64,000 nt of DNA from Andalucia godoyi And28 (GCA_009859145.1 VRVR01000003.1:319315-383314); one strand, 5' to 3'; shown: positions 1 to 64,000, numbered from the stretch's first letter. Notes: a model not told the origin generated them from the letters alone. Numbers and translations: made by a program.

Positions 1-110
1 GTTGGTTTGTTTGTCGGATTTTCTTCGGCAAACTCTTCTTTTGCTTTTTTGAAGTCGACCTTTTCCCCTTCTCCTTTTTCACTGCATTATTCACAACTTC
101 TGACTCCGTC

Positions 111-332
111 ATGGCTCCTCATCCCGTCGCTATTGCTCTCAGTATTTTTTGCTTGGCTGTTGGTGGATTCTTTATCTATCTTGCCATTGATTCGACAGCC
201 TCTACTGAATGGACGATGAGAGCCCGAGAAGTTGCGAATTCTGTACAGATGCTGTCTGCGACCATCTGGGTTATTGGAGCTGTGCTTGTCATCGGCCTAG
301 GATCACTGGCACAAAAGCAGGCCATTTTGTAA
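111..332 (+). CDS. Small hypothetical two-TM membrane protein (73 aa)
   Basis: ATG-initiated ORF with two hydrophobic segments (VAIALSIFCLAVGGFFIYLAI; MLSATIWVIGAVLVIGLGSL). No family recognised. Confidence 0.45.
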   Translation: MAPHPVAIALSIFCLAVGGFFIYLAIDSTASTEWTMRAREVANSVQMLSATIWVIGAVLVIGLGSLAQKQAIL

Positions 333-399
333 GAATGTATCTCAGTTTTTGAATTTCCCTTCTTGGGTTTGTTGCATTCCGTGGAAAATGTGTCACACC

Positions 400-1880
400 T
401 TTTCCCTTCCCAAATCTGCTGCCTGTATTTTCTTCGCCTTCGCCACTGTATCCTCCGCTGCATGCTATATGCTTGGGTGTACTTCTTTGTAAAGTTTTCG
501 CCAGGTTACGTCTTCACAACACGATGACGGTTCCATTACATTGTTTACGTCTTCTCGCAGAAAAAAGAAAGCCTGAAGCTTCTTCTGAAGCGATTTCCTT
601 TCACTCAAATTCCGCAACAAGAATTCTGCGTCAGTCCATAGATTGTCCTTTGCTTCGAAACAAAAATGCTGTGGTCATTCTGCTGATCTGCGCGAAGAAT
701 GCCTCGAAAGATCAGAACTTTCGTGAATTCTTTCAGATTTCTACAGGGGAAGAAAATCAAATTTAGTGCAGACCAAGCTGTTTAGAGCAGGTGAGCCAGA
801 AATGGGATGGTAATCGGAGAGATCGCTTTGGCAACTGTTTTTCGGATACAAAAATACCAGTGCCGGTGCCACTGATCTGGATTCCCGTAACACCCTAATG
901 GAAAAAAGAGATTTTCCGATTGCCAACAGTTCGCTCAAAACCCGCTTCGACATTTCAAAAGAAATTTCGACTCTCTTTTCAATGCACTTCTTGTATCTCT
1001 TGTGCAAATGCAATACTTATGATATTGTCCTTGCTGTACACTTCATCCGGAGCGATTCGTTTGTATTCCAGATATTGTCAAGTTCGCTCCTTTTATCACC
1101 AAAACACTTCTTCCAGGACCCGATAAATGGTTCTAGATGGCAAGGCGGCGTCAACAGCATCAGGATGTTCGGAGAGTTCCTTGTAATCGATGTAAACGCT
1201 GATCACATCCGGTCGATTCATAGCACAAATGGCAAGATGGTTCTTTCAGCATGGTTGTCTTCCCAATGCCACAGATCCTTGAAGGAAGATTGATCCAGTT
1301 GAGCCTTTCTTCTTTTGAGAAATACCTGTTGATATTCATGGACAATCCGTTTGGAAAGTTGTTCACCTGCTCAACAAGAAAAAGGGGAAGGGCATTTGTT
1401 GTCCAGCGGCCAGTTCTTCAGAAGCAGTTCCCAAAGCAAATTCATTCGAGAAAAAACAGCTCCTCCACTTTTTAATTCTGTGCCCGAAACAATATCTGTT
1501 ATTTTTCCGTAAGAAAGGAATCTCGTCGTATTGGAAGTTCGCGGAAAGTGCAATACGGTTGACCGTTTTGTTTATCAACGTTGACCATCAAACAATATCA
1601 TATCGGAAGTTTTTTAATAACCCTCCAACCCAAAACGACTGGTGGACGGCTGTGAATATCATCGGATAGTATGGCTGAAGGTGTGTAGGTCGAGGCCCAA
1701 TGAGACGCTGTCGAATACTGACAACCCGATTCCTTGTTATCGATGATGGGCGCTGATGCGGATTGCAAAGGTTACTGTACGCCAAAAACATCTGTCTGAG
1801 GCGCAGCATCCGAACCGAATGTTTGGAGAGAGGGGAGTACCTGCACATGTGTATGGAAAATGAGTCGGGTCTGTTGTACT
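400..1880 (-). pseudogene. Decayed P-loop NTPase (AAA+/STAND- or Crinkler/RHS-NTPase-like) gene
   Basis: Joining frames on the minus strand gives Walker A-like RICGIGKTTMLK (GIGKTT at 1253-1270), then a +1 shift into NHLAICAMNRPDVISVYIDYKEL, Walker B-like IISIAFAQEIQEV (about 988-1020) and VLSELLAIGKS..IRV(L)TGS..VAPALVF (about 860-950). Several in-frame stops and frameshifts. Boundaries are approximate. Confidence 0.6.
1618..1843. repeat. Dispersed duplicated segment, copy 1 (paralogous to 38251-38491)
   Basis: 1701-1759 is identical to 38336-38394 (59 nt) and 1660-1683 is identical to 38295-38318 (24 nt). Both copies start taaccctccaaccc and end tacctg. Confidence 0.92.
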
Positions 1881-2019
1881 TCTACTCAACAGTAAGTCGG
1901 CTAGCCAGCAGAACCTCACTTGTTCATGAAGCGTTTTTGTTCTGTTTTTTTCTTTCTTTCTCATTCCATCCCCATGCAGTGTATCGCAAAGAATCGCAAA
2001 TCTATTTACGTGCTCGTAC

Positions 2020-2808
2020 ATGGAGTTCCGATCACCTGTGCGAGGAGCATTGCATCCTGAAGCCTCTGAGGATCCACTGTATACAAAGAACTTTCGACAC
2101 CTGTTTCTCATCAACGATTTCAAAATCACCACGTTACTTTTGAAGCAATTGAGTCCCGTGGAAGGGCAGGTTCTTGTGGTTCCTACTATTCACGGCTCTC
2201 CCGAAGGGTGGTCAGGATGTGTTTTTGTTCGTCAAGGTCCGTACAGTAATGCTGTCCTCCGGTTTGTTTTGCGCTTTCCTGAGCAGTATCCTGACCACGC
2301 ATTCCCAACTCTAGAGTTTGTGGACGAGACTGTAGTCCATCCTCTTGTCTTTCCAAGGAATGCTGGTCCGAATGGGGGGTGTTTTGAATGCAGGCACATT
2401 GTTCGTCGAATGTTTGAATCCCCGGATGAAAAACACAAGTGTGTTCCCTATTGGATGCTTCGGTACGTGTTGCAGGCTTTCAATTCGGTTGATCGCATTG
2501 AACGATGTGTGAAGGATTTTCCAAGAGACATTCCATTTCCGAATCCGGGCACTCGAGACCTGTTTTTCCAGGATCGACACGAGTTTGTCAAGCTTGCTCA
2601 TGCTTCTGCTTCGCAATGCCGAAGGGTCGCACTGGAATTTGGCATCGGAGGCACACAACCGCGCCAGGTTCTTGGAAGACCGAACGTTTCAGTGTTGTGG
2701 AAGCGAATTCGTGAATATTTTCCACAGCGAGTTGATTCAAATGTGCCTTTCATTGACTGGGTTTCTCGTGAATTTGGAGACATCATTTCCGCGTCAGTGC
2801 CTCGATAG
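2020..2808 (+). CDS. AKTIP: AKTIP/Ft1-like ubiquitin-conjugating enzyme variant
   Basis: WSGCVFVRQGPYSNAVLRFVLRFPEQYP...VHPLV matches the UBC-like AKTIP/crossbronx pattern; no obvious catalytic HPN-x-C motif. Confidence 0.75.
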   Translation: MEFRSPVRGALHPEASEDPLYTKNFRHLFLINDFKITTLLLKQLSPVEGQVLVVPTIHGSPEGWSGCVFVRQGPYSNAVLRFVLRFPEQYPDHAFPTLEFVDETVVHPLVFPRNAGPNGGCFECRHIVRRMFESPDEKHKCVPYWMLRYVLQAFNSVDRIERCVKDFPRDIPFPNPGTRDLFFQDRHEFVKLAHASASQCRRVALEFGIGGTQPRQVLGRPNVSVLWKRIREYFPQRVDSNVPFIDWVSREFGDIISASVPR

Positions 2809-2900
2809 TAAAACTTTCTTATCCTTCCTTCAGAAAAAATGTTTATCAGCTTCAGAATTCCCCCTTTCTCGTGTCTATGGTTCTGTAATGGCGCTGTTCC

Positions 2901-5900
2901 CTAATTCCAGGACAAACCGGTGATGTCCTCCGCATCCTCCACATCCATCGACATAGAAAAGAAAGAGGTTGCCGTTGTCGACCTGGAAAATACCTTGGGA
3001 TCGGTGATCGCAAGACTGTCCAGCGCTCCAGCTGTTCCTCTTTTCTCGGTGAAGTACCGCTGGAATGGATTGATTGCGCTTTTCCCGTGGCAGTGTCCGC
3101 AAGTTTTGCAAGGAAGGCCAACTAAGCGACAATCAAGATCTAAACGGCTTCTATCCTCTGAATGAGAGAAAGAAAAAGCCGTTATCAACTCCGGCGGCAA
3201 AAGCGCAACATCGACACACCTTGCAAAGCAAGACATTGCATCACCAGCAACAATGTGTTCTTTTTGAGACTTTGAGGACACCAAAATATCCATTCCGTAT
3301 GCAGAGGTTCCGGAGAACAGGTAGATAAGCGAGATTGTCAAATCCCATATCTCTCCCAGTCTTGCAAATGTTCCCGAAACCGAAAGCAAAGCGTGGAATT
3401 CTCCAAGCAGCCAAAAGTACACACAGGTCAGCTTCAACATGTACCACCATTTGTCCGAAAGCGCAGATACACCTTTCCATTCCTCAAGGATAAGAGAAAC
3501 GAAACCTGCACCTGCGGCACCCGTGTGAATCACCTTGGCCACAGATTCTGCGCGAACGTTGGTGTCCGCTGTTTCGCCGAGATCCTTGACCAATCCAATG
3601 CACGCACTCACAGAATACAAATGCGACAACAGCGCTTCCTGTACGTCCAACGAAGACATCTGCTCAGAAGAGGAGACGAATTTAAAGAGAAGCAACGGAA
3701 CTGCATCTACGATTTGAATGAGTGCTTTCCACCGTCTCGAAATATGGTCTTTTGCTTTTGCGGAAAACCGGAAGTCGCCATCAATGAAGGATCCGAATGC
3801 GTCAGTTACGATTGAAAATACATGACTGCACATCAGCACATCAGCGTGCAGTTCTGCGCTTTGAAATTCCTCCAAAAACCACTGGAAAACCAGCGTCGAA
3901 GAAGGAAGATAGCGAAACGAAGACACACAAATCCTGCGAGCTTTCTCCTCGTTGACTGTACCAAAAATTCTAACCAGCTCTTTCCTGAAGCCAGAGTTCC
4001 CTTGATTCAAGGTGACGAATAGCTCGAGATAGACAGCGAGAACACGCGATACAATTGGAGAATATACTTGACTTGTCAATTCGAGAATCTGAACCGCAAC
4101 ATTAGGGCTCACAAAAACCAGGTTGGATTTCTCGACAGCTGCAACAGAGGTTGGAACAACAGAAACAACCACAGCACTCAAAAAGAACAAGGACGCGGTC
4201 GCAGAGTTGCCTTCCGGGTTTTCACGAATACACTGTTGGACGTGAGAAACCCTCTCAGTCAGCAAGTCCGAAAGTTCCTGATAGTCCACTTGCCAAATGT
4301 TCGAGAAGATAGAGGATCGTAGTAATGCACACAGTGCGTCCCGCGCAACCTGCTCTTGGCTCTTTTCTGCAAGTTCAAATAACAGATCCTTCCACAGGTT
4401 CAGTGAGAACAACGAATGTCCAAATGACTCGGCATTCGAAATTGTGTACGTGATGGCCGAGCAAGCTAACGAAAGGGAATTTGCATCGTTATTGGAAAGA
4501 CAGCAGTTCAAAATCCCACCAACCCAATTTCGGACAGAAAACTCTTTTCCCCCCAGAATGCTACGGTATTCTGCAGAGACGGAAAATTTGGAAACATCCG
4601 AAATGGGGACGGAGACACCCATGATGGACGAAATCACATATTCGAAGTACTCAAAGATCTCTCTAAGAACTGCAGTCTGAGCTCTTGGGGAATTTAGCAA
4701 AGTGCTAAGTACGTCACACAGTTGCGTTATCAAACCCCAGTTCTCAAACAGCTTCAGAATTCTTAAAACAAGGAAGGGAGGTGTGTCTCCTTGAACGCAG
4801 AATGGCGCAAGACTACGATACATTTGCAAACATAATTCAACATCGAACTGGACATCCTTGAGAACAGGATCCGGTCCGGTACGTAGAGCTCCATCCGTGC
4901 GAGACATGCCGCGAGAAGAAGGAATGATGAAAGCTTCCGTGGACGAAGACTTTTCGACAGGTTTGATACTTAGCTCTGACAAGAGCTCACCAAACCCAAG
5001 TTCACGAAACCATTCACTTTCACCGCGAGATAGGAAAGAGTTCTTCGAATTCCAAAAGGCAGCAACAGAGCTGTACGATTCCTGAATGGCAGATACCAGC
5101 AGAAGACTCAGAAATCGTTTTCGGTCGTCAACCGACGACTGTCGCGAAAACGCACCAGAAGCTCGGTTGCCAACGAGTGGAGAGGGCTCCGGATCGTGCC
5201 AAATTCCTCGATCAACAACTTGACGCGGTTTAGAATCCATTCCAGCCACAGCTGGTCTCTTGGACGGAATTTCAATCTTGGAAGACGGTCGCTTAAGAGA
5301 GACGACAGCACGTGGCGCGCTGCCTCCCTCAAAAGAAAATCCCGAAGAATTGAGATCGAATCGTACATCCGGAACGTCATTTGGCACAGAAATGAGAAGA
5401 AAAGAGAGCACCGCTTTTTGTTTGTCCGATAATCCAGAGTTAACGGCGCTCATTACAAGTTTCATAAAGCGACGAAGGGAAAATAAATCCAATCTCATCA
5501 AATCAGCGATAAATAGACTGTATGTCCTGACATGAGAAAATGTCTGGGAAGACAGTAGAAAGACACTGTCAGCACCGTTCAGCAATTGATTCAAGATTGC
5601 CGTCTCAAAAGAAGAGCGAATGCGAGAACGCACGGAAGTAACACGGCTCAACAAGGATTTAAGAAGATCTGTTCGCTGCAGCATTTGATTCAAGGAGCGA
5701 TTTAGAGCGGAAAGCAGGCTGTAAACAATTCCTCGATGAACAAAAGAGTCTCGGGTGCCTAACTCCTTCGAAAAAACATAATCCACTATAGATCGGGACC
5801 ACTCCCCACAGAACGACCACATCACCGCCAAGAAGTGCCGAAACACCTCTTCATTAAACGGTTGCGATGCTCCACTGGGCCCCACAACTTGGCCACTGTA

Positions 5901-7671
5901 CGATGGACGTTGAAAAATGTCCAGAGATAATGGAAACGGCGCCAGGATGCAACGCGGTGGAACGTCGACAACATCTTTTGAAAGCCAAAACTCAGGGGGA
6001 ATACTGATGAGCTGGTGAAAACCAGTTTTTCCGAGATGCAGGCACAGTGACGGGTTCTTTCTCACCAAAAACAAGCATCTGTACAAGGCACTTTCATCCA
6101 TTCGTCGACGGCAAACCAGAGAAACCCCAGCATCCCTGGAAGCTCCTGCAGAAGGAGCCATAATCGACAATACGGATTTCAGAATTCGCAAGAAGGAAGC
6201 GTGAACATCTGCAGCCTGACCGACCAAATCACTTCGGCCAAAAAAGCTTCGACTGGACTCGCGCTCGATTGCTTTCGATAAAACGGCCTCAACAGACACG
6301 GATCGATCAATCCACAAAGACGTCATGAGCAAGACAGACAACTTTCCAGAACCAGAGAAGAAAGTATGCAGAAGATTACAAAGAATCGCAAGGTAACAAA
6401 CATAGGAACTTGGAAGGGAAACCTGTTCCTTCACGAAAGTTTCACGAAGCAGATTCAAAATGACATCGAAACCGATTTCCCGAAGCAGTCTCTGGGGCCT
6501 TAGGAAACCCTTCTCGCAAAAATACTGGAGAATTTGCAAAACATATAAATACATAACGACTTCTTTCCAATTGAAATCTGTCCGAAGTGCTCTCTTTGAC
6601 GTGTCTGCGAAACACAAAGAGAGCAACTTTTCAATGAAGAACCGAATCCATCCGTCGTGGCCAAAAAATGACTTGGATGTTTTGAGATTTTGGTCCCAGG
6701 TCTTAAAAATGATTTCTGAAGACAACAACACTCTTCCTGGAGGCACTCTATGGAGAATAAACATGTCAATAAGCCGCCGCGCCTCTGAAAACAAGTGTGA
6801 TTCGAGAGGCTTTACAAGATCCGGCCTAAAGAAGTATGCAAACCCTTCCATCAGCCTCCGCACAACAGCATCGGACATCATGGAGATCCCAACGGCCTCC
6901 GAAAAAGGCATGCCGTTGACCAGGTATTGTCCATTGTTGAAGGATGGCGCAAGAGAAATCGAAAACGCTTTGCACGCCACAACGGAGAGTGCAGCATTGA
7001 AAGAACCTTTCCGATCCTGGGGAATGCAAGCAGACGTAAGAAGCAAAAACACATACACATACACAAGAAAGGATACATGAACAAAGAGAAACGTTGAAAA
7101 AACAGAAAGACTCTCCAGAAACATACAGCACTCAATTTTTCTTTTCTGAAATCCGAAAAATGGCCTGCAAGATCGTGTAAAGAACACTTGACTTTGGTCA
7201 GGATGGTCTGACGATCAAACAATGGTTGGCGTTCCGATACCTAGACAGCAAAATGAGCAGACAAGAACACAAGATACGCACAACAAATGATAATCATACT
7301 CTTACAGGAGGAATCATAGACCATCCTTTTGGATCTTTCAGGAGCTTGTCCGCTGGAGCCTTGCGCCAAACAGAATCACTGCTAAATAACTCTGGATAAC
7401 CAAATCGAAGTTTCCCAATGTCTCGAGGAACGGCGTCAAGAAGAGTGGAACTCAAAGGATACACAGGGCCAGAACTGGATGCTCTCAGTTTTTGAAGCCA
7501 CACCGCATGCGGCCCTTCACAAGTCAAGGGATGTGTAGAAGACCGGGGGCCAGCAGAGGATGGTTGTTGTGAAACTTGCAAAGGCTGAGAATTGCCTATA
7601 ACAGCATTGGCCGGTTGAGACCCTGGCTGTCTTTCCCAGCCTGCGTTATCTACAAATCCAATATCTGACAT
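2901..7671 (-). CDS. Large helical protein, possibly Mediator subunit MED12-like (3 exons)
   Basis: Exons 7671-7306, 7240-7127 and 7016-2901 join in phase 0 through GT..AG introns (7305-7241; 7126-7017). The N-terminal RFGYPELF..KGWSMIPPVSE..DLAGHFSDFRKEKLS resembles the MED12 N-terminus (LGPPDVY..KQGFNNQPAV..SNFSSIIAEKL). The CDS is secure; the family call is tentative. Confidence 0.6.
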
Positions 7672-8236
7672 GAGTGTCGCTACAATATGGCCGTGGAGAA
7701 ATCACCTTCAACCGTGTGGCGTCCTGAGTTTTCTGGTTGTTGAATATTTCACAAGCCCAACTTGCAGATATGCAAAAATAAATAAAAAAGAATAAAAAAT
7801 AAATAAGAAATGAAGAGAAAAAGGCTGCGGAAGGATGTCCGCAGTACAGCAGCAAGTTCGCAAGTACATACCGGAAGGTGGAGCAAGTTTTGGCAAAACA
7901 CAAGGAAGGGGAACGGGCTCCGTGTGCAACCGATTAAGATTTTCGAGGCCTACATTCTCACGCAGCGGATGCAATAGAGTTCACACACCTTTTTTTAATA
8001 ATCTGGAGCATAATTCTCTTTCAAAATGTGAATGAAACATTTTACATGATAGGTGCTGGTTCATTTCATTCGTTGCAGAACAGTCAGCAGGTGTTCTCAT
8101 CATGGAACACACATGCACTGTAGACTGAGCAATGCTCCAAGTCTCACGACGGAAACCACATCCGCAATGCATCGTTGCATCGGACCTATCATCTTCTTGG
8201 CAACGACGGAGTAAATTCAACGCAAAAAGGAGGATT

Positions 8237-9391
8237 TCAATACATCTTGTACTTCAGCAACCGACACTCGATGGGCCCATTAAAACATATCAGCCTGGCA
8301 GATGTACGCAAGCCAACATGCTTGGCAGCATCGGAATCTCCACAAAGAATGGAGGCGTCCCATCCTTTGAAGTGATGCTTGAGGAGATCCCCTATTTCTC
8401 TGTGCATGTCGAACAACTGCGTCCCCTTATTTCCTATGCGAACTCCATACGGAGGATTGGTGATGAACAGTCCTTTTGGGAACAATGGTCGGGAATTTGA
8501 AAACGATTTCTGTTCCAGAAGCACCATGTCGGCGACCCCTGCAGCAATCAGCGAGGAAGACGCAATCTTCAAAGCGTCTGCAGACAAGTCGGATCCCGAA
8601 ATTCGTCTATTCGTTGAGCGATTCATGGTGGTTCGCGCTTCGACGACTAGATCACTCCACAACGATTTGTCGTGGCGTAGCCAAGTTTGGAAACCGTGAT
8701 GATTCCTCATCAACCCCGGTGCAATGCCTGCCGAAATGAGAGCAGCCTCTACCAGGAATGTACCCGATCCGCACATAGGATCCACCAACTCTTGATACTC
8801 TGCAGAATTCACATCATCCCAGTCACTCATTAAGAGGAGGCCAGCAGCCAGATTCTCCTTGAGCGGAGCAGCACCTCCAGAGGTCATGCTGCGATATCCC
8901 CTCCTATGCAAACTGTCTCCGGACAGATCAATGGAAATCGATGTTTTATCTCCGTGGATGTGCACGTTGAGACGAAGATCCGGCTTGTCTGAATCCACCG
9001 AAGGTCGGGTTCCACTGCGACTACGCAATCGATCAACACACGCGTCTTTGACTTTCTGTGCCCCAAACATTGAATTTCTCAAAAACGAATCCTTGTTGGA
9101 GCAATCCACTGCGAGCGTGCCCTCTGGAGAAAGGTGCGATTCCCACGCAATCGAATGCGCTAATTCATACAGCTCATCTGAGCATGTTGTTCGACCGGAT
9201 GCAAGCGGAAGCAAGATGCGGTTGGCTGTCCTCGACCATAAACAAGCACGATATGCTGTTTCAATTGATCCTTTGAACGACACCCCCCCGACAATGCATT
9301 CCGCGCATGCAGCTTTGATCCTCCCAGAGAGCAATTCTGTTTTTAAGACATTCTCAAGACCTTTTCCAACAGTTGCAAAAAAGGAGTACAT
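8237..9391 (-). CDS. rlmL: Bacterial-type 23S rRNA (G2445-N2)-methyltransferase RlmL-like (THUMP + SAM MTase)
   Basis: ACLWSRTANRILL, DLSGDSLHRRGYR, APLKENLAAGLL, DPMCGSGT (motif I) and NPPYG (motif IV). Intronless, 384 aa. Confidence 0.88.
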   Translation of the reverse strand: MYSFFATVGKGLENVLKTELLSGRIKAACAECIVGGVSFKGSIETAYRACLWSRTANRILLPLASGRTTCSDELYELAHSIAWESHLSPEGTLAVDCSNKDSFLRNSMFGAQKVKDACVDRLRSRSGTRPSVDSDKPDLRLNVHIHGDKTSISIDLSGDSLHRRGYRSMTSGGAAPLKENLAAGLLLMSDWDDVNSAEYQELVDPMCGSGTFLVEAALISAGIAPGLMRNHHGFQTWLRHDKSLWSDLVVEARTTMNRSTNRRISGSDLSADALKIASSSLIAAGVADMVLLEQKSFSNSRPLFPKGLFITNPPYGVRIGNKGTQLFDMHREIGDLLKHHFKGWDASILCGDSDAAKHVGLRTSARLICFNGPIECRLLKYKMY

Positions 9392-9730
9392 TCAACAATA
9401 ATTAAAACAATGGAAATAAAGAAACACTGATTAGTGGTCAACAATGACCGAGAAATTCAAAGAAATGCAGGCAGGAGGCCATTTCTGGTTTCATGCAAAA
9501 AGTCTCAGAGTCATGCTCCGAGTCATGCTCCGAGTCCTCGATGCATTTGAGTCCGTTCCCCTCCCCCCTCAAAAAAACAAAGAGAAAAAGTCTGCCAATG
9601 AATTAAAAACACACACACACACACAGAAGCTGGACGCAATCAACCCCCGCACTTGCTGTCTGTGACAACAGTGATAATCAATTACAAGTTTGTGAATTGT
9701 TTAAATCGCATTTTTCACACCGAAAGTCTG

Positions 9731-10240
9731 ATGGCCGGAAGCAGTGCAAAAAAGCGACACGAGGCGAACCAAAAGTACCTAAAGGCTGTTCTTGCCGGGT
9801 GCGCCATTGTATCGATGCTGTTTGTTGGCTTCAACGACATGACGTTTGGCATGCTTTCTTATTACGCGTTCGTTGCTGGTCCAATGTGGATTTCGTTATT
9901 TGTGATCCGCTCGTCCATCAAGGCATCGTATGACGAAGAAGGAAAGGTCGTGGACTGTGGGGACTTTCTCTCAAGAGTCGGTCCTATAGAGTTCGCAAAG
10001 GATTGCGTGTGGCTCTCTTGGATTGCTGTTTCTCTTTGCGCGTTTTCAAACTGGGGTCTTCTTTTCTATGCCGCGATTCCAGTCGTCGGGGGGTATGGCG
10101 TGTATTCATGCTTCATCAAACCTCTGAAGGACATGCAGTCCCGTATGCAAGCTGCCGCTGGGGCACCGATTGTCTCCGAGAAGAAACAACGGAAGCAGGA
10201 TTTGAAGGAAAAGAGAATGGCGATGATGATGAGACGATAG
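9731..10240 (+). CDS. TMEM208: TMEM208/SND2 (DUF788) ER membrane protein
   Basis: MAGSSAKKRHEAN start; YDEEGKVVDCGDFL; DCVWLSW..LFYAAIP..GY; basic KKQRKQ tail. Confidence 0.85.
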   Translation: MAGSSAKKRHEANQKYLKAVLAGCAIVSMLFVGFNDMTFGMLSYYAFVAGPMWISLFVIRSSIKASYDEEGKVVDCGDFLSRVGPIEFAKDCVWLSWIAVSLCAFSNWGLLFYAAIPVVGGYGVYSCFIKPLKDMQSRMQAAAGAPIVSEKKQRKQDLKEKRMAMMMRR

Positions 10241-10573
10241 ATCGTTGTAAAAACAAGTGTCGTATATATATGTACATATATATATAGGTTTCTCTTTCAT
10301 TTGCGTATGTTTTCGTCCTGTACAAAGTGCGTTCCTTGTCCGCTCGTACAGAGCCTTCCAATTGCCCGAAGACCAAAGCTCTGTTGGATGCGCGGGCCGC
10401 GTTCATTCATTCAGCGTTTTCTCTCGGGGAAAACTGCCCCTCCCCACGTTGCGCTGCATCTCCAGGACGCTTTCCTCGCCCCGAATGTGTTGATCATAGA
10501 TATGCACTTCGCCACGTTCTTCTACTGAATGAGCTGAAAAAAAAACACCTCACTTTTCATTCCCAGGTCTACC

Positions 10574-12172
10574 ATGAACGACAGCTTGTTGGATCCGAGC
10601 GCCACCATCAAATCTCGCAAGCATGCTTCTTCGGAACGATGTCGAAACGTCATTTTCTTTCTTTTCGGCTGTGTGGTAACCTCCATGGTTGCTGTCCTAA
10701 TTGGTATTGCAATACTCTACAGCTCACAGTCCGACTCAGGTTCTCAAAGTCAGTGCGATTCTCTCTGTGTTCTCAAGAAACAACTGCCGACTCGTGTTTT
10801 TACGCCCGCAGACGGCAGCGCATTCTCCGCCGCGGCGGCAATGTGGAGCCCGGAGTTTGATGGGAAGAGGCCTGCAGTGATTGCATTGTGCCAATCAGAG
10901 ATAGATGTCATTGCAGTGATCCAGTACGCGTCGTCAGTCCAACTCCCAATTCGCGTCCGCTCGGGGGGTCATTCAGCCCTAGGGTGGTCAACGTGCGACA
11001 CTCCCTCGTGCATCGTTGCTGACATCTCGGGTATAAGCCAGATTGCACCCGCAGTTGCACAAGGAGTGGTTATTGTGGGAGCTGGCGCTCGAATGATAGA
11101 TGTCCAAAAAACAGTGATTCCGTTGGGATTTGCCGTGAATGCCGGTTCCGGACAGACGATTGGCTGGGGCGGGTTTGCCACCGGTGGAGGTCTTGGATTG
11201 TTCAACAGATTATACGGAATCGCGTCGGATTCCATAGTTTCCGCACGAATTGTGCTAGCAAATTGTTCAGTGATTGACGCCACTTCATCCAATTCCTTCT
11301 CGGACATATTTTGGGCGATCGGCGGCGGCTCGGGCGGTTTTGGGATCGTGTCGCAGTTCACGTTCCTTTTGCATAGCATTCCCTCGAATGGAAGAATTTC
11401 TGCAGCACGTATCCAATGGGATGCTCGCAGAGTCCAAAATTTGTCTGACAGTGCGTCTCAGTACTTCTCGTGGCTCAAAACAGCTGATTTGCGGATCCAA
11501 CCGTTTCTCAACTTTGATAACTCTGGATCCTCCCTTACCGCTTCGCTATTTTTCAGCGGCTCCGCGACCGATCTTTCCTTGCAAATCCAAGCATTGAATG
11601 TGAGTGTTCCAGGCCTCCTGTTTGTTCAAGATGTTCACGATGCTCCGTACTTGGAGGTCTACTCCAACTGGGCTGACTCGGACCGATATTACATGTCTCT
11701 CATGACGTTTATGTCAGGTCCAGATGGAATCCCCAGCTATTTATTTCCAAAGATTATGTATTGGGCAAGTCAATCCCAGTCGTATTGCCTGGGGGGCTCC
11801 TCTGCTATCAGCTGCGGTATTCACACTCTCGCTATCGGTGGTGTTTCTGCTGCAAAGGATCCGGATTTCAGCGCCTGGCCTCATCGATCCAGTCTTATTG
11901 ATGTCATTATCAGCGCTGACTCCTACCATGACTCCGTATTTCAGCGCGGTCAGCAGTGGGCGCAGATGGCTTGGGAAGACATTACATCTTCATATGCAGA
12001 GTGGCCACGACGTATTTATGTCAATTCGCCTGTACCAGAGGACATGATGCCAGATTGGCGACACGCATACTTTGGAACTCACTATGACCGTTTGCTGCAG
12101 ATCAAGATGAAGTACGATCCCAACGCAGTGTTTCGCCAGCCCGGAACTGTGCAGCCGGATATCCGCAGTTGA
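10574..12172 (+). CDS. FAD-linked oxidoreductase of the berberine-bridge-enzyme-like family, with N-terminal membrane anchor
   Basis: RVRSGGHS (covalent-FAD His motif), GGGLGLFNRLYG, DIFWAIGGGSGGFGIV, and C-terminal BBE motif YVN..YFGTHYDRLLQIKMKYDP. TM helix at about residues 25-48. Confidence 0.88.
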   Translation: MNDSLLDPSATIKSRKHASSERCRNVIFFLFGCVVTSMVAVLIGIAILYSSQSDSGSQSQCDSLCVLKKQLPTRVFTPADGSAFSAAAAMWSPEFDGKRPAVIALCQSEIDVIAVIQYASSVQLPIRVRSGGHSALGWSTCDTPSCIVADISGISQIAPAVAQGVVIVGAGARMIDVQKTVIPLGFAVNAGSGQTIGWGGFATGGGLGLFNRLYGIASDSIVSARIVLANCSVIDATSSNSFSDIFWAIGGGSGGFGIVSQFTFLLHSIPSNGRISAARIQWDARRVQNLSDSASQYFSWLKTADLRIQPFLNFDNSGSSLTASLFFSGSATDLSLQIQALNVSVPGLLFVQDVHDAPYLEVYSNWADSDRYYMSLMTFMSGPDGIPSYLFPKIMYWASQSQSYCLGGSSAISCGIHTLAIGGVSAAKDPDFSAWPHRSSLIDVIISADSYHDSVFQRGQQWAQMAWEDITSSYAEWPRRIYVNSPVPEDMMPDWRHAYFGTHYDRLLQIKMKYDPNAVFRQPGTVQPDIRS

Positions 12173-12336
12173 CTATCGGACATGCGTAAATGGAAAACAT
12201 TTGTTTATTAACATAATAATAATAAACAAACGGAACATGCATGGGTACAAACAAAAGATCAAACAAACAAGCTGCAACGACAGCAACGCAAGATCACCAA
12301 CAAACATTCTCGAACGATGCGCAATGGACTGTGGAA

Positions 12337-13871
12337 TCAAGCTGTTTTGGAGAGGAATGCCCTCTGGATGCCATGAGAAGGGTTTGTTGCGAAGAAGACA
12401 TCAGATGTTGGCTCGATGCCACGGTCTCGATAGAATTTCTGCCCCACCCCAGCAAAAAATCGATCCTTGATACGGACATCAACGTACGCAACCGCAGCGC
12501 CGCCCCAGCCAGCTCCCGTCAGGCGAGCGCCCCAAGCACCTTCTTCTCGACAAATACGGGTCAACAGATCAAGTTCCTCGCAAGAACATTCATACAGATC
12601 ACGATTGGATGCGTGGGAGGCATCCATGAGCTTGCCCAGTTCCCGATGGAGCTCCACGGGGTCCAAAGTAGGCTTGTTGCACACATCAATGAAGTCCAGG
12701 ACGCGAGCAGCCTCGGAATAGACGTGCGCAGCACGATCATGCAAAGCGAAGCACGCATCATCAGGATTTGGCACGTTGATGAGATTTCCACAAAACCGCT
12801 CAAAACACTGCTGTACTCCGTCATACCCATTGAAGCCCAGTACATCTGCAATCTCCCTCAGCGAATAATTTCCGGCATGCAGCTTCTCGTCAACAATGGT
12901 CATCATATTCTTCAAGGAGGAAGAGCGGAAGTAACGCTCCTGCACGTATTTGAGATTGACTGGCCCTTCCGCATTTCCACAAAGCACAGCCGCAGCAAAT
13001 CTACATTCACACACTCTGTAGTTGTAGAACTTCTTGGCAGTCTGAGCTTTATGTGACGCCACGCATGTGTTGCACACAAAGAAACATCCGCCATCGGGAA
13101 CTTTGACAGGCTTCACGGACAGGGACGGTTCGAAAGCCACGTACATCGGACAGTATTCTTGAGCAAGACACGAAATGGCCTGATCCATTCCCCCGCCGGC
13201 CATTCCGAGAAGCCTCTCACTTTGAGTGGCATACTCTGCGATTTGCGAAAGTGAAGATTGCGACTCCGGATCAAACAGCGACAAAAACGAATAAACAGCA
13301 GCACATGACAGGGCAGAACTGGACGACAAGCCACTTCCATAAGGAACATTTCCCCCAACCATCATTCGAACCACGAAGTTGCCCGAAACTCCAGCAGACT
13401 TTGAGAGGACAAGTTTCGCAGCAGCAAGCAGATAGTTGATCCAAGAATGTTCACTTTCTAGCGAAATAGAGTCCACAAAAGACAAGTTCCGAGCACTGAA
13501 GTGATTTGAATCGACATTTCGAAACTCCACCTGAAGAGAAAAGGAGTGCGCATCGTCAACAGTCCAGCTAGTTGCAATTGCAGCTCTTTTTTCAATTGCA
13601 GCAGGGAGAACACCATATCCAGAATAGTCAATGTGTTCGCCTACAGGAAAGCACAGCAAAGGAGAAGAAAGTACATGCCAGATTGGAGGCGATAAAAACA
13701 AAAGACGAACGCAGAAAATGAGTGAGAGCTGTGATTTTGTGAAGAAAGCATCAGAACGGACAACATACCAATGAGATTCACGCGACCTGGAGCACTGATG
13801 ACCATGCTAGGCTTTGCGCCATATGCACGTTCAAATTCTAGTACGACTGCATCTTCAGGAGCAACGGCCAT
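12337..13871 (-). CDS. GALK: Galactokinase / N-acetylgalactosamine kinase (GHMP family), 2 exons
   Basis: Exon 13871-13769, intron 13768-13641 (gtatgt..ctgtag), exon 13640-12337. Splicing restores APGRVNLIGEHIDY; GSGLSSSSA and GARLTGAGWGG motifs present. Confidence 0.93.
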
Positions 13872-14221
13872 TCCCGAAACCAACGCTGCAAAGAACGAGA
13901 ATATCACAAAAAAAAAAGCAAAGCAAAGCAAAGCACCGTGAAAAAGAACGCTGAGTGTTTTGGTGTCAACAAATTCTCGGCGGGCCAACAGCAAATCAAC
14001 TATGCGATATAACATTGCATGTTAGCCGGTGCACGATAGAGAAGAAGCCTTTCCTCTGTGGAAGTGGAACAGGAGGATTTCGGGAGAATCACTGTTCTGC
14101 CATCGAGGCATACCGCACAGCGTGGACAGGCAGTTGCTGACAATTGTGAGAAACACACTCACACACTCACACACTCACACACACACACCACACACAGAGG
14201 TTCTAAAAGAAAAGGCGAGAG

Positions 14222-14693
14222 ATGAGTATCCGAACTCGAAAATCATATTCTGAAATGATTGAAAGTGAGGAGGCGCAAGCAGAAGCGAACGAACGAACTG
14301 TGAATGCGATGAATCTTCGTCGAAACAAGTTCCCAGTAAAGGAAATGATTCGAGCAATCTTTCTCTTTACTTTTGGGGCGGTTTGTCTCACGGTTGGCGC
14401 ACTTATGTACACTGGATACATTCCCGATGACTTTTGGGAACGCGGAATACCAGTCATGGTTCTTGGAGGAATCTGCTTCATTCCTGGATCCTATATATGC
14501 TTGTATGTTGCTATGTTCCCACTCCACCCCACCCACCCACTTTTTTTTCTTTTCTTTCTTCCTCTTTCCCACCCAGATTGCTGCAGTACACTTATGTAGT
14601 TCTTTTCTAACTTTGATGCATCCACGCAGCATTGCGTATCAAACATGGCGAGGGCGGCCCGGATACACATACTCGCTCATTCCCCAAGACTGA
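14222..14693 (+). CDS. TMEM230: TMEM230 (DUF872)-like membrane protein, 2 exons
   Basis: Exon 14222-14502, intron 14503-14629 (gtatgt..ctaac..gcag), exon 14630-14693. Gives FIPGSYICFIAYQTWRGRPGYTYSLIP. Confidence 0.8.
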
Positions 14694-14844
14694 AGTTTAA
14701 AAACCAGCAAGCGAATCAAAGACATTGCATAAAGAACGACACACAAACCGGATGACTTTTCCTCCTGCCTCTGCCTCTCCTTCTTCTTCTACTACTGCTG
14801 TTACCAGTGCTAGGATTACTAGGACTTTTCCTTATTTTTGTTGT

Positions 14845-15276
14845 TTAGAAACAGCAGTCACAGTCAAACGGGCATTGATCAGTATCTTTTCCGTGGCCAA
14901 TGTTCAGTTCATCGACAGAATATACGAGAACTCCGTCGACTCTGCGACGTCCGGATTGTCCACGACTGTCGAAAAAGCCGTCGCCGTTTTCATGTTCTGC
15001 CTTTGCTTTTTGCTCGGATGTTTTGGACCTTTTCTTTGCAGGTTGTTGTTGTTGTTGTGGTGGTGGTGGTAAAGAATCGTCGAAACCCGACACAGATTCT
15101 GCAGATCGCTTGAAAGATGCCTTGGAAGGTGCCTTGGAAGACGTCTTCATGGTCGGTTTCGGAGGACTTGCAAAAATATCGTCGATTTCATTTGCTGATT
15201 TCACAGATGAATCAGTCTTTTCAGATTTCGCGGATTTCAGAACGGCCGTCTTCTTGATGACGTTCGACATTGGCAT
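14845..15276 (-). CDS. DUF1764-family protein
   Basis: C-terminal RRRVDGVLVYSVDELNIG..TDQCPFDCDCCF signature; low-complexity basic N-terminus. Confidence 0.85.
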   Translation of the reverse strand: MPMSNVIKKTAVLKSAKSEKTDSSVKSANEIDDIFASPPKPTMKTSSKAPSKASFKRSAESVSGFDDSLPPPPQQQQQPAKKRSKTSEQKAKAEHENGDGFFDSRGQSGRRRVDGVLVYSVDELNIGHGKDTDQCPFDCDCCF

Positions 15277-15602
15277 GGTTTTTTTTTCCTCCCCCGTTTT
15301 ACTCGTGTGCAATAAGCAGTCGGTTGTCAAAAGAAACCAATCGGGTTTCCTCCCGGTTTTCTGTCAAAGCAAAAACAGAGAGAGAGAGAGAGGAAAAAGG
15401 CGAAAGAAGAGCAACATTCTACGTGATGATGATGCATCACGTGATTCTTGATTTTTGCAGCTGAAGAACAAAAAATCTCCCGACGCAAACAGGATTCCTC
15501 CAACTTCAGGCTGTCGCCATTCACACACGATTGCTGCCGCACAACTTGCGAATAAGACTACACAAATTGCAGGAAACAAGCAACACAGAGCATCGCGATA
15601 CC

Positions 15603-16325
15603 ATGTCTGAGAATAACGAAAAGATTGTACTTTATTCGTACTGGCGTTCTTCGTGTTCGTGGAGAGTGCGAATTGCTCTCGAGCTGAAAGGACTGAGCTA
15701 CGAGTACGTTGCAGTGAACTTGATTGCGAATGGAGGAGAGCAGTTGCAACCGGAGTATGCAAAGCTGAATCCGGGCCGCAAAGTGCCCACATTGTTGATG
15801 GACGGCAACACGCTGAACCAGTCGCTTGCAATTTGTGAGTACGTTGATGAGACGCACTCGGAAAGGAACCCTTTGTTGCCTCGCGGGTCATCTACCAAGG
15901 ATGCTGGAGATCGAGCCAACATCCGCGCTCTGTGCTTGCAGCTTGTTGCAGACACTCAGCCCCTCCAGAACTTGCACATTCTGAACAAAGTCGCGGCAAT
16001 TGCAGGGCCTGCCAACGCTGATGCAAAGAATGCGTGGGCAAAGGAAGTCATCGAAAAGGGCCTCGCTGCGTTTGAAACGATGGTTCGCACATATGCAAGC
16101 CGCTCTCATCCTGATCGGGAACCTTCTGACTTGCAGTTCTGCTATGGAGATGCTCTCTCTCTTGCAGATCTCTGCCTGGTCCCGCAACTCTACAATGGAC
16201 GTAGATTCGGAGTCGACGTTGACCGCATCTGTCCTGCATGCGTTGCGATCGATAAGCACCTGGCAACAATCCCAGAGTTTATTGCAGCAGCCCCAGATGC
16301 GCAACCGGATAAACCATCGTGCTAA
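15603..16325 (+). CDS. GSTZ1: Glutathione S-transferase zeta / maleylacetoacetate isomerase
   Basis: LYSYWRSSCSWRVRIAL, NPGRKVPTL, QSLAICEY, DTQPLQNL and SLADLCLVPQ motifs. Confidence 0.93.
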   Translation: MSENNEKIVLYSYWRSSCSWRVRIALELKGLSYEYVAVNLIANGGEQLQPEYAKLNPGRKVPTLLMDGNTLNQSLAICEYVDETHSERNPLLPRGSSTKDAGDRANIRALCLQLVADTQPLQNLHILNKVAAIAGPANADAKNAWAKEVIEKGLAAFETMVRTYASRSHPDREPSDLQFCYGDALSLADLCLVPQLYNGRRFGVDVDRICPACVAIDKHLATIPEFIAAAPDAQPDKPSC

Positions 16326-16506
16326 CTCGTCGCTTCTTTGAGAAGCATTTTTTGTTTTTGTTTTGTTTTGTTTGAGGATTTCGGTTGCTGATCTGTTTGC
16401 GCTCTGCAGTTTCTGTTTAGGACGCTCTCGCTAGTAAATATTGGCTCGCGTTTTCAGTTTCCAATTTCAACAATTCCTTTATTCATTAAAGCATCCATTT
16501 ATTCAT

Positions 16507-17067
16507 TCACTGATGATCCCCGTTTTCTTCAACTTGCATTGGGGTAGCGGATGTCGTATGCTTTTTGGATCCCCTCGATCGGTTCCGGTGGCTTGCTCGG
16601 GACTTTTTAAGACCGGTCATGTTTGTGCGGAAGAGTGTGGTAAGGGACACTTGCAAAGCTGCCGCATCGCGAGCGTTCACAAGAGTCGAAATCTTTGCAG
16701 ATCCGTCAGTTGCGCGAAGAATACACATCGGCTCTTCAGGGTGAGCCGCTGACGGTGATGCAAAGTCGCGCTGCCCTTTCTTTTGATACGGAATGCCTCG
16801 ATCTGTACATGCCGACAACAGCCACAATCACCATCACAACAGCAACAATAAGAACAAAAATATTGCAATAGCGAAAAACAAAAAGATGAGAGATAGAGTG
16901 AAAGAAGAACAAACAGCAAAAATTGGAACAATGGAAAAAACAACAATGAAAAAAATAAACAAACACATACAAGGCTTGATCGTAATCCAGACGCTTCCGC
17001 TGGTCTTATTGGAGGCAAACAATGCGCTCGCTTTATCAACAAACAGTGCTACAGGTACTCTGCTCAT
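16507..17067 (-). CDS. SRP14: Signal recognition particle 14 kDa protein, 2 exons
   Basis: Exon 17067-16971, intron 16970-16803 (gtatgt..tacag), exon 16802-16507. SGSVWITIK, CILRATDG..KISTLV and NMTGLKK motifs. Confidence 0.88.
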
Positions 17068-17375
17068 TTTCGCACGCTGACTGTGTCAAAATAGAGAAGG
17101 GAGACAACGGACCCTGCATCGAGATCAGCGATTGACGAAAGGGAGAGAACGTCTCGGACGGAGACTGCTTGAACTTTGGCGGATATGAGATTTCCGGTCG
17201 ACGACTGTCAACCTCGACGGCATCCAGCATTTTATCGATTTCCGAAGTGGCTTTTCTAGTTTGCGTGCAGCAACTGACGAGGCAAGGCGAGCAGGGAGAG
17301 ACGCACGCACGCACACACGCACGCACACACGCACGCACAGACAGACAGAGAGAGAGAGAGAGAGAAAAGCGAGGA

Positions 17376-19244
17376 ATGAGTCTAAAACTTGCATTGATTG
17401 ACGAACTGAGACAAAAGGTTCCTCATTTAGGCTGGGACGTGATCGCTTCCGCGGTTCGTGATTCTCTCGGATCTGGAGACGATGACCCGTGGGATGCGGG
17501 GCGCTGCGAAAAAGAGTTCAAATCCATTGGCGTGCTTGCAATGCGTGCGAAGCGAGTCGAATATCTGAAAAGTGCATACGATCATATCTCTTATGCTCTT
17601 GAGCACACGAGCGCGCCCTTTTGCGCGTCGTATGCACAGCAATTAGCGAATTCAGTGAAAATTGCAGATCTCCGACCAGTTTCCCTTCCAGTTGCGCCAA
17701 GTTCTGTGGTTTCCGCCACGATTGATTCTTTGAAACGAAACGATGGGGAGGCAGCAGAAGGTACGGAGTTTACGCAGCAAGCTATTCAGGAAGGTGAATT
17801 GCAGAAACAGCTGCTGTTGCAGCAAAGGACAGCCGAAGAGAATTTGAAGCTGCAGACTCGTGCTTCGGATTTGATGAAGCAACTTCAAGCAAGCAAGCAA
17901 CGACAGGACCGTGTTCAAGCACAAGCGGTTGCTGCAGTTGCCGCAGTTACTGCAGCTTCCTTTGCTGACGCAGGAGCCATTGGGCCGGAACTGGGCGCGG
18001 AAGGCGCAGGCGAGTACAAGACGGTCGAAATGATTGCGCAACAACAGCCTTCTTTCACTGGTGCGAGCATTGCGTCGGCGGCTGGTCCATTGCGACCAAT
18101 CGAAGTGTCTGGGCTGGAACCTGGCGCGCCCGCTGCAGAATCGGTGTCGAAAAAGCTGGATCGCAGAAAGAGCCGAACAAGCGAAGGAGTGTCAGACAAG
18201 GAAGGCAAAGTGAAGCCGAGGGAAAATGCAGTCGAAAAGGAAGCGGTGAGAACGCCGTCCACTCGTGAATCAGGACGGAGACCGCGGAGATCTGGCTCGA
18301 ATGTGCTGTTGGAAAGCCTGGATGATTTGCTGTTGCCGGAAGAGACGACACCCAAACCGAAACAATCTTTGATTGCGACGGATCTTGGAGCCGTTGCACC
18401 ACCACCTCCTTCTCGAGATGGGGAGCGTCCCGAAACCAACGAATCGGATCGACAGCGAATTTCCACTCGGACGAGAAAGCGGGCGTTTGACCACATTTCT
18501 TCAGAAGCTGCAGAGAATTCTCCTGCTACTGCTGCTGTTGTCTCTCCGCCGTTGAAAAGAAGCAAATCTGACGTTCCTTTCACAGCTGCTTCGCCTCCGC
18601 CTCTGACATCCTCCTCTTCGCTTTCCGACGACTCTGCAGAAGTCGTTCCTACTCTTGCGTCGGTCTCCGCGATGCAGCCGGTATACGAAGCGATGTACGA
18701 ATTGCTCCGGTTCTTTCTGTCCCACTCTACCGCAGGCATGTTTCGTATGGATGTGTCGGACGAGTCAATTCCCGGGTACTCGGAATTAGTCAAAGTCCCC
18801 ATCAACATCTACGATATTGTTGGACGTGTTCCTGGTGCGCTCGATCGCCTGTCTTCGAAGGCCAAGCTGGGCGAATACAAAATTCCTCCACTTTCGCATC
18901 TCTCGTCTTCGACAAAGTACACATTTGCCGGGGAAATGTGGCGTGACCTGCTACAAATGTTTACAAATGCGCTTGTTTTCAATGCTAGCGATTCTTCGTA
19001 TTATAGGAACGCGCTGACTTGCCTGTCCACTGTTCGAGAAGAAATGCGGGCAATTCTTGCCCTTGAGCGCCGTGTCATGTTCCACCCTCCAGCGAAGAGT
19101 CCTGTGGAAGATGCAAGCGATCCCAAGCAAGAATTGGACAGTCGATCCTCAAAGCCACTGATTGGCAAACGATCGACGGATTCGCCATCAGACCCATTGT
19201 ATCCGCATTTGTACATGAAGCTCGCTCCCGAAGACCAGGAGTAG
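17376..19244 (+). CDS. Bromodomain-containing protein (BRD8-like)
   Basis: C-terminal bromodomain: FRMDVSDESIPGYSELVKVPIN..DLLQMFTNALVFN. Coiled-coil and low-complexity middle region. Confidence 0.8.
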   Translation: MSLKLALIDELRQKVPHLGWDVIASAVRDSLGSGDDDPWDAGRCEKEFKSIGVLAMRAKRVEYLKSAYDHISYALEHTSAPFCASYAQQLANSVKIADLRPVSLPVAPSSVVSATIDSLKRNDGEAAEGTEFTQQAIQEGELQKQLLLQQRTAEENLKLQTRASDLMKQLQASKQRQDRVQAQAVAAVAAVTAASFADAGAIGPELGAEGAGEYKTVEMIAQQQPSFTGASIASAAGPLRPIEVSGLEPGAPAAESVSKKLDRRKSRTSEGVSDKEGKVKPRENAVEKEAVRTPSTRESGRRPRRSGSNVLLESLDDLLLPEETTPKPKQSLIATDLGAVAPPPPSRDGERPETNESDRQRISTRTRKRAFDHISSEAAENSPATAAVVSPPLKRSKSDVPFTAASPPPLTSSSSLSDDSAEVVPTLASVSAMQPVYEAMYELLRFFLSHSTAGMFRMDVSDESIPGYSELVKVPINIYDIVGRVPGALDRLSSKAKLGEYKIPPLSHLSSSTKYTFAGEMWRDLLQMFTNALVFNASDSSYYRNALTCLSTVREEMRAILALERRVMFHPPAKSPVEDASDPKQELDSRSSKPLIGKRSTDSPSDPLYPHLYMKLAPEDQE

Positions 19245-19463
19245 ATATTAATAATAATAATAATAATAATAATAATCAACGAGTAAGGAGCAGACAGAGC
19301 AAATCAAAAGAGACCTGAAAAGAAAAAAAATTAAAAGGAGAGCTGTGGACACAGCAAATGACGTGTTTTAATTATTTATTTATGAGTGTTGTTTGTTTGT
19401 TTGTTTTGAAAAAGTTGCCAGGAAGATATTCGGAAAAATGACGAATGGTTCGTGGTGCTTTGT

Positions 19464-20243
19464 TTACGCTTCGCTTTCCTTCTTTGTTCTAGACTCCATG
19501 AACTCGGGGTCGGCCTTGAGGAATTCAAAGAGCAGAGCGCCGACTGGGAGCGCAGACAAGTGCCAGAGCGAGTGTCCATCAAAGATCTGGAAGATTGGAT
19601 TGAAGTCCAGGAGCTCAAAAGCAGAGCAGGAGAACAGCAGGGCATGGGCATAAATCAGGAACCGGGCGTGTGTTGCACGTTTGTCGCGGATCAAAATCGA
19701 GCAGAAGAATGCTGCATGGAACGCAAGCCCAACTGCACAAACCTTGTTGTGGAATCCGTAGTCGAAAAGAACAAAGTTCATGTAGTAGATGACATACGAC
19801 GCATACAGGAACACTGGTGCACCGATAAGAAGTGCAAATGGTGTGTCGGGCTTGATTCGCATCACGCGCATTAATCCAAACCAAAGGCCAAAGTAGCAAG
19901 CGGATAGCACTCCGTAATAGTCTGCTTTTTCGTTGGCCTTGGTCTCATGCCAATGGAACAAGAATGCGCTAAACGACGTGAACATCCACAGAAAGTGGTA
20001 AATGTCAACGCACCACGAATACGGATACGTTCGAAACCGCGAAACGATGCCACGGAATTTGAAAAAGTTATCGAAATGAAGCAGGAAGCCGGCGAGCGAA
20101 AAGATGCATGATGCGGGTTCTTGGATTCCAAGCCATCCAATCTGAATCACACGAAGTTCAGGATCAGGATTGATTGCTGCATATGCAACTTTTACACAAA
20201 ACAACACGGACAAGACCACGGCCCAAGTCGAAACGCTCAACAT
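19464..20243 (-). CDS. PGAP3: Per1/PGAP3 GPI-remodelling protein
   Basis: GIQEPASCIFS, SAFLFHWHET..TEK-like ANEKADY, FDYGFHNK, FELLDFNPIFQIFDGHSLWHL (CREST-family His motifs). Confidence 0.85.
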   Translation of the reverse strand: MLSVSTWAVVLSVLFCVKVAYAAINPDPELRVIQIGWLGIQEPASCIFSLAGFLLHFDNFFKFRGIVSRFRTYPYSWCVDIYHFLWMFTSFSAFLFHWHETKANEKADYYGVLSACYFGLWFGLMRVMRIKPDTPFALLIGAPVFLYASYVIYYMNFVLFDYGFHNKVCAVGLAFHAAFFCSILIRDKRATHARFLIYAHALLFSCSAFELLDFNPIFQIFDGHSLWHLSALPVGALLFEFLKADPEFMESRTKKESEA

Positions 20244-20413
20244 GACTGTCTGCCTCAATTTCGTGCTATGAACCCCAACGTAAGAGAGAAGCTCAGAAGG
20301 AAAACGAAGCGAGAAGGACAGGCAAATTGTTGCTCGATGCACGACAGGAGACCGAGCTTCGGTGCCGTGATTTGATGCTTGATGGCAGCGACTGCTCGAA
20401 CAACGAAAGAGGC

Positions 20414-20448
<35 letters not shown>

Positions 20449-20643
20449 CACAATCCAATCAACGACGCACATCGAGCATCAACGACGGAGTAAAATGGGA
20501 TTTTCTTCTTCTTCTGTTTTCCGTCATCACCACCATCACCGTCATCACCACCATCACCATCTTCTCGTCGGGGACTGTGCGTGTTTTGCTGTTGTTGTGG
20601 GATTCTCGAGGGATATCTTATCGTCGTTAAGAGTACATAGAGG

Positions 20644-22185
20644 ATGATTGAAGACTACACGCAAGGTTCTTCCTCGGACAAGTCAGAACCTCTCGAATTT
20701 GGGTGGTCTCGGAAGCGCAAAGCCGTGATGCAGAATGCGGAAGCAAATGGAATTCCAGGCGGTCCAACTCCTGCCCAACCGACGCTGTCGCAGCTTATGC
20801 CGCCGCCAGTTCCTCAAAATTCAATCATGCAGGCTTCTCAGCCTGATGGATATGAACCGGATAACATTCCTACAACTGCGGATGCACCTTCATTGGCGTC
20901 GTTGCCGTCGATGTTGGGTGGACCAATGACACAGAGTTCGCGATCCCAGCAGCAGCAGCAGCAGCCTCATCCGCAGTTTGAAAATACAGAAGGAATCGAA
21001 ATTACGCCGCAACCGAACGAGCTCGTCATGTTCGTTCCGATGCTCGCGACAACGAAAAAGACCGTCTGCAAGTGGAAGAATCCCAGAATGCGAGTATGGA
21101 TTCGAGAGGAAATGAGCGTATGGGATATTTTGCAGGAAATGGACTTGAATGCTGATCCTTCGGTTTTGTACAAGTACTGCAGATCGCTTTCGACCAAGGA
21201 GCGACTGCTGGAGGCTGCGACGTCGATGTATGGGTCGGATATTGTACAATTTGTGCTGCTTTTCATCCGTGAAACAAGTTCGGAAGACATATTTGCGGGA
21301 ATTCTTGACAATAACCATCCTGCGCTCAAGTTATATTGCAATTATCTGAGTGCTCTCGGAGAATACAAGCGTTTGCTTGCCGTGTATCAGCGGTTCAACG
21401 CCAAGTTTGCGGAAGGCAAGTTGCTGTTACGCGAAGCTTTCAAGCAGCCTGATCCGAGAAAGCGTGTCTCAAACTTTCGCTATTCCGAGATGTTCTTCAA
21501 CCAGATCCGAAATCCAGAGTGGGCGCAGGTCAGCGGGGCTGGGGCAAGGCTTCTCGAGCGCCAGATTCGCATTGAAGAGTTTGATGCGAAGGTTGCTGAG
21601 CGCGGCGACGACTGGATTTACCGCAGATATCCTCCACAGTCGATCGTTTTTGGGTCTGTTGCGGACACAATTTACTATAACGAGTTCTATCACGCTTCCG
21701 TGCCGGCTGGTAAACTCTCGTCCCCTGTTGGCATGGCGCGCGACTTTGATGTCTCGGAAAAGAAGCGCTTGTGGCTTGCTTTGCGAGCTCGAGGAATGTT
21801 GCAGGACTGGGATTATCTGAGACAGCTTACGGAAAAACGAGGCTTCTTTTCGCTCAAGCACAAGTCAAAGATTGGATTTCATCCGTTTGTCGAAGTTTGC
21901 CATATGTACCAGGCTCCGATGGAGGTTATGTACCATTTTATCATGCTGATCAAAGATAAGGAAGACCGCATCAAAATCGCGTCACAGTACCAATGCTACG
22001 AGGCACTTATCGAGACTTTCAAGGAGCAGCGTGATTATGGTGCCATGCAAGAATTACTGCAGTTTCTTGATGGCGATTTTGCAGCGTCGTACATGAACGG
22101 AGTTCATCGAGGGAAGATTATGGAGACTTTGAGTAACCCGGACATTAAATGGAAGAATGTCCCAAAGCCTCCAAAGACAAGATGA
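20644..22185 (+). CDS. VIPAS39: VIPAS39/SPE-39 (Vps16 C-terminal-like) protein
   Basis: VSEKKRLWLALRARGMLQDWDYL..KSKIGFHPFVEVC resembles the Vps16_C/SPE-39 repeat region. Confidence 0.65.
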   Translation: MIEDYTQGSSSDKSEPLEFGWSRKRKAVMQNAEANGIPGGPTPAQPTLSQLMPPPVPQNSIMQASQPDGYEPDNIPTTADAPSLASLPSMLGGPMTQSSRSQQQQQQPHPQFENTEGIEITPQPNELVMFVPMLATTKKTVCKWKNPRMRVWIREEMSVWDILQEMDLNADPSVLYKYCRSLSTKERLLEAATSMYGSDIVQFVLLFIRETSSEDIFAGILDNNHPALKLYCNYLSALGEYKRLLAVYQRFNAKFAEGKLLLREAFKQPDPRKRVSNFRYSEMFFNQIRNPEWAQVSGAGARLLERQIRIEEFDAKVAERGDDWIYRRYPPQSIVFGSVADTIYYNEFYHASVPAGKLSSPVGMARDFDVSEKKRLWLALRARGMLQDWDYLRQLTEKRGFFSLKHKSKIGFHPFVEVCHMYQAPMEVMYHFIMLIKDKEDRIKIASQYQCYEALIETFKEQRDYGAMQELLQFLDGDFAASYMNGVHRGKIMETLSNPDIKWKNVPKPPKTR

Positions 22186-22226
22186 TGAGGTGTTATTTGC
22201 AGTCAAGGCCGTCATCCATTTCGTAT

Positions 22227-22283
22227 TTCTTCTTCTTCTTCTTCTTCTTCTTCTTCTTCTTCTTCTTCTTCTTCTTCTTCTTC
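22227..22283 (+). repeat. (TTC)19 microsatellite
   Basis: Perfect trinucleotide run between VIPAS39 and RPA3. Confidence 0.92.
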
Positions 22284-22518
22284 TGGTTTTTTAATAACAT
22301 TATTATTATTATCACCATCATCATCGTTTCTTGCTGTTGCTGTTATGTACGCTTGCCTTGCGGGAGAAAAAAGACAGTGAATAATGAAAAGAAAACATTC
22401 TTGAAAGGATTTTACATGGAAAACAGAAATAGACACAGACATTTTGACTTGTTCTTGCTTGGATGATGGGAAAACATACATAGGAAGCAAGTCAACAGCG
22501 ATCATACAACACAGACGA

Positions 22519-22839
22519 CTAGCCTCGGAATAACGGCGCAAACTTCTCTGCAAAGGACAGTTCAACCATTTCATTGTAATTGTTCAAGTCCATGACGACA
22601 GTTGTTGGCAAGTTCACAAAGAAGCCTTCATTAACGGTTCCATGGTTCGTCACCTTTCCGTGAACTTCGACAAGATCACCAAAATGCGACGACGGTTTCT
22701 TGCTGACGACGACAGACCGATTGTCCGACGTCATGATGGTCGCCTTTGAATCTGTTTGCTGCTCGCATTTGCCCAGTAAGATGACGTCCTTGTCAACAAA
22801 TTGCATCAAATGCACGCCATTCACTCTTGCCGAAGACAT
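22519..22839 (-). CDS. RPA3: Replication protein A 14 kDa subunit
   Basis: RVNGVHLMQFVDKDVILLGK, LVEVHGKV and DLNNYNEMVEL fit the RPA14 OB fold. Confidence 0.88.
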   Translation of the reverse strand: MSSARVNGVHLMQFVDKDVILLGKCEQQTDSKATIMTSDNRSVVVSKKPSSHFGDLVEVHGKVTNHGTVNEGFFVNLPTTVVMDLNNYNEMVELSFAEKFAPLFRG

Positions 22840-23144
22840 TTCAAAAAAGCCTTTCGCACGAAAAACACACGGAAAGGAAAGAGACAGTTAAAAACAATAG
22901 GGCACCAAAAAAATAGAAAGAATGTAATCAAACAAAGGAACAAACAGTCACGTAAAACATGTTGTGCAGATCTGAGAAATCCCTCATTTTTTTTGCAATC
23001 TGGCGGGAGGAACTCAAGCGCTACGGGGGCGCCAAAAAATAAATAAATAAATAAAAATGAAGACTACAGCGGCGCTTGTATGTGCGCACACGTTTTGCAA
23101 ATACGAGAGAGGAAAACAAAGGACGTGCTATGAACCTGGTTTAA

Positions 23145-24503
23145 TCAGTTACGCTTCTGCCCACGTTTGACGGGCATTCCTGGAATCTGCAAGGGACACT
23201 TTAGAACTGCCGTGTATCGCAACGAATCCGCGGAAGATGCCGACAGTGCATCACCTTCGGGAGTGCTTCGTTTCTTGTTTCTCTCAACCAAAAATCCCAG
23301 CTCCTTACAATGCGCAAGAATAGAGGCTGAAGTGAGCTTCAGATCGTGTGCAATGTCGTAGATTTCGTCGCGCAGAGTAAACGAACTGAGATGCATCGCA
23401 ACACAAAGAATCCATCCAAGCAACAACAGCTCTCCCGATTTTGATCGTATTCTTCGAGATGATTTTCCATCCGGATTCTCGGATTTGACAGTGAATCGAG
23501 ATGAAAACCTCGACGCAATCGCAGATGGAATTAGAATTTCTTCGACGACAGCAGCGGAGGAACCGTCCACAGCAGCGGCGCCGCCACCCTCGGCCGGTTT
23601 CTGCTTCGGCGGAAACAGCGCACGAGGATTCGAATAGTAAAGAAGCATGTAGTGCACATACAAGAGATATCTTGCTTGCACCTCCGCTTGCTCCTTTCCA
23701 GTGGAATCTGCAGCATTGGACCACATATCCGCGATTCGCCTCGCCATTTTCCGCACATAGGAAAACTTGGAAGCTTGTGCCAATGCGGCGTCTGAATAGT
23801 CGCCAAAGACGGCAGTGTCGCACTCCTCAAGCTCTGCGGACGACACCAACTTTCCAATGGGATAGGCATGCTGCGGCAAGATAGCAGATGCATCGTGAGG
23901 AGGGAGATTCCGAGATGCTGCGTATGCTTCTTGGATGTGTTCCGTTGTTGGTTCCGAGGCAAGATTCTCGGAGATCGCTGCTTGGACTGCATCTTGTCCT
24001 TTAATGCGGTCAACAGTCGTCTGATACGTATCGCGCTTCACCAGCAGCCTCTGCTTTCTCTTGGACCCAAACTCGTGGATCACTGCTCTTGGATCCACAG
24101 CCGATGTATCGGACCCGGACGCCATTGTTGGGTGGATAGAAGCCTGCTTTTCCACAGATTGATGAAGTACCACAAGTCCGGATGCATCCATAATCTGGCA
24201 TTCACGCGTGTTTCGGTCCAAAAGACCAATCACATACTTTGTGCGACCAGGGACGGAGGTCGTTTCCGAAGTGACTGGAACTCGGCCTTCCACAGTAATG
24301 CCGTTTGAGCCAGCCCAAACAAGTCGAGGGCGTTCTTTTCCAGTTTGGACGGACGAAAGATTGAAGAATGAAAGAGAGGAGACGACTTCAGAAGACGGAA
24401 CTCCATTGGCAAAGGATACCACCATTGGTGGAGCGGCAGAAGAGTCATTTCGAAGATACTTTAGCTTTTTTGGAATCACATCTCCTGATCGACTTGACGA
24501 CAT
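23145..24503 (-). CDS. RPA49: RNA polymerase I subunit A49 (PAF53)
   Basis: KYVIGLLDRNT, IHEFGSKRKQR, NLPPHDASA..AYPIGKLV and IAHDLKLT..CKELG motifs. Confidence 0.82.
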   Translation of the reverse strand: MSSSRSGDVIPKKLKYLRNDSSAAPPMVVSFANGVPSSEVVSSLSFFNLSSVQTGKERPRLVWAGSNGITVEGRVPVTSETTSVPGRTKYVIGLLDRNTRECQIMDASGLVVLHQSVEKQASIHPTMASGSDTSAVDPRAVIHEFGSKRKQRLLVKRDTYQTTVDRIKGQDAVQAAISENLASEPTTEHIQEAYAASRNLPPHDASAILPQHAYPIGKLVSSAELEECDTAVFGDYSDAALAQASKFSYVRKMARRIADMWSNAADSTGKEQAEVQARYLLYVHYMLLYYSNPRALFPPKQKPAEGGGAAAVDGSSAAVVEEILIPSAIASRFSSRFTVKSENPDGKSSRRIRSKSGELLLLGWILCVAMHLSSFTLRDEIYDIAHDLKLTSASILAHCKELGFLVERNKKRSTPEGDALSASSADSLRYTAVLKCPLQIPGMPVKRGQKRN

Positions 24504-24960
24504 TTTCCCACGGATCCTCGCTGATCAATGCACCTTCTGCTTCTCTTAGCTTCTCTTGTCTTCCTAAAAAGTGTTTCTTGTGGTAGGCAGAACACTCGCT
24601 GACGACATGAAAGATCCGAAAAACAATGTTAAATAATCAAGAAAACCACGCAAGCCAAACAGGACGTGCTTTTCCCAGAAAGTAAAATTATATATGTATA
24701 TATATATATATATATATATAGATATAATAAATAAACGAAAAACAGATAAACAGAAAAAAAAAAAAAAAGCGCGAAAGATCGAGAAATGCATCGGTAATTA
24801 CAGCTGTTGCCAGGATTTTAATTTTTGTTTGAATATTGCACACGCCTGCAATACACTGGACAGACTTGCTGAATGCAGGTCACCGCTGACTGGTGCAAGA
24901 AGAAAACATGGGTCGGGGTGGGGGGAAGGTGGGAGGTGGGTGGCAATTACGGATTGACGA

Positions 24961-26343
24961 TTACGAAGCAATGCCGGTGGGACTTGTGGGGGTGTCTGCG
25001 ACAACCAGAGTGAATGTTCCGCCGCAAGAAACGTTCTTGACAGGGAACGAAACCGATTCAGTCAGAACAAATTCTTTGCGGAACGACTTGTTCTCGATTC
25101 CCAATTGAAGTTCTGCGTTTCTTCCAAACACATAGAGCTTTCCAGACTCGCTGATGACGGCGAGATGCATGGGACCAGCCGAAATATACTTTGCTTTTTC
25201 GTCCATGTTTCTGCCTAGAACGACTCGAGCGGGCTGCAAAAAGAGCCTATTTCCCCAGACGTACGCTCTCCCGTCCACGGTTACGCATGCGGAAAAGAAT
25301 GCATTAGCAGCGATTTGGCGAACGGGAATCAGGTCAAAAAAGGGGATCGGGGTGGGGGTGGAAACGGCGTCGAATCCAGAGCCGCCATAGTAAGCACCTG
25401 CCGAGTCAAGTCCAAGCCCAAGTTGGAAATGCTCATTCTTCCCCCAGCAAAGAACTCTTCCTTCTTTTGTTAGAGCCAGCGAATGGTTCTGACCAAGGGC
25501 AATGTCCACGACCCGGCTGTCCTTCAGTCCATGCACATAGGCAGGTTCCGCGGCAGAGTACGCGGTTCCCAGTCCAAGGCGACCCCAAGAGCCCTTTCCC
25601 CACATGAACACTTCTCCGGAGTCCACAACAGCGCCGGCATGCTGGTGGCCCACCGCAACTTTGGTAACCTTTTCACCCACCAGCCCAGTCACCAGCGCTG
25701 GACTGGACAGATTTCCCCGTTTGCTGTGTCCTAACGGTCCTACGCCAGAAAAGAAACCGCCGCCGTACCCAAACGTCAGCATGCTTCCATTCTCAAATGC
25801 AATTGCAGACGAGTACGCCCCCGCAGCAACTGACACTGGCCTGACTTTGACATTACTCTCCGAACTCGACGCGTCTCCACTATTTGCTATTCTTGCGGTG
25901 GTTGTTGTCTCTGCAGACGACGAAGATGAGGAAGACGACGACTGGATTGTTGGAAATAGGTCGAGAAACACAGAATGGGGAATCAACGTAGCTGCATTCT
26001 TTTGTTTTTTGGCAGAAGATCCAAGTCCAAGCTGCCCATACTGAGGTGACCCCCAAGTCCATACATTTCCGTCTGCAGTAACGGCGATAGAATGGGTAGA
26101 TCCTGCTGCGACAAGGTCTACTGGAAGCTGGCTGAAATTCTTCGGATCGGACGACAAGGCAAACCGAACCGGTTCTGGAATGTGTGTCCGTTTGATTTCG
26201 ACGGGACCCGTTCCAAGCTGCCCGAGGACATTCGATCCAAATCCATACAGAAATCCTTGCGATGGTGCATCAGAACCGCTTGTCGAAGCCGATCGAAATC
26301 CAAGCCGCGATAACGACAACGCTTGAAATCGACGAGACAACAT
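24961..26343 (-). CDS. RCC1-repeat protein with predicted mitochondrial presequence (RCC1L-like)
   Basis: Repeated G-x-N-x-x-G-Q-L-G and AAG-x-x-HS units. The N-terminus MLSRRFQALSLSRLGFRSAS is Arg/Ser-rich with no acidic residues. Confidence 0.85.
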   Translation of the reverse strand: MLSRRFQALSLSRLGFRSASTSGSDAPSQGFLYGFGSNVLGQLGTGPVEIKRTHIPEPVRFALSSDPKNFSQLPVDLVAAGSTHSIAVTADGNVWTWGSPQYGQLGLGSSAKKQKNAATLIPHSVFLDLFPTIQSSSSSSSSSAETTTTARIANSGDASSSESNVKVRPVSVAAGAYSSAIAFENGSMLTFGYGGGFFSGVGPLGHSKRGNLSSPALVTGLVGEKVTKVAVGHQHAGAVVDSGEVFMWGKGSWGRLGLGTAYSAAEPAYVHGLKDSRVVDIALGQNHSLALTKEGRVLCWGKNEHFQLGLGLDSAGAYYGGSGFDAVSTPTPIPFFDLIPVRQIAANAFFSACVTVDGRAYVWGNRLFLQPARVVLGRNMDEKAKYISAGPMHLAVISESGKLYVFGRNAELQLGIENKSFRKEFVLTESVSFPVKNVSCGGTFTLVVADTPTSPTGIAS

Positions 26344-26778
26344 TACACGAAACTTGAAACTGGAAAGAAGAACCAAACAAGGCCTCTCACTCAATTAGAA
26401 AATTTCCCAGAAAATGACAAAAAAAAAACTGCGAAAGAAAATTTAAAAAACAACAAACGACGACAACAACAACAACAATAACAAAGCACGAAATAGCACA
26501 CAACGATGATGAATAACAGGAGCTCACCTCGCTCTCTGTCTTCTTTTCTTTTTCGCATTCTCTGAAAATGTTCAAGTTCACTCTGGAACACCGACTGTAC
26601 ACGAAGCTTTCCACGTGGGGAATTTTAATTTGGAATGCAGACAGTGCTTATGATAATATGGTCCAGTGCCACACAATCACAAGAAACAAGCCATGACTCT
26701 CTCTATAAGAAAAGACGAACGGAGCGATCAGGTTTGGGTGATTGATGATATTTTGGACAATTTCGAGGTGGTTTTTGG

Positions 26779-27764
26779 ATGGGGATTTTAAAGAAGACTG
26801 GCGGAAGAAGATGCCTTTTCGATGTTTCTGTTTCTCTGCACAATTTGATGCATCTTCCTCGGCAGTTTCGGGGGCAATCTTTCCGGATTGTTTGGAAATG
26901 CGGTTCCAAGCAGCGGGGGGCGTGTGTCACAGGGCCGGCCAGCCAGTCTGATGCAATTCTTTTGGACTACTCTGTGCAGTTTGCGACCCATTTAGTCTCG
27001 AAGAAGAGTTCTCCAATGTCGTCGAAACGGAGTCTTTCGTCCCTTTCAGTGTCCGTGAGTTCGACGTCGATATCCTCAGTATCGTCTTCGAAATCAAATG
27101 GATCGACAGGTTCTCCCGTTTCTACAGCTTCGAGGCCCACTGCCGAGACCATGCTCCAGCCGCTTCCTTTAGGAGTCGTGGAATGCAGGTCAAAGTTGCT
27201 GAAGTTCAAGATCTATAAAGCAGACGATGCTTCCAAAAAACTCGCCAAGGGGTCGTTTGATCTTGCGTCGATGGCCACTGTTCTTCAAAAAGAAGTCTCC
27301 GAAACGCAGGTCATCCCAGTCGTTTTTGCAGCGGATCAGGAGATCGCACATTTGAAATTCTCCGTGACGTGTTCGTGGGACAGAAGTTCCGACGCAGCAG
27401 GGAATGACGATGGCATCCTCTCCAATCCTGAAAAGAGCGGTTTGAACGAAGGAAATGTAAGGAAGGGAACGACGGATGATAGTGACGATGCTGAAAACGA
27501 TGGTGATGGTGATGGCGACGGAGGTCATCACGTGAATGCCACCAGATCGGGGATGAAGATGATGGTCTTCGGCGTTGATGGAGAGAAACAAGACAGAAGA
27601 AAGTCAGCAAAGATGATGGAATGTACACCGGGGAGGAACACAATAGTCTCGCCTGAAGTTTACCGAAGAAGTATGGAGGCAAATTCGACGGAGCCGGCAT
27701 CATTCCAGTCCCGGCTCCGACGATCATTCGTTGACAGTCCATTCAGGGATAAGAGCAACCGCAC

Positions 27765-27795
<31 letters not shown>

Positions 27796-29334
27796 AACGA
27801 CGTTGCATCCTTCTCTGAGTTTTCGGGGAAGCTGGTGTCGCCCACGATGTCTGCTGTTGTTGGAGCTCCGGGGGATGAGCGCATGCATCTTCGTCGAAAG
27901 TCCAATCTCGAGGAAATGAACGCCGAGGACGCTGGACTGAGCACCACTGTCCAAGATGAAGTTAAGCACAATGTCGAATTACGACGTCGTCTGCGTTCTG
28001 AAGACGAGCGCCTGCTGCTGGATTTCTGCGTGTTTTGTGCATATCCCGAGTACTCGAACGGCGTTCCCGTGGCGGCGTCTATTCTGTTTCGTGCAATTGA
28101 GGCGTATGATGTAGCCCCTGCATTGAAGACCTCTCGGCATGATGCAGGACATTCTCGCAGCCGCTCGGCCTCCGGGGGAATATTTGCCACAATGGAGGCC
28201 GTGTCGGCGAAAATGCCACCTGAGGCGTTTGCATTTCGAGCACTTTCGGCAATCAAGCTTGCTCTTCGTCAGAACGCAGTCTCTGATGGCATCCTGCAGA
28301 CGTACTATCTGTCGACACTCTGCCACCTGTGGAACATCTACGCTGTTGAGAAGGGCCCGACTGCGATTTTCTCCACTGCATTCTTGTCGGAAGACCTCGT
28401 TTCTCCTGGGACCCGAGTGCGGTCCGCATCCTCTGATCGTGCGTTTTGGCTCCCGGATCTGATGAGCACGACGGCGATGGTCTTTGAAAAGCTTCTGTGC
28501 TTGTGCATTGAGGATCTTCGACCATTCATACTCAGTGCGATGGTGCAGGACGCTGCGTTATTTTACTCTGGTTCTTACATCAAGCTGTGCATTCGTCGTT
28601 CGTCTGTCACAGATGCTCCGTCCTCTCCGACTCCGCCGTCTGCGTTTAGATCGCTCATGACCGCTCTCGAGTTGTATCTCACAGAGCTGGATGACGCGTT
28701 CGTCCCAGATGCTGTCTGTGAACAATTTATTCGAGACATTGTGCATTGGATCGATGCGCACTGTTTCAATGCAATCCTTCGGGAATCGAGTCTCATTCGA
28801 TTGAACATGGCAACCGCTCTTCAGCTCAAGATGAGCATCGGTAAGATCTCCGAGTTTTTCCACAGTCGTTTTCCAAGGACCGTTTCTGTTGACTCCTTGT
28901 TTTTGATGTTGCGCCAACTTAGCGATGTTTGCGTCATGGAGAAAAATGGTCTGCTGTCTGCAGAGGTGCGCTCAACATGTGCCGGCAAGTTGAACCGTTC
29001 GCAACTTGTCGCAATCCTCCAAAAATACGAGGAAGATGAATTGGACCACCACCAGGTTCGCATCGATCTTGTGCGCAAGATCAGTGCAGAAATGGTTGCC
29101 GAGGACCTGCGACACGTGCCGCGTGATAGCACTGTTACACATCCTGATCCGCCGCCGATACTGATCGACGAGCGCAAACCAGTTGTGCTGAATTTTGTGC
29201 AAAACAGCAAGTCTAATCACTTTATTGCATACCCCGGGCCGCGAAAACAACAGTTCCGTCTTCATCTATGGAGATCGATACCCTTACCACCATCATTGCG
29301 GAACGATGCTCGCTTTCCGTTTCTGCAACATTGA
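26779..29334 (+). CDS. NT-C2 (EEIG1/EHBP1-type) plus DIL domain protein
   Basis: N-terminal IVWKCGSKQRG..KLAKGSFDLA C2 region; C-terminal QFIRDIVHWIDAHCFNAIL..QLKMSIG..LRQLSDV..LNRSQLVAIL dilute-domain pattern. Confidence 0.7.
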
Positions 29335-29546
29335 CCTCCTCCTCTTCGTTTGCGCTCCCTCTTTTTTTAGCACACGCGGCGGCCCTGGTACGATTCAATT
29401 TATTCATCCGAGCAAAAATAATAATACTATAATTATAGGACGACCCATTGTGCGATTGCATGATTGCTGAAGCGGTGCAGTGTGCCTTTCTCTGATATTA
29501 AATTATTCAAAAAAAGATTTGTTGTGCTTGCGAAAATCGCGCGTTT

Positions 29547-29732
29547 CTATTTCGGGTCCAGTTTCTTCATGACCGAAAGCGCTTCTTGCACTTTGGTCTC
29601 CAGCAATTCGGACTCGCGACTCTTGTCAACCTCGCTTTCTTTTAGCAGCAGACCAGCAAGAAACCCAAGAGGAACCAGCAGCACAGCAGGCCTCGATGCA
29701 CGCATCCAAACGTCTTTTGAAAACAACGTCAT
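29547..29732 (-). CDS. 61-aa single-TM protein, possibly complex I NDUFB1-like
   Basis: LLVPLGFLAGLLL resembles NDUFB1 VLVPMGFVIGCYL. Size and charged C-terminus also fit. Confidence 0.4.
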   Translation of the reverse strand: MTLFSKDVWMRASRPAVLLVPLGFLAGLLLKESEVDKSRESELLETKVQEALSVMKKLDPK

Positions 29733-30015
29733 TTCTTCTGAAAAGCACTTCCGCGGAGGTCGTTTGATTTGGCAGACCAATACTTTTTTGGTTGATACTC
29801 TGGAAGAAACGAGACGTGTTTTACGCGATATTTGTGAGAAAATGTATTTTGCGACACCAAAACTCGAAACAAGAAGAAAGGAGGGGAAGAGAAGCATAAC
29901 TTGCGCGCAGTCAGGCGAATGCATATACATACACATGGATACTAAAAAAAAATAAAAAATATACGTAGGTATACAAAGAAATCGAAACTGTCAAAGGCTG
30001 TACGAAAGTTATGAT

Positions 30016-31173
30016 TTAAGCTACATATGCAGAAAGCTGCTGCGCCTCGAGGGCGGCTTCGATCTTCAGGAGTCGCTGCATGAGAAGCTGCTCGCGAGAG
30101 CCCAAATCTTCCCGGACTCCAGAAAACAGCTGTGAAGCTTCTTCTCTCAGCTTTCTGCTTTCCTCGAGCTGTTTCTGTCTTTGCTCTTCTTCGCTTCTTC
30201 GCTTGTTTTCCGCAGCCTCTGCTGCCATGCGAACCTTTTCTTCATAGACAGTCTGCAGTTCGAATGCACTGAGTGGGATCGGGTCCATCATGGATTCAAC
30301 TTCGCGTCGCACCACATGCACTGCACGCGACCGTTCCCCATCAAACAAGACGTATTTAAGCAAGGTAAATCTCGTCAAAACAATGTCCAGCACAAAGGAA
30401 ACGAAGACTTTTGCAGCAGACGTCGACAGCACACGCCGAGAAAGCGGAACGGCCCCGTCGACTGTCATTGGCTTCAGCAAATCGTCTACTTTCTGCTCGG
30501 ATTCGACAGCTTTCATCACGTCTTTCTTCACAATCGCGACAAACTCGCCTTCTTCATGAGCATCCTGCATCTGCACGGTGAACAGAGACTTGAACAGCAG
30601 AAGACACTCCTTTGCATCATATGGATCCACATCGTTTGCATTCTCACTAAGCGATTTCAAGAGTTCAACAAACAGATCGACAAGCACAGACTTTCGGAGA
30701 TCCCGAAAGTACTCAGCTCCGAATTCGAGCACTGCAGCTACCTTTTGCTCTACATCTCGGAGCGCCGATGCTGTTTCTTCAGCCGTCACCAGCACTCCTC
30801 GTTTCGCAGGAGTCTCGATGTGGAATTCCAGACTGTTCAAAAGGTCAACCGACGGTTTCGGTGCATTTGGATCCAAAGCACTGTTATTTGCAGAAGGGTT
30901 GAGAGTTTGTGCAGGTGGTGCCGTGGACTTGGTCTTCTGAGAGGTTGGAGAAGGTGCTCTGGGTTCTGGAGACTGTGCACGGCTGGCATTTGCAGAGCGA
31001 GACACAGCTGGAGCCGCCTGAGAAATCACAGAAGGAAAAGGAACCCCGGAGACTCGACGTAACAACACATTCACAAAGCGGACATCTTCAAACGACGCAC
31101 ATAAAACAGGTGCTTCAGGAATCACAGGAGTTTCCGGAACCACTTCAGCTTTTGTATCCTTCTTCGGAGGCAT
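30016..31173 (-). CDS. Hypothetical protein, possibly central-pair C1a-32/CFAP119-like
   Basis: MPPKK start, long ORF, VFVSFVLDIVLTRFTLLKYVLF motif resembling flagellar C1a-32, coiled-coil tail. Confidence 0.6.
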   Translation of the reverse strand: MPPKKDTKAEVVPETPVIPEAPVLCASFEDVRFVNVLLRRVSGVPFPSVISQAAPAVSRSANASRAQSPEPRAPSPTSQKTKSTAPPAQTLNPSANNSALDPNAPKPSVDLLNSLEFHIETPAKRGVLVTAEETASALRDVEQKVAAVLEFGAEYFRDLRKSVLVDLFVELLKSLSENANDVDPYDAKECLLLFKSLFTVQMQDAHEEGEFVAIVKKDVMKAVESEQKVDDLLKPMTVDGAVPLSRRVLSTSAAKVFVSFVLDIVLTRFTLLKYVLFDGERSRAVHVVRREVESMMDPIPLSAFELQTVYEEKVRMAAEAAENKRRSEEEQRQKQLEESRKLREEASQLFSGVREDLGSREQLLMQRLLKIEAALEAQQLSAYVA

Positions 31174-31499
31174 TCTTGATTATTATCCCCTTGTACGTAT
31201 TTCTCTTCTGCCTGTAGATGACCTTGTATGCACACTGCACAATTTATCAACCTCCCCAAAGCAATTAATCCAAGAAGTATCGATAAACAGCAATTTGCAG
31301 AAACTCCAGAATTTGGGGAAGAGAAGAAAAAAAAGAAGAAAAAGAGGACGGTTGACAAACGTTGAACATCAAACAATTCGATTTTCTTACCGTAGCCACG
31401 TCTAGTGTTTCTTTCATTCTGCACTTTTTCTTCTGTCTTTCTGTTTTTTTCTGTTTGTTTGTGTTTTATAATCGATCCCTCAAGCAGACAAAGCATCTC

Positions 31500-32291
31500 A
31501 TGGCTCCAGAGAGGGATCTTTCCAGCAAACGCAACCCGGCCATGCTCGAAGATGCCGAAACCCAAGAAACCTGTTGATCCCTCTCATCGCACTTGCTGAG
31601 CAGAGCGGATGATCATCTAATCACGAAAGATGTGATCGAATTGCGTTCGGAGTGCGCCTTTCAAGTCAGAGAACAAGAAGAAGCAAGGGCAAATGCGTCG
31701 TCAGGCGCAATGTGCAACACCGCCGACCACGTTCTGTTTTCCTCCAACATTCATCTTTTGAATGCTGAATCGAGTGGGGGGAATATATGGTGGTTGCGAT
31801 GACCCTTTGACTGCATGGAAGAGTTGGTGCTCGCCCCCTCAAATAAAAGCCAAACCTGTGGCTTGGTCCTGTCTTCAGTGACAGCCGAGCCGATGATGAC
31901 CGATAATGATTCTTGTCTTTGGCGTGCAATTTAATCCAACGGCCGATCGATCGATCGAGCATGCATGCTTGGTTCTGCCGGATCTTTCTTTCTTTCTTCG
32001 GGAAAAAGTCGGGGAATTTCTTTTGTTACAATTGAATTCGATGGATTTTCTTGGAAGGATTTTGGACTTCATGAGCTTGTCGTTAATGTTAATATTGAAA
32101 AGGGAGAGACTGAAACCAGAGACAGCATACGATTGCGAAAAGAAATGGCTGTTAGGCAGCCATTACCGAGTTCATTAGAGCTTCGGGCACGGTCTTTGCT
32201 TGAAAGGCAGCTTACGGAAAAGATCAAGAGCATAACAACCGACGATGGTGAAATCCGGTCGTCCATCCGTGTTCGTATGCATCTTGTCTGA
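31500..32291 (+). pseudogene. Possible decayed coding frame of unknown family
   Basis: One frame of about 264 codons interrupted by only 3 stops (31575, 31800, about 31932). No motif recognised. Confidence 0.25.
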
Positions 32292-32524
32292 TTTTTAAAA
32301 AATTACTCGTCTTTGTTTTTCTATCCGCGCCTTTTCCCATTGTCAAAAACAAAACAACCAAAAAGCAAAACAAAACAAAACAAAACAAAAAAACACAGTG
32401 TGATCTTTTCTAACCGGCTTCTCACAAATAATCATCGTCATCATCAACAAACGGTTTCCATTGCACATACATAGAATCACATCGAGGAATTCAAAAACAA
32501 CAACCGGCTCAGCCACTCTATTAT

Positions 32525-33223
32525 GTGGCGCCTTCTCAACCAGCAGAGTACGAGAACCCAATGCACATCCACGGCTTTGTGGATCCATATGCTCCCAATG
32601 TCGTCATGGCGTTGAAAAGCAGCTCGCACCGTGATGTTCTCCAAGAAAGTCTTGCACGTTCATCATCCTTGTCTGCATCTCGAGCATCGGCAAGACCACT
32701 TTCTGGAGGCTTTTCCATTGGAAAGCACGCTGCACTGCGATCGGAAACTCCAGGGAACTTGTCTGCACGTTCTCAGATTAGTGGCGGAGCGGAGCAGATC
32801 AGCAGGAGCCGACTGGGCTCCTATGACGATCAAAGCACCCGACAAACGTTCACTGGCTCCACCCGCAAGACTGTGCAGGCTCCCGCTCCGGTGTCCGCAA
32901 TCGCTCATTCCGCTCCTGTTGAGGTGCCAAAGCTGAATCTGCGGTCCTTGTCCTCACTCTCCGGAGACTATGAACCACTCGAGAGTCTTCCGGCCTCTGG
33001 GGCTAGTTCTCGATGTGGTTCCGCTACTTCATCGAGACGGCCTCTAAGCGGCAGGCCGTTGTCTGCAAGAGCCATGCAGAATAACAGCATTCTATCTGCA
33101 CAATCCATGCAGCAGCAGACACAGCGGTTTGTCCCGCTTCGTGCGCCTATCCTCTCGGCAAGGTCCGTTCGACTTCCTGCGTTCCTCAGCAAGGCAGAAC
33201 TCCTCAGGAAGCTCGACACTTGA
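32525..33223 (+). CDS. Ser/Arg-rich low-complexity hypothetical protein
   Basis: 232-codon ATG ORF flanked by T/A-rich UTR-like sequence. Confidence 0.6.
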   Translation: MAPSQPAEYENPMHIHGFVDPYAPNVVMALKSSSHRDVLQESLARSSSLSASRASARPLSGGFSIGKHAALRSETPGNLSARSQISGGAEQISRSRLGSYDDQSTRQTFTGSTRKTVQAPAPVSAIAHSAPVEVPKLNLRSLSSLSGDYEPLESLPASGASSRCGSATSSRRPLSGRPLSARAMQNNSILSAQSMQQQTQRFVPLRAPILSARSVRLPAFLSKAELLRKLDT

Positions 33224-33316
33224 ATCTTGCTCTCTACTCGACCTCCCATGGTTCCTTTCCGCCTTTCTTGTATCACACACAGTACAGTCTACACTCTAAA
33301 ACTTCTGCTTTCTGCG

Positions 33317-33400
33317 GTTCGCGTTCATTGTACATAGCCATCGCTGACGATGCATCGTCAATCGGTGTTACAACCCCGAAAACGGGGCAGGCCCCAACAC
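33317..33400 (-). ncRNA. Putative omegaRNA scaffold of the remnant at 33.3-33.7 kb
   Basis: GGCC/GGCU closing stem, CCCCG-UUUU-CGGGG hairpin (33374-33387), perfect palindrome TGACGATGCATCGTCA (33345-33360), and the motif CAATGAACGCGAAC. Confidence 0.6.
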
Positions 33401-33690
33401 GCACTTCGGCGTTCGTAAGATCAGTGTTGCGCGCACCACCGTCCCATAATCACGATCGATCGATCCGTCATCCGACATGCACACCGTGGACATGTGAAAA
33501 AGGTCTTTGTACCCACCGAAGGGACGGGTGAATCATGTGCCACGCAGTTCCCTGAACTCTTGTCCTTTGGTGCAACAATTGCTGTTGAAACTCACCTTGC
33601 CATTCTGTCGAGACGATGATGCACGATGCGAGGTTGCACGTCTTACAGTGTTGCTCCTTTGATTTCTGACGTAAAGAAAGTTTCTTGCGG
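33317..33690 (-). mobile_element. Decayed Fanzor2/IS607-TnpB-like remnant (C-terminal Zn finger, RuvC-III and 3' structured end)
   Basis: Across frameshifts it reads GNC..IHPSL-GG-TKTF(F)TCPRC (to 33481), IDRDY (33460-33446) and GARNT.L.NA (from 33437), followed by gttggggcctgcccc. Confidence 0.8.
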
Positions 33691-33801
33691 GCGCAGCACA
33701 GCTCGCTGTCTTAGCCGGCCCCGCTCCGACCTTTTCCATGGACCCAAATTTCCCTTTACCTTGTTAATATATAGATATGTATATATTTATGAAGTCGTCA
33801 G

Positions 33802-35622
33802 ATGCGATGGTATCTGCTTGAAAGTGCATCATGGACGAAAGTAGTTGATCCACAACTGGCAAGCCAGCACGCTGTGTGCCCGGCGCTTCTTACGCTCTCT
33901 GAGTCCTTGGACAGTGGCCTTCCGTTCGACCGTGCAATGATTCCCTTTCTCAATGATTCTGCAGGACGACAGCCTGTCGTCTTTACTTCGGTTCAATGTC
34001 TATCCAGCAGCACGCGCTGGAAAGGCACCGATATGAACGTCTTTGCAGAAACGTGCGCACGCTGGCTTGGAATTCCTGCAGTGAACCACGATTGGACGTT
34101 TTGTTTTGTGCGTCGTGACACGGTGCAGGGTACGTGCTCGATTCCTTCGGAACTGATTACAGGTCCTGATGCATACTCGCTTGAATCCTGGAGTCGCCAG
34201 TTTCCAGTCACGAAGACCTTGCAGTCCGTGTTTCAGTCCATCCAAATGTACATCACAACCTGTCTGCAGCATGTTTTGGCGATCTCCAATGTCCTGCAGC
34301 GCGAATTCAGAGTCAGCGTTGGTGATTTTGCAGAGTTGAAACTCGTTCGTCGAGCCTTCATTCACTCTTCTTGGGGAAATGTCTTTGAAGGAGGCGATGC
34401 AAACTATGAAAAGTTGGAATTTCTCGGAGATTCCGTTCTCCTGTTCTCCCTGGCACTGTTGCAAATCGAATCGTTTGCGCTGCACGGGGTAGATGTCGCG
34501 TGGCAGTACGTTCAAAATCTGTCACGGAACGATGTTCTCGCAGCTGCAGCCAGCCGATTAGGGTTTTCAAAACTCTTACTGCACGCTCTTCCCAAGGCCA
34601 AGCTGGACATGCAGCCTTCCAAGGTGCTTGCAGATACGTTTGAATCACTACTCGGCGCGCTGTTCCAGATCGTCGGTCTGAAGCAGTGCGTTGCAATCGT
34701 TCGTCAATGTATCTGGGACCACCGCGATTCGGCTTTCGGTCATATCGCTCCATGTAGGACGCTCGCTGCTGCTGCCTCAACTCCTCCTCTTCCTCTTCCT
34801 CTTCCTACTCCTCTTCCTCTTCCTACTCCTCTTCCTGCTGTTCCTGCTGTTCCTGCTGTTCCTGCTGTTCCTGCTGTTCCTGCTGTTCCTGCTGTTCCTG
34901 CTGTTCCTGCTGCTGCTGATTCTCTTCCTACTAGTACTACGACTTTGGAAATTGTTGGGGCAATTCCATCTTGTATTGCTCCGTGGAAAGCAGAAATGGA
35001 GTCCGCCATGCGGCCGGCAGATGCGTGTGTTCGGTGCTGGCTCAAGTTTTTGCGGATACCGATATTGGAGACGACCCGTCTTGAAGAGGCGATTCCCACG
35101 GGTATCTTACACTGGGATTTCCCGTGTGCATCGGAAATCCGACACGACTTTCGTGATCCATTTCGAAAGGACGCTCGGGTGCCCCGCAATCCGTTGGGTG
35201 CATTTCATCTGATGCGACTTGTCGGAAAGTGTTATCTGCGGTGCGGAGTCGCGTGGCACCTGTATTCAAAGCACTCCAAGCTTTCGGTTTCATCTTGGAC
35301 AGAGGCACTGCGGTTCTTTCAGCGTGAAGGGTTCCTAGTAGTGAGCGATTTTCTACCGTTGACACTCTCTTCTGGCGATTCCCCGCCTGCCGGATGGCAT
35401 GTCAGTCAGCAAACATTTGCGGCGTTCGAGTGTTTGCAGAGTCTTGTCGGCTGGACGTGCGCTTCTTCGTTGCAAGATATTCTGGAATCCGGGTGCCACG
35501 ACACTTTTAAAAGGGGATCCACGCTGTTCTCGCATCCTCTCCTGTACCCTGGAATCAACCCGTCTGCTTTGACCAAGAAGCGTATCGGCAATTCGGGGGT
35601 GTTTTTCACATATTCAACATGA
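33802..35622 (+). CDS. RNase III-domain protein (minimal Dicer/Drosha-like; one intact and one degenerate RNase III domain)
   Basis: AFIHSS, YEKLEFLGDSVL and KVLADTFESLLGA in domain 1. Degenerate second domain HLMRLVGKCYL..WHLYSKH..FECLQSLVG. Confidence 0.8.
   Translation: MRWYLLESASWTKVVDPQLASQHAVCPALLTLSESLDSGLPFDRAMIPFLNDSAGRQPVVFTSVQCLSSSTRWKGTDMNVFAETCARWLGIPAVNHDWTFCFVRRDTVQGTCSIPSELITGPDAYSLESWSRQFPVTKTLQSVFQSIQMYITTCLQHVLAISNVLQREFRVSVGDFAELKLVRRAFIHSSWGNVFEGGDANYEKLEFLGDSVLLFSLALLQIESFALHGVDVAWQYVQNLSRNDVLAAAASRLGFSKLLLHALPKAKLDMQPSKVLADTFESLLGALFQIVGLKQCVAIVRQCIWDHRDSAFGHIAPCRTLAAAASTPPLPLPLPTPLPLPTPLPAVPAVPAVPAVPAVPAVPAVPAVPAAADSLPTSTTTLEIVGAIPSCIAPWKAEMESAMRPADACVRCWLKFLRIPILETTRLEEAIPTGILHWDFPCASEIRHDFRDPFRKDARVPRNPLGAFHLMRLVGKCYLRCGVAWHLYSKHSKLSVSSWTEALRFFQREGFLVVSDFLPLTLSSGDSPPAGWHVSQQTFAAFECLQSLVGWTCASSLQDILESGCHDTFKRGSTLFSHPLLYPGINPSALTKKRIGNSGVFFTYST
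34834..34905 (+). repeat. (CCTGCTGTT)8 coding minisatellite encoding (PAV)8
   Basis: Perfect 9-nt tandem repeat in the linker between the two RNase III domains, preceded by PLP/PTP repeats. Confidence 0.93.
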
Positions 35623-35704
35623 TGCGCTGCACACCGCCCTTCGTGTCTTGACGGACATCATCCCCCCTCCCTCCCTGGGTGCGGTTTCTTGATATGTTTT
35701 TATT

Positions 35705-37153
35705 TCATCTTTTGCTCTTCTTTGGTTGGTGTGCCCTTCGTTCGTCGTCCGTCTTCTTTGCAGGTGTCTCAGAACGCTCGGGTCTTTTGCGCGAAGCGTC
35801 ATACTTTGGCTTTCCTCCCTTACCCTTTTGACCGAATGAATTGGAGCGTTCCTTGGAGAGCGTTTCCTCCAAGCGGATGTCGTCTTCTACATCTTTCTTG
35901 AAATCTTTTGGAACCGGTGCAGCAAGAGCAACTGCCTTTGCCTTCTTTCGGGCAACCTTGTCCTTCCGCTTGACCGCCTCTTCTGTCTGGATCACGATCG
36001 TTTGCTTGGGAGGCAGTTCGGAGAACGATTTGGGGTTGAACGCACATCCATCCTCGTTGCTGCTTTTCTTCATGTTTCTAAATGTCTTGATGATCTCGCG
36101 TCGGATCTCAGCCTTTTCTTCCTTTAACTCTTTCTCTTTCTGGATTTCTCGTTCCACCTGTTCAGGAGTCTTTTCGACATCTCCTGCAGCCATCGCGGTG
36201 ATTCTTCCAGAAATGGCATACGATGCAACAGGTGCGATTGACGAAGTTGTAAAATCCCCATCTTCAAACTCCTCCACCGGAAACGGATACGCCAGCACTG
36301 TTCCATCCGAGCATCCGCACACCAGCACGTGATTGTCATGCACCAATCCGATTCCTTTGATTCGTGCCGGGGCATCCGTGAATCTGACCAAAGGTTCCAC
36401 GTCGGTCGATTCGTCCTTCACAAGTTTTGCAATGTCAAATAGCATGATTCCGCTTCTTTCCGTGCCGATCAGAACCAGCGTTCCAGAAACCGGGTATACA
36501 CACGTGACCTTGTGGCGAACATCGACGATATTCTTTTCTTGAGCGTTCATCACGTCAAACACATGAATTACGGAGAACTGCACCGTCAGCAAAAAGTTTC
36601 CGTCCTTGGTGAACAAGAAGGCATCGCATCCCTGAACCGGAGAAAAGTGTTTTCGGTCCAAGGTGATACCAGACACCGCTTTCATATGCTGTGTTTCCCA
36701 TAATTTCAGAGTCCAATCGCTTCCTAGTGTGAAAACTGCCTTCCCGGAAGGATGTGCAGCATGCGCAAACAGCCCCTTTCGATCCGCCATCTTGTCCAAC
36801 AACACATCAAAGTTCCGCGTGCTCCAAATGCACAGTTTCCCGCTTGTTGAGCTCGTAACAAAATGCTGAGGATCGGCAAACGACACGTTCACTACAGATC
36901 CAGACTGGTGAATCGTCATTCCTTCATCCACCATCTTCCTCAAGTCGAAAAACGCAAGTTTTTCGTCTCCACTTGACGAGACAAGGTACCGGTCACCCAT
37001 GCTTACGTGTTGAACAGGCATATTCAACAATGACGATGAAAACGAAGGTTTAAACACAATCGGACTCTCAGACTCGGGATCTTCGTCCACTGCAATCTGA
37101 ATTCCATAAAGCCGACCGGAGTAGCTTCCACACACGCAATACGACGACTTCAT
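35705..37153 (-). CDS. PAK1IP1: PAK1IP1/Mak11-like WD40 60S biogenesis factor
   Basis: VCGSYSGRLYG start, LVSSSGDEKLAFFDL, AHPSGKAVFT, ARIKGI and GRITAM; Lys-rich tail. Confidence 0.82.
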   Translation of the reverse strand: MKSSYCVCGSYSGRLYGIQIAVDEDPESESPIVFKPSFSSSLLNMPVQHVSMGDRYLVSSSGDEKLAFFDLRKMVDEGMTIHQSGSVVNVSFADPQHFVTSSTSGKLCIWSTRNFDVLLDKMADRKGLFAHAAHPSGKAVFTLGSDWTLKLWETQHMKAVSGITLDRKHFSPVQGCDAFLFTKDGNFLLTVQFSVIHVFDVMNAQEKNIVDVRHKVTCVYPVSGTLVLIGTERSGIMLFDIAKLVKDESTDVEPLVRFTDAPARIKGIGLVHDNHVLVCGCSDGTVLAYPFPVEEFEDGDFTTSSIAPVASYAISGRITAMAAGDVEKTPEQVEREIQKEKELKEEKAEIRREIIKTFRNMKKSSNEDGCAFNPKSFSELPPKQTIVIQTEEAVKRKDKVARKKAKAVALAAPVPKDFKKDVEDDIRLEETLSKERSNSFGQKGKGGKPKYDASRKRPERSETPAKKTDDERRAHQPKKSKR

Positions 37154-37496
37154 CCTTCTTTCTTGTGGTTCCTTTGTTTTCCTCCTTTGTTTTCCTCCAA
37201 ATCTGTGCAAACCTCTCCCCCGAAAAAAAACAAAATAAATTAAATTAAGCAAGAAACAAAAGAAGAAGAAGAAAAGAAATGGAAAAGAAAAACTGAATCG
37301 AAAAAAACCTCGAATTTCGGTGTTGTTTGAAGAGCGAAAAACGACTGTCCCAGCTTGAAAACTTACTGTAGATCAGCTCTCTACAGCAGGATGATGGTTG
37401 TCGACTGGCCTCTCAACGAAGGATTTCGTGCCTTTTCTTCTCCATATCTGCATTTTCCATTGCTTCATTGTTGCATTATGCGTGCATTGTACAATA

Positions 37497-37600
37497 AGCA
37501 TGTGCGAAATCATTGCTGGCCATACCTATTCGGTCTTGCATCGAAACTGAATGTGAACTCAATTCAGAATGGGGGTAGGCCTCAGTACTGCGAATCGTTT
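37497..37600 (-). ncRNA. Putative omegaRNA scaffold of the remnant at 37.5-37.9 kb
   Basis: GGCCUACC/GGUAUGGCC stem (37574-37581 with 37518-37526), CUGAAU..AUUCAG hairpin (37547-37567), and the motif CAATGATTTCGCAC. It overlaps the ORF 3' end. Confidence 0.62.
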
Positions 37601-37900
37601 TTCTAATAGATACCTGTTGTGCACACCATTCCGACCTCTCGATCCAAACGATGCCGGACATGACAGGCAGCGGAACACTTTATTTTCGCCGAGCCTCGCA
37701 TGAATGCCGCCACAAAGTCCACATATCTTGGAGGTGGACTCCTCTCTCTGCGCCTTTGGCGAACGAAACCTCGCTTCGAATTTGTGGTTTGGAATTTGGA
37801 TCCTTGTCCTTCTTTGCCAGGTTCGACTCGTACGCTTTCGATAAACCGCGAATACCGTCATTGGGCACGTCGTAGAGCACACGTCTTTCAGCCACGGGGG
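37497..37900 (-). mobile_element. Internally deleted Fanzor2/IS607-TnpB-like remnant
   Basis: PWLKDV/(L)YDVPNDGIRGLSKAYESNLAKK/PNHKFEARFRSPK (N-terminal region) is fused directly to EESTSKICGLCGGIHARLGENKVFRCLSC..SRGRNGVHN (Zn finger and RuvC-III, with DRD degraded to SRG). Confidence 0.88.
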
Positions 37901-38250
37901 TTGGGCTGGGTTGGGTTGGCTTTTTTTTTCTTTTTCTTTTTCTTTATCACAACGTCGGAGTCGGCATTGAGCAAGAGTATACAGAGGGGATTTGAGGCGA
38001 GATCATTTTTGTTGGGTGAAATACAGAAAGAAGAAGAACGAATGACCGCCGCCTTTTTTTTTTTTGCGATTGCGATACTTTGACATTCTTCGTTTTTATC
38101 GAATTTAATGTTTAAATAGATTAAAAAAGAAAAAAAAAGAAAAGCAAAAGCAAAAGCAATTGGTCAAAGAAGCATTGTGCACTTAGAAGCGCAGCAATGG
38201 TTGGTGTCTTTTCGCTTGACACGGACGATAAGGAATGCTTGCAAAAAATG

Positions 38251-38491
38251 TAACCCTCCAACCCAAACGTCTGGTGGAGATGTCTGGTGAATACCATCGG
38301 ATAGTATGGCTGAAGGTGCGCAGGTCGACGCCCAGTGAGACGCTGTCGAATACTGACAACCCGATTCCTTGTTATCGATGATGGGCGCTGATGCTGATTG
38401 TAAACAGTCCCTTCACTCCAAATAGTCTGTTTGAGGCGCAGCATGCGAGACAAATGCTTGGGAGAGGTTTTAGGTTGGGGCGGAATACCTG
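38251..38491. repeat. Dispersed duplicated segment, copy 2 (truncated paralogue of the N-terminal part of the 0.4-1.9 kb NTPase pseudogene)
   Basis: Aligns to 1618-1843. Minus-strand frame reads AAPQTD..LQSASAPIIDNKESGCQYSTASHWAST..PSAILSD..WVGGL in both copies. Weaker similarity extends to about 38160. Confidence 0.9.
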
Positions 38492-38598
38492 ACAAGAACA
38501 GCCGGCGACACTATGAATTCGTCTGTCCTTGAATATTATTGAGTTTTTATGTGTACAAAGAAGGAGACACACACAGACGCACACAAGCACAGAACAGG

Positions 38599-40023
38599 AT
38601 GTCTTCGTCGATGGTGAATCGAGAGTTGTTTAGGACTACGATTTGCGTGTCTGCAATTCGCACACCTGCTTCTGTGTGCAACGAGGTTGTAAAGTCTCTT
38701 CGCGGAAGTCTGATTCGCCGAAAGCACATTCGAACAGTCCACGATGACATGCATGTATGTGCTTTTCCTCTTTCCTTTTTTCTGTGTCAATTCGACTGAG
38801 AAAGAACTGGTCACCGTGTGACTAATGCAAAGGGAGTCTTTTTGGACGACAAAATTTCATGGTTTTGGTTCTTTCTTTTAAATTTTAATCTCGCTTTTTT
38901 ATTTGGTTTTTTTATTTTATGTTTTATTTGGAGGCTGACGAATTAGGATGCATCAAAGAAAGTGATACTCTTGTCGGAAACTGTGAGTGATGCTGCATCG
39001 ATTCCTGCTGCTGCACAGACGTTGATTGCGCAGCATTCGCTGGAGATAGTACCAAGGTATGAAGTCCAGCTTTCGTATGAGAACTTTTCGACAGAAGAGG
39101 TGCTGAGGAAATTGTTGCCAGCTGGTTCCGACCATCCGTCGAGCTTTGAAATCGTAGGGCACATTGCGCATCTTAATCTTCGCGAGCACTTTTATCCGTT
39201 TCAGAACATCATTGGTCAGGTTTTGCTTGATAAGAACCCGTCGCTGCGAACGGTGGTGAACAAACTCGGAACGATTGACACGCAGTTCCGAGAATTCAAG
39301 ATGGATGTCATTGCTGGTGACGACGACTTTCTTGTCAAGGACCACCACGAGCAAGGGTGTTCCTTCTCGTTTGACTATTCCAAGGTGTACTGGAATTCGC
39401 GACTTTCGATGGAGCACGAGCGACTTGTATCGATGGTCCCCGTCAAGGCAGTCGTTTGTGACATGTTTGCCGGTGTTGGGCCGTTTGCGATTCCAGCAGC
39501 TCGCAACCGATCCTGCACAGTCTACGCAAACGACTTGAACCCGAATTCATATGAATGGCTCAAAGAAAATGCACGGAAAAACAAGATTGAGACGCTTGTC
39601 AAGTGCTTCAATTTGGACGCACGAGAGTTTGCAAAGCACGTGTTTGCAGAGAGGAGGATTGATGCGGACCATGTCATCATGAATCTCCCTGCCTCGTCAG
39701 TCGAGTTTCTGGATGTGTTCAGAGGACTCTTTGCACCAACCAAGCAAAAGCTGCCGGTGATCCACTGTTATACTTTTGCGAGGGGCGAGAATCCAGAGAG
39801 CGAGGCGGTCAAGAATGTGGAGACCCTCATGGGATTCCCAAACATTCCAAACATGCAAACACACAACGTCCGCGATGTTGCTCCCAACAAGCACATGATC
39901 TGCGTATCGTTTCCGCTTCCCAAAGAATACGCCTGCGCCCATTCATCGCCCTCTAATGCTCCTCTAGACTCGGAGTCCACGGCCGTCCAAGAGCCATCTT
40001 CCAAACGCCCTCGATCGGACTGA
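38599..40023 (+). CDS. TRM5: tRNA (guanine37-N1)-methyltransferase Trm5, 2 exons
   Basis: Exon 38599-38754, intron 38755-38946 (gtatgt..ctgac..ttag), exon 38947-40023. Motifs SFEIVGHIAHLNL, FDYSKVYWNSRL, DMFAGVGPFA, NDLNP and MNLP. Confidence 0.92.
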
Positions 40024-40225
40024 CACCGCCTTGCCGTACTGTCCGTCACTCGTCACTAGTCTGAGGCTTTGGGTATAATTAAATAAATAATAAACGAAGC
40101 GAAAAGAACAGAAAAGAAGAAAAGGATTGGTTCAAACGCCAGCTAGCCTGCTTTTCAATTTCTGCTACTCTTTAAATTAGCCAAATATCGAGAGACGCCT
40201 GAAAGTTGCACAACCGGCCCGCACG

Positions 40226-40735
40226 TCAATAGTTCTTCTTTTTCTTCACGGCCGAAACTGGTGCATGTTTGCTGGAATGCTGCTTTCTTTCGACAGCGGA
40301 CTTACTGGCGACCGGTCCACTCTTGACGACGCGCTTGTTATTCTTGGCATCTGGCTTTGCACGCTGCACAAGTCTTGCTGATGCGTGACCATTCGACGCA
40401 CTAATGCTCGTGTTCACAGCGGTACTGGCAGTGTTTGACGCAGCAGCATTCGACAGAGGCGAATCGGAATCATCTTCTTTCAAAGCCAACCGAATATAAA
40501 AACCCATGACGACAAAAGAAACGAGCATTGCAACGATTATCGATGGGGCATCTGCTTGCCCGTGAACTTGGTACTCATCGAAATGATCAGGAAGAATAAA
40601 ATACGGATAAATGACTTCGCGAACAAGGAAAAACACTGCAAATGGAGCAATCCACAGCAACGCAGAGTACAAAACAAACGACTTCACCACCTTTTGGTTT
40701 TGCGGAACAGATAGCACTTCAGCGAAACGCCCCAT
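40226..40735 (-). CDS. VMA21: V-ATPase assembly factor VMA21-like
   Basis: Two TM helices (SFVLYSALLWIAPFAVFF; SIIVAMLVSFVVMGFYIRLA-LKED) and a C-terminal di-lysine-like KKKKNY. Confidence 0.72.
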   Translation of the reverse strand: MGRFAEVLSVPQNQKVVKSFVLYSALLWIAPFAVFFLVREVIYPYFILPDHFDEYQVHGQADAPSIIVAMLVSFVVMGFYIRLALKEDDSDSPLSNAAASNTASTAVNTSISASNGHASARLVQRAKPDAKNNKRVVKSGPVASKSAVERKQHSSKHAPVSAVKKKKNY

Positions 40736-40800
40736 TTTTTCTGGATGCTCCTCCTTCCAATGGCTTTCTTAAATCAGCACAAAGAAAGAAGAAAAGAAAA

Positions 40801-41293
40801 TTGAAAAGCTGGAGCATGAGCAAAGAAGCCCAAAGACTTGGAACGTATCAAGGAGCCTCGAGTGTGCAGGAGACACTCAGTAAAGCAGCGATGACACTGC
40901 AGAGTGGAGTTCGCAATTCGATGCTCACAGACAACTATCAATACTCCTCGATGGGCGCCGACGGCAGCATACGGGGCATCTACTTGGTTCAACGCCTACA
41001 CTATACACTGAACATCCGTATCTACGAATAGATATCCATATTCAATCCTGCATCCCGTTGCCGCGAAGGGGATCGGCTCCCAACACGCCTCACGGCGTTC
41101 TTCAGATGAATGTTCCGCGCTCCGCTCCCAGTCTCGATCAATCTGTGAGCCACTTTCTCAGCGCGACACGTTGTTCCTGCGAAGGGTGCATTTTTTTGAT
41201 TCTGACGGCCCTAGCAGCAGGCGTAGTGACACGTGATCTCTTAGGAGGTCTGCGGGACCTAGGAGGCCCTGCATCGATCGGCGTAGGCGTCAT
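40801..41293 (-). mobile_element. MITE-like Fanzor2/IS607-TnpB derivative with almost the whole nuclease ORF deleted
   Basis: ATG at 41293 opens MTPTPIDAGPPRSRRPPKRSRVTTPAARAVRIKKMHPSQEQRVALRKWL (TnpB N-terminal K-I-R-x-Y-P-x-x-E-Q..L..W motif). This joins at about 41145 to QIDRDW/SGARNIHLKN (RuvC-III). The right end at ttttcaa (40801) is tentative. Confidence 0.85.
40909..41085 (-). ncRNA. Putative omegaRNA scaffold of the element at 40.8-41.3 kb
   Basis: ttgggagccgatcccc motif, AUCCC/GGGAU stem, long hairpin UGAAUAU-GGA-UAUCUA-UUCG-UAGAUA-CGG-AUGUUCA (41044-41009), and the motif CATCGAATTGCGAAC. Confidence 0.65.
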
Positions 41294-42292
41294 CCCAGCG
41301 CGCTCACGCCCATATTTGAATTAATAAAGTGAAACCAACGAATGATAGAACAGATGGCTACGGATGCTGCGTTAAAGAGTGTCGAAAATGCAGAGCCTGT
41401 GTCACCGGCTGAATTTTGGCCGAGCGTGCGTAAGCACGAATTCCTGTGAAGCAAACGTGCTAGTGTCGGCCAGTATCGACCGTGTCTGTTTATGTATACT
41501 TCCGTATGCATGACAATGACGAGTTATTAGTATTCAACAGCGATGCATGCTGGTTTCGGAAGATCCGTCGCTCGTGAGCGTGTCACCAAAAACGAAAACC
41601 GCAGCGACCTCTCGCCAACAGCAATGGAAAACAACAACGACAAAAACCGCGATGCATGTCTCGCATGTTCAAAACAGAAAAAGTCGGTTGGCGAGCGTGT
41701 CGGCAGTGCAAATGGCGGAGAAGCCTTTGTTGGTAACCTGGTGTTTCTGCGGATCATCTGGTTTCTTCCAAACAGGCAATGAGCGTCACCAGTAAAGGAA
41801 ACGGCTCTGCAAAGATCGCAGCTGTTTAGGAAACTGCACGTGGTGCAATCTTCCGGACCGATTTGATGAGTTTGCTGGGATGCGACTCTACAAGTCGTTC
41901 TTGTTATTCCTGTTCAATGCGGTGTGCTGCGCACCGTCGCATCTTTTGAGTTCGCGATTGCTGACAGTTCGCCGACAGGATTCAAAGCCCGATCTGTTGT
42001 CCGCCCGATCTGCTGCGACGTGATCACTCCATGCATGTCGTCCATTTGCCGGACTGTCGCATTCCAACACATTTCGCAGGTTGTCGCTGTCAGAATTGCT
42101 ACAAAAAAATGCGCCGCAAAATGCCGCACGAAGAGCGTTCCCGCATCCAAAGCTCGCACTTTCCCACATTATGGCATTCCTCCAAACTCTATTCCCCAAA
42201 GAAAGTGCACTCACAACAAGGTTACTCATCTTTTTTCTGTTGTCGTTCTTCCCGCCGCTGCATTTTTTGTTCAAGCCTGGCTTTGCAAACAA

Positions 42293-42874
42293 ATGGGAAA
42301 CTGTCACGCTTCTTCGTATTGCGGAAACACGCCGAGTCCAACGTACGACGAACTCATTTTGCTAGCGCGCATACAGCAGCAGCAGATAAACCGAGGGCGC
42401 GTATCTCCAGTATCCTCAACGGCAACTTCCAAGAGGGCGTCATCAGAACCCATTTTGAACCGGCAGCCCGACGAGACGCTGGTGGAAAAGTCGCGGAGCA
42501 TGCCGAGCATGTTACCCGCACGCGATTCAGAAGCCTCTAAAACAAAAGCGTATGTCGCCGAGCGATGTCTGCAGGGAGCCTGCGCACAACCAGCCTCGCC
42601 ACCGCGGCTGCTTTCAATTACATGCTCCCCCATTCACAGCCGGTCCGACGATCTAGATGATGTCATCGAGGAAGCAGTGTTTTCCAGTTGTGGGTCACCT
42701 GTGCAACACGGGTTCATGAACATTCCAGGGTGCACATCGCCGGATGACCGCTGCGAAGAGGCAACAGATTGCAGCACGGATTCGTTTGTCTCGGACGTGT
42801 CCGTCTCGCTGAAGCGTTGCAGAAGAGTTCGGTTCTCCGACAGCGAGATGTCGGTGGCCACAATTGCATACTGA
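42293..42874 (+). CDS. Hypothetical protein with a possible N-myristoylation start (MGNC)
   Basis: In-frame ATG within ORF 41924-42874; low-complexity sequence ending RRVRFSD, an RVxF PP1-docking-like motif. Confidence 0.5.
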   Translation: MGNCHASSYCGNTPSPTYDELILLARIQQQQINRGRVSPVSSTATSKRASSEPILNRQPDETLVEKSRSMPSMLPARDSEASKTKAYVAERCLQGACAQPASPPRLLSITCSPIHSRSDDLDDVIEEAVFSSCGSPVQHGFMNIPGCTSPDDRCEEATDCSTDSFVSDVSVSLKRCRRVRFSDSEMSVATIAY

Positions 42875-43078
42875 AAGTGCCTCAATCGCTTTTCCCCCTC
42901 ACCCCCGAGCAGAAGAGATCTTCAACGTTATCTCTCTCTCTCTCTCTCTCCCCTAACACCCACCCACCCACACACACATATATATATATATATATAGATA
43001 CACATATTCATGCGTATCAGCATCAGCAATAGGAATACATAAAAACCCCACTTTTCCTCTTCCCTCACCATCCTCTGC

Positions 43079-45595
43079 TCAATCCGCAGACGTTTGCAGC
43101 TTGTACATCCCATTGCCCTTCTTCAAAACGTAATTGTTCATATTTAGGTAGTCCATAAAATCTTCAAATGTAAGGCTTTGCACTCGAAGGCGATTCACGA
43201 CAAGGTCCTTGATTTCCGAAATATGAAAAACAGACGAGTTCTTTCGTTGTGACTCGCGATTCAATGCAGCAACCACGCGGGTGACGTCTTTGGCCTTTGA
43301 CGATCCTCCTCGAGATGGCCGCTCAAAGTCGATGTTCCCAAACTCATCCACAACGGTATCATAAAAAGAATCGCGCATCACAAGAATAACATCGGAGGCA
43401 TCTTCTTCAGTAACCACATCACGAAGTTCCGCACGTGCGCGTGCTTTTGCTAAGCGTACCAACGCTTCCAACTGTCTTGTTGTGATGGGTGCACCATCCG
43501 CAGTCTGTTTCTTGCGCAGCGACAAGTAGAACGTTTGGAGAATGCATGAGGCTTCGGGAGACAACATCGGATGGACAAACTTCCGAGCATACGTCAACAG
43601 CTTTCGAAACGAAATTTGAGAGAGTCTGTTAATGCTCTCGTGCGGCCGCAGACGCAAGGACTCTGCTAGCGAAGCGGAACTGATGGAGCTGAAGTCCGGG
43701 ACCGAATTCATGGAAGACGATGTCAAGGACATGACATCTGCCAATGCTTGGGTTTGGCGAAATGTCGGACCGTTCCTTGTCGACGACGGATGCACACTTG
43801 TGCGGACCATTTTCGCTCCATGAATTCGCATGACGTGTTCGGATAGGAGGCGGTCATGATTTTCATCTGGCCGGTCGAGCAAGATGAAGATGAGATCGAA
43901 TCGAGACAGCAAGGGTGACGGGAGCTTGATGTTCTCAGCGACGGTTTTTGATCGATTATAATGGCCACCCGTTGGGTTGGCAGCTGCAATCACGGAGCAT
44001 CTCGATGGCAGAGAACAGCACATACCCGCTTTTGCAATGGAAATACTCTGTTGTTCCATCGCTTCCAACAGAGCTGAGTGCTCGCATGCCATCTTGTCGA
44101 ATTCATCGATGCAGCAGATTCCCTGGTCGGCGAGAACAAGAGCACCAGCCTCGAGAGAGAAATCGCCCGTAATGGAGTCCTTCACCACCGTGACGGTCAG
44201 CCCTGTCGTCGTCGCTGTATTTCCGCAGACGTACACTGATCTTGGCGATACCTGTGTGGCGGCCTTGAGAAGATTCGACTTGCCCAAACCAGGATCTCCA
44301 ACAATAAGCAAATGCGGGTCGCCTCGCACGGACATTTTTCGGGGATCCTGATCTTCGCTGGATCTGCACGCTCCAAATAACGTCAACACAAGCCCAGCCT
44401 TCACAATGTCGTGACCGTAGATTGTGGGACACAAGGAATGAACGAGAATGCGGAACAAATCTGGCTGTCGCTGCAGTTCACGGATTGCAGCCAGGTCCTG
44501 CGGAGAAAACTGATCAATCGCAGATCCAGAACTGCTTGACTGGTGCTGCTGGCTCGAGGACTTTTGGTTGACAACTGACACTGCATCAATGTATAATTGG
44601 TACACGGATCGGTTGGATTTTCCCTCGTGCTGCGCCAAGATTGCTTTTACAATGCCACAGACCGTCACCTGATCTCCAGGAACACAAGAGTCCACCAAGT
44701 CCCCACGCAGTTCGCATTCTATGGACCTTGGTATCCGTCCAGCTTCTGTTTGGTCATCGTCCATAATTTCCTGTATTCTCAGCTTCTGCCAATCCTCCGT
44801 TAGCGCACTAGACCTTTCTGGAGAAAATGCTCGCGATTTGCATCTTGGCGTTGAACATTTCTTTGGCAGAACGCATTTCCCATCGGGAAACCAGAATCGC
44901 TGTTTCGCCGAGCACTTTTCGCATACATACTGCACCGAGACAATGACTGGCTTCACGACCGATGTCCGAACAACCGTCCCTTTCAATGCCACCAATCTCC
45001 CCACGATTGCTGTTCTGATGTTGCGCAGCGGCATCAGCTGAGGCAGATTGTGAATCCGCGCATTGACTTTGGGAAAGGTATCGAACCAAAGGTCTCCTAA
45101 CTGAATATAGTACGTCATGTAGATCGAAATGCCGAGGCAAGTCAGCATCTTTTCCGGTTCCTCACACAACCTTGACGAGAATTCCGCAAGCGGAATCATC
45201 TGAATCAGTTGCTCGTAATCGAGATGGATGGCAAGGTTCTGGCTTGACAGCACATCGCTTGTCAGTTTGAGCTATTTGCAAAACAACCACGACCATCATA
45301 ACGAACAGTTTAGTATTTAAAAGACAGTTCTATAAAAACAAGAACAACAGCAACAACAACAACAAAGAAAGAGGAGCACGCAAATTCTGTTTGCTTACTC
45401 CATCCCATGTAGGACAGAACCATGAAAAGCAGAGATGCATACGGAGGGGACAAGGGACTTTCCTTCAGAAACGAAAAAGTCACGCAGCGTTCTGACCAGG
45501 ACGAGGCGGTCATCGCTGGACGTATGTTCTGGACAGTCTTCTCCGGGAAAATATGACCTCCAAACGCCCTGAACAATTCGATAAGGAACAGTCAT
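43079..45595 (-). CDS. MCM8: DNA helicase MCM8, 2 exons
   Basis: Exon 45595-45443 (WRSYFP..LVRTLRDFF, MCM8-type N-terminus), intron 45442-45272 (gtatgc..atag), exon 45271-43079. Motifs GDPGLGKS, LEAGALVLADQGICCIDEFDKM and SRFDLIF. Confidence 0.92.
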
Positions 45596-46241
45596 TCATT
45601 CACAAACAAAAAACAACAAACGACAGTAAGAAAAAACGAGAAGCGAATAAAAATTATAATTTAAGAAAAAAAAAAAAGAAAAAGAAAAAGGAAAACAGGC
45701 TCAGCGGTTGCAGCGAGTCCCAAAAATTCGAGACACGAGACACGAGAAAGTTTCGGGATGCATTGGTTGGTGTGCCACGATTTGTGTCGCGGGTGATGCT
45801 GCCTGGGCGGGCCCCGACATTTGATTATCTGTTACACAATCGGGAAATTGCCCGCTTTTGCCGAAAGGAAAGGTTTGTTTTCATTTTGCCAACGATAAAG
45901 AAGCCTATCCTGCTTCCCTGGTTGGATAGTTGCCAAAATTCTCACCGCTCTCTCACAAACAGCAACATGCCTGTTGAGTGTTTTGGGCTGTCCCATTCCC
46001 ATCCTTTCTCCAATCTTCATCTTCGTTTCTCTCCTTTTATATATATATATATATATATTCATTTGTAGTTTTTGGTTTTGTTTTTCCCTTGCTTCGTTTT
46101 TCTTCTTTTCATCCGGCTCGCTTAGATCGTAGTGGAAAGATAGGGGTACGTACAGAGGAGGAGGGCACACGAAGAAAGAGGAAACAGATTAATCGCTGGT
46201 ATTATTTTGGATAAGAAGAAGAAGCAGAAGAAAAAGGAAAA

Positions 46242-47549
46242 ATGACAGAAGAGATTGATAAGCATGTTCTACGAAAGTACGAGATTTCTCAAAAACTTGG
46301 AAAAGGTGCGTATGGCATTGTGTGGAAGAGCATTGACAAGAAGACTCGGGAAACGGTTGCGCTCAAAAAGATTTTTGACGCGTTTCAGAATGCGACGGAT
46401 GCTCAGCGAACGTATCGTGAGATTATGTTTCTTCAGCAGCTTCACCACGAGAACATAGTTCGGCTTTTGAATGTTCTAAAGGCTGACAATGATCGTGATA
46501 TTTACATAGTGTTTGAGTATATGGAGACCGATCTGCATGCGGTGATCCGAGCTTCGATTCTTGAGGACATCCACAAGCAGTATATCATCTACCAGCTTCT
46601 CAAGTCACTGCGGTACATGCATTCTGCAGGACTGATCCATCGCGACATGAAGCCCTCGAATTTGCTTCTTAATTCAGAGTGCCACATGAAGGTGGCCGAT
46701 TTTGGGCTTGCCAGGCTTATTTCGAACAATGACAAGGGAGATTCTGCAAACCCTGTTCTTACGGATTACGTTGCAACACGGTGGTATCGAGCACCGGAGA
46801 TCCTCCTTGGATCAACAAAGTACACCAAGGGAGTCGACATGTGGTCCATTGGATGCATTTTGGGTGAATTGATCGGAGGAAAGCCCATGTTTCCGGGAAC
46901 CTCGACCATGAATCAGCTTGATCGCATCATGGCAGTAACAGGAAGACCGTCCTTGGAAGACATCGACGCAATCAAGTCGCCGTTTGCAGGAACTATGCTT
47001 GACTCCATCCCGGCTTCGCAGCCTGTTTCGCTGAAGGATATGTACCCGACTGCTTCTCCAGAAGCCCTTGATCTTCTCCGGAAACTGCTCCAGTTCAATC
47101 CAAACAAGCGGATCTCAGCAGATGATGCACTCAAACATCCGTACATTGCTCTTTTCCACGACGAGGCAAATGAGCCTACTTGCGATCGACCCATCAAAAT
47201 TGGATTCGATGACAACACAAAGTATTCAATCTCGGAATACCGTGAGAAGCTGTATGAACTTATCCGAAAGAAGAGAGATCATCGTCGCAGAACAGGGTCT
47301 GGTGCCGACGATGGTGGGCAACCGCAGCCCTCGGCAGCTTCTTCTGCACCGACATCATCCAGTTCGACTGCGGCTGCATCGCATCCTGCTTCTTCGTCTT
47401 CGTCTTCGTCAACGTCTGCGTCAATGTCGAGGACTTCGAGCTCCTCATCTCATGGCACTGCAGCTGGAGGAAGAACGTCGTCGCACGGATACTATGGCGG
47501 ACATCATCACCACGGATCGTCAAGTTCCATGGGCAATCGACGCGTATGA
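46242..47549 (+). CDS. MAPK15: MAP kinase of the ERK7/MAPK15 group
   Basis: TDAQRTYREIMFL, HRDMKPSN, DFGLAR and LTDYVATRWYRAPE (TDY activation motif). Confidence 0.92.
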   Translation: MTEEIDKHVLRKYEISQKLGKGAYGIVWKSIDKKTRETVALKKIFDAFQNATDAQRTYREIMFLQQLHHENIVRLLNVLKADNDRDIYIVFEYMETDLHAVIRASILEDIHKQYIIYQLLKSLRYMHSAGLIHRDMKPSNLLLNSECHMKVADFGLARLISNNDKGDSANPVLTDYVATRWYRAPEILLGSTKYTKGVDMWSIGCILGELIGGKPMFPGTSTMNQLDRIMAVTGRPSLEDIDAIKSPFAGTMLDSIPASQPVSLKDMYPTASPEALDLLRKLLQFNPNKRISADDALKHPYIALFHDEANEPTCDRPIKIGFDDNTKYSISEYREKLYELIRKKRDHRRRTGSGADDGGQPQPSAASSAPTSSSSTAAASHPASSSSSSSTSASMSRTSSSSSHGTAAGGRTSSHGYYGGHHHHGSSSSMGNRRV

Positions 47550-47852
47550 ACGCCACCACGCGACGGTTTGCGACTCTCCTCTTTTCTTCAGACGTCTGTT
47601 TCATGATGCGGAAATTGAAAAAAAAAGAAAAAAAAAGAAACCCTTCCCCCCGAAAAAATCTCGAAAAAAGAAGAAAAAATAATCAGAATCGGAAGAAAAG
47701 AAGGAAGCAAGAATGGAAACTGTCTCGTTGTTCGTAAGCTGGTGTACTATTGCTATTGTGTTTGTTTACTGTTGTCATATCTCTTGATTTATGAGTTGTT
47801 TAATAATGGTGGATATGCTGTCTCTGTCTCGATCTCTTTATCTGTGTCAGAT

Positions 47853-47853
47853 G

Positions 47854-47899
<46 letters not shown>
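47853..47899 (+). repeat. (GTT)n microsatellite
   Basis: Trinucleotide run in the intergenic region. Confidence 0.88.
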
Positions 47900-48826
47900 G
47901 CTGTGGTCGTGGCTCCCTCTGTCTATCTGTCTATCTATTTGTCCGTCTGTACTTTTTGTGGATCGAACTGACTGGGATATCTCCATTGCTGCGCTGCCTT
48001 TTCTCTCCTCCAAGTGCGCTGTTGTTCCATGCCAGTTTCAGCAGCGACACGTTATATGTGTTTTTGTGTTTTTTGTTGATCGACGCCGTAGAAGTATCGT
48101 AAAGTCGATCACGAACCTTTCCCCCGGCCGTTCTTTTTCGTTTTTTTTCCTCATTCATTCTCCAATTCCCGATGTTCGTTGTTGCTGTCACTGGATGCTC
48201 CTGCTGTACAGACGGCTTCTGACAAATCCCAAAACGAGACAGCCTCAATTGAATATCCTATTACAGAACCCGTTTTTATTTCCACACTCGAAAGAGAAAC
48301 ATATATATTTCCACAAGCCACAAAGAGCGTCCTTTCTCTTTTGAATCTTATTTCCGTTACTCTCTCTTCGTTCATTAATCGAGTCTTTTCTGAATCTCCC
48401 AAAATCGCATCTCCAAAAGATCTCAACATCTTTCCCCCCCTCTCCTGTTTTAATCTGTTTCTGTGTCTGTTTCTGTGTCTGTTTCTGTGTCTGTTTCTGA
48501 GTCTGTTGTTGTTGTGACGGTCTGCAGCATCATTCCTGCGTGTTGGAACCTTGCAGCATTCCGCCCCGTTTATCTGTTTATTTGTTTTTCGTGTTAGCTT
48601 TTTTGTGTTTGTTTGGTATCCTGTGTCGCCCCTTTTTTGAACTACATTTCGTTCATATTCATATTCATATTGTTTGTTGTTTGTGTATTGTATTGTATTG
48701 TATTTTATTGTATTGTGCTGGATCCCTTCTTATTTGGGAGTGCTCTTTCTTCTCGCTTCTTCTGTTTTGAAACTTGGAGGTTTTTTTGTGGTCGGTTACG
48801 TGTCTCTGTATGTATTGGATTTGTCA

Positions 48827-49870
48827 ATGGGAAATTGTTGTAACAAGAAAAAAGATCGCTATGACGAGTCTGTTTCAAAGCCTAAATACCCCAAGATTTC
48901 AGAGTTTCAATTGCTGGAAATGCGCGGAAGCGCATTCAGCTCGCTGTTGTTTCACCATTCAGCGATTCGATACCCCACTCTGCTCGGGTTGGAGTACGGA
49001 ACGCTCCTGGTTGCGGATCCTGGAGAGGGAACGTGTGTTCGCAAGTTTCAAGGACACTCCGACGACGTGCTCTGCCTTGCTAGGGTGAGCCATCAACTTG
49101 CTTCTGCATCGCGCGACGGCAGCTTGCGCATTTGGGATTTGGCAAAGGAAGAACCAGAAGTGCATATCCAAGCGCATGCATCGGCGGTCGTGGGACTTTG
49201 TTCGGTTCCAGGTTCCCCCAGTGTTCTGGTTACCGGTGCCCGCGACGCCACAGTTTCGTTTTGGGATGCGGCAACGTCGACGTGTTTAGGAACTGAGAAT
49301 ATCGGTCAAAACACAGTTACTGCGATGAAGATGCTGAACGAAACAACCGTTTTGCAAACTGCGGAGGACCTTTGTTTGCGGATATGGGACGCTCGGACAT
49401 ACCAGGTGACTTCAGTGCTTGGAAAGGGGGCGCTGCAGTACTTTCCAACATGTGTCGATGTTGCAGGAGATGGACTTCATGCGGTTACTGGACACAATGG
49501 GTTCGATGGATCGGGTTGCACAGTTTGCGAATGGGATGTCAGAAATGCCTCGGCACCTGTGCGGACGCTTTGTGGCCACTTGCAAAAGGTTACCTGTGTT
49601 GCATTTCCGAGTGGCGCGCATGATTCGATCTTATCGGGAAGCAAGGACCAGACGATGCGGTTCTGGAACGTCGCAGAGGCTGCCGAAAAGCACCAGGTCA
49701 TCTTTGCCGACGACAGTCTTACATCATTCTCCTGTGATCTCGAATCCGGCATGATATCAAGTACGTTTTTCTCGGGCGATGCATGGCTTTCTGAATGGAG
49801 GGGTTTGTCGCAGATCGATGCTGGCGATGAACCGTTGAGGACGAGATCAAAGCTGCACCCTTTTTCATAG
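48827..49870 (+). CDS. WD40-repeat protein (WDR31-like) with N-terminal MGNCC acylation motif
   Basis: Multiple GH..WD repeats; Gly2 followed by Cys-Cys and a basic patch. Confidence 0.82.
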   Translation: MGNCCNKKKDRYDESVSKPKYPKISEFQLLEMRGSAFSSLLFHHSAIRYPTLLGLEYGTLLVADPGEGTCVRKFQGHSDDVLCLARVSHQLASASRDGSLRIWDLAKEEPEVHIQAHASAVVGLCSVPGSPSVLVTGARDATVSFWDAATSTCLGTENIGQNTVTAMKMLNETTVLQTAEDLCLRIWDARTYQVTSVLGKGALQYFPTCVDVAGDGLHAVTGHNGFDGSGCTVCEWDVRNASAPVRTLCGHLQKVTCVAFPSGAHDSILSGSKDQTMRFWNVAEAAEKHQVIFADDSLTSFSCDLESGMISSTFFSGDAWLSEWRGLSQIDAGDEPLRTRSKLHPFS

Positions 49871-50003
49871 TTTGTCTTACGCAGCAGGCTTGTTGCATCA
49901 ATATATATATATATATACATATTTATATTTATATCACATGGTCGTATATTTACACGTCCGGGACTCCAAGTGCGTATTTTTGCGAATGTGCGCTGAGTTG
50001 AAT

Positions 50004-50004
<1 letters not shown>

Positions 50005-50067
<63 letters not shown>
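50005..50067 (+). repeat. (CAA)21 microsatellite
   Basis: Perfect trinucleotide run between convergent genes. Confidence 0.92.
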
Positions 50068-50116
50068 AAGATTAATAAAGCAAGCACGTCACATTCTTCC
50101 ATTGATGGACTTTTGT

Positions 50117-50728
50117 TTATGCAACTGCAATTCTTTGCTTCACCTTTTCAATCAACGCAAAGAGAGTTTCAAGTGGCAATCCTTGGATGCTGTCCATGGA
50201 TCCTTCCAGCTTTGCAATCCTTGGGTTCAGCAGCGGATGCTCGCAGATGAATCCGCCTGCACAAGTATAAATATCCCCTTCCGCAACGAGCTGGTCGTCT
50301 ACCTCCGTGCCAAACGGTTCAAAGTGAATCGTGCTGATATGCACATCCTTCTCCTGGATGCCGGATGCAGGGTGCGAAACCACCAACGCCGATACCGTGG
50401 AAGCGGGAGCTCCGTTTGCATACGAACGCAGGAAGCGTCGAGCAGTCGCTTCGTCTTCCGGCTTTTCCCTGATCTCACTGTTGCAGAACACCACCTGATC
50501 CGCCGTGATCAACAGGCAGTTCCTGGACTCCGCAGAGCTGAACAGCGTAGCGCGGTTCAGCAGTGCGTCCGCCTTTGCACTGGCAATCATCAGTGCCTTG
50601 TGACTCGGATCGCTGCTGACATACTGTTTTTCATCAATATCGGGATGCGCAGTCTCGACCGCAGTCCCAAACGAGTCTTCCAAAACCTTGCGCCGCCATC
50701 GACTCGACGATCCCAGTACAATGCGCAT
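50117..50728 (-). CDS. maf: Maf-family nucleoside triphosphate pyrophosphatase
   Basis: IVLGSSSRWRR, PDIDEK, KADAL, LITADQVV, EKPEDE..ARRFL, AGGF and GSMDSIQGLP motifs. Confidence 0.9.
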   Translation of the reverse strand: MRIVLGSSSRWRRKVLEDSFGTAVETAHPDIDEKQYVSSDPSHKALMIASAKADALLNRATLFSSAESRNCLLITADQVVFCNSEIREKPEDEATARRFLRSYANGAPASTVSALVVSHPASGIQEKDVHISTIHFEPFGTEVDDQLVAEGDIYTCAGGFICEHPLLNPRIAKLEGSMDSIQGLPLETLFALIEKVKQRIAVA

Positions 50729-50792
50729 ATTCCCCGCTCCCAAATAATAGCTTTGCTTTTCACACACACACACACACACGCACCCGACACAC

Positions 50793-51350
50793 TTACGCTC
50801 TCGCAGGACTGTGGAAATGTCTCGTTCGGTACGACTTGGAAGCCCACGAACGCAGGACAAACGCCAGGATCCAGAGGGCGACCGCGCCGACGCCAACGGA
50901 CGAGAGCTTCCACAGAAATTGATGCATTGATGCTGCAGTCAGCCGGATGGAAATGGTGATCCATCGGAACCGCGGGCTCGTCGTGTCGAGCACCGCGTCT
51001 CGCGTAAGCAGGAGCTCCAACCGGGCCAGTTGCGGCTGGACCTGGTCCCACAGCCAGATCGTGTACTTTGGATCGTCCGGAAACGTATTGCGCCTCAAAT
51101 AGTACACAAACTCCCGTAGTGCATCCTGGGTCGAGGGCCGATGATTCCGCGACTGCACCCAAGCATCAACCGTCCTTGCGGGAACCCTTGAACTACGGTC
51201 GCGCAGAAAATGCAGCCACTCTCCCCCACCGCGCTTCCCAAACTCCGCGCCTTCATCGTGAAGAGCAGCAACAACAACAGGTCGGAATGCATCATCATAT
51301 GCAGAGACTCCGCTATGATGCATCCCATTTTCAGACCCGCCTCTCTTCAT
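50793..51350 (-). CDS. Hypothetical C-terminally anchored membrane protein
   Basis: Open frame of about 185 codons with protein-like composition and a hydrophobic C-terminal segment (VGVGAVALWILAFVL). Confidence 0.55.
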   Translation of the reverse strand: MKRGGSENGMHHSGVSAYDDAFRPVVVAALHDEGAEFGKRGGGEWLHFLRDRSSRVPARTVDAWVQSRNHRPSTQDALREFVYYLRRNTFPDDPKYTIWLWDQVQPQLARLELLLTRDAVLDTTSPRFRWITISIRLTAASMHQFLWKLSSVGVGAVALWILAFVLRSWASKSYRTRHFHSPARA

Positions 51351-51806
51351 TTGCAACACCCGAACGTACCATAGAAACCAACCTCGCTTTCTCTTTTTGC
51401 AGGACGTGTCGCCTTCTGAGGCTCTGACAAAGTGCGCCCCCGCTGTTTTCAGCGTCAATTGAGCGTAAGCAAGACGATCAAATTTTCGCTCTCTCGCATG
51501 CCTCGTCTGTAAGTACCACACACACAACACACACAACACACACAACACACACAACACACACAACACACACGTTTCTCTCTCAATGCGAAAACTCATGAAG
51601 TGCGTTTGATCGACATACGAAATGCCAAGAAACCGAAAAATTGGGTTTTTCGATTAGGTGAACTTTCTCTCTCTTCTTTTTTTTTTTTCTTGCCCCCTCT
51701 TCTTCTTCCCCCCTCCGCCTTATAACAGTAGTGATTGTAGTGGTAGTTGCTTCATTGCGGATTGAACACTTTTGGAAGGAAGAGAAGAGAAAGGAAGAAG
51801 GACATC

Positions 51807-53840
51807 ATGCAAGTTCTCCTTGAACAGAGAGATGATTTACTGAATAAGCGCATTCATTATGTTCCTGCTCGTCGTGTGGACGAGTATGATGTTCTGAAGT
51901 CCAAATACGAACCGTTGAACAAGAATGTGCCGATCGTGAGTTCTGCTGCATCTGCAGTGACCACAAAGGATGCGCCTGCGGACCACACTCGAAGCAAAGA
52001 AGAAAATCGACAGAGGAGTCATCGTGTTATTGATGGTGATGCAAGATCAGTTTCGCTGTCGTGGACTCGAGCAGTTCCTGTTGGTGGCGGTCTCCAGAAT
52101 CTGGGGAATACATGTTTTATGAACTCGGTTCTGCAATGTCTGAGCTATGTTCCAGCAATCGCTGCGTTTTCCGAGTCTGGAGACCTTGGAAATGCTCCTT
52201 GGAACAAGGACAAGAAGAGCGAGTCGAATTTTCATGCGGGAAAAGTGTTGCAAGACCATGTTCGACAGGTTTTCTCTTCTGGGGGGCGACCAGTGGCACC
52301 CAGAAGCATTGCTAATGCATTGAGATCTATCGGGAAACAGTTCAGAATTGGAAGACAAGAAGATGCACACGAATTTCTGAGATGCTTGGTGGATAAGCTG
52401 CCTACCGAGTTGATGAAGAGGGTGTTTGGGGGCCAGCTCAGATCGCAGGTACGGGTGTTGGAGTCTGGTATCGAGTTTGAGTCGAATACGTTTGATGATT
52501 GCATGGATCTGTCGTTGGAGGTGATTCGGGCGACGTCTCTCGATAAGTGCTTGCAGCATTTCACAGAGGCAGAGGTACTGGACGGCGACAACAAGTACCG
52601 GTATGGGAAGAAACTGTGCAAGGCGCAGAAGCAGTTTCTCGTCAGCGTACCACCAAACGTGCTCGTTATCCAGTTTAAGAGATTTGAGTTTTCTGGAAGG
52701 AATGGAAACAAGATTGGGAAGTTCGTATCGTTTCCGGCGGTTCTGAATATGAAGCCGTACACAACAAACAAGGACACGAACGTAGAATACGACTTGTGTG
52801 GGGTTGTTGTGCATTCCGGTGCGTCGCTGTCGTCTGGCCATTACTTTGCCTTCGTCAAGGCAGCGAACGGATCGTGGTACTGCATGGACGATTCCCGTGT
52901 GTCGCCAGTGAGCATTAACATTGTTCTCCAGCAGAACGCATACGTTCTATTCTACAATCGAAAATCGGATGCTGCTTCATTTCAGCCCCTACGAGATGGC
53001 AGTACCACCAAATCCGCTTCTGCCGCTTCCCGAGGCTCCACCGCATCCGCGTCTGCGTCCTCGTCAAGAGGGAATTCTTCAAGTACTGAAACAAATTCCA
53101 AAATTTCTCTCAAAATTGTAGCAGAAAAGCGACAGCAAAGAAGCAGTGGAGGAGACACATCCTCCTCATCCTCCTCAGAAGACGATGAAGCCGACGGGCT
53201 GCCGTTGGCGAAGAGAAGAAGGCTCTCAGCAGTCAGTGGAAATGGAAAGTTGAGCATTGCACATGACATTGATACCTCGGATTCCGAGTCTGCGGCAGAT
53301 GTTGAGAATGGAGATTGCATTGTAACTCCATCCCCCGAGATTTTGGCCAAGATTGTGAACTGGCACAGTGCTACACGAAGAGTGTGGTCAGCGAGACCCA
53401 ACCGGCTGCGTGCTGCTCATCGCATCCAGAGCAGTGCGTCTGTTTTGTATCCATCTGTCCAAATCACGGAATTCGCCGCACCACCACAAGAAGCTGTTCA
53501 TCCGCAATCCTCCAACCAGACGGTGGCGTCGGCGGTGGAGAAGAGCGTTCGGAAAGCTTCAGCCGCCGACTTGTCTGCAAAGAGTGCGATGTTCACTCCT
53601 GTATGGGACCATGAAGACGCGAAGAAGGCTGTGGCAGAGAAGAGACTGAAGGAAAAGGAGCATCGCCGCAAGCAACGGGACGTCGAAGAGGACCACTGGA
53701 ATAATGAACTCGACAAGGGCAGATCCAAAAAGGCAAAGTCTGAGAAGGCTAGCATGGGTACGGAAACCGGTAGCGAGAATCCGTTTTTCCGCGTGCAGGT
53801 TTCCAACCAACATGACCGAAGCGAGCGGGCGATTCGATAA
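51807..53840 (+). CDS. USP36: Ubiquitin-specific protease, USP36/42-like
   Basis: Cys box GLQNLGNTCFMNSVLQCL, RQEDAHEFL and His box YDLCGVVVHSG..SGHYFAFVK..WYCMDD. Confidence 0.88.
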   Translation: MQVLLEQRDDLLNKRIHYVPARRVDEYDVLKSKYEPLNKNVPIVSSAASAVTTKDAPADHTRSKEENRQRSHRVIDGDARSVSLSWTRAVPVGGGLQNLGNTCFMNSVLQCLSYVPAIAAFSESGDLGNAPWNKDKKSESNFHAGKVLQDHVRQVFSSGGRPVAPRSIANALRSIGKQFRIGRQEDAHEFLRCLVDKLPTELMKRVFGGQLRSQVRVLESGIEFESNTFDDCMDLSLEVIRATSLDKCLQHFTEAEVLDGDNKYRYGKKLCKAQKQFLVSVPPNVLVIQFKRFEFSGRNGNKIGKFVSFPAVLNMKPYTTNKDTNVEYDLCGVVVHSGASLSSGHYFAFVKAANGSWYCMDDSRVSPVSINIVLQQNAYVLFYNRKSDAASFQPLRDGSTTKSASAASRGSTASASASSSRGNSSSTETNSKISLKIVAEKRQQRSSGGDTSSSSSSEDDEADGLPLAKRRRLSAVSGNGKLSIAHDIDTSDSESAADVENGDCIVTPSPEILAKIVNWHSATRRVWSARPNRLRAAHRIQSSASVLYPSVQITEFAAPPQEAVHPQSSNQTVASAVEKSVRKASAADLSAKSAMFTPVWDHEDAKKAVAEKRLKEKEHRRKQRDVEEDHWNNELDKGRSKKAKSEKASMGTETGSENPFFRVQVSNQHDRSERAIR

Positions 53841-54145
53841 CCATCCTCCAATGGATTGTTGACGTACAACGTTCGGCATGCGCGTTTACTGAAAGCTGAA
53901 TACTCAATTATGTTGTTACTGTAAATAGAGCGAGGAATGTACAAACCGCGAGAAAAACGGCAAGAAAGACAAAGAGGTGAGAGGGTGGGGAAGGCGCCAG
54001 ACGAATGCAGCAGACACGAGGCGAACGAAGTGGAGAACAAAAAAGGTGTCAAAAAAGACGCAAATGTAGAAATGGAGATGGACGGACAGATTTGTGGAGA
54101 GATAGATAGATGGATAGATGGATGAGTGGATATGACAGAAACCAG

Positions 54146-55303
54146 TCATTCTGGCGACACCGCAGAATCTTGGCTAATGCGACGCACCTGAGGGGACTGA
54201 GTCAGTGCGAGGGAGCTCAGCTGTTCACTGGCCTTTTCGTCTCCGTCTTGAGAGTTGCTGTCTTCCCACAAGGTATGAAAGATAATCGCGGAGGACATGC
54301 AAGTAGAGAGCAGCCTCTTCAACGCTCTGTATTCATCTGAGCTCTTTTCCGTGTCCGGGCCAAGGATATTGAACAATGCGCCAACTGCAAACACTTGCAC
54401 GGTGATTTCGTTGCAAAACAGTAGCTCTGAAAGCGGCTCTACCGCATTTTGTTCCTTTAATGCGATGCGAACGGACTCCATCCGAGACATGTTCTGCAGG
54501 CAACCTGCTGCTGGGCCTGCGATAACAAGGCTGGGATTTCGCAAGCACACAACCAACGGCGACACTGCCCCACATGCATCAATTTGCGGACATACATCAA
54601 AGTCTGCAGAGAGATTGTGAATGGCACCCACCACACGCGCGCGAACTACAGCATCGGGATGCCACAAGAGTGTAGAGAGAACGGGAATTCCGCCGAGAAC
54701 CGCCACACACCGTTTCCCTTCTGAAGTAAAGCACAGCGACTGGATTGCACCGGCGCAGGAAAGGAGCACACCTTTTGCAGTCGCATCCGACGCATCTTCA
54801 TGTCGAAATACGGCAAGTGTATCGATCAGAATTTGAGGAATAGCAGTCAAGACGACGGCAGATATATTTCCTGTGTCATAGCACATGTTCAGCACAGAGT
54901 TTGCGATTTCAATGACAAATTCTGGTTCCTGTGCATGGGTTTTGAGGACATCTGACACGGAGACAACCAGAGAAGTGGGCAGCAGCGGCCGATTAATCGG
55001 CTTCCGCATCAAGATCTTGAGCGACCGAGCAGAAGCAAGAGACAGTATAGGATTCGCAAAGCACGGCTGAAGAACTGTGACGTCGTCTCGTGATGACTGC
55101 GATGCAAAATTGGGAGATGTCGTTGGCTCTTCATTCTGATCTGCAAATCTCGTTAGCAAGTCACATATCCGAGGCCCCGACCGAAACGCTGCATCCGTAG
55201 AAGTACAAAGCACTTTGCAAATGTCCCGATACGAAACTGTCTGGGACGCCACAGAACCTGTAGGTCGCAGTGCACTCGACGATGAACCACCCGATTCATT
55301 CAT
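54146..55303 (-). CDS. Armadillo-repeat protein
   Basis: AGAIQSLC..LGGIPVLSTLL, GAIHNLS..GAVSPLV and AAGCLQNMS..NAVEPL ARM repeats. Confidence 0.8.
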   Translation of the reverse strand: MNESGGSSSSALRPTGSVASQTVSYRDICKVLCTSTDAAFRSGPRICDLLTRFADQNEEPTTSPNFASQSSRDDVTVLQPCFANPILSLASARSLKILMRKPINRPLLPTSLVVSVSDVLKTHAQEPEFVIEIANSVLNMCYDTGNISAVVLTAIPQILIDTLAVFRHEDASDATAKGVLLSCAGAIQSLCFTSEGKRCVAVLGGIPVLSTLLWHPDAVVRARVVGAIHNLSADFDVCPQIDACGAVSPLVVCLRNPSLVIAGPAAGCLQNMSRMESVRIALKEQNAVEPLSELLFCNEITVQVFAVGALFNILGPDTEKSSDEYRALKRLLSTCMSSAIIFHTLWEDSNSQDGDEKASEQLSSLALTQSPQVRRISQDSAVSPE

Positions 55304-55785
55304 CCATATCCCAATATCGGTCTCTTCTTCAAACCCACAAACACCAACACGGCCCAAAACTCTCTTTCTAATTCCTTCTTCCTCTCTTCTTCTTTTCTTA
55401 CTAGATGATAAATGAGCTATCTCGTCCGTTTGCTTCTTTGCGAGGCTTTTTCGTTTCCTGTTCGGTGATTGCGGAGTTTTCACTTTTCAGTTCATTCTCC
55501 TTTCGTCCCGATCAAATCGGGAGAGCACACGCCGTTTCCATGTAGCATCACGTGATTCTTCGCGTTGTCATTTGAGTTTTTTTTAAAATAACAAATCCTT
55601 TCCTGGCTTTTTGCCGAATGCCTTTGCTTCCTTTCGACAGTTTTTTCCTTTCCTTTTTTCCTTGTCATTTCCCACTGGCGATCCACACACACACATACAT
55701 ACACACACACACACACACACGTACTGTCTCCATTTTTAGTTGTACGACGTGTTGAATTCGTTTGCAGTGGTGAGAGAAAAATTGG

Positions 55786-58700
55786 ATGACGACTCGACTG
55801 GATCGGATCTTGGCTTTATTGAGCGATTCTCATTCGTCATTTGAAGTTAAACAGGCTGCATCTCAGAACCTATGCGAGCTTATCCAGTCTCATAGCGACA
55901 GCGACCTATCCTTGCTCCGGGACAGATTACGGGTTCTTATCGGACATTCGTCGTATGAGACACGAGTCCATGCGTCCAAACCACTTTCGCTGTGCTTGCG
56001 TGCAGTGGATTTTGCAGTGGATCCAGAGCTGCTGTTCTCAGAATTGAATGTTTTGGATGTAATTGCATCGGGCATACCGCTTTTTGCGTCGTCCATTTCG
56101 CTAATGGAAGAAACATCAAACGTCTCCGTGGAGAAACAGAGAGAGAATTTGACAGAGCAGATAGACAATCAGAAACTAGTTCATGCACAAGTACTCAAAG
56201 AGCAACTTCGCGAGATCATTGCAGATGATGATCTCGTTATCAAGAGAACCAGTTCTGCAAGCTTCTTGTCGAATGGGAATGGTCCGGATAAGAGTGCAAA
56301 GCGAGCACGGATGTCTGTGTCAACGGATGCGATCTCGTTTATGAATCGGTTGCGAAACTCTGGAAATCGGCTCGTCGACATGTTCATGGCGGAAACATGG
56401 CAAGAACGACACGGGGCGTTCATGGTGTTGAAACATTTTGTTTCGTCTTCGGCAGTCCCGAATGATATTCTCGTTCGATGCTTGATTGTTCTCGGATTGG
56501 ATCGGTTTTGTGATTTCTCCACGGACACAGTGACTGCTCCCGTTCGAGATCTCGCTGCACAGTGCTTATCCCTTGGACTGTCGCATCTACAAAGTCCAAC
56601 TGCTGCGGCGGATTCCGCGAAATCGGAAACCAGTGACGAGAACCCTCCTTTGCAGGGTGGTGGTGGTGGTCCCCATGAGCCGTTGCAGTCAGTTTTGGAG
56701 AAGATGAAAACACAACTGTATATCCTTCTGGCATACCCGGATTGGCAAGCGCGACTAGGAGCTGCGCTTGCGCTGCAGTACATTGCAGCGCGAAGTCGTC
56801 GGTCTTTCTTACTGGATGCAGGTTTGGTGGTCCGGATGCTAGATGCGGAGCCTGAGGAAGACGTTGCGTCTGTGCTGTGTGCCGTCCTGCGGCTGATGAT
56901 TCCGTTTTCCGATGAGAATGTTGCTCTGGAAGAAACAATTCTTGACGTTGCGTACAGACTTGTGAAACGAAGCTCTCTTGTCAATGCAGTTCGGCTTTTG
57001 GATGCCGCCGCAACACATGTCGACTCTTCATTTTCAAAGTCATCCGCCGCTGACCATCGGTTCCAGAAGCTGGACGCTTCTTGTCTGCAGCACCTATTTC
57101 GGAACGCTAACCAAGCGGTCCGCGACTCTGCATTGAAAGCTGCTATTCATCTTGATGCACACCAGATTGATCCCTCCATTATGTATCGCCTCAGTGACTC
57201 CACAGAGAGGGCTGCTTTGTGGCTGCACATGGGTCCACCAGCACCTGTCGAGGGTTTCTTTTATCAAACGCCACTGCTGACCGTTTATTCAAGTGAATAT
57301 TCTCACTCTTCCGGGAATTCCGCTGCCTCCGTTTTGGATCCGGTGGAGCAGATGAACCTTGTAACACAGTCCATTCCACTGACGAGCCGAGCTGTGGAGA
57401 CGCATCCCAGCGAGGGTTTCACCATCATCCGCAACATCTTGTCCTCAACAGAGCATTGGAAAGTGCAGTGGTACGCGTTGCAGGTTCTTTCCGAGACAAG
57501 CGGTCTTCCATTTCCCGAAGACGTCTGGACCATGATTGAGCAACGGTGTGCGTCAACATTTGCACTTTCGGAAACCGAGTTTCCCGAGGAACTGAAGCGA
57601 TTGTCGGTTTTGACGAATCACTCAAAGTCCCTTGCAGAGGCGAAGGAATACCTTCGTGGACTGGCGGCGGATAAACGAGATCCGTTGTCTCTTGCTGCGC
57701 TAGGCGCACTCGATCGCATTGTCAAGGAATCGTCGACTCGCATTCGTGTTGCCGCATGTTGCGCAGTCATTGCCTCCGGAAGACTTCCCGAAAAGTTGAA
57801 CCCCATACTGCAAACGATTTGCAGCGACGCTCCGCAGGGACACATTTTCTGTGCTCGGGCCATGGGCCTTTTCTTCCGTATCAAGAGGTCTCCGAATCCT
57901 TCGGAAAAACTTTTGGGAGTCCTCCTGGGAAACCTTGAGCAGCATCGAGCTGGCCTCATCGAGCTTTGCAGGGTTTTTGGCGGATCTCTTTTCGACACCT
58001 TTCCGCAACTCGTTCGTCCCGGCGTGATCCGGATCATGCTGGATGGAATGCATGATCGGTGCCTTGATCATCTTGCAAGCAATCCAGTGTACGGGGACGG
58101 TGCAATGCAAGGCATGACATTTTTTGACGGTCTGGAAAACGACGAATTGGTGAATTTTGCAACAAAAAGACCGGCTGCGGTGGTTCGCTTCTTGGTTTCC
58201 ACACGCCCTCAACGAATGGCGAATTTCGAGTTGCTTGGATCTCTTTTTGATGCTGTCAATGTGAAGTTGCTACCGTGGGCTGCACTGTTTGTCCGCGCTT
58301 TGCTCTCTGGAATAACGAGTGGCCAAGCAGAGGCTGCTTCGGCATTTGCCAAACTCATTCAATTTCTTCCCCTTGCGCAGGATTCGATTGCCGATTCGGA
58401 TCAAAATCCAACTAAGAGCAAATTCTTTGCAACCGATGCCGAGTTTGCGGCGCAATATGAAAGCGAAACGCGGTTTCTTCGTGGGCTGTTAGACTCGTCA
58501 ACGATTTCACGTTTTGAGCTACCCGCGGATCTCATCCGCAGCGATGTTACCTTGCGCCCTTACCAAAAGGACGGAATTTCCTGGCTGGCGTTTCTACGAG
58601 AGTTCCAACTCCACGGAGTCCTTGCGGACGATATGGGTCTCGGAAAAACCCTTCAAACCATCTGCATGTTGGCTGCAACGCCTGGACGCCACCTTGTGAT

Positions 58701-60327
58701 ATGTCCCACCACGCTTGTATCGCATTGGCGATCGGAAATGGAGAAGTATGCAGGACACCTGTTGACGAAGGACAGGGTGGATGTGCTGTCGTACATCGAG
58801 ATGCGGTCCAGGTTTACCCAGTACTCGAATGCTGTCGAAAACGGATTGGCACCCGTGACCGGAAGCTTGTGGGACACCGATTACGCCTATCTTGTTTTGG
58901 ACGAGGGTCACATTCTTCGTAATCCAAAGTCAAAGATGGCACAAGCGGTGCGCTCTTTGTCGATGAAGGCACGCCATCGCTTGATTCTAACGGGGACCCC
59001 CATCCACAATTCTGCTCAGGACCTTGTTGCTTTGTTCAGCTTGATTATGCCGGGTTTCTTTTCTACACAGGATGCGAAATCGACTGACAAGCTGCACAAG
59101 CTGGTGCTCCCGTTTGTTATGCGTCGGCGAAAGGAAGATGTCCTCAAAGATCTGCCACCGAAGATCATTCAGGACATCACCGTGGATCCGTCGGATTTGC
59201 AACGAAGCATCTTCCGAAGGTACATGATCGAAGTCGGAGCAAAAGACTCTGGGAAGAATGAAGAAGCGTCGACGACGCTGCCAGACGGAGAAAGCATGGA
59301 ATCAGATGGTGGTGAACTTAGGGATGGCAAGCGCAGTACTGCTTTCAAAACTTTGCAGTTTCTCCGTCGATTGTGCACCCATCCGGCGCTGTGTGTTCCG
59401 ACGTTTTCAACGAAACAGGCCCTGTCTTCTGCGTTAACTGGAGCACCACTGGTTTCTTTTGACGAAGCTCCAAAATTTGCAGCCTTCGGGGAGCTCATTT
59501 CAGCGTTGAGATCCGGAAATCACAGGGCGCTCGTCTTTGCACAGTCTAAGTCTACTCTGGATCTTGTGGAAATGTTCCTGTCGGCCTTCACGCTGCCCTC
59601 GGAATCCAACTCTTCGTCCGGTGTCTCCTTGGATATTTTCTCATCTTCCAGTGGCAGCTGCTCGTCTACTGCGAATCCCGCTGATCGGGCCTTCCGACCG
59701 ACGACCACTTCGGGCGGACTTGCGTATCTTCGATTAGATGGCGACACGCCGGGCTATCGTCGTGGCGAAATGGTGTCCCTGTTCAACAATGACGCATCCA
59801 TCGATATTCTCATGCTCACAACCAGTGTCGGTGGGCTTGGTCTCAATTTGACGGGCGCTGACACTGTGATATTCCTGGAGCACGACTGGAATCCGCAGAA
59901 CGATCTCCAGGCTATGGATCGTGCTCATCGGTTAGGGCAAACCCGGTCTGTGAACGTATTCCGAATTGTAATGAAGGACCTTCTGGAGGAGCGGATCATG
60001 GGAATCCAAGCGTTCAAGCTTGCGGTCGCAAGAGCAGTGGTCAATGAGGAAAATAGCGCCACGGACAAGATGGTCAGTGGTGGAGCAGATGTGTTGCAAA
60101 TTGTACAGCAAACGGCACGCGATTTAGTCAAGCCTGGCGCTTCATCTTCTGCAGCGTCTACGAACATCAAGACATCCAAGAAATCCGCAGACGCTGCAGA
60201 AGATGACGTCTCCGCAGTTGGCGGCATGTATGGGAAGTTGCTGGCGGACATGGGTGAAATGTGGGGTGAAAATGATTATGAGGAAATGGATGTTGATTCT
60301 TTCGCAGCGAAATTTCAGAAAGAATGA
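55786..60327 (+). CDS. BTAF1: TATA-binding protein-associated SNF2 ATPase BTAF1/Mot1
   Basis: MTTRLDRIL start, GLDRFCDF..APVRD, LADDMGLGKTLQT, LVLDEGH, LTGTPIHN and WNPQNDLQAMDRAHRLGQ. Confidence 0.95.
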   Translation: MTTRLDRILALLSDSHSSFEVKQAASQNLCELIQSHSDSDLSLLRDRLRVLIGHSSYETRVHASKPLSLCLRAVDFAVDPELLFSELNVLDVIASGIPLFASSISLMEETSNVSVEKQRENLTEQIDNQKLVHAQVLKEQLREIIADDDLVIKRTSSASFLSNGNGPDKSAKRARMSVSTDAISFMNRLRNSGNRLVDMFMAETWQERHGAFMVLKHFVSSSAVPNDILVRCLIVLGLDRFCDFSTDTVTAPVRDLAAQCLSLGLSHLQSPTAAADSAKSETSDENPPLQGGGGGPHEPLQSVLEKMKTQLYILLAYPDWQARLGAALALQYIAARSRRSFLLDAGLVVRMLDAEPEEDVASVLCAVLRLMIPFSDENVALEETILDVAYRLVKRSSLVNAVRLLDAAATHVDSSFSKSSAADHRFQKLDASCLQHLFRNANQAVRDSALKAAIHLDAHQIDPSIMYRLSDSTERAALWLHMGPPAPVEGFFYQTPLLTVYSSEYSHSSGNSAASVLDPVEQMNLVTQSIPLTSRAVETHPSEGFTIIRNILSSTEHWKVQWYALQVLSETSGLPFPEDVWTMIEQRCASTFALSETEFPEELKRLSVLTNHSKSLAEAKEYLRGLAADKRDPLSLAALGALDRIVKESSTRIRVAACCAVIASGRLPEKLNPILQTICSDAPQGHIFCARAMGLFFRIKRSPNPSEKLLGVLLGNLEQHRAGLIELCRVFGGSLFDTFPQLVRPGVIRIMLDGMHDRCLDHLASNPVYGDGAMQGMTFFDGLENDELVNFATKRPAAVVRFLVSTRPQRMANFELLGSLFDAVNVKLLPWAALFVRALLSGITSGQAEAASAFAKLIQFLPLAQDSIADSDQNPTKSKFFATDAEFAAQYESETRFLRGLLDSSTISRFELPADLIRSDVTLRPYQKDGISWLAFLREFQLHGVLADDMGLGKTLQTICMLAATPGRHLVICPTTLVSHWRSEMEKYAGHLLTKDRVDVLSYIEMRSRFTQYSNAVENGLAPVTGSLWDTDYAYLVLDEGHILRNPKSKMAQAVRSLSMKARHRLILTGTPIHNSAQDLVALFSLIMPGFFSTQDAKSTDKLHKLVLPFVMRRRKEDVLKDLPPKIIQDITVDPSDLQRSIFRRYMIEVGAKDSGKNEEASTTLPDGESMESDGGELRDGKRSTAFKTLQFLRRLCTHPALCVPTFSTKQALSSALTGAPLVSFDEAPKFAAFGELISALRSGNHRALVFAQSKSTLDLVEMFLSAFTLPSESNSSSGVSLDIFSSSSGSCSSTANPADRAFRPTTTSGGLAYLRLDGDTPGYRRGEMVSLFNNDASIDILMLTTSVGGLGLNLTGADTVIFLEHDWNPQNDLQAMDRAHRLGQTRSVNVFRIVMKDLLEERIMGIQAFKLAVARAVVNEENSATDKMVSGGADVLQIVQQTARDLVKPGASSSAASTNIKTSKKSADAAEDDVSAVGGMYGKLLADMGEMWGENDYEEMDVDSFAAKFQKE

Positions 60328-60464
60328 CAGTCATCTTCCCGGTCTTCAATGAATGGAAACAACACACCAAAATTAAAATAAACTAAAATATGAGGCATCG
60401 TGTACGTTATGCCCATGTCGTTTTTCATTCTGGAAGAAATCAAAAAAAAAAACCAAAAAACACC

Positions 60465-60498
<34 letters not shown>

Positions 60499-60533
60499 GA
60501 CCGCGGAGTTTTGCGGAGGAAAAAAGATTCGTA

Positions 60534-60605
60534 AGGGCTGAGGCGGAATTGAACCACCGACCTCTTGATCTGCAGTCAAATGCTCTACCACTGAGCTACC
60601 AGCCC
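60534..60605 (-). tRNA. trnC: tRNA-Cys(GCA)
   Basis: GGGCTGGTAGCTCAGTGGTAGAGCATTTGACTGCAGATCAAGAGGTCGGTGGTTCAATTCCGCCTCAGCCCT: cloverleaf, GCA anticodon, U73 discriminator, with a T6 Pol III terminator about 10 nt downstream. Confidence 0.96.
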
Positions 60606-60792
60606 TTTCATGAATGCTCTTCTCTTCTACTCGTATTCCACTGTTCGGCCTTATACTTGCATTTTTCCTGTAAAAACACGGAACAAACGAAAGAGAAAAA
60701 AAAGGAGCACACAAATCATGGAGTCAATGTAGAAATACTTTTTACGACCAAGTCGAATAGTAGAAGACAACAAAAAGAGAATAAAAGAGAAT

Positions 60793-63700
60793 CTAAGATT
60801 CTGGCTGAGTCAGCAGTGCAGTGGCGCGCAAGATGAAAGTATCTGCGCGGCCCGAGACCGGCAAGTCCATCATGCAGACAAAGTTCGTGGACTGACCCGT
60901 GGTCGACAGGAGACCAGCACGAGTAGCAATCTTGTAGCACGGGCATGCGTAGTATCCTTGAGGAGCAGTGTAGTTGACGACTGGCAACAGATGGATTGCA
61001 GGCATAACAGAAACGTTTTCTGCAGGAAGAGCATCTCGCAAGCTTCCGGTGATCGGGTCCCACGAGCCGGCTTCCAAGAACAATCCGTTGATCACAACAC
61101 CGTCCTTACCAGCCTTGAGTTTGGAGAATTCGCTGGACCCTTCGATTGTAACTTGGAAACGAAGCGTATCGATCGGGATGCGGTACTTACGAGCATGCTG
61201 CTGCAGCACCGCAGTAAGGAATCCCTGCGGAAAGTAGAAACCGGAGATCCAGAACACAGACGGAACCCCATTCGTCACCCACGAGCGCAAAAAGTCAATT
61301 CGCTGCAGCAGATCCTTTGTCCACGCACCAAGAGACTTCAGAGATGGGAATGCATTGGCGGCCCACTTCGGCGGAACCTTTTGGAACAAGAAGCAGCGGT
61401 ACATATCCTCAAGATCGTCGCTCATCACCACAATACCACGAATGGCCTTCTTCAGCTCCGTCAAGGATCGCTTCATGATGGACAGCAACCGATTGAAATG
61501 ATCCACTTCCTGAGCCAGCACGGTGGTCAAGGAAGACGGTGCACCGGTCAATTCGTCCTTTGAAAACGAAGTTGGATGCACCTTTGCAGGGTCTGTCGTA
61601 TCGATCAAGTCTGGCAGTCTGGTCAAGATGTCATCCGCTACCTCAAACGCGATTTGGTCCGTTGTCTTGCCACCTGTTGTTCCGGAAGCACGTGGCTGCA
61701 TTGCAATGATTGTGGTCGTCATGTAGGACGTTTCTTTCAGCTGGAAGGTAATGGAGGCGTTCTCGTGAAGTCCAAACACGGCTGGATCTTCGAATGCAGG
61801 AAGCGCACCCAAGTACTCACGAACACCTTCAAGATCTATTGCATCTGCGGGGGCATAGTAGCGATCGTCTGTTGTGAACCTGTAGCCGTCGCTCTCAACG
61901 ACCGCCGAAGCGAAGATGTTCGATAAAATAGACTGCAAGCAGCGCAGATCCAAAAAGTCTGTAACACGCCCACCATAGTTGATCACTCCAATGATGTATC
62001 GAAGCGCCTCCCACGGTGTCTGTGCGTTCTCTTCGATCAAATTTCGGAGCGACTTGACCGATGCGGCGAAATCAGAATCGTTCCAATCGTACGGGATGTT
62101 CCAGCCAAGAGGACCGAACTTTCTGCGCTCTTGAATGACAGCGTGGAAAAATGCGAGGCCAAACAGCAGCTTACGCCACACACGACGTTTGGACGAAATC
62201 TGTTCATCAGCCAAGCCAATCGTGTGATGCAAGTCATAGTCCGATTCTTGGAGATCTGCAAACGATCGGCGAATGTTGGCCTTTAGACCCTTGGGCGGTT
62301 CATTGGTCAACTTGATACCAAGTTGCAAAACAGGAACCGGGAACTTCGGAGACGGCATCGAGGTCAACCACAATCGGAAGTCCGGATGAATGGAACTGCC
62401 TTCGGCATGAGACATCTGCTCCAAAATGCGTTCAAGTGCGGGCATCCAAGATGCAGCGAGGTGACAGTTCTGCAAGCAAACCCACTCACCACGTTTCATA
62501 CCTTGCTCAATCAGCCTCTCTGCAATGGGACCTTGACCCTGACCCAGCGAAAGCATTCGCAATCGGTCGCTGTAACCAAGTTCTCTCGCAAAGTTCAAGA
62601 AAATGGCGGCAGGATCCGCGCCCGGTGAAAGAACGAAGATAATCGGCGTAGTAGTGGACGAATCCTTGAAAGCACCAACGAGATCAAACGGCGGAGACTC
62701 CGTGAACTGCTTGCCGAGGATTTCGCCGACCATTCGTGAGAATCCAAAAATCACCTTCTCATCGCGGGTAGCCTTCAAAATCAGCAATCGAAGCCACGGC
62801 GTCAACAAAACACCGCCAGAATCGTACGGCGACGGCATCTCTGCCAACTGCGGAGACTCGCATTCAAAAAAGTGGCGCCATGCAACCGGATTTGTCAAGA
62901 AAGACTGTTCTAGATCCTTCAACGCCGAGGAGATCCTGGAAAGAGCGCAAACATTGCGCCAGACTGCATCCGGCAACCATGACTTGTAGGGATTCTCTGC
63001 AGAAGGCTGGTACGTTGGCTCTGGGCCGCGAAGGAAGAAAGTCCACTCATCTTCTGTAATGCGTCCGTCGTTCCGCATAATTTGGACCGTAATCATAGTC
63101 GCGAAGATAAGCTTATCTTTTTCAAACAACCCTCGGCACACGTTTCGGTAGACGTACTCAACGGAGTATTTGAGCAGCGTATCAATGCGAACTGGCAACT
63201 CCGTGGACTTTTCCGAGTTCCGCAAACACAGCTGGAAGAGATTTGCAAAGTACGGAAGTGAGTTTTGGTACATGGGATCCACTGACGACATGTCAGCGAC
63301 CACAAAGTACAATATCGATCCACGGCGCGCGACCGCACGGTAGCCTTCACGCGCCTCGTTGATTTTCTTCGCTGTTTCCTCTGCCTCCACGACACCTCGA
63401 TTAATCTCTCCGGAAGTCTTCTTCGAGGCAGCCAACGTGTTAATCAGAACCTCATCTTCCAAAATATCTCCCGACGAGTTGGCAAGCAAAGACAGAATCT
63501 TACTCTCAATGTCCTGTAGCTGCCGCTGACCATCTGCAATTTGCAGTACAAGTTTGTCTTTCTGCTGTTCAAGTTCCGGGCGTTCAAACTGGACCACATG
63601 GGCCAGGAGCTGGTCTTCCAAACCACGCAGCGTCACCGTGAAGTTAATAACAGTGACCTTGATGCACACCTCCGGCAAATAATGGGGATTTGGAAGCTTT

Positions 63701-64000
63701 GTTGTGATGTAGAACTTGAAAAGCGGACTGTATGGAACATCCGTATCTCCAAGACGGATCAGCAGTTGCCCCCCACGCTTGAAAGTCTGCCGAAGCAACA
63801 CAGGCTCCAGGGCCGGGTCCAAAACTTCACCAACATTCTCTAACAAGCATGGCGTGCCGATGCGGATGCAATTCTCGAGAGTTTGCAAGAATTTGCCGTC
63901 TGTGAGCTTGATGACCTTCAGGCCATTTGCACGTTCCAGATTCTTGATCCACGCATTTGCTTGGCCTTGCGGGTCGATCATAAGCGGCCAGCGACGGCCT
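60793..64000 (-). CDS. Axonemal dynein heavy chain, inner-arm type, C-terminal part (5' end outside the window)
   Basis: IDPQGQANAWIKN, PIIFVLSPGADP, LSLGQGQG, WVCLQNCHLA, FRLWLTS, YGGRVTD and LSTTGQSTNFV. Confidence 0.95.
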   Translation of the reverse strand, partial: GRRWPLMIDPQGQANAWIKNLERANGLKVIKLTDGKFLQTLENCIRIGTPCLLENVGEVLDPALEPVLLRQTFKRGGQLLIRLGDTDVPYSPLFKFYITTKLPNPHYLPEVCIKVTVINFTVTLRGLEDQLLAHVVQFERPELEQQKDKLVLQIADGQRQLQDIESKILSLLANSSGDILEDEVLINTLAASKKTSGEINRGVVEAEETAKKINEAREGYRAVARRGSILYFVVADMSSVDPMYQNSLPYFANLFQLCLRNSEKSTELPVRIDTLLKYSVEYVYRNVCRGLFEKDKLIFATMITVQIMRNDGRITEDEWTFFLRGPEPTYQPSAENPYKSWLPDAVWRNVCALSRISSALKDLEQSFLTNPVAWRHFFECESPQLAEMPSPYDSGGVLLTPWLRLLILKATRDEKVIFGFSRMVGEILGKQFTESPPFDLVGAFKDSSTTTPIIFVLSPGADPAAIFLNFARELGYSDRLRMLSLGQGQGPIAERLIEQGMKRGEWVCLQNCHLAASWMPALERILEQMSHAEGSSIHPDFRLWLTSMPSPKFPVPVLQLGIKLTNEPPKGLKANIRRSFADLQESDYDLHHTIGLADEQISSKRRVWRKLLFGLAFFHAVIQERRKFGPLGWNIPYDWNDSDFAASVKSLRNLIEENAQTPWEALRYIIGVINYGGRVTDFLDLRCLQSILSNIFASAVVESDGYRFTTDDRYYAPADAIDLEGVREYLGALPAFEDPAVFGLHENASITFQLKETSYMTTTIIAMQPRASGTTGGKTTDQIAFEVADDILTRLPDLIDTTDPAKVHPTSFSKDELTGAPSSLTTVLAQEVDHFNRLLSIMKRSLTELKKAIRGIVVMSDDLEDMYRCFLFQKVPPKWAANAFPSLKSLGAWTKDLLQRIDFLRSWVTNGVPSVFWISGFYFPQGFLTAVLQQHARKYRIPIDTLRFQVTIEGSSEFSKLKAGKDGVVINGLFLEAGSWDPITGSLRDALPAENVSVMPAIHLLPVVNYTAPQGYYACPCYKIATRAGLLSTTGQSTNFVCMMDLPVSGRADTFILRATALLTQPES

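Follow-up and report, generated by a model that had tools for sequence, protein, structure and literature searches.

Relic B, the locus studied here, lies within positions 40801-41293 of the window (the whole 64-kb stretch of DNA that was analysed), in a 1.2-kb divergent intergenic region of scaffold VRVR01000003.1 in the nuclear genome of the jakobid Andalucia godoyi. Jakobids are a deep-branching lineage of Discoba, noted for their bacterial-like mitochondrial genome. Fanzor2, the family with which the locus is compared below, is a eukaryotic, IS607-TnpB-derived, RNA-guided RuvC nuclease. The draft nuclear genome of A. godoyi (~20 Mb) is compact and intron-poor; its assembly is 454-based, and the main assembly omits several short scaffolds of subtelomeric origin in which transposon/viral-like sequence is abundant (PMC7050145). 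Pfam scans of the large ORFs in the 64-kb window identified housekeeping families only, among them MCM8, TRM5/TYW2, VMA21, RNase III, kinases, WD40 and dynein, and no intact TnpB/Fanzor gene. The features of the locus and its flanks are as follows (profile positions refer to the Fanzor2 profile described below).

40226..40735, minus strand: VMA21-like gene, one flank of the intergenic region
41924..42874, plus strand: ORF without an assigned family, the other flank
Within 40801-41293, minus strand: relic B, probable remnant of a Fanzor2 gene
41293..41138, minus strand: 51-aa ORF MTPTPIDAGPPRSRRPPKRSRVTTPAARAVRIKKMHPSQEQRVALRKWLTD*, including the TGA stop at 41140..41138; N-terminal remnant of a Fanzor2-like gene
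41231..41266, minus strand: basic NLS-like patch PPRSRRPPKRSR, ORF residues 10-21, read from the sequence
41147..41224, minus strand: first core motif TPAARAVRIKKMHPSQEQRVALRKWL, ORF residues 24-49, profile positions ~88-112
41143..41149, minus strand: deletion junction; the last codon of the N part is CTC, Leu49 (41149..41147)
41100..41145, minus strand: RuvC-III remnant QIDRDW[+G at 41127]SGARNIHLK, profile positions 443-469
41022..41099, minus strand: C-terminal tail NAVRRVGSRSPSRQRDAGLNMDIYS in the SGARNI frame, ending with UAG at 41024..41022; DNA homologous to relic C
41045..41008, minus strand: interrupted hairpin UUGAAUAU..UAUCUA-UUCG-UAGAUA..AUGUUCAG, UUCG loop at 41028..41025
40994..41007, minus strand: last block common to three relics, TGTATAGTGTAGGC; in relics A and C, TGTACAATG[C/A]ACGC

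Positions 40801..~40990 showed homology to nothing and represent the upstream region of the VMA21-like gene.

Generic profiles did not recognize this locus. The preliminary description, which proposed a Fanzor derivative here, had named a search with HTH_OrfB_IS605 and RuvC-III profiles as the way to check it. Neither Pfam HTH_OrfB_IS605 nor the zinc-ribbon/TNB model matched relic B, and on the generic profiles alone the interpretation would have failed this check. Pfam assigned no family to the ORF, to the C-terminal peptide corrected by one nucleotide or to a 91-aa peptide fusing the two, even at E<=10 (PF12323 was unmatched), in a scan whose HMMER filters limit visibility above E ~0.1. NCBIfam and PHROGs yielded no TnpB match for the ORF, the corrected peptides or relic C, and phmmer against PDB sequences returned only antibody noise, though TnpB and a chain of the mimivirus Fanzor2 were included. 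Nothing was found for the 91-aa chimera in a word-index search of 5.8 billion protein clusters, or at the expected positions in SW comparison with ISDra2 TnpB. An ISDra2-type HMM was built from 113 of 120 close TnpB homologues and used whole or as N-/C-terminal sub-models; the relic B fragments were not among its top matches in 2094 stop-to-stop fragments of the window, and the corrected peptides aligned at the right positions of this profile with only ~2-6 bits and unremarkable rank.

A different picture was obtained with Fanzor2 proteins. ACa-1 and ACa-2 of Acanthamoeba castellanii are listed as Fanzor2, in the IS607-type group (Bao & Jurka 2013, PMC3627910), and ACa-1 ends with ...LFWCEQCGFRTDRDWNGARNIWLKF (supplementary proteins of PMC3627910). 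With one base removed, a correction that was the analyst's choice, IDRDWSGARNIHLK of relic B matched DRDWNGARNIWLK of ACa-1 (permutation score, against the 122 Fanzor2/TnpB proteins described below, 65 vs 39.8±4.1; 0/150 shuffles as good). The corrected peptide DRDWSGARNIHLK is identical to ACa-1 residues 564-577 at 11/13 positions; its SW score of 61 (27.5±3.8 in 1000 shuffles, none of which exceeded 48) needs a discount, because ACa-1 was picked by motif strings among ~100 proteins, a ~100-fold selection effect. Therefore, 120 relatives were gathered and combined with the seeds ACa-1 and ACa-2 into a wider Fanzor2 profile (122 proteins, 483 positions), with which all 2094 six-frame fragments of the window were rescanned with filters off. 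P0148, a candidate full-length relative, belongs to a different genome.

In this rescan, the fragment with the 51-aa ORF ranked second of 2094, at 6.7 bits and an E-value of 0.3-0.35 only, and aligned to profile positions 84-112 of 483 (hmmsearch). The ORF with a basic stretch that was reported in the preliminary description is present at 41293..41138, and its residues 24-49 contain the N-terminal core-start motif of the family (R.yPt.eQ...L..W.G..RwtYN, corresponding to the Pfam HTH_OrfB_IS605 region). This segment aligned to the same motif in P0141, P0201, P0182, P0132, P0128, P0129 and other proteins. TPAARAVRIKKMHPSQEQRVALRKWL corresponds to the Fanzor2 core start, TPAEKAIRIR-LYPNEEQKQTLLKWI, and stops before the expected G..RWTYN; tblastn also placed P0141 residues 206-230 on 41224..41147. 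When the exact ORF was compared with the 122 proteins by BLASTP, it matched P0141 residues 182-230 (E = 1e-5), pairing PPRSRRPP...KRSRVTTPAARAVRIKKMHPSQEQRVALRKWL of the ORF with PPKKRRKK...KKKVKEKTPAEKAIRIR-LYPNEEQKQTLLKWI of P0141. In a relaxed tblastn search with these proteins, the bin 41100-41249 (minus strand) was matched by 62 and relic A by 66, vs at most 34 for background bins.

The basic patch of relic B, a putative NLS, aligned with a patch that immediately precedes the core in P0141 (PPKKRRKK...KKKVKEK), and similar patches are present in P0143, P0137 and ACa-2. Part of the ORF is basic and of low complexity, which raises BLAST scores when no correction is made and speaks for a reading in which only the C-terminal part is a Fanzor remnant, the ORF arose by chance and its 3' end came from zinc-finger-coding DNA without any fusion; we consider this reading very unlikely. 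Against it, E-values of 0.003-0.07 (0.003-0.016 for P0141) were still obtained once SEG and composition correction had been applied, and all eight of the top eight matches remained on the same N-terminal motif. Moreover, the exact ORF reached an SW score of 76 against the 122 proteins vs 44.2±4.5 for shuffles, and its 26-aa motif alone reached 68 vs 36.8±3.8, with 0/150 shuffles as good in either case; the mean of the ten best scores of this motif was reached by 0.7% of shuffles.

QIDRDW (41145..41128) and SGARNIHLKN (41126..41097) directly follow the ORF, as the preliminary description stated, though their frames differ from that of the ORF and from each other. An extra G at 41127, within a GGG run, splits DRDW from SGARNI; without it, the two parts form a single DRDWSGARNI motif, and IDRDW|SGARNIHLK corresponds to the RuvC-III motif DRD.NGA.NI with the exact spacing of the family. 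Because it lies in a GGG run and the assembly is 454-based (PMC7050145), this 1-nt indel could be a sequencing error. The corrected C-terminal peptide matched the Fanzor2 profile at positions 443-469 with 18 bits (E = 1e-4 for Z = 2094). Uncorrected, the SGARNI frame ranked 9th of 2094 fragments, and neither C-terminal frame alone was significant in the permutation test against the 122 proteins.

The N part ends exactly where its relatives go on with G..RWTYN, and the C part begins with CAG/ATT (41145/41142) in another frame, at profile position 443. Positions 84-112 thus abut 443-469, which supports the proposed joining of the N-terminus directly to the RuvC-III tail. The loss of REC, RuvC-I, RuvC-II and the zinc finger, also claimed earlier, was confirmed: profile positions 113-442 are missing, including LDPGVR (RuvC-I), FETSqM (RuvC-II) and the CxxC..CxxC zinc finger. 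The segments with the RuvC-I aspartate and RuvC-II glutamate have no counterpart between 41147 and 41145, no other frame of the intergenic region matches them, and a zinc finger (CxxC...CxxC, PF07282) is absent at relic B. Instead of one uninterrupted ORF of ~400-700 aa, the locus has 51 codons, a TGA at the junction and C-terminal pieces in two other frames. Since the frames differ, a TGA stands at the junction and a 1-nt indel follows, no nuclease can be made from relic B.

Two sister relics were detected on the same strand, 3.5 kb (relic A) and 7.7 kb (relic C) from relic B, so that the three lie within 8 kb, in intergenic regions that neighbour one another.

37541..37909, minus strand: relic A, the best-preserved Fanzor2 remnant, hairpin at 37568..37541
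33318..33591, minus strand: relic C, with SSGNCVAH-x14-FTCPRC in one frame, hairpin at 33361..33344

Relic A lies in a 147-codon open frame (38002..37562, minus strand), which was the best fragment of the window in hmmsearch with the Fanzor2 profile (29 bits, E = 5e-8). Profile positions 148-199 (VLYDVPNDGIRGLSKAY.. / KFEARFRSPKAQRE) are joined to 411-456 (ESTSKICGLCGGIHARLGENKVFRCLSCPASFGSRGRNGVHNRYL), with KFEARFRSPKAQRE directly upstream of ESTSKICGLCGGIHARLGENKVFRCLSCPASFGSRGRNGVHNRYL and VLYDVPNDGIRGLSKAY in a neighbouring frame. By tblastn, relic A was matched by 53 proteins (best E = 8.7e-9). When the exact 147-aa frame was compared with 1.84 billion representative proteins, 32 matched at E<=1e-3 (best 2.5e-6), all of them through their C-terminal ends. 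PF07282 was present in 10/10 of the scanned matches, most of which also contained PF12323 and/or PF01385; on the frame itself, PF07282 was the sole Pfam family, at E = 0.007, under the gathering score.

Relic C was found by comparing the window with itself (~33350..33495, minus strand, as relic B). Its finger is degenerate (CxxH..CxxC), and the finger-like stretch is followed by IDRDY and GGARNTDL in two other frames; part of the IDRD is encoded by a GATCGATCG-like low-complexity run. The finger frame ranked 12th of 2094 fragments with the Fanzor2 profile, the corrected peptide matched profile positions 426-457 (9 bits, E = 0.06), BLASTP to P0166 gave E = 1e-3, and the exact frame-1 peptide had a top-10 permutation p of 0.013. 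For this relic, a longer composite put together by eye (GEF..QL etc.) did worse than its own shuffles against the TnpB profile and was rejected as pareidolia. At 31.7-32.0 kb, a possible fourth relic had no protein-level support, and no further relic copy was detected in the 64-kb window.

The relics are related at the DNA level. Relics B and C share ~140 nt (local score 76 vs 27±2.7 for shuffles; also detected by nhmmer), and relics A and C align over ~250 nt (51 vs 27±3.6). Overall, the relics are ~70-75% identical over ~140 nt and have nothing in common outside that stretch. The DRD strings of B and C do not count as independent evidence, since the two relics are homologous at the DNA level. 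The B-C alignment also bears on whether the 51-aa ORF is a chance reading, since it reaches 41171, ~30 nt upstream of the junction, at ~70% identity, and pairs DNA coding for ..RVALRKWLTD in B with DNA coding for TCPRCACRMTD in C. This upstream extension alone is, however, not significant (p about 0.2), and the stretch, when read in the C-terminal frame, misfits the finger spacing, no frame fitting the finger; the N-terminal assignment of the ORF was therefore kept.

The same data address the possibility that relic B has no Fanzor ancestry, i.e., that its motifs are due to chance and that the shared ~140 nt are an unrelated intergenic repeat or a small RNA gene. The negative generic profile searches would agree with this, as would the partial origin of the IDRD string from GATCGATCG-like low complexity, and Rfam, which detected only an unrelated tRNA and left the 3' region unmatched, is silent in a way that fits an undescribed RNA as well as no RNA. 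On the other hand, the relic A frame matches the TnpB family among 1.84 billion proteins, DNA homology links A to C and C to B, and five of the twelve best Fanzor2-profile matches of the window fall in the three relic loci, which make up ~1% of the sequence searched. Absence of Fanzor ancestry thus appears extremely improbable, and the relic A library matches together with the A-C and C-B homology bring it close to refuted. As DNA homology connects relic A with C and C with B, the Fanzor2 ancestry of relic B does not rest on short motifs alone, and the Fanzor-type origin suggested by the preliminary description is supported, more precisely as Fanzor2 / IS607-TnpB-like.

The three relics were not shortened in the same way. 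In relic A, position 199 is joined to 411 (with 200-410 lost); in relic B, 112 is joined to 443; of relic C, only ~426-457 is left. Given three different breakpoints, the relics are not copies of one deletion derivative, and no other copy sharing the deletion junction or termini of relic B was found in the 64-kb window. Two of the relics are located ~200-260 bp upstream of the start of a same-strand gene, in divergent intergenic regions.

Downstream of RuvC-III, ~150 nt are common to relics A, B and C. This stretch includes GCC..CCCC, the hairpin and a final block, TGTAYARTG.ASGC, which at 40994..41007 of relic B possibly marks the 3' limit of homology, a lead that comes from three sequences only. 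The UUCG hairpin noted in the preliminary description is indeed present at 41045..41008, and a hairpin with TGA...TCA arms occurs at a similar offset in relics A and C; the stability of the relic B hairpin, however, is ordinary. The 56-nt fold of relic B has -12.9 kcal/mol (z = -1.57), and 17/200 dinucleotide shuffles (8%) fold as well. As the closing pair is A-U, the loop is not a canonical stable C(UUCG)G, and the UAG stop of the SGARNI frame falls in the 3' arm. When the relics were assessed for an omega/reRNA scaffold, fold z-scores ranged from -1.8 to +0.6, no relic fold surpassed its shuffles, and the three-sequence consensus structure contained no covariation (RNAalifold covariation term -0.1). 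No statistical or covariation support was thus obtained for the hairpin or for the proposed guide scaffold.

No element ends could be defined, and the earlier claim of a ~500-bp element retaining both ends was not supported. A candidate TIR (40872-40889 / 41366-41383, 15/18 matches) was equalled or beaten in 13% of shuffles, i.e., at chance level, and has no counterpart at relics A and C. No TSD was seen by eye at relic B, no TnpA/resolvase remnant was detected upstream of relics A and B, and pattern scans for the conserved 3' block in metagenome and viral contigs found nothing.

These observations bear on whether relic B could be a usable non-autonomous "ghost" Fanzor, in which the coding part is dead and the 3' ~150 nt yield an omega/reRNA. 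The 3' end is preserved in each of the three relics and internal parts are gone, the hairpin occurs at a similar offset in 3/3, and the preserved 3' stretch is comparable in length to the ~150-nt reRNA scaffold of an IS607 TnpB (PMC10711439). In Spizellomyces punctatus, ORF-less loci are known to give working omega RNAs (PMC10432273), and an intact Fanzor2 located elsewhere, for example on the omitted subtelomeric transposon/viral-like scaffolds (PMC7050145), could load such an RNA; mobilisation in trans may also persist. Both the guide and its mobilisation seem unlikely to us, because the relics share only the ~140 nt at ~70-75% identity, no fold is better than shuffles and the consensus is without covariation, termini, TIR and TSD were not found, the window contains no intact Fanzor and the 91-aa chimera matched nothing in the protein collection, and the differing junctions indicate that there is no amplified family in the window. 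It is quite unlikely, too, that the relics have been retained as orphan guide-RNA ("ghost" omega RNA) loci for an intact Fanzor2 elsewhere, or as co-opted promoter/5'-UTR modules. If this were true, a Fanzor system would be surviving mostly as RNA-only loci in a genome that is among the most compact of free-living protists.

We conclude that relic B is probably a dead, decayed pseudogene relic of Fanzor2 type in the nuclear genome of A. godoyi. One large internal deletion has removed ~330 profile positions, and with them the remainder of WED/REC, the aspartate of RuvC-I, the glutamate of RuvC-II and the zinc finger. On the N side, the first ~50 codons are left, with the basic NLS-like patch and the strand/helix motif RIKKMHPSQEQRVALRKWL; on the C side, the last ~40 codons (IDRDW-SGARNIHLK and the tail) and ~100-150 nt of 3' sequence. 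Each sister relic has likewise retained its 3' end and lost a different internal segment, which fits independent decay of separate insertions and not amplification of one deletion derivative. In its present state, relic B would have no function and would represent a neutral leftover, at most supplying upstream sequence to the VMA21-like gene; that it is a compact non-autonomous element is not demonstrated.

With this finding, jakobids gain a first member with a record of Fanzor2-type elements, or at least of activity of such elements in the past; no mention of Fanzor together with Andalucia was found in the literature searched. Fanzor2 is already known from Naegleria, which also belongs to Discoba, and it is common for Fanzor copies to be decayed or partial. 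What is gained is therefore a taxon and an annotation rather than a mechanism, and as ghost loci are known in S. punctatus (PMC10432273), a guide-RNA role, even if true, would not be a new phenomenon. Generic TnpB models missed the relics wholly, whereas three were found within 8 kb by a clade-specific Fanzor2 profile; protist genomes probably contain more Fanzor remnants than have been counted.

Among known systems, an ISDra2-type (IS200/IS605) profile detected none of the relics. Their N- and C-terminal motifs are shared with cyanobacterial IS607 TnpBs ("pro-Fanzors") and TnpB-only IS, and bacterial TnpBs account for several of the best matches, including P0201 and P0182 (Chloroflexi MAGs) and P0168 (Kamptonema). 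Unlike bacterial TnpBs, however, the relics are located between eukaryotic nuclear genes, and the basic extension of the ORF resembles that of the eukaryote-type P0141, P0143 and P0137. Relic B also resembles Ds-like/MITE-like internal-deletion derivatives in that the ends of the coding region are kept and the middle is lost; non-autonomous families, however, have shared termini and multiple copies, whereas the relics have three different breakpoints. The ghost Fz loci of S. punctatus (Saito et al. 2023, PMC10432273) are likewise ~0.5 kb long and without a working ORF, and they keep the omega RNA region, as relic B may. Ghost Spu-1 elements number 134 copies, share conserved inverted repeats of 30 nt and a CA motif, and have omega RNAs whose activity was shown by experiment (PMC10432273), whereas A. 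godoyi has three diverged relics with different deletions and no shared ends or significant inverted repeat.

Fanzor2 itself, as represented by ACa-1/ACa-2 (PMC3627910), NlovFz2 of Naegleria lovaniensis and ApmFz2 of mimivirus, differs in that relic B is frame-broken and without ~70% of the protein and all catalytic motifs but one; compared with complete Fanzor2 elements, it has no TnpA/resolvase remnant upstream and no definable element ends. The signatures of the Fanzor lineage, DPG and the alternative glutamate (PMC10711439), fall in its deleted part. The N-terminal layout is shared, with a basic patch followed by '..IR.yP..eQk.lL.kW', the RuvC-III signature DRDWNGARNIWLK corresponds to DRDWSGARNIHLK of relic B, and the EEYTSKTCGxCG..lGgsKvFkCpsC finger is shared by relics A and C.

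Fanzor2 relics are clustered in the window. Relic B (the decayed remnant with the N-terminal 51-aa ORF and RuvC-III tail), relic A and relic C were all found in neighbouring intergenic regions at 33.3-41.3 kb, minus strand in each case and with a spacing of ~3.5-4 kb, and the remaining 56 kb of the window was without Fanzor2 relics. The features of this neighbourhood and the tRNA gene of the window are as follows.

Fanzor2 relics other than relic B, and genes, by window position
33318-33591, minus: relic C, a Fanzor2 relic flanked by an unassigned ORF and the RNase III-like gene
33802..35622: RNase III-like ORF, holding two repeats
37541-38002, minus: relic A, a Fanzor2 remnant with a WD40 gene on one side and the TYW2/TRM5 gene on the other
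38599..40023, plus: TYW2/TRM5-like gene with one intron (GT..AG, 192 nt, 38755-38946)
60534-60605, minus: tRNA gene (Rfam RF00005, 67.6 bits)

Relic A, the third Fanzor2 relic of the window, is better preserved. In its 147-codon open frame, profile positions 148-199 run straight into the region of the zinc finger and RuvC-III, and SRG stands in place of the DRD motif. In relic C, a CxxH..CxxC finger, IDRDY and GGARN are distributed over three frames. Relics A and B each lie within a long divergent intergenic region (1.2-1.35 kb); in both cases a minus-strand gene starts ~200-260 bp downstream of the relic's 3′ end. Clustering of the three relics may have arisen by local hopping, through a preference in insertion or by chance. 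In the intergenic region of relic B, a ~21-nt motif (GTCACCAAAAACGAAAACCGC) was also present upstream of the relic, as three loose copies (41582-41805).

Among the neighbouring genes, the recorded TYW2/TRM5-like product length of 410 aa is obtained only with the 192-nt intron. The RNase III-like ORF contains a perfect 9 nt x 9 tandem repeat (TTCCTGCTG; 34832-34912) adjoined by an 18-nt repeat (34791-34836); both lie within the ORF and therefore form an in-frame low-complexity insert. The tRNA gene was the sole Rfam match at the gathering threshold in the whole window.

Outside Andalucia, at positions 2268-4221 of JAWVHD010000085.1 (GCA_040384145.1), the candidate full-length relative P0148 was observed with a small resolvase-like gene immediately upstream. 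This arrangement is the classic TnpA-TnpB layout of IS607.
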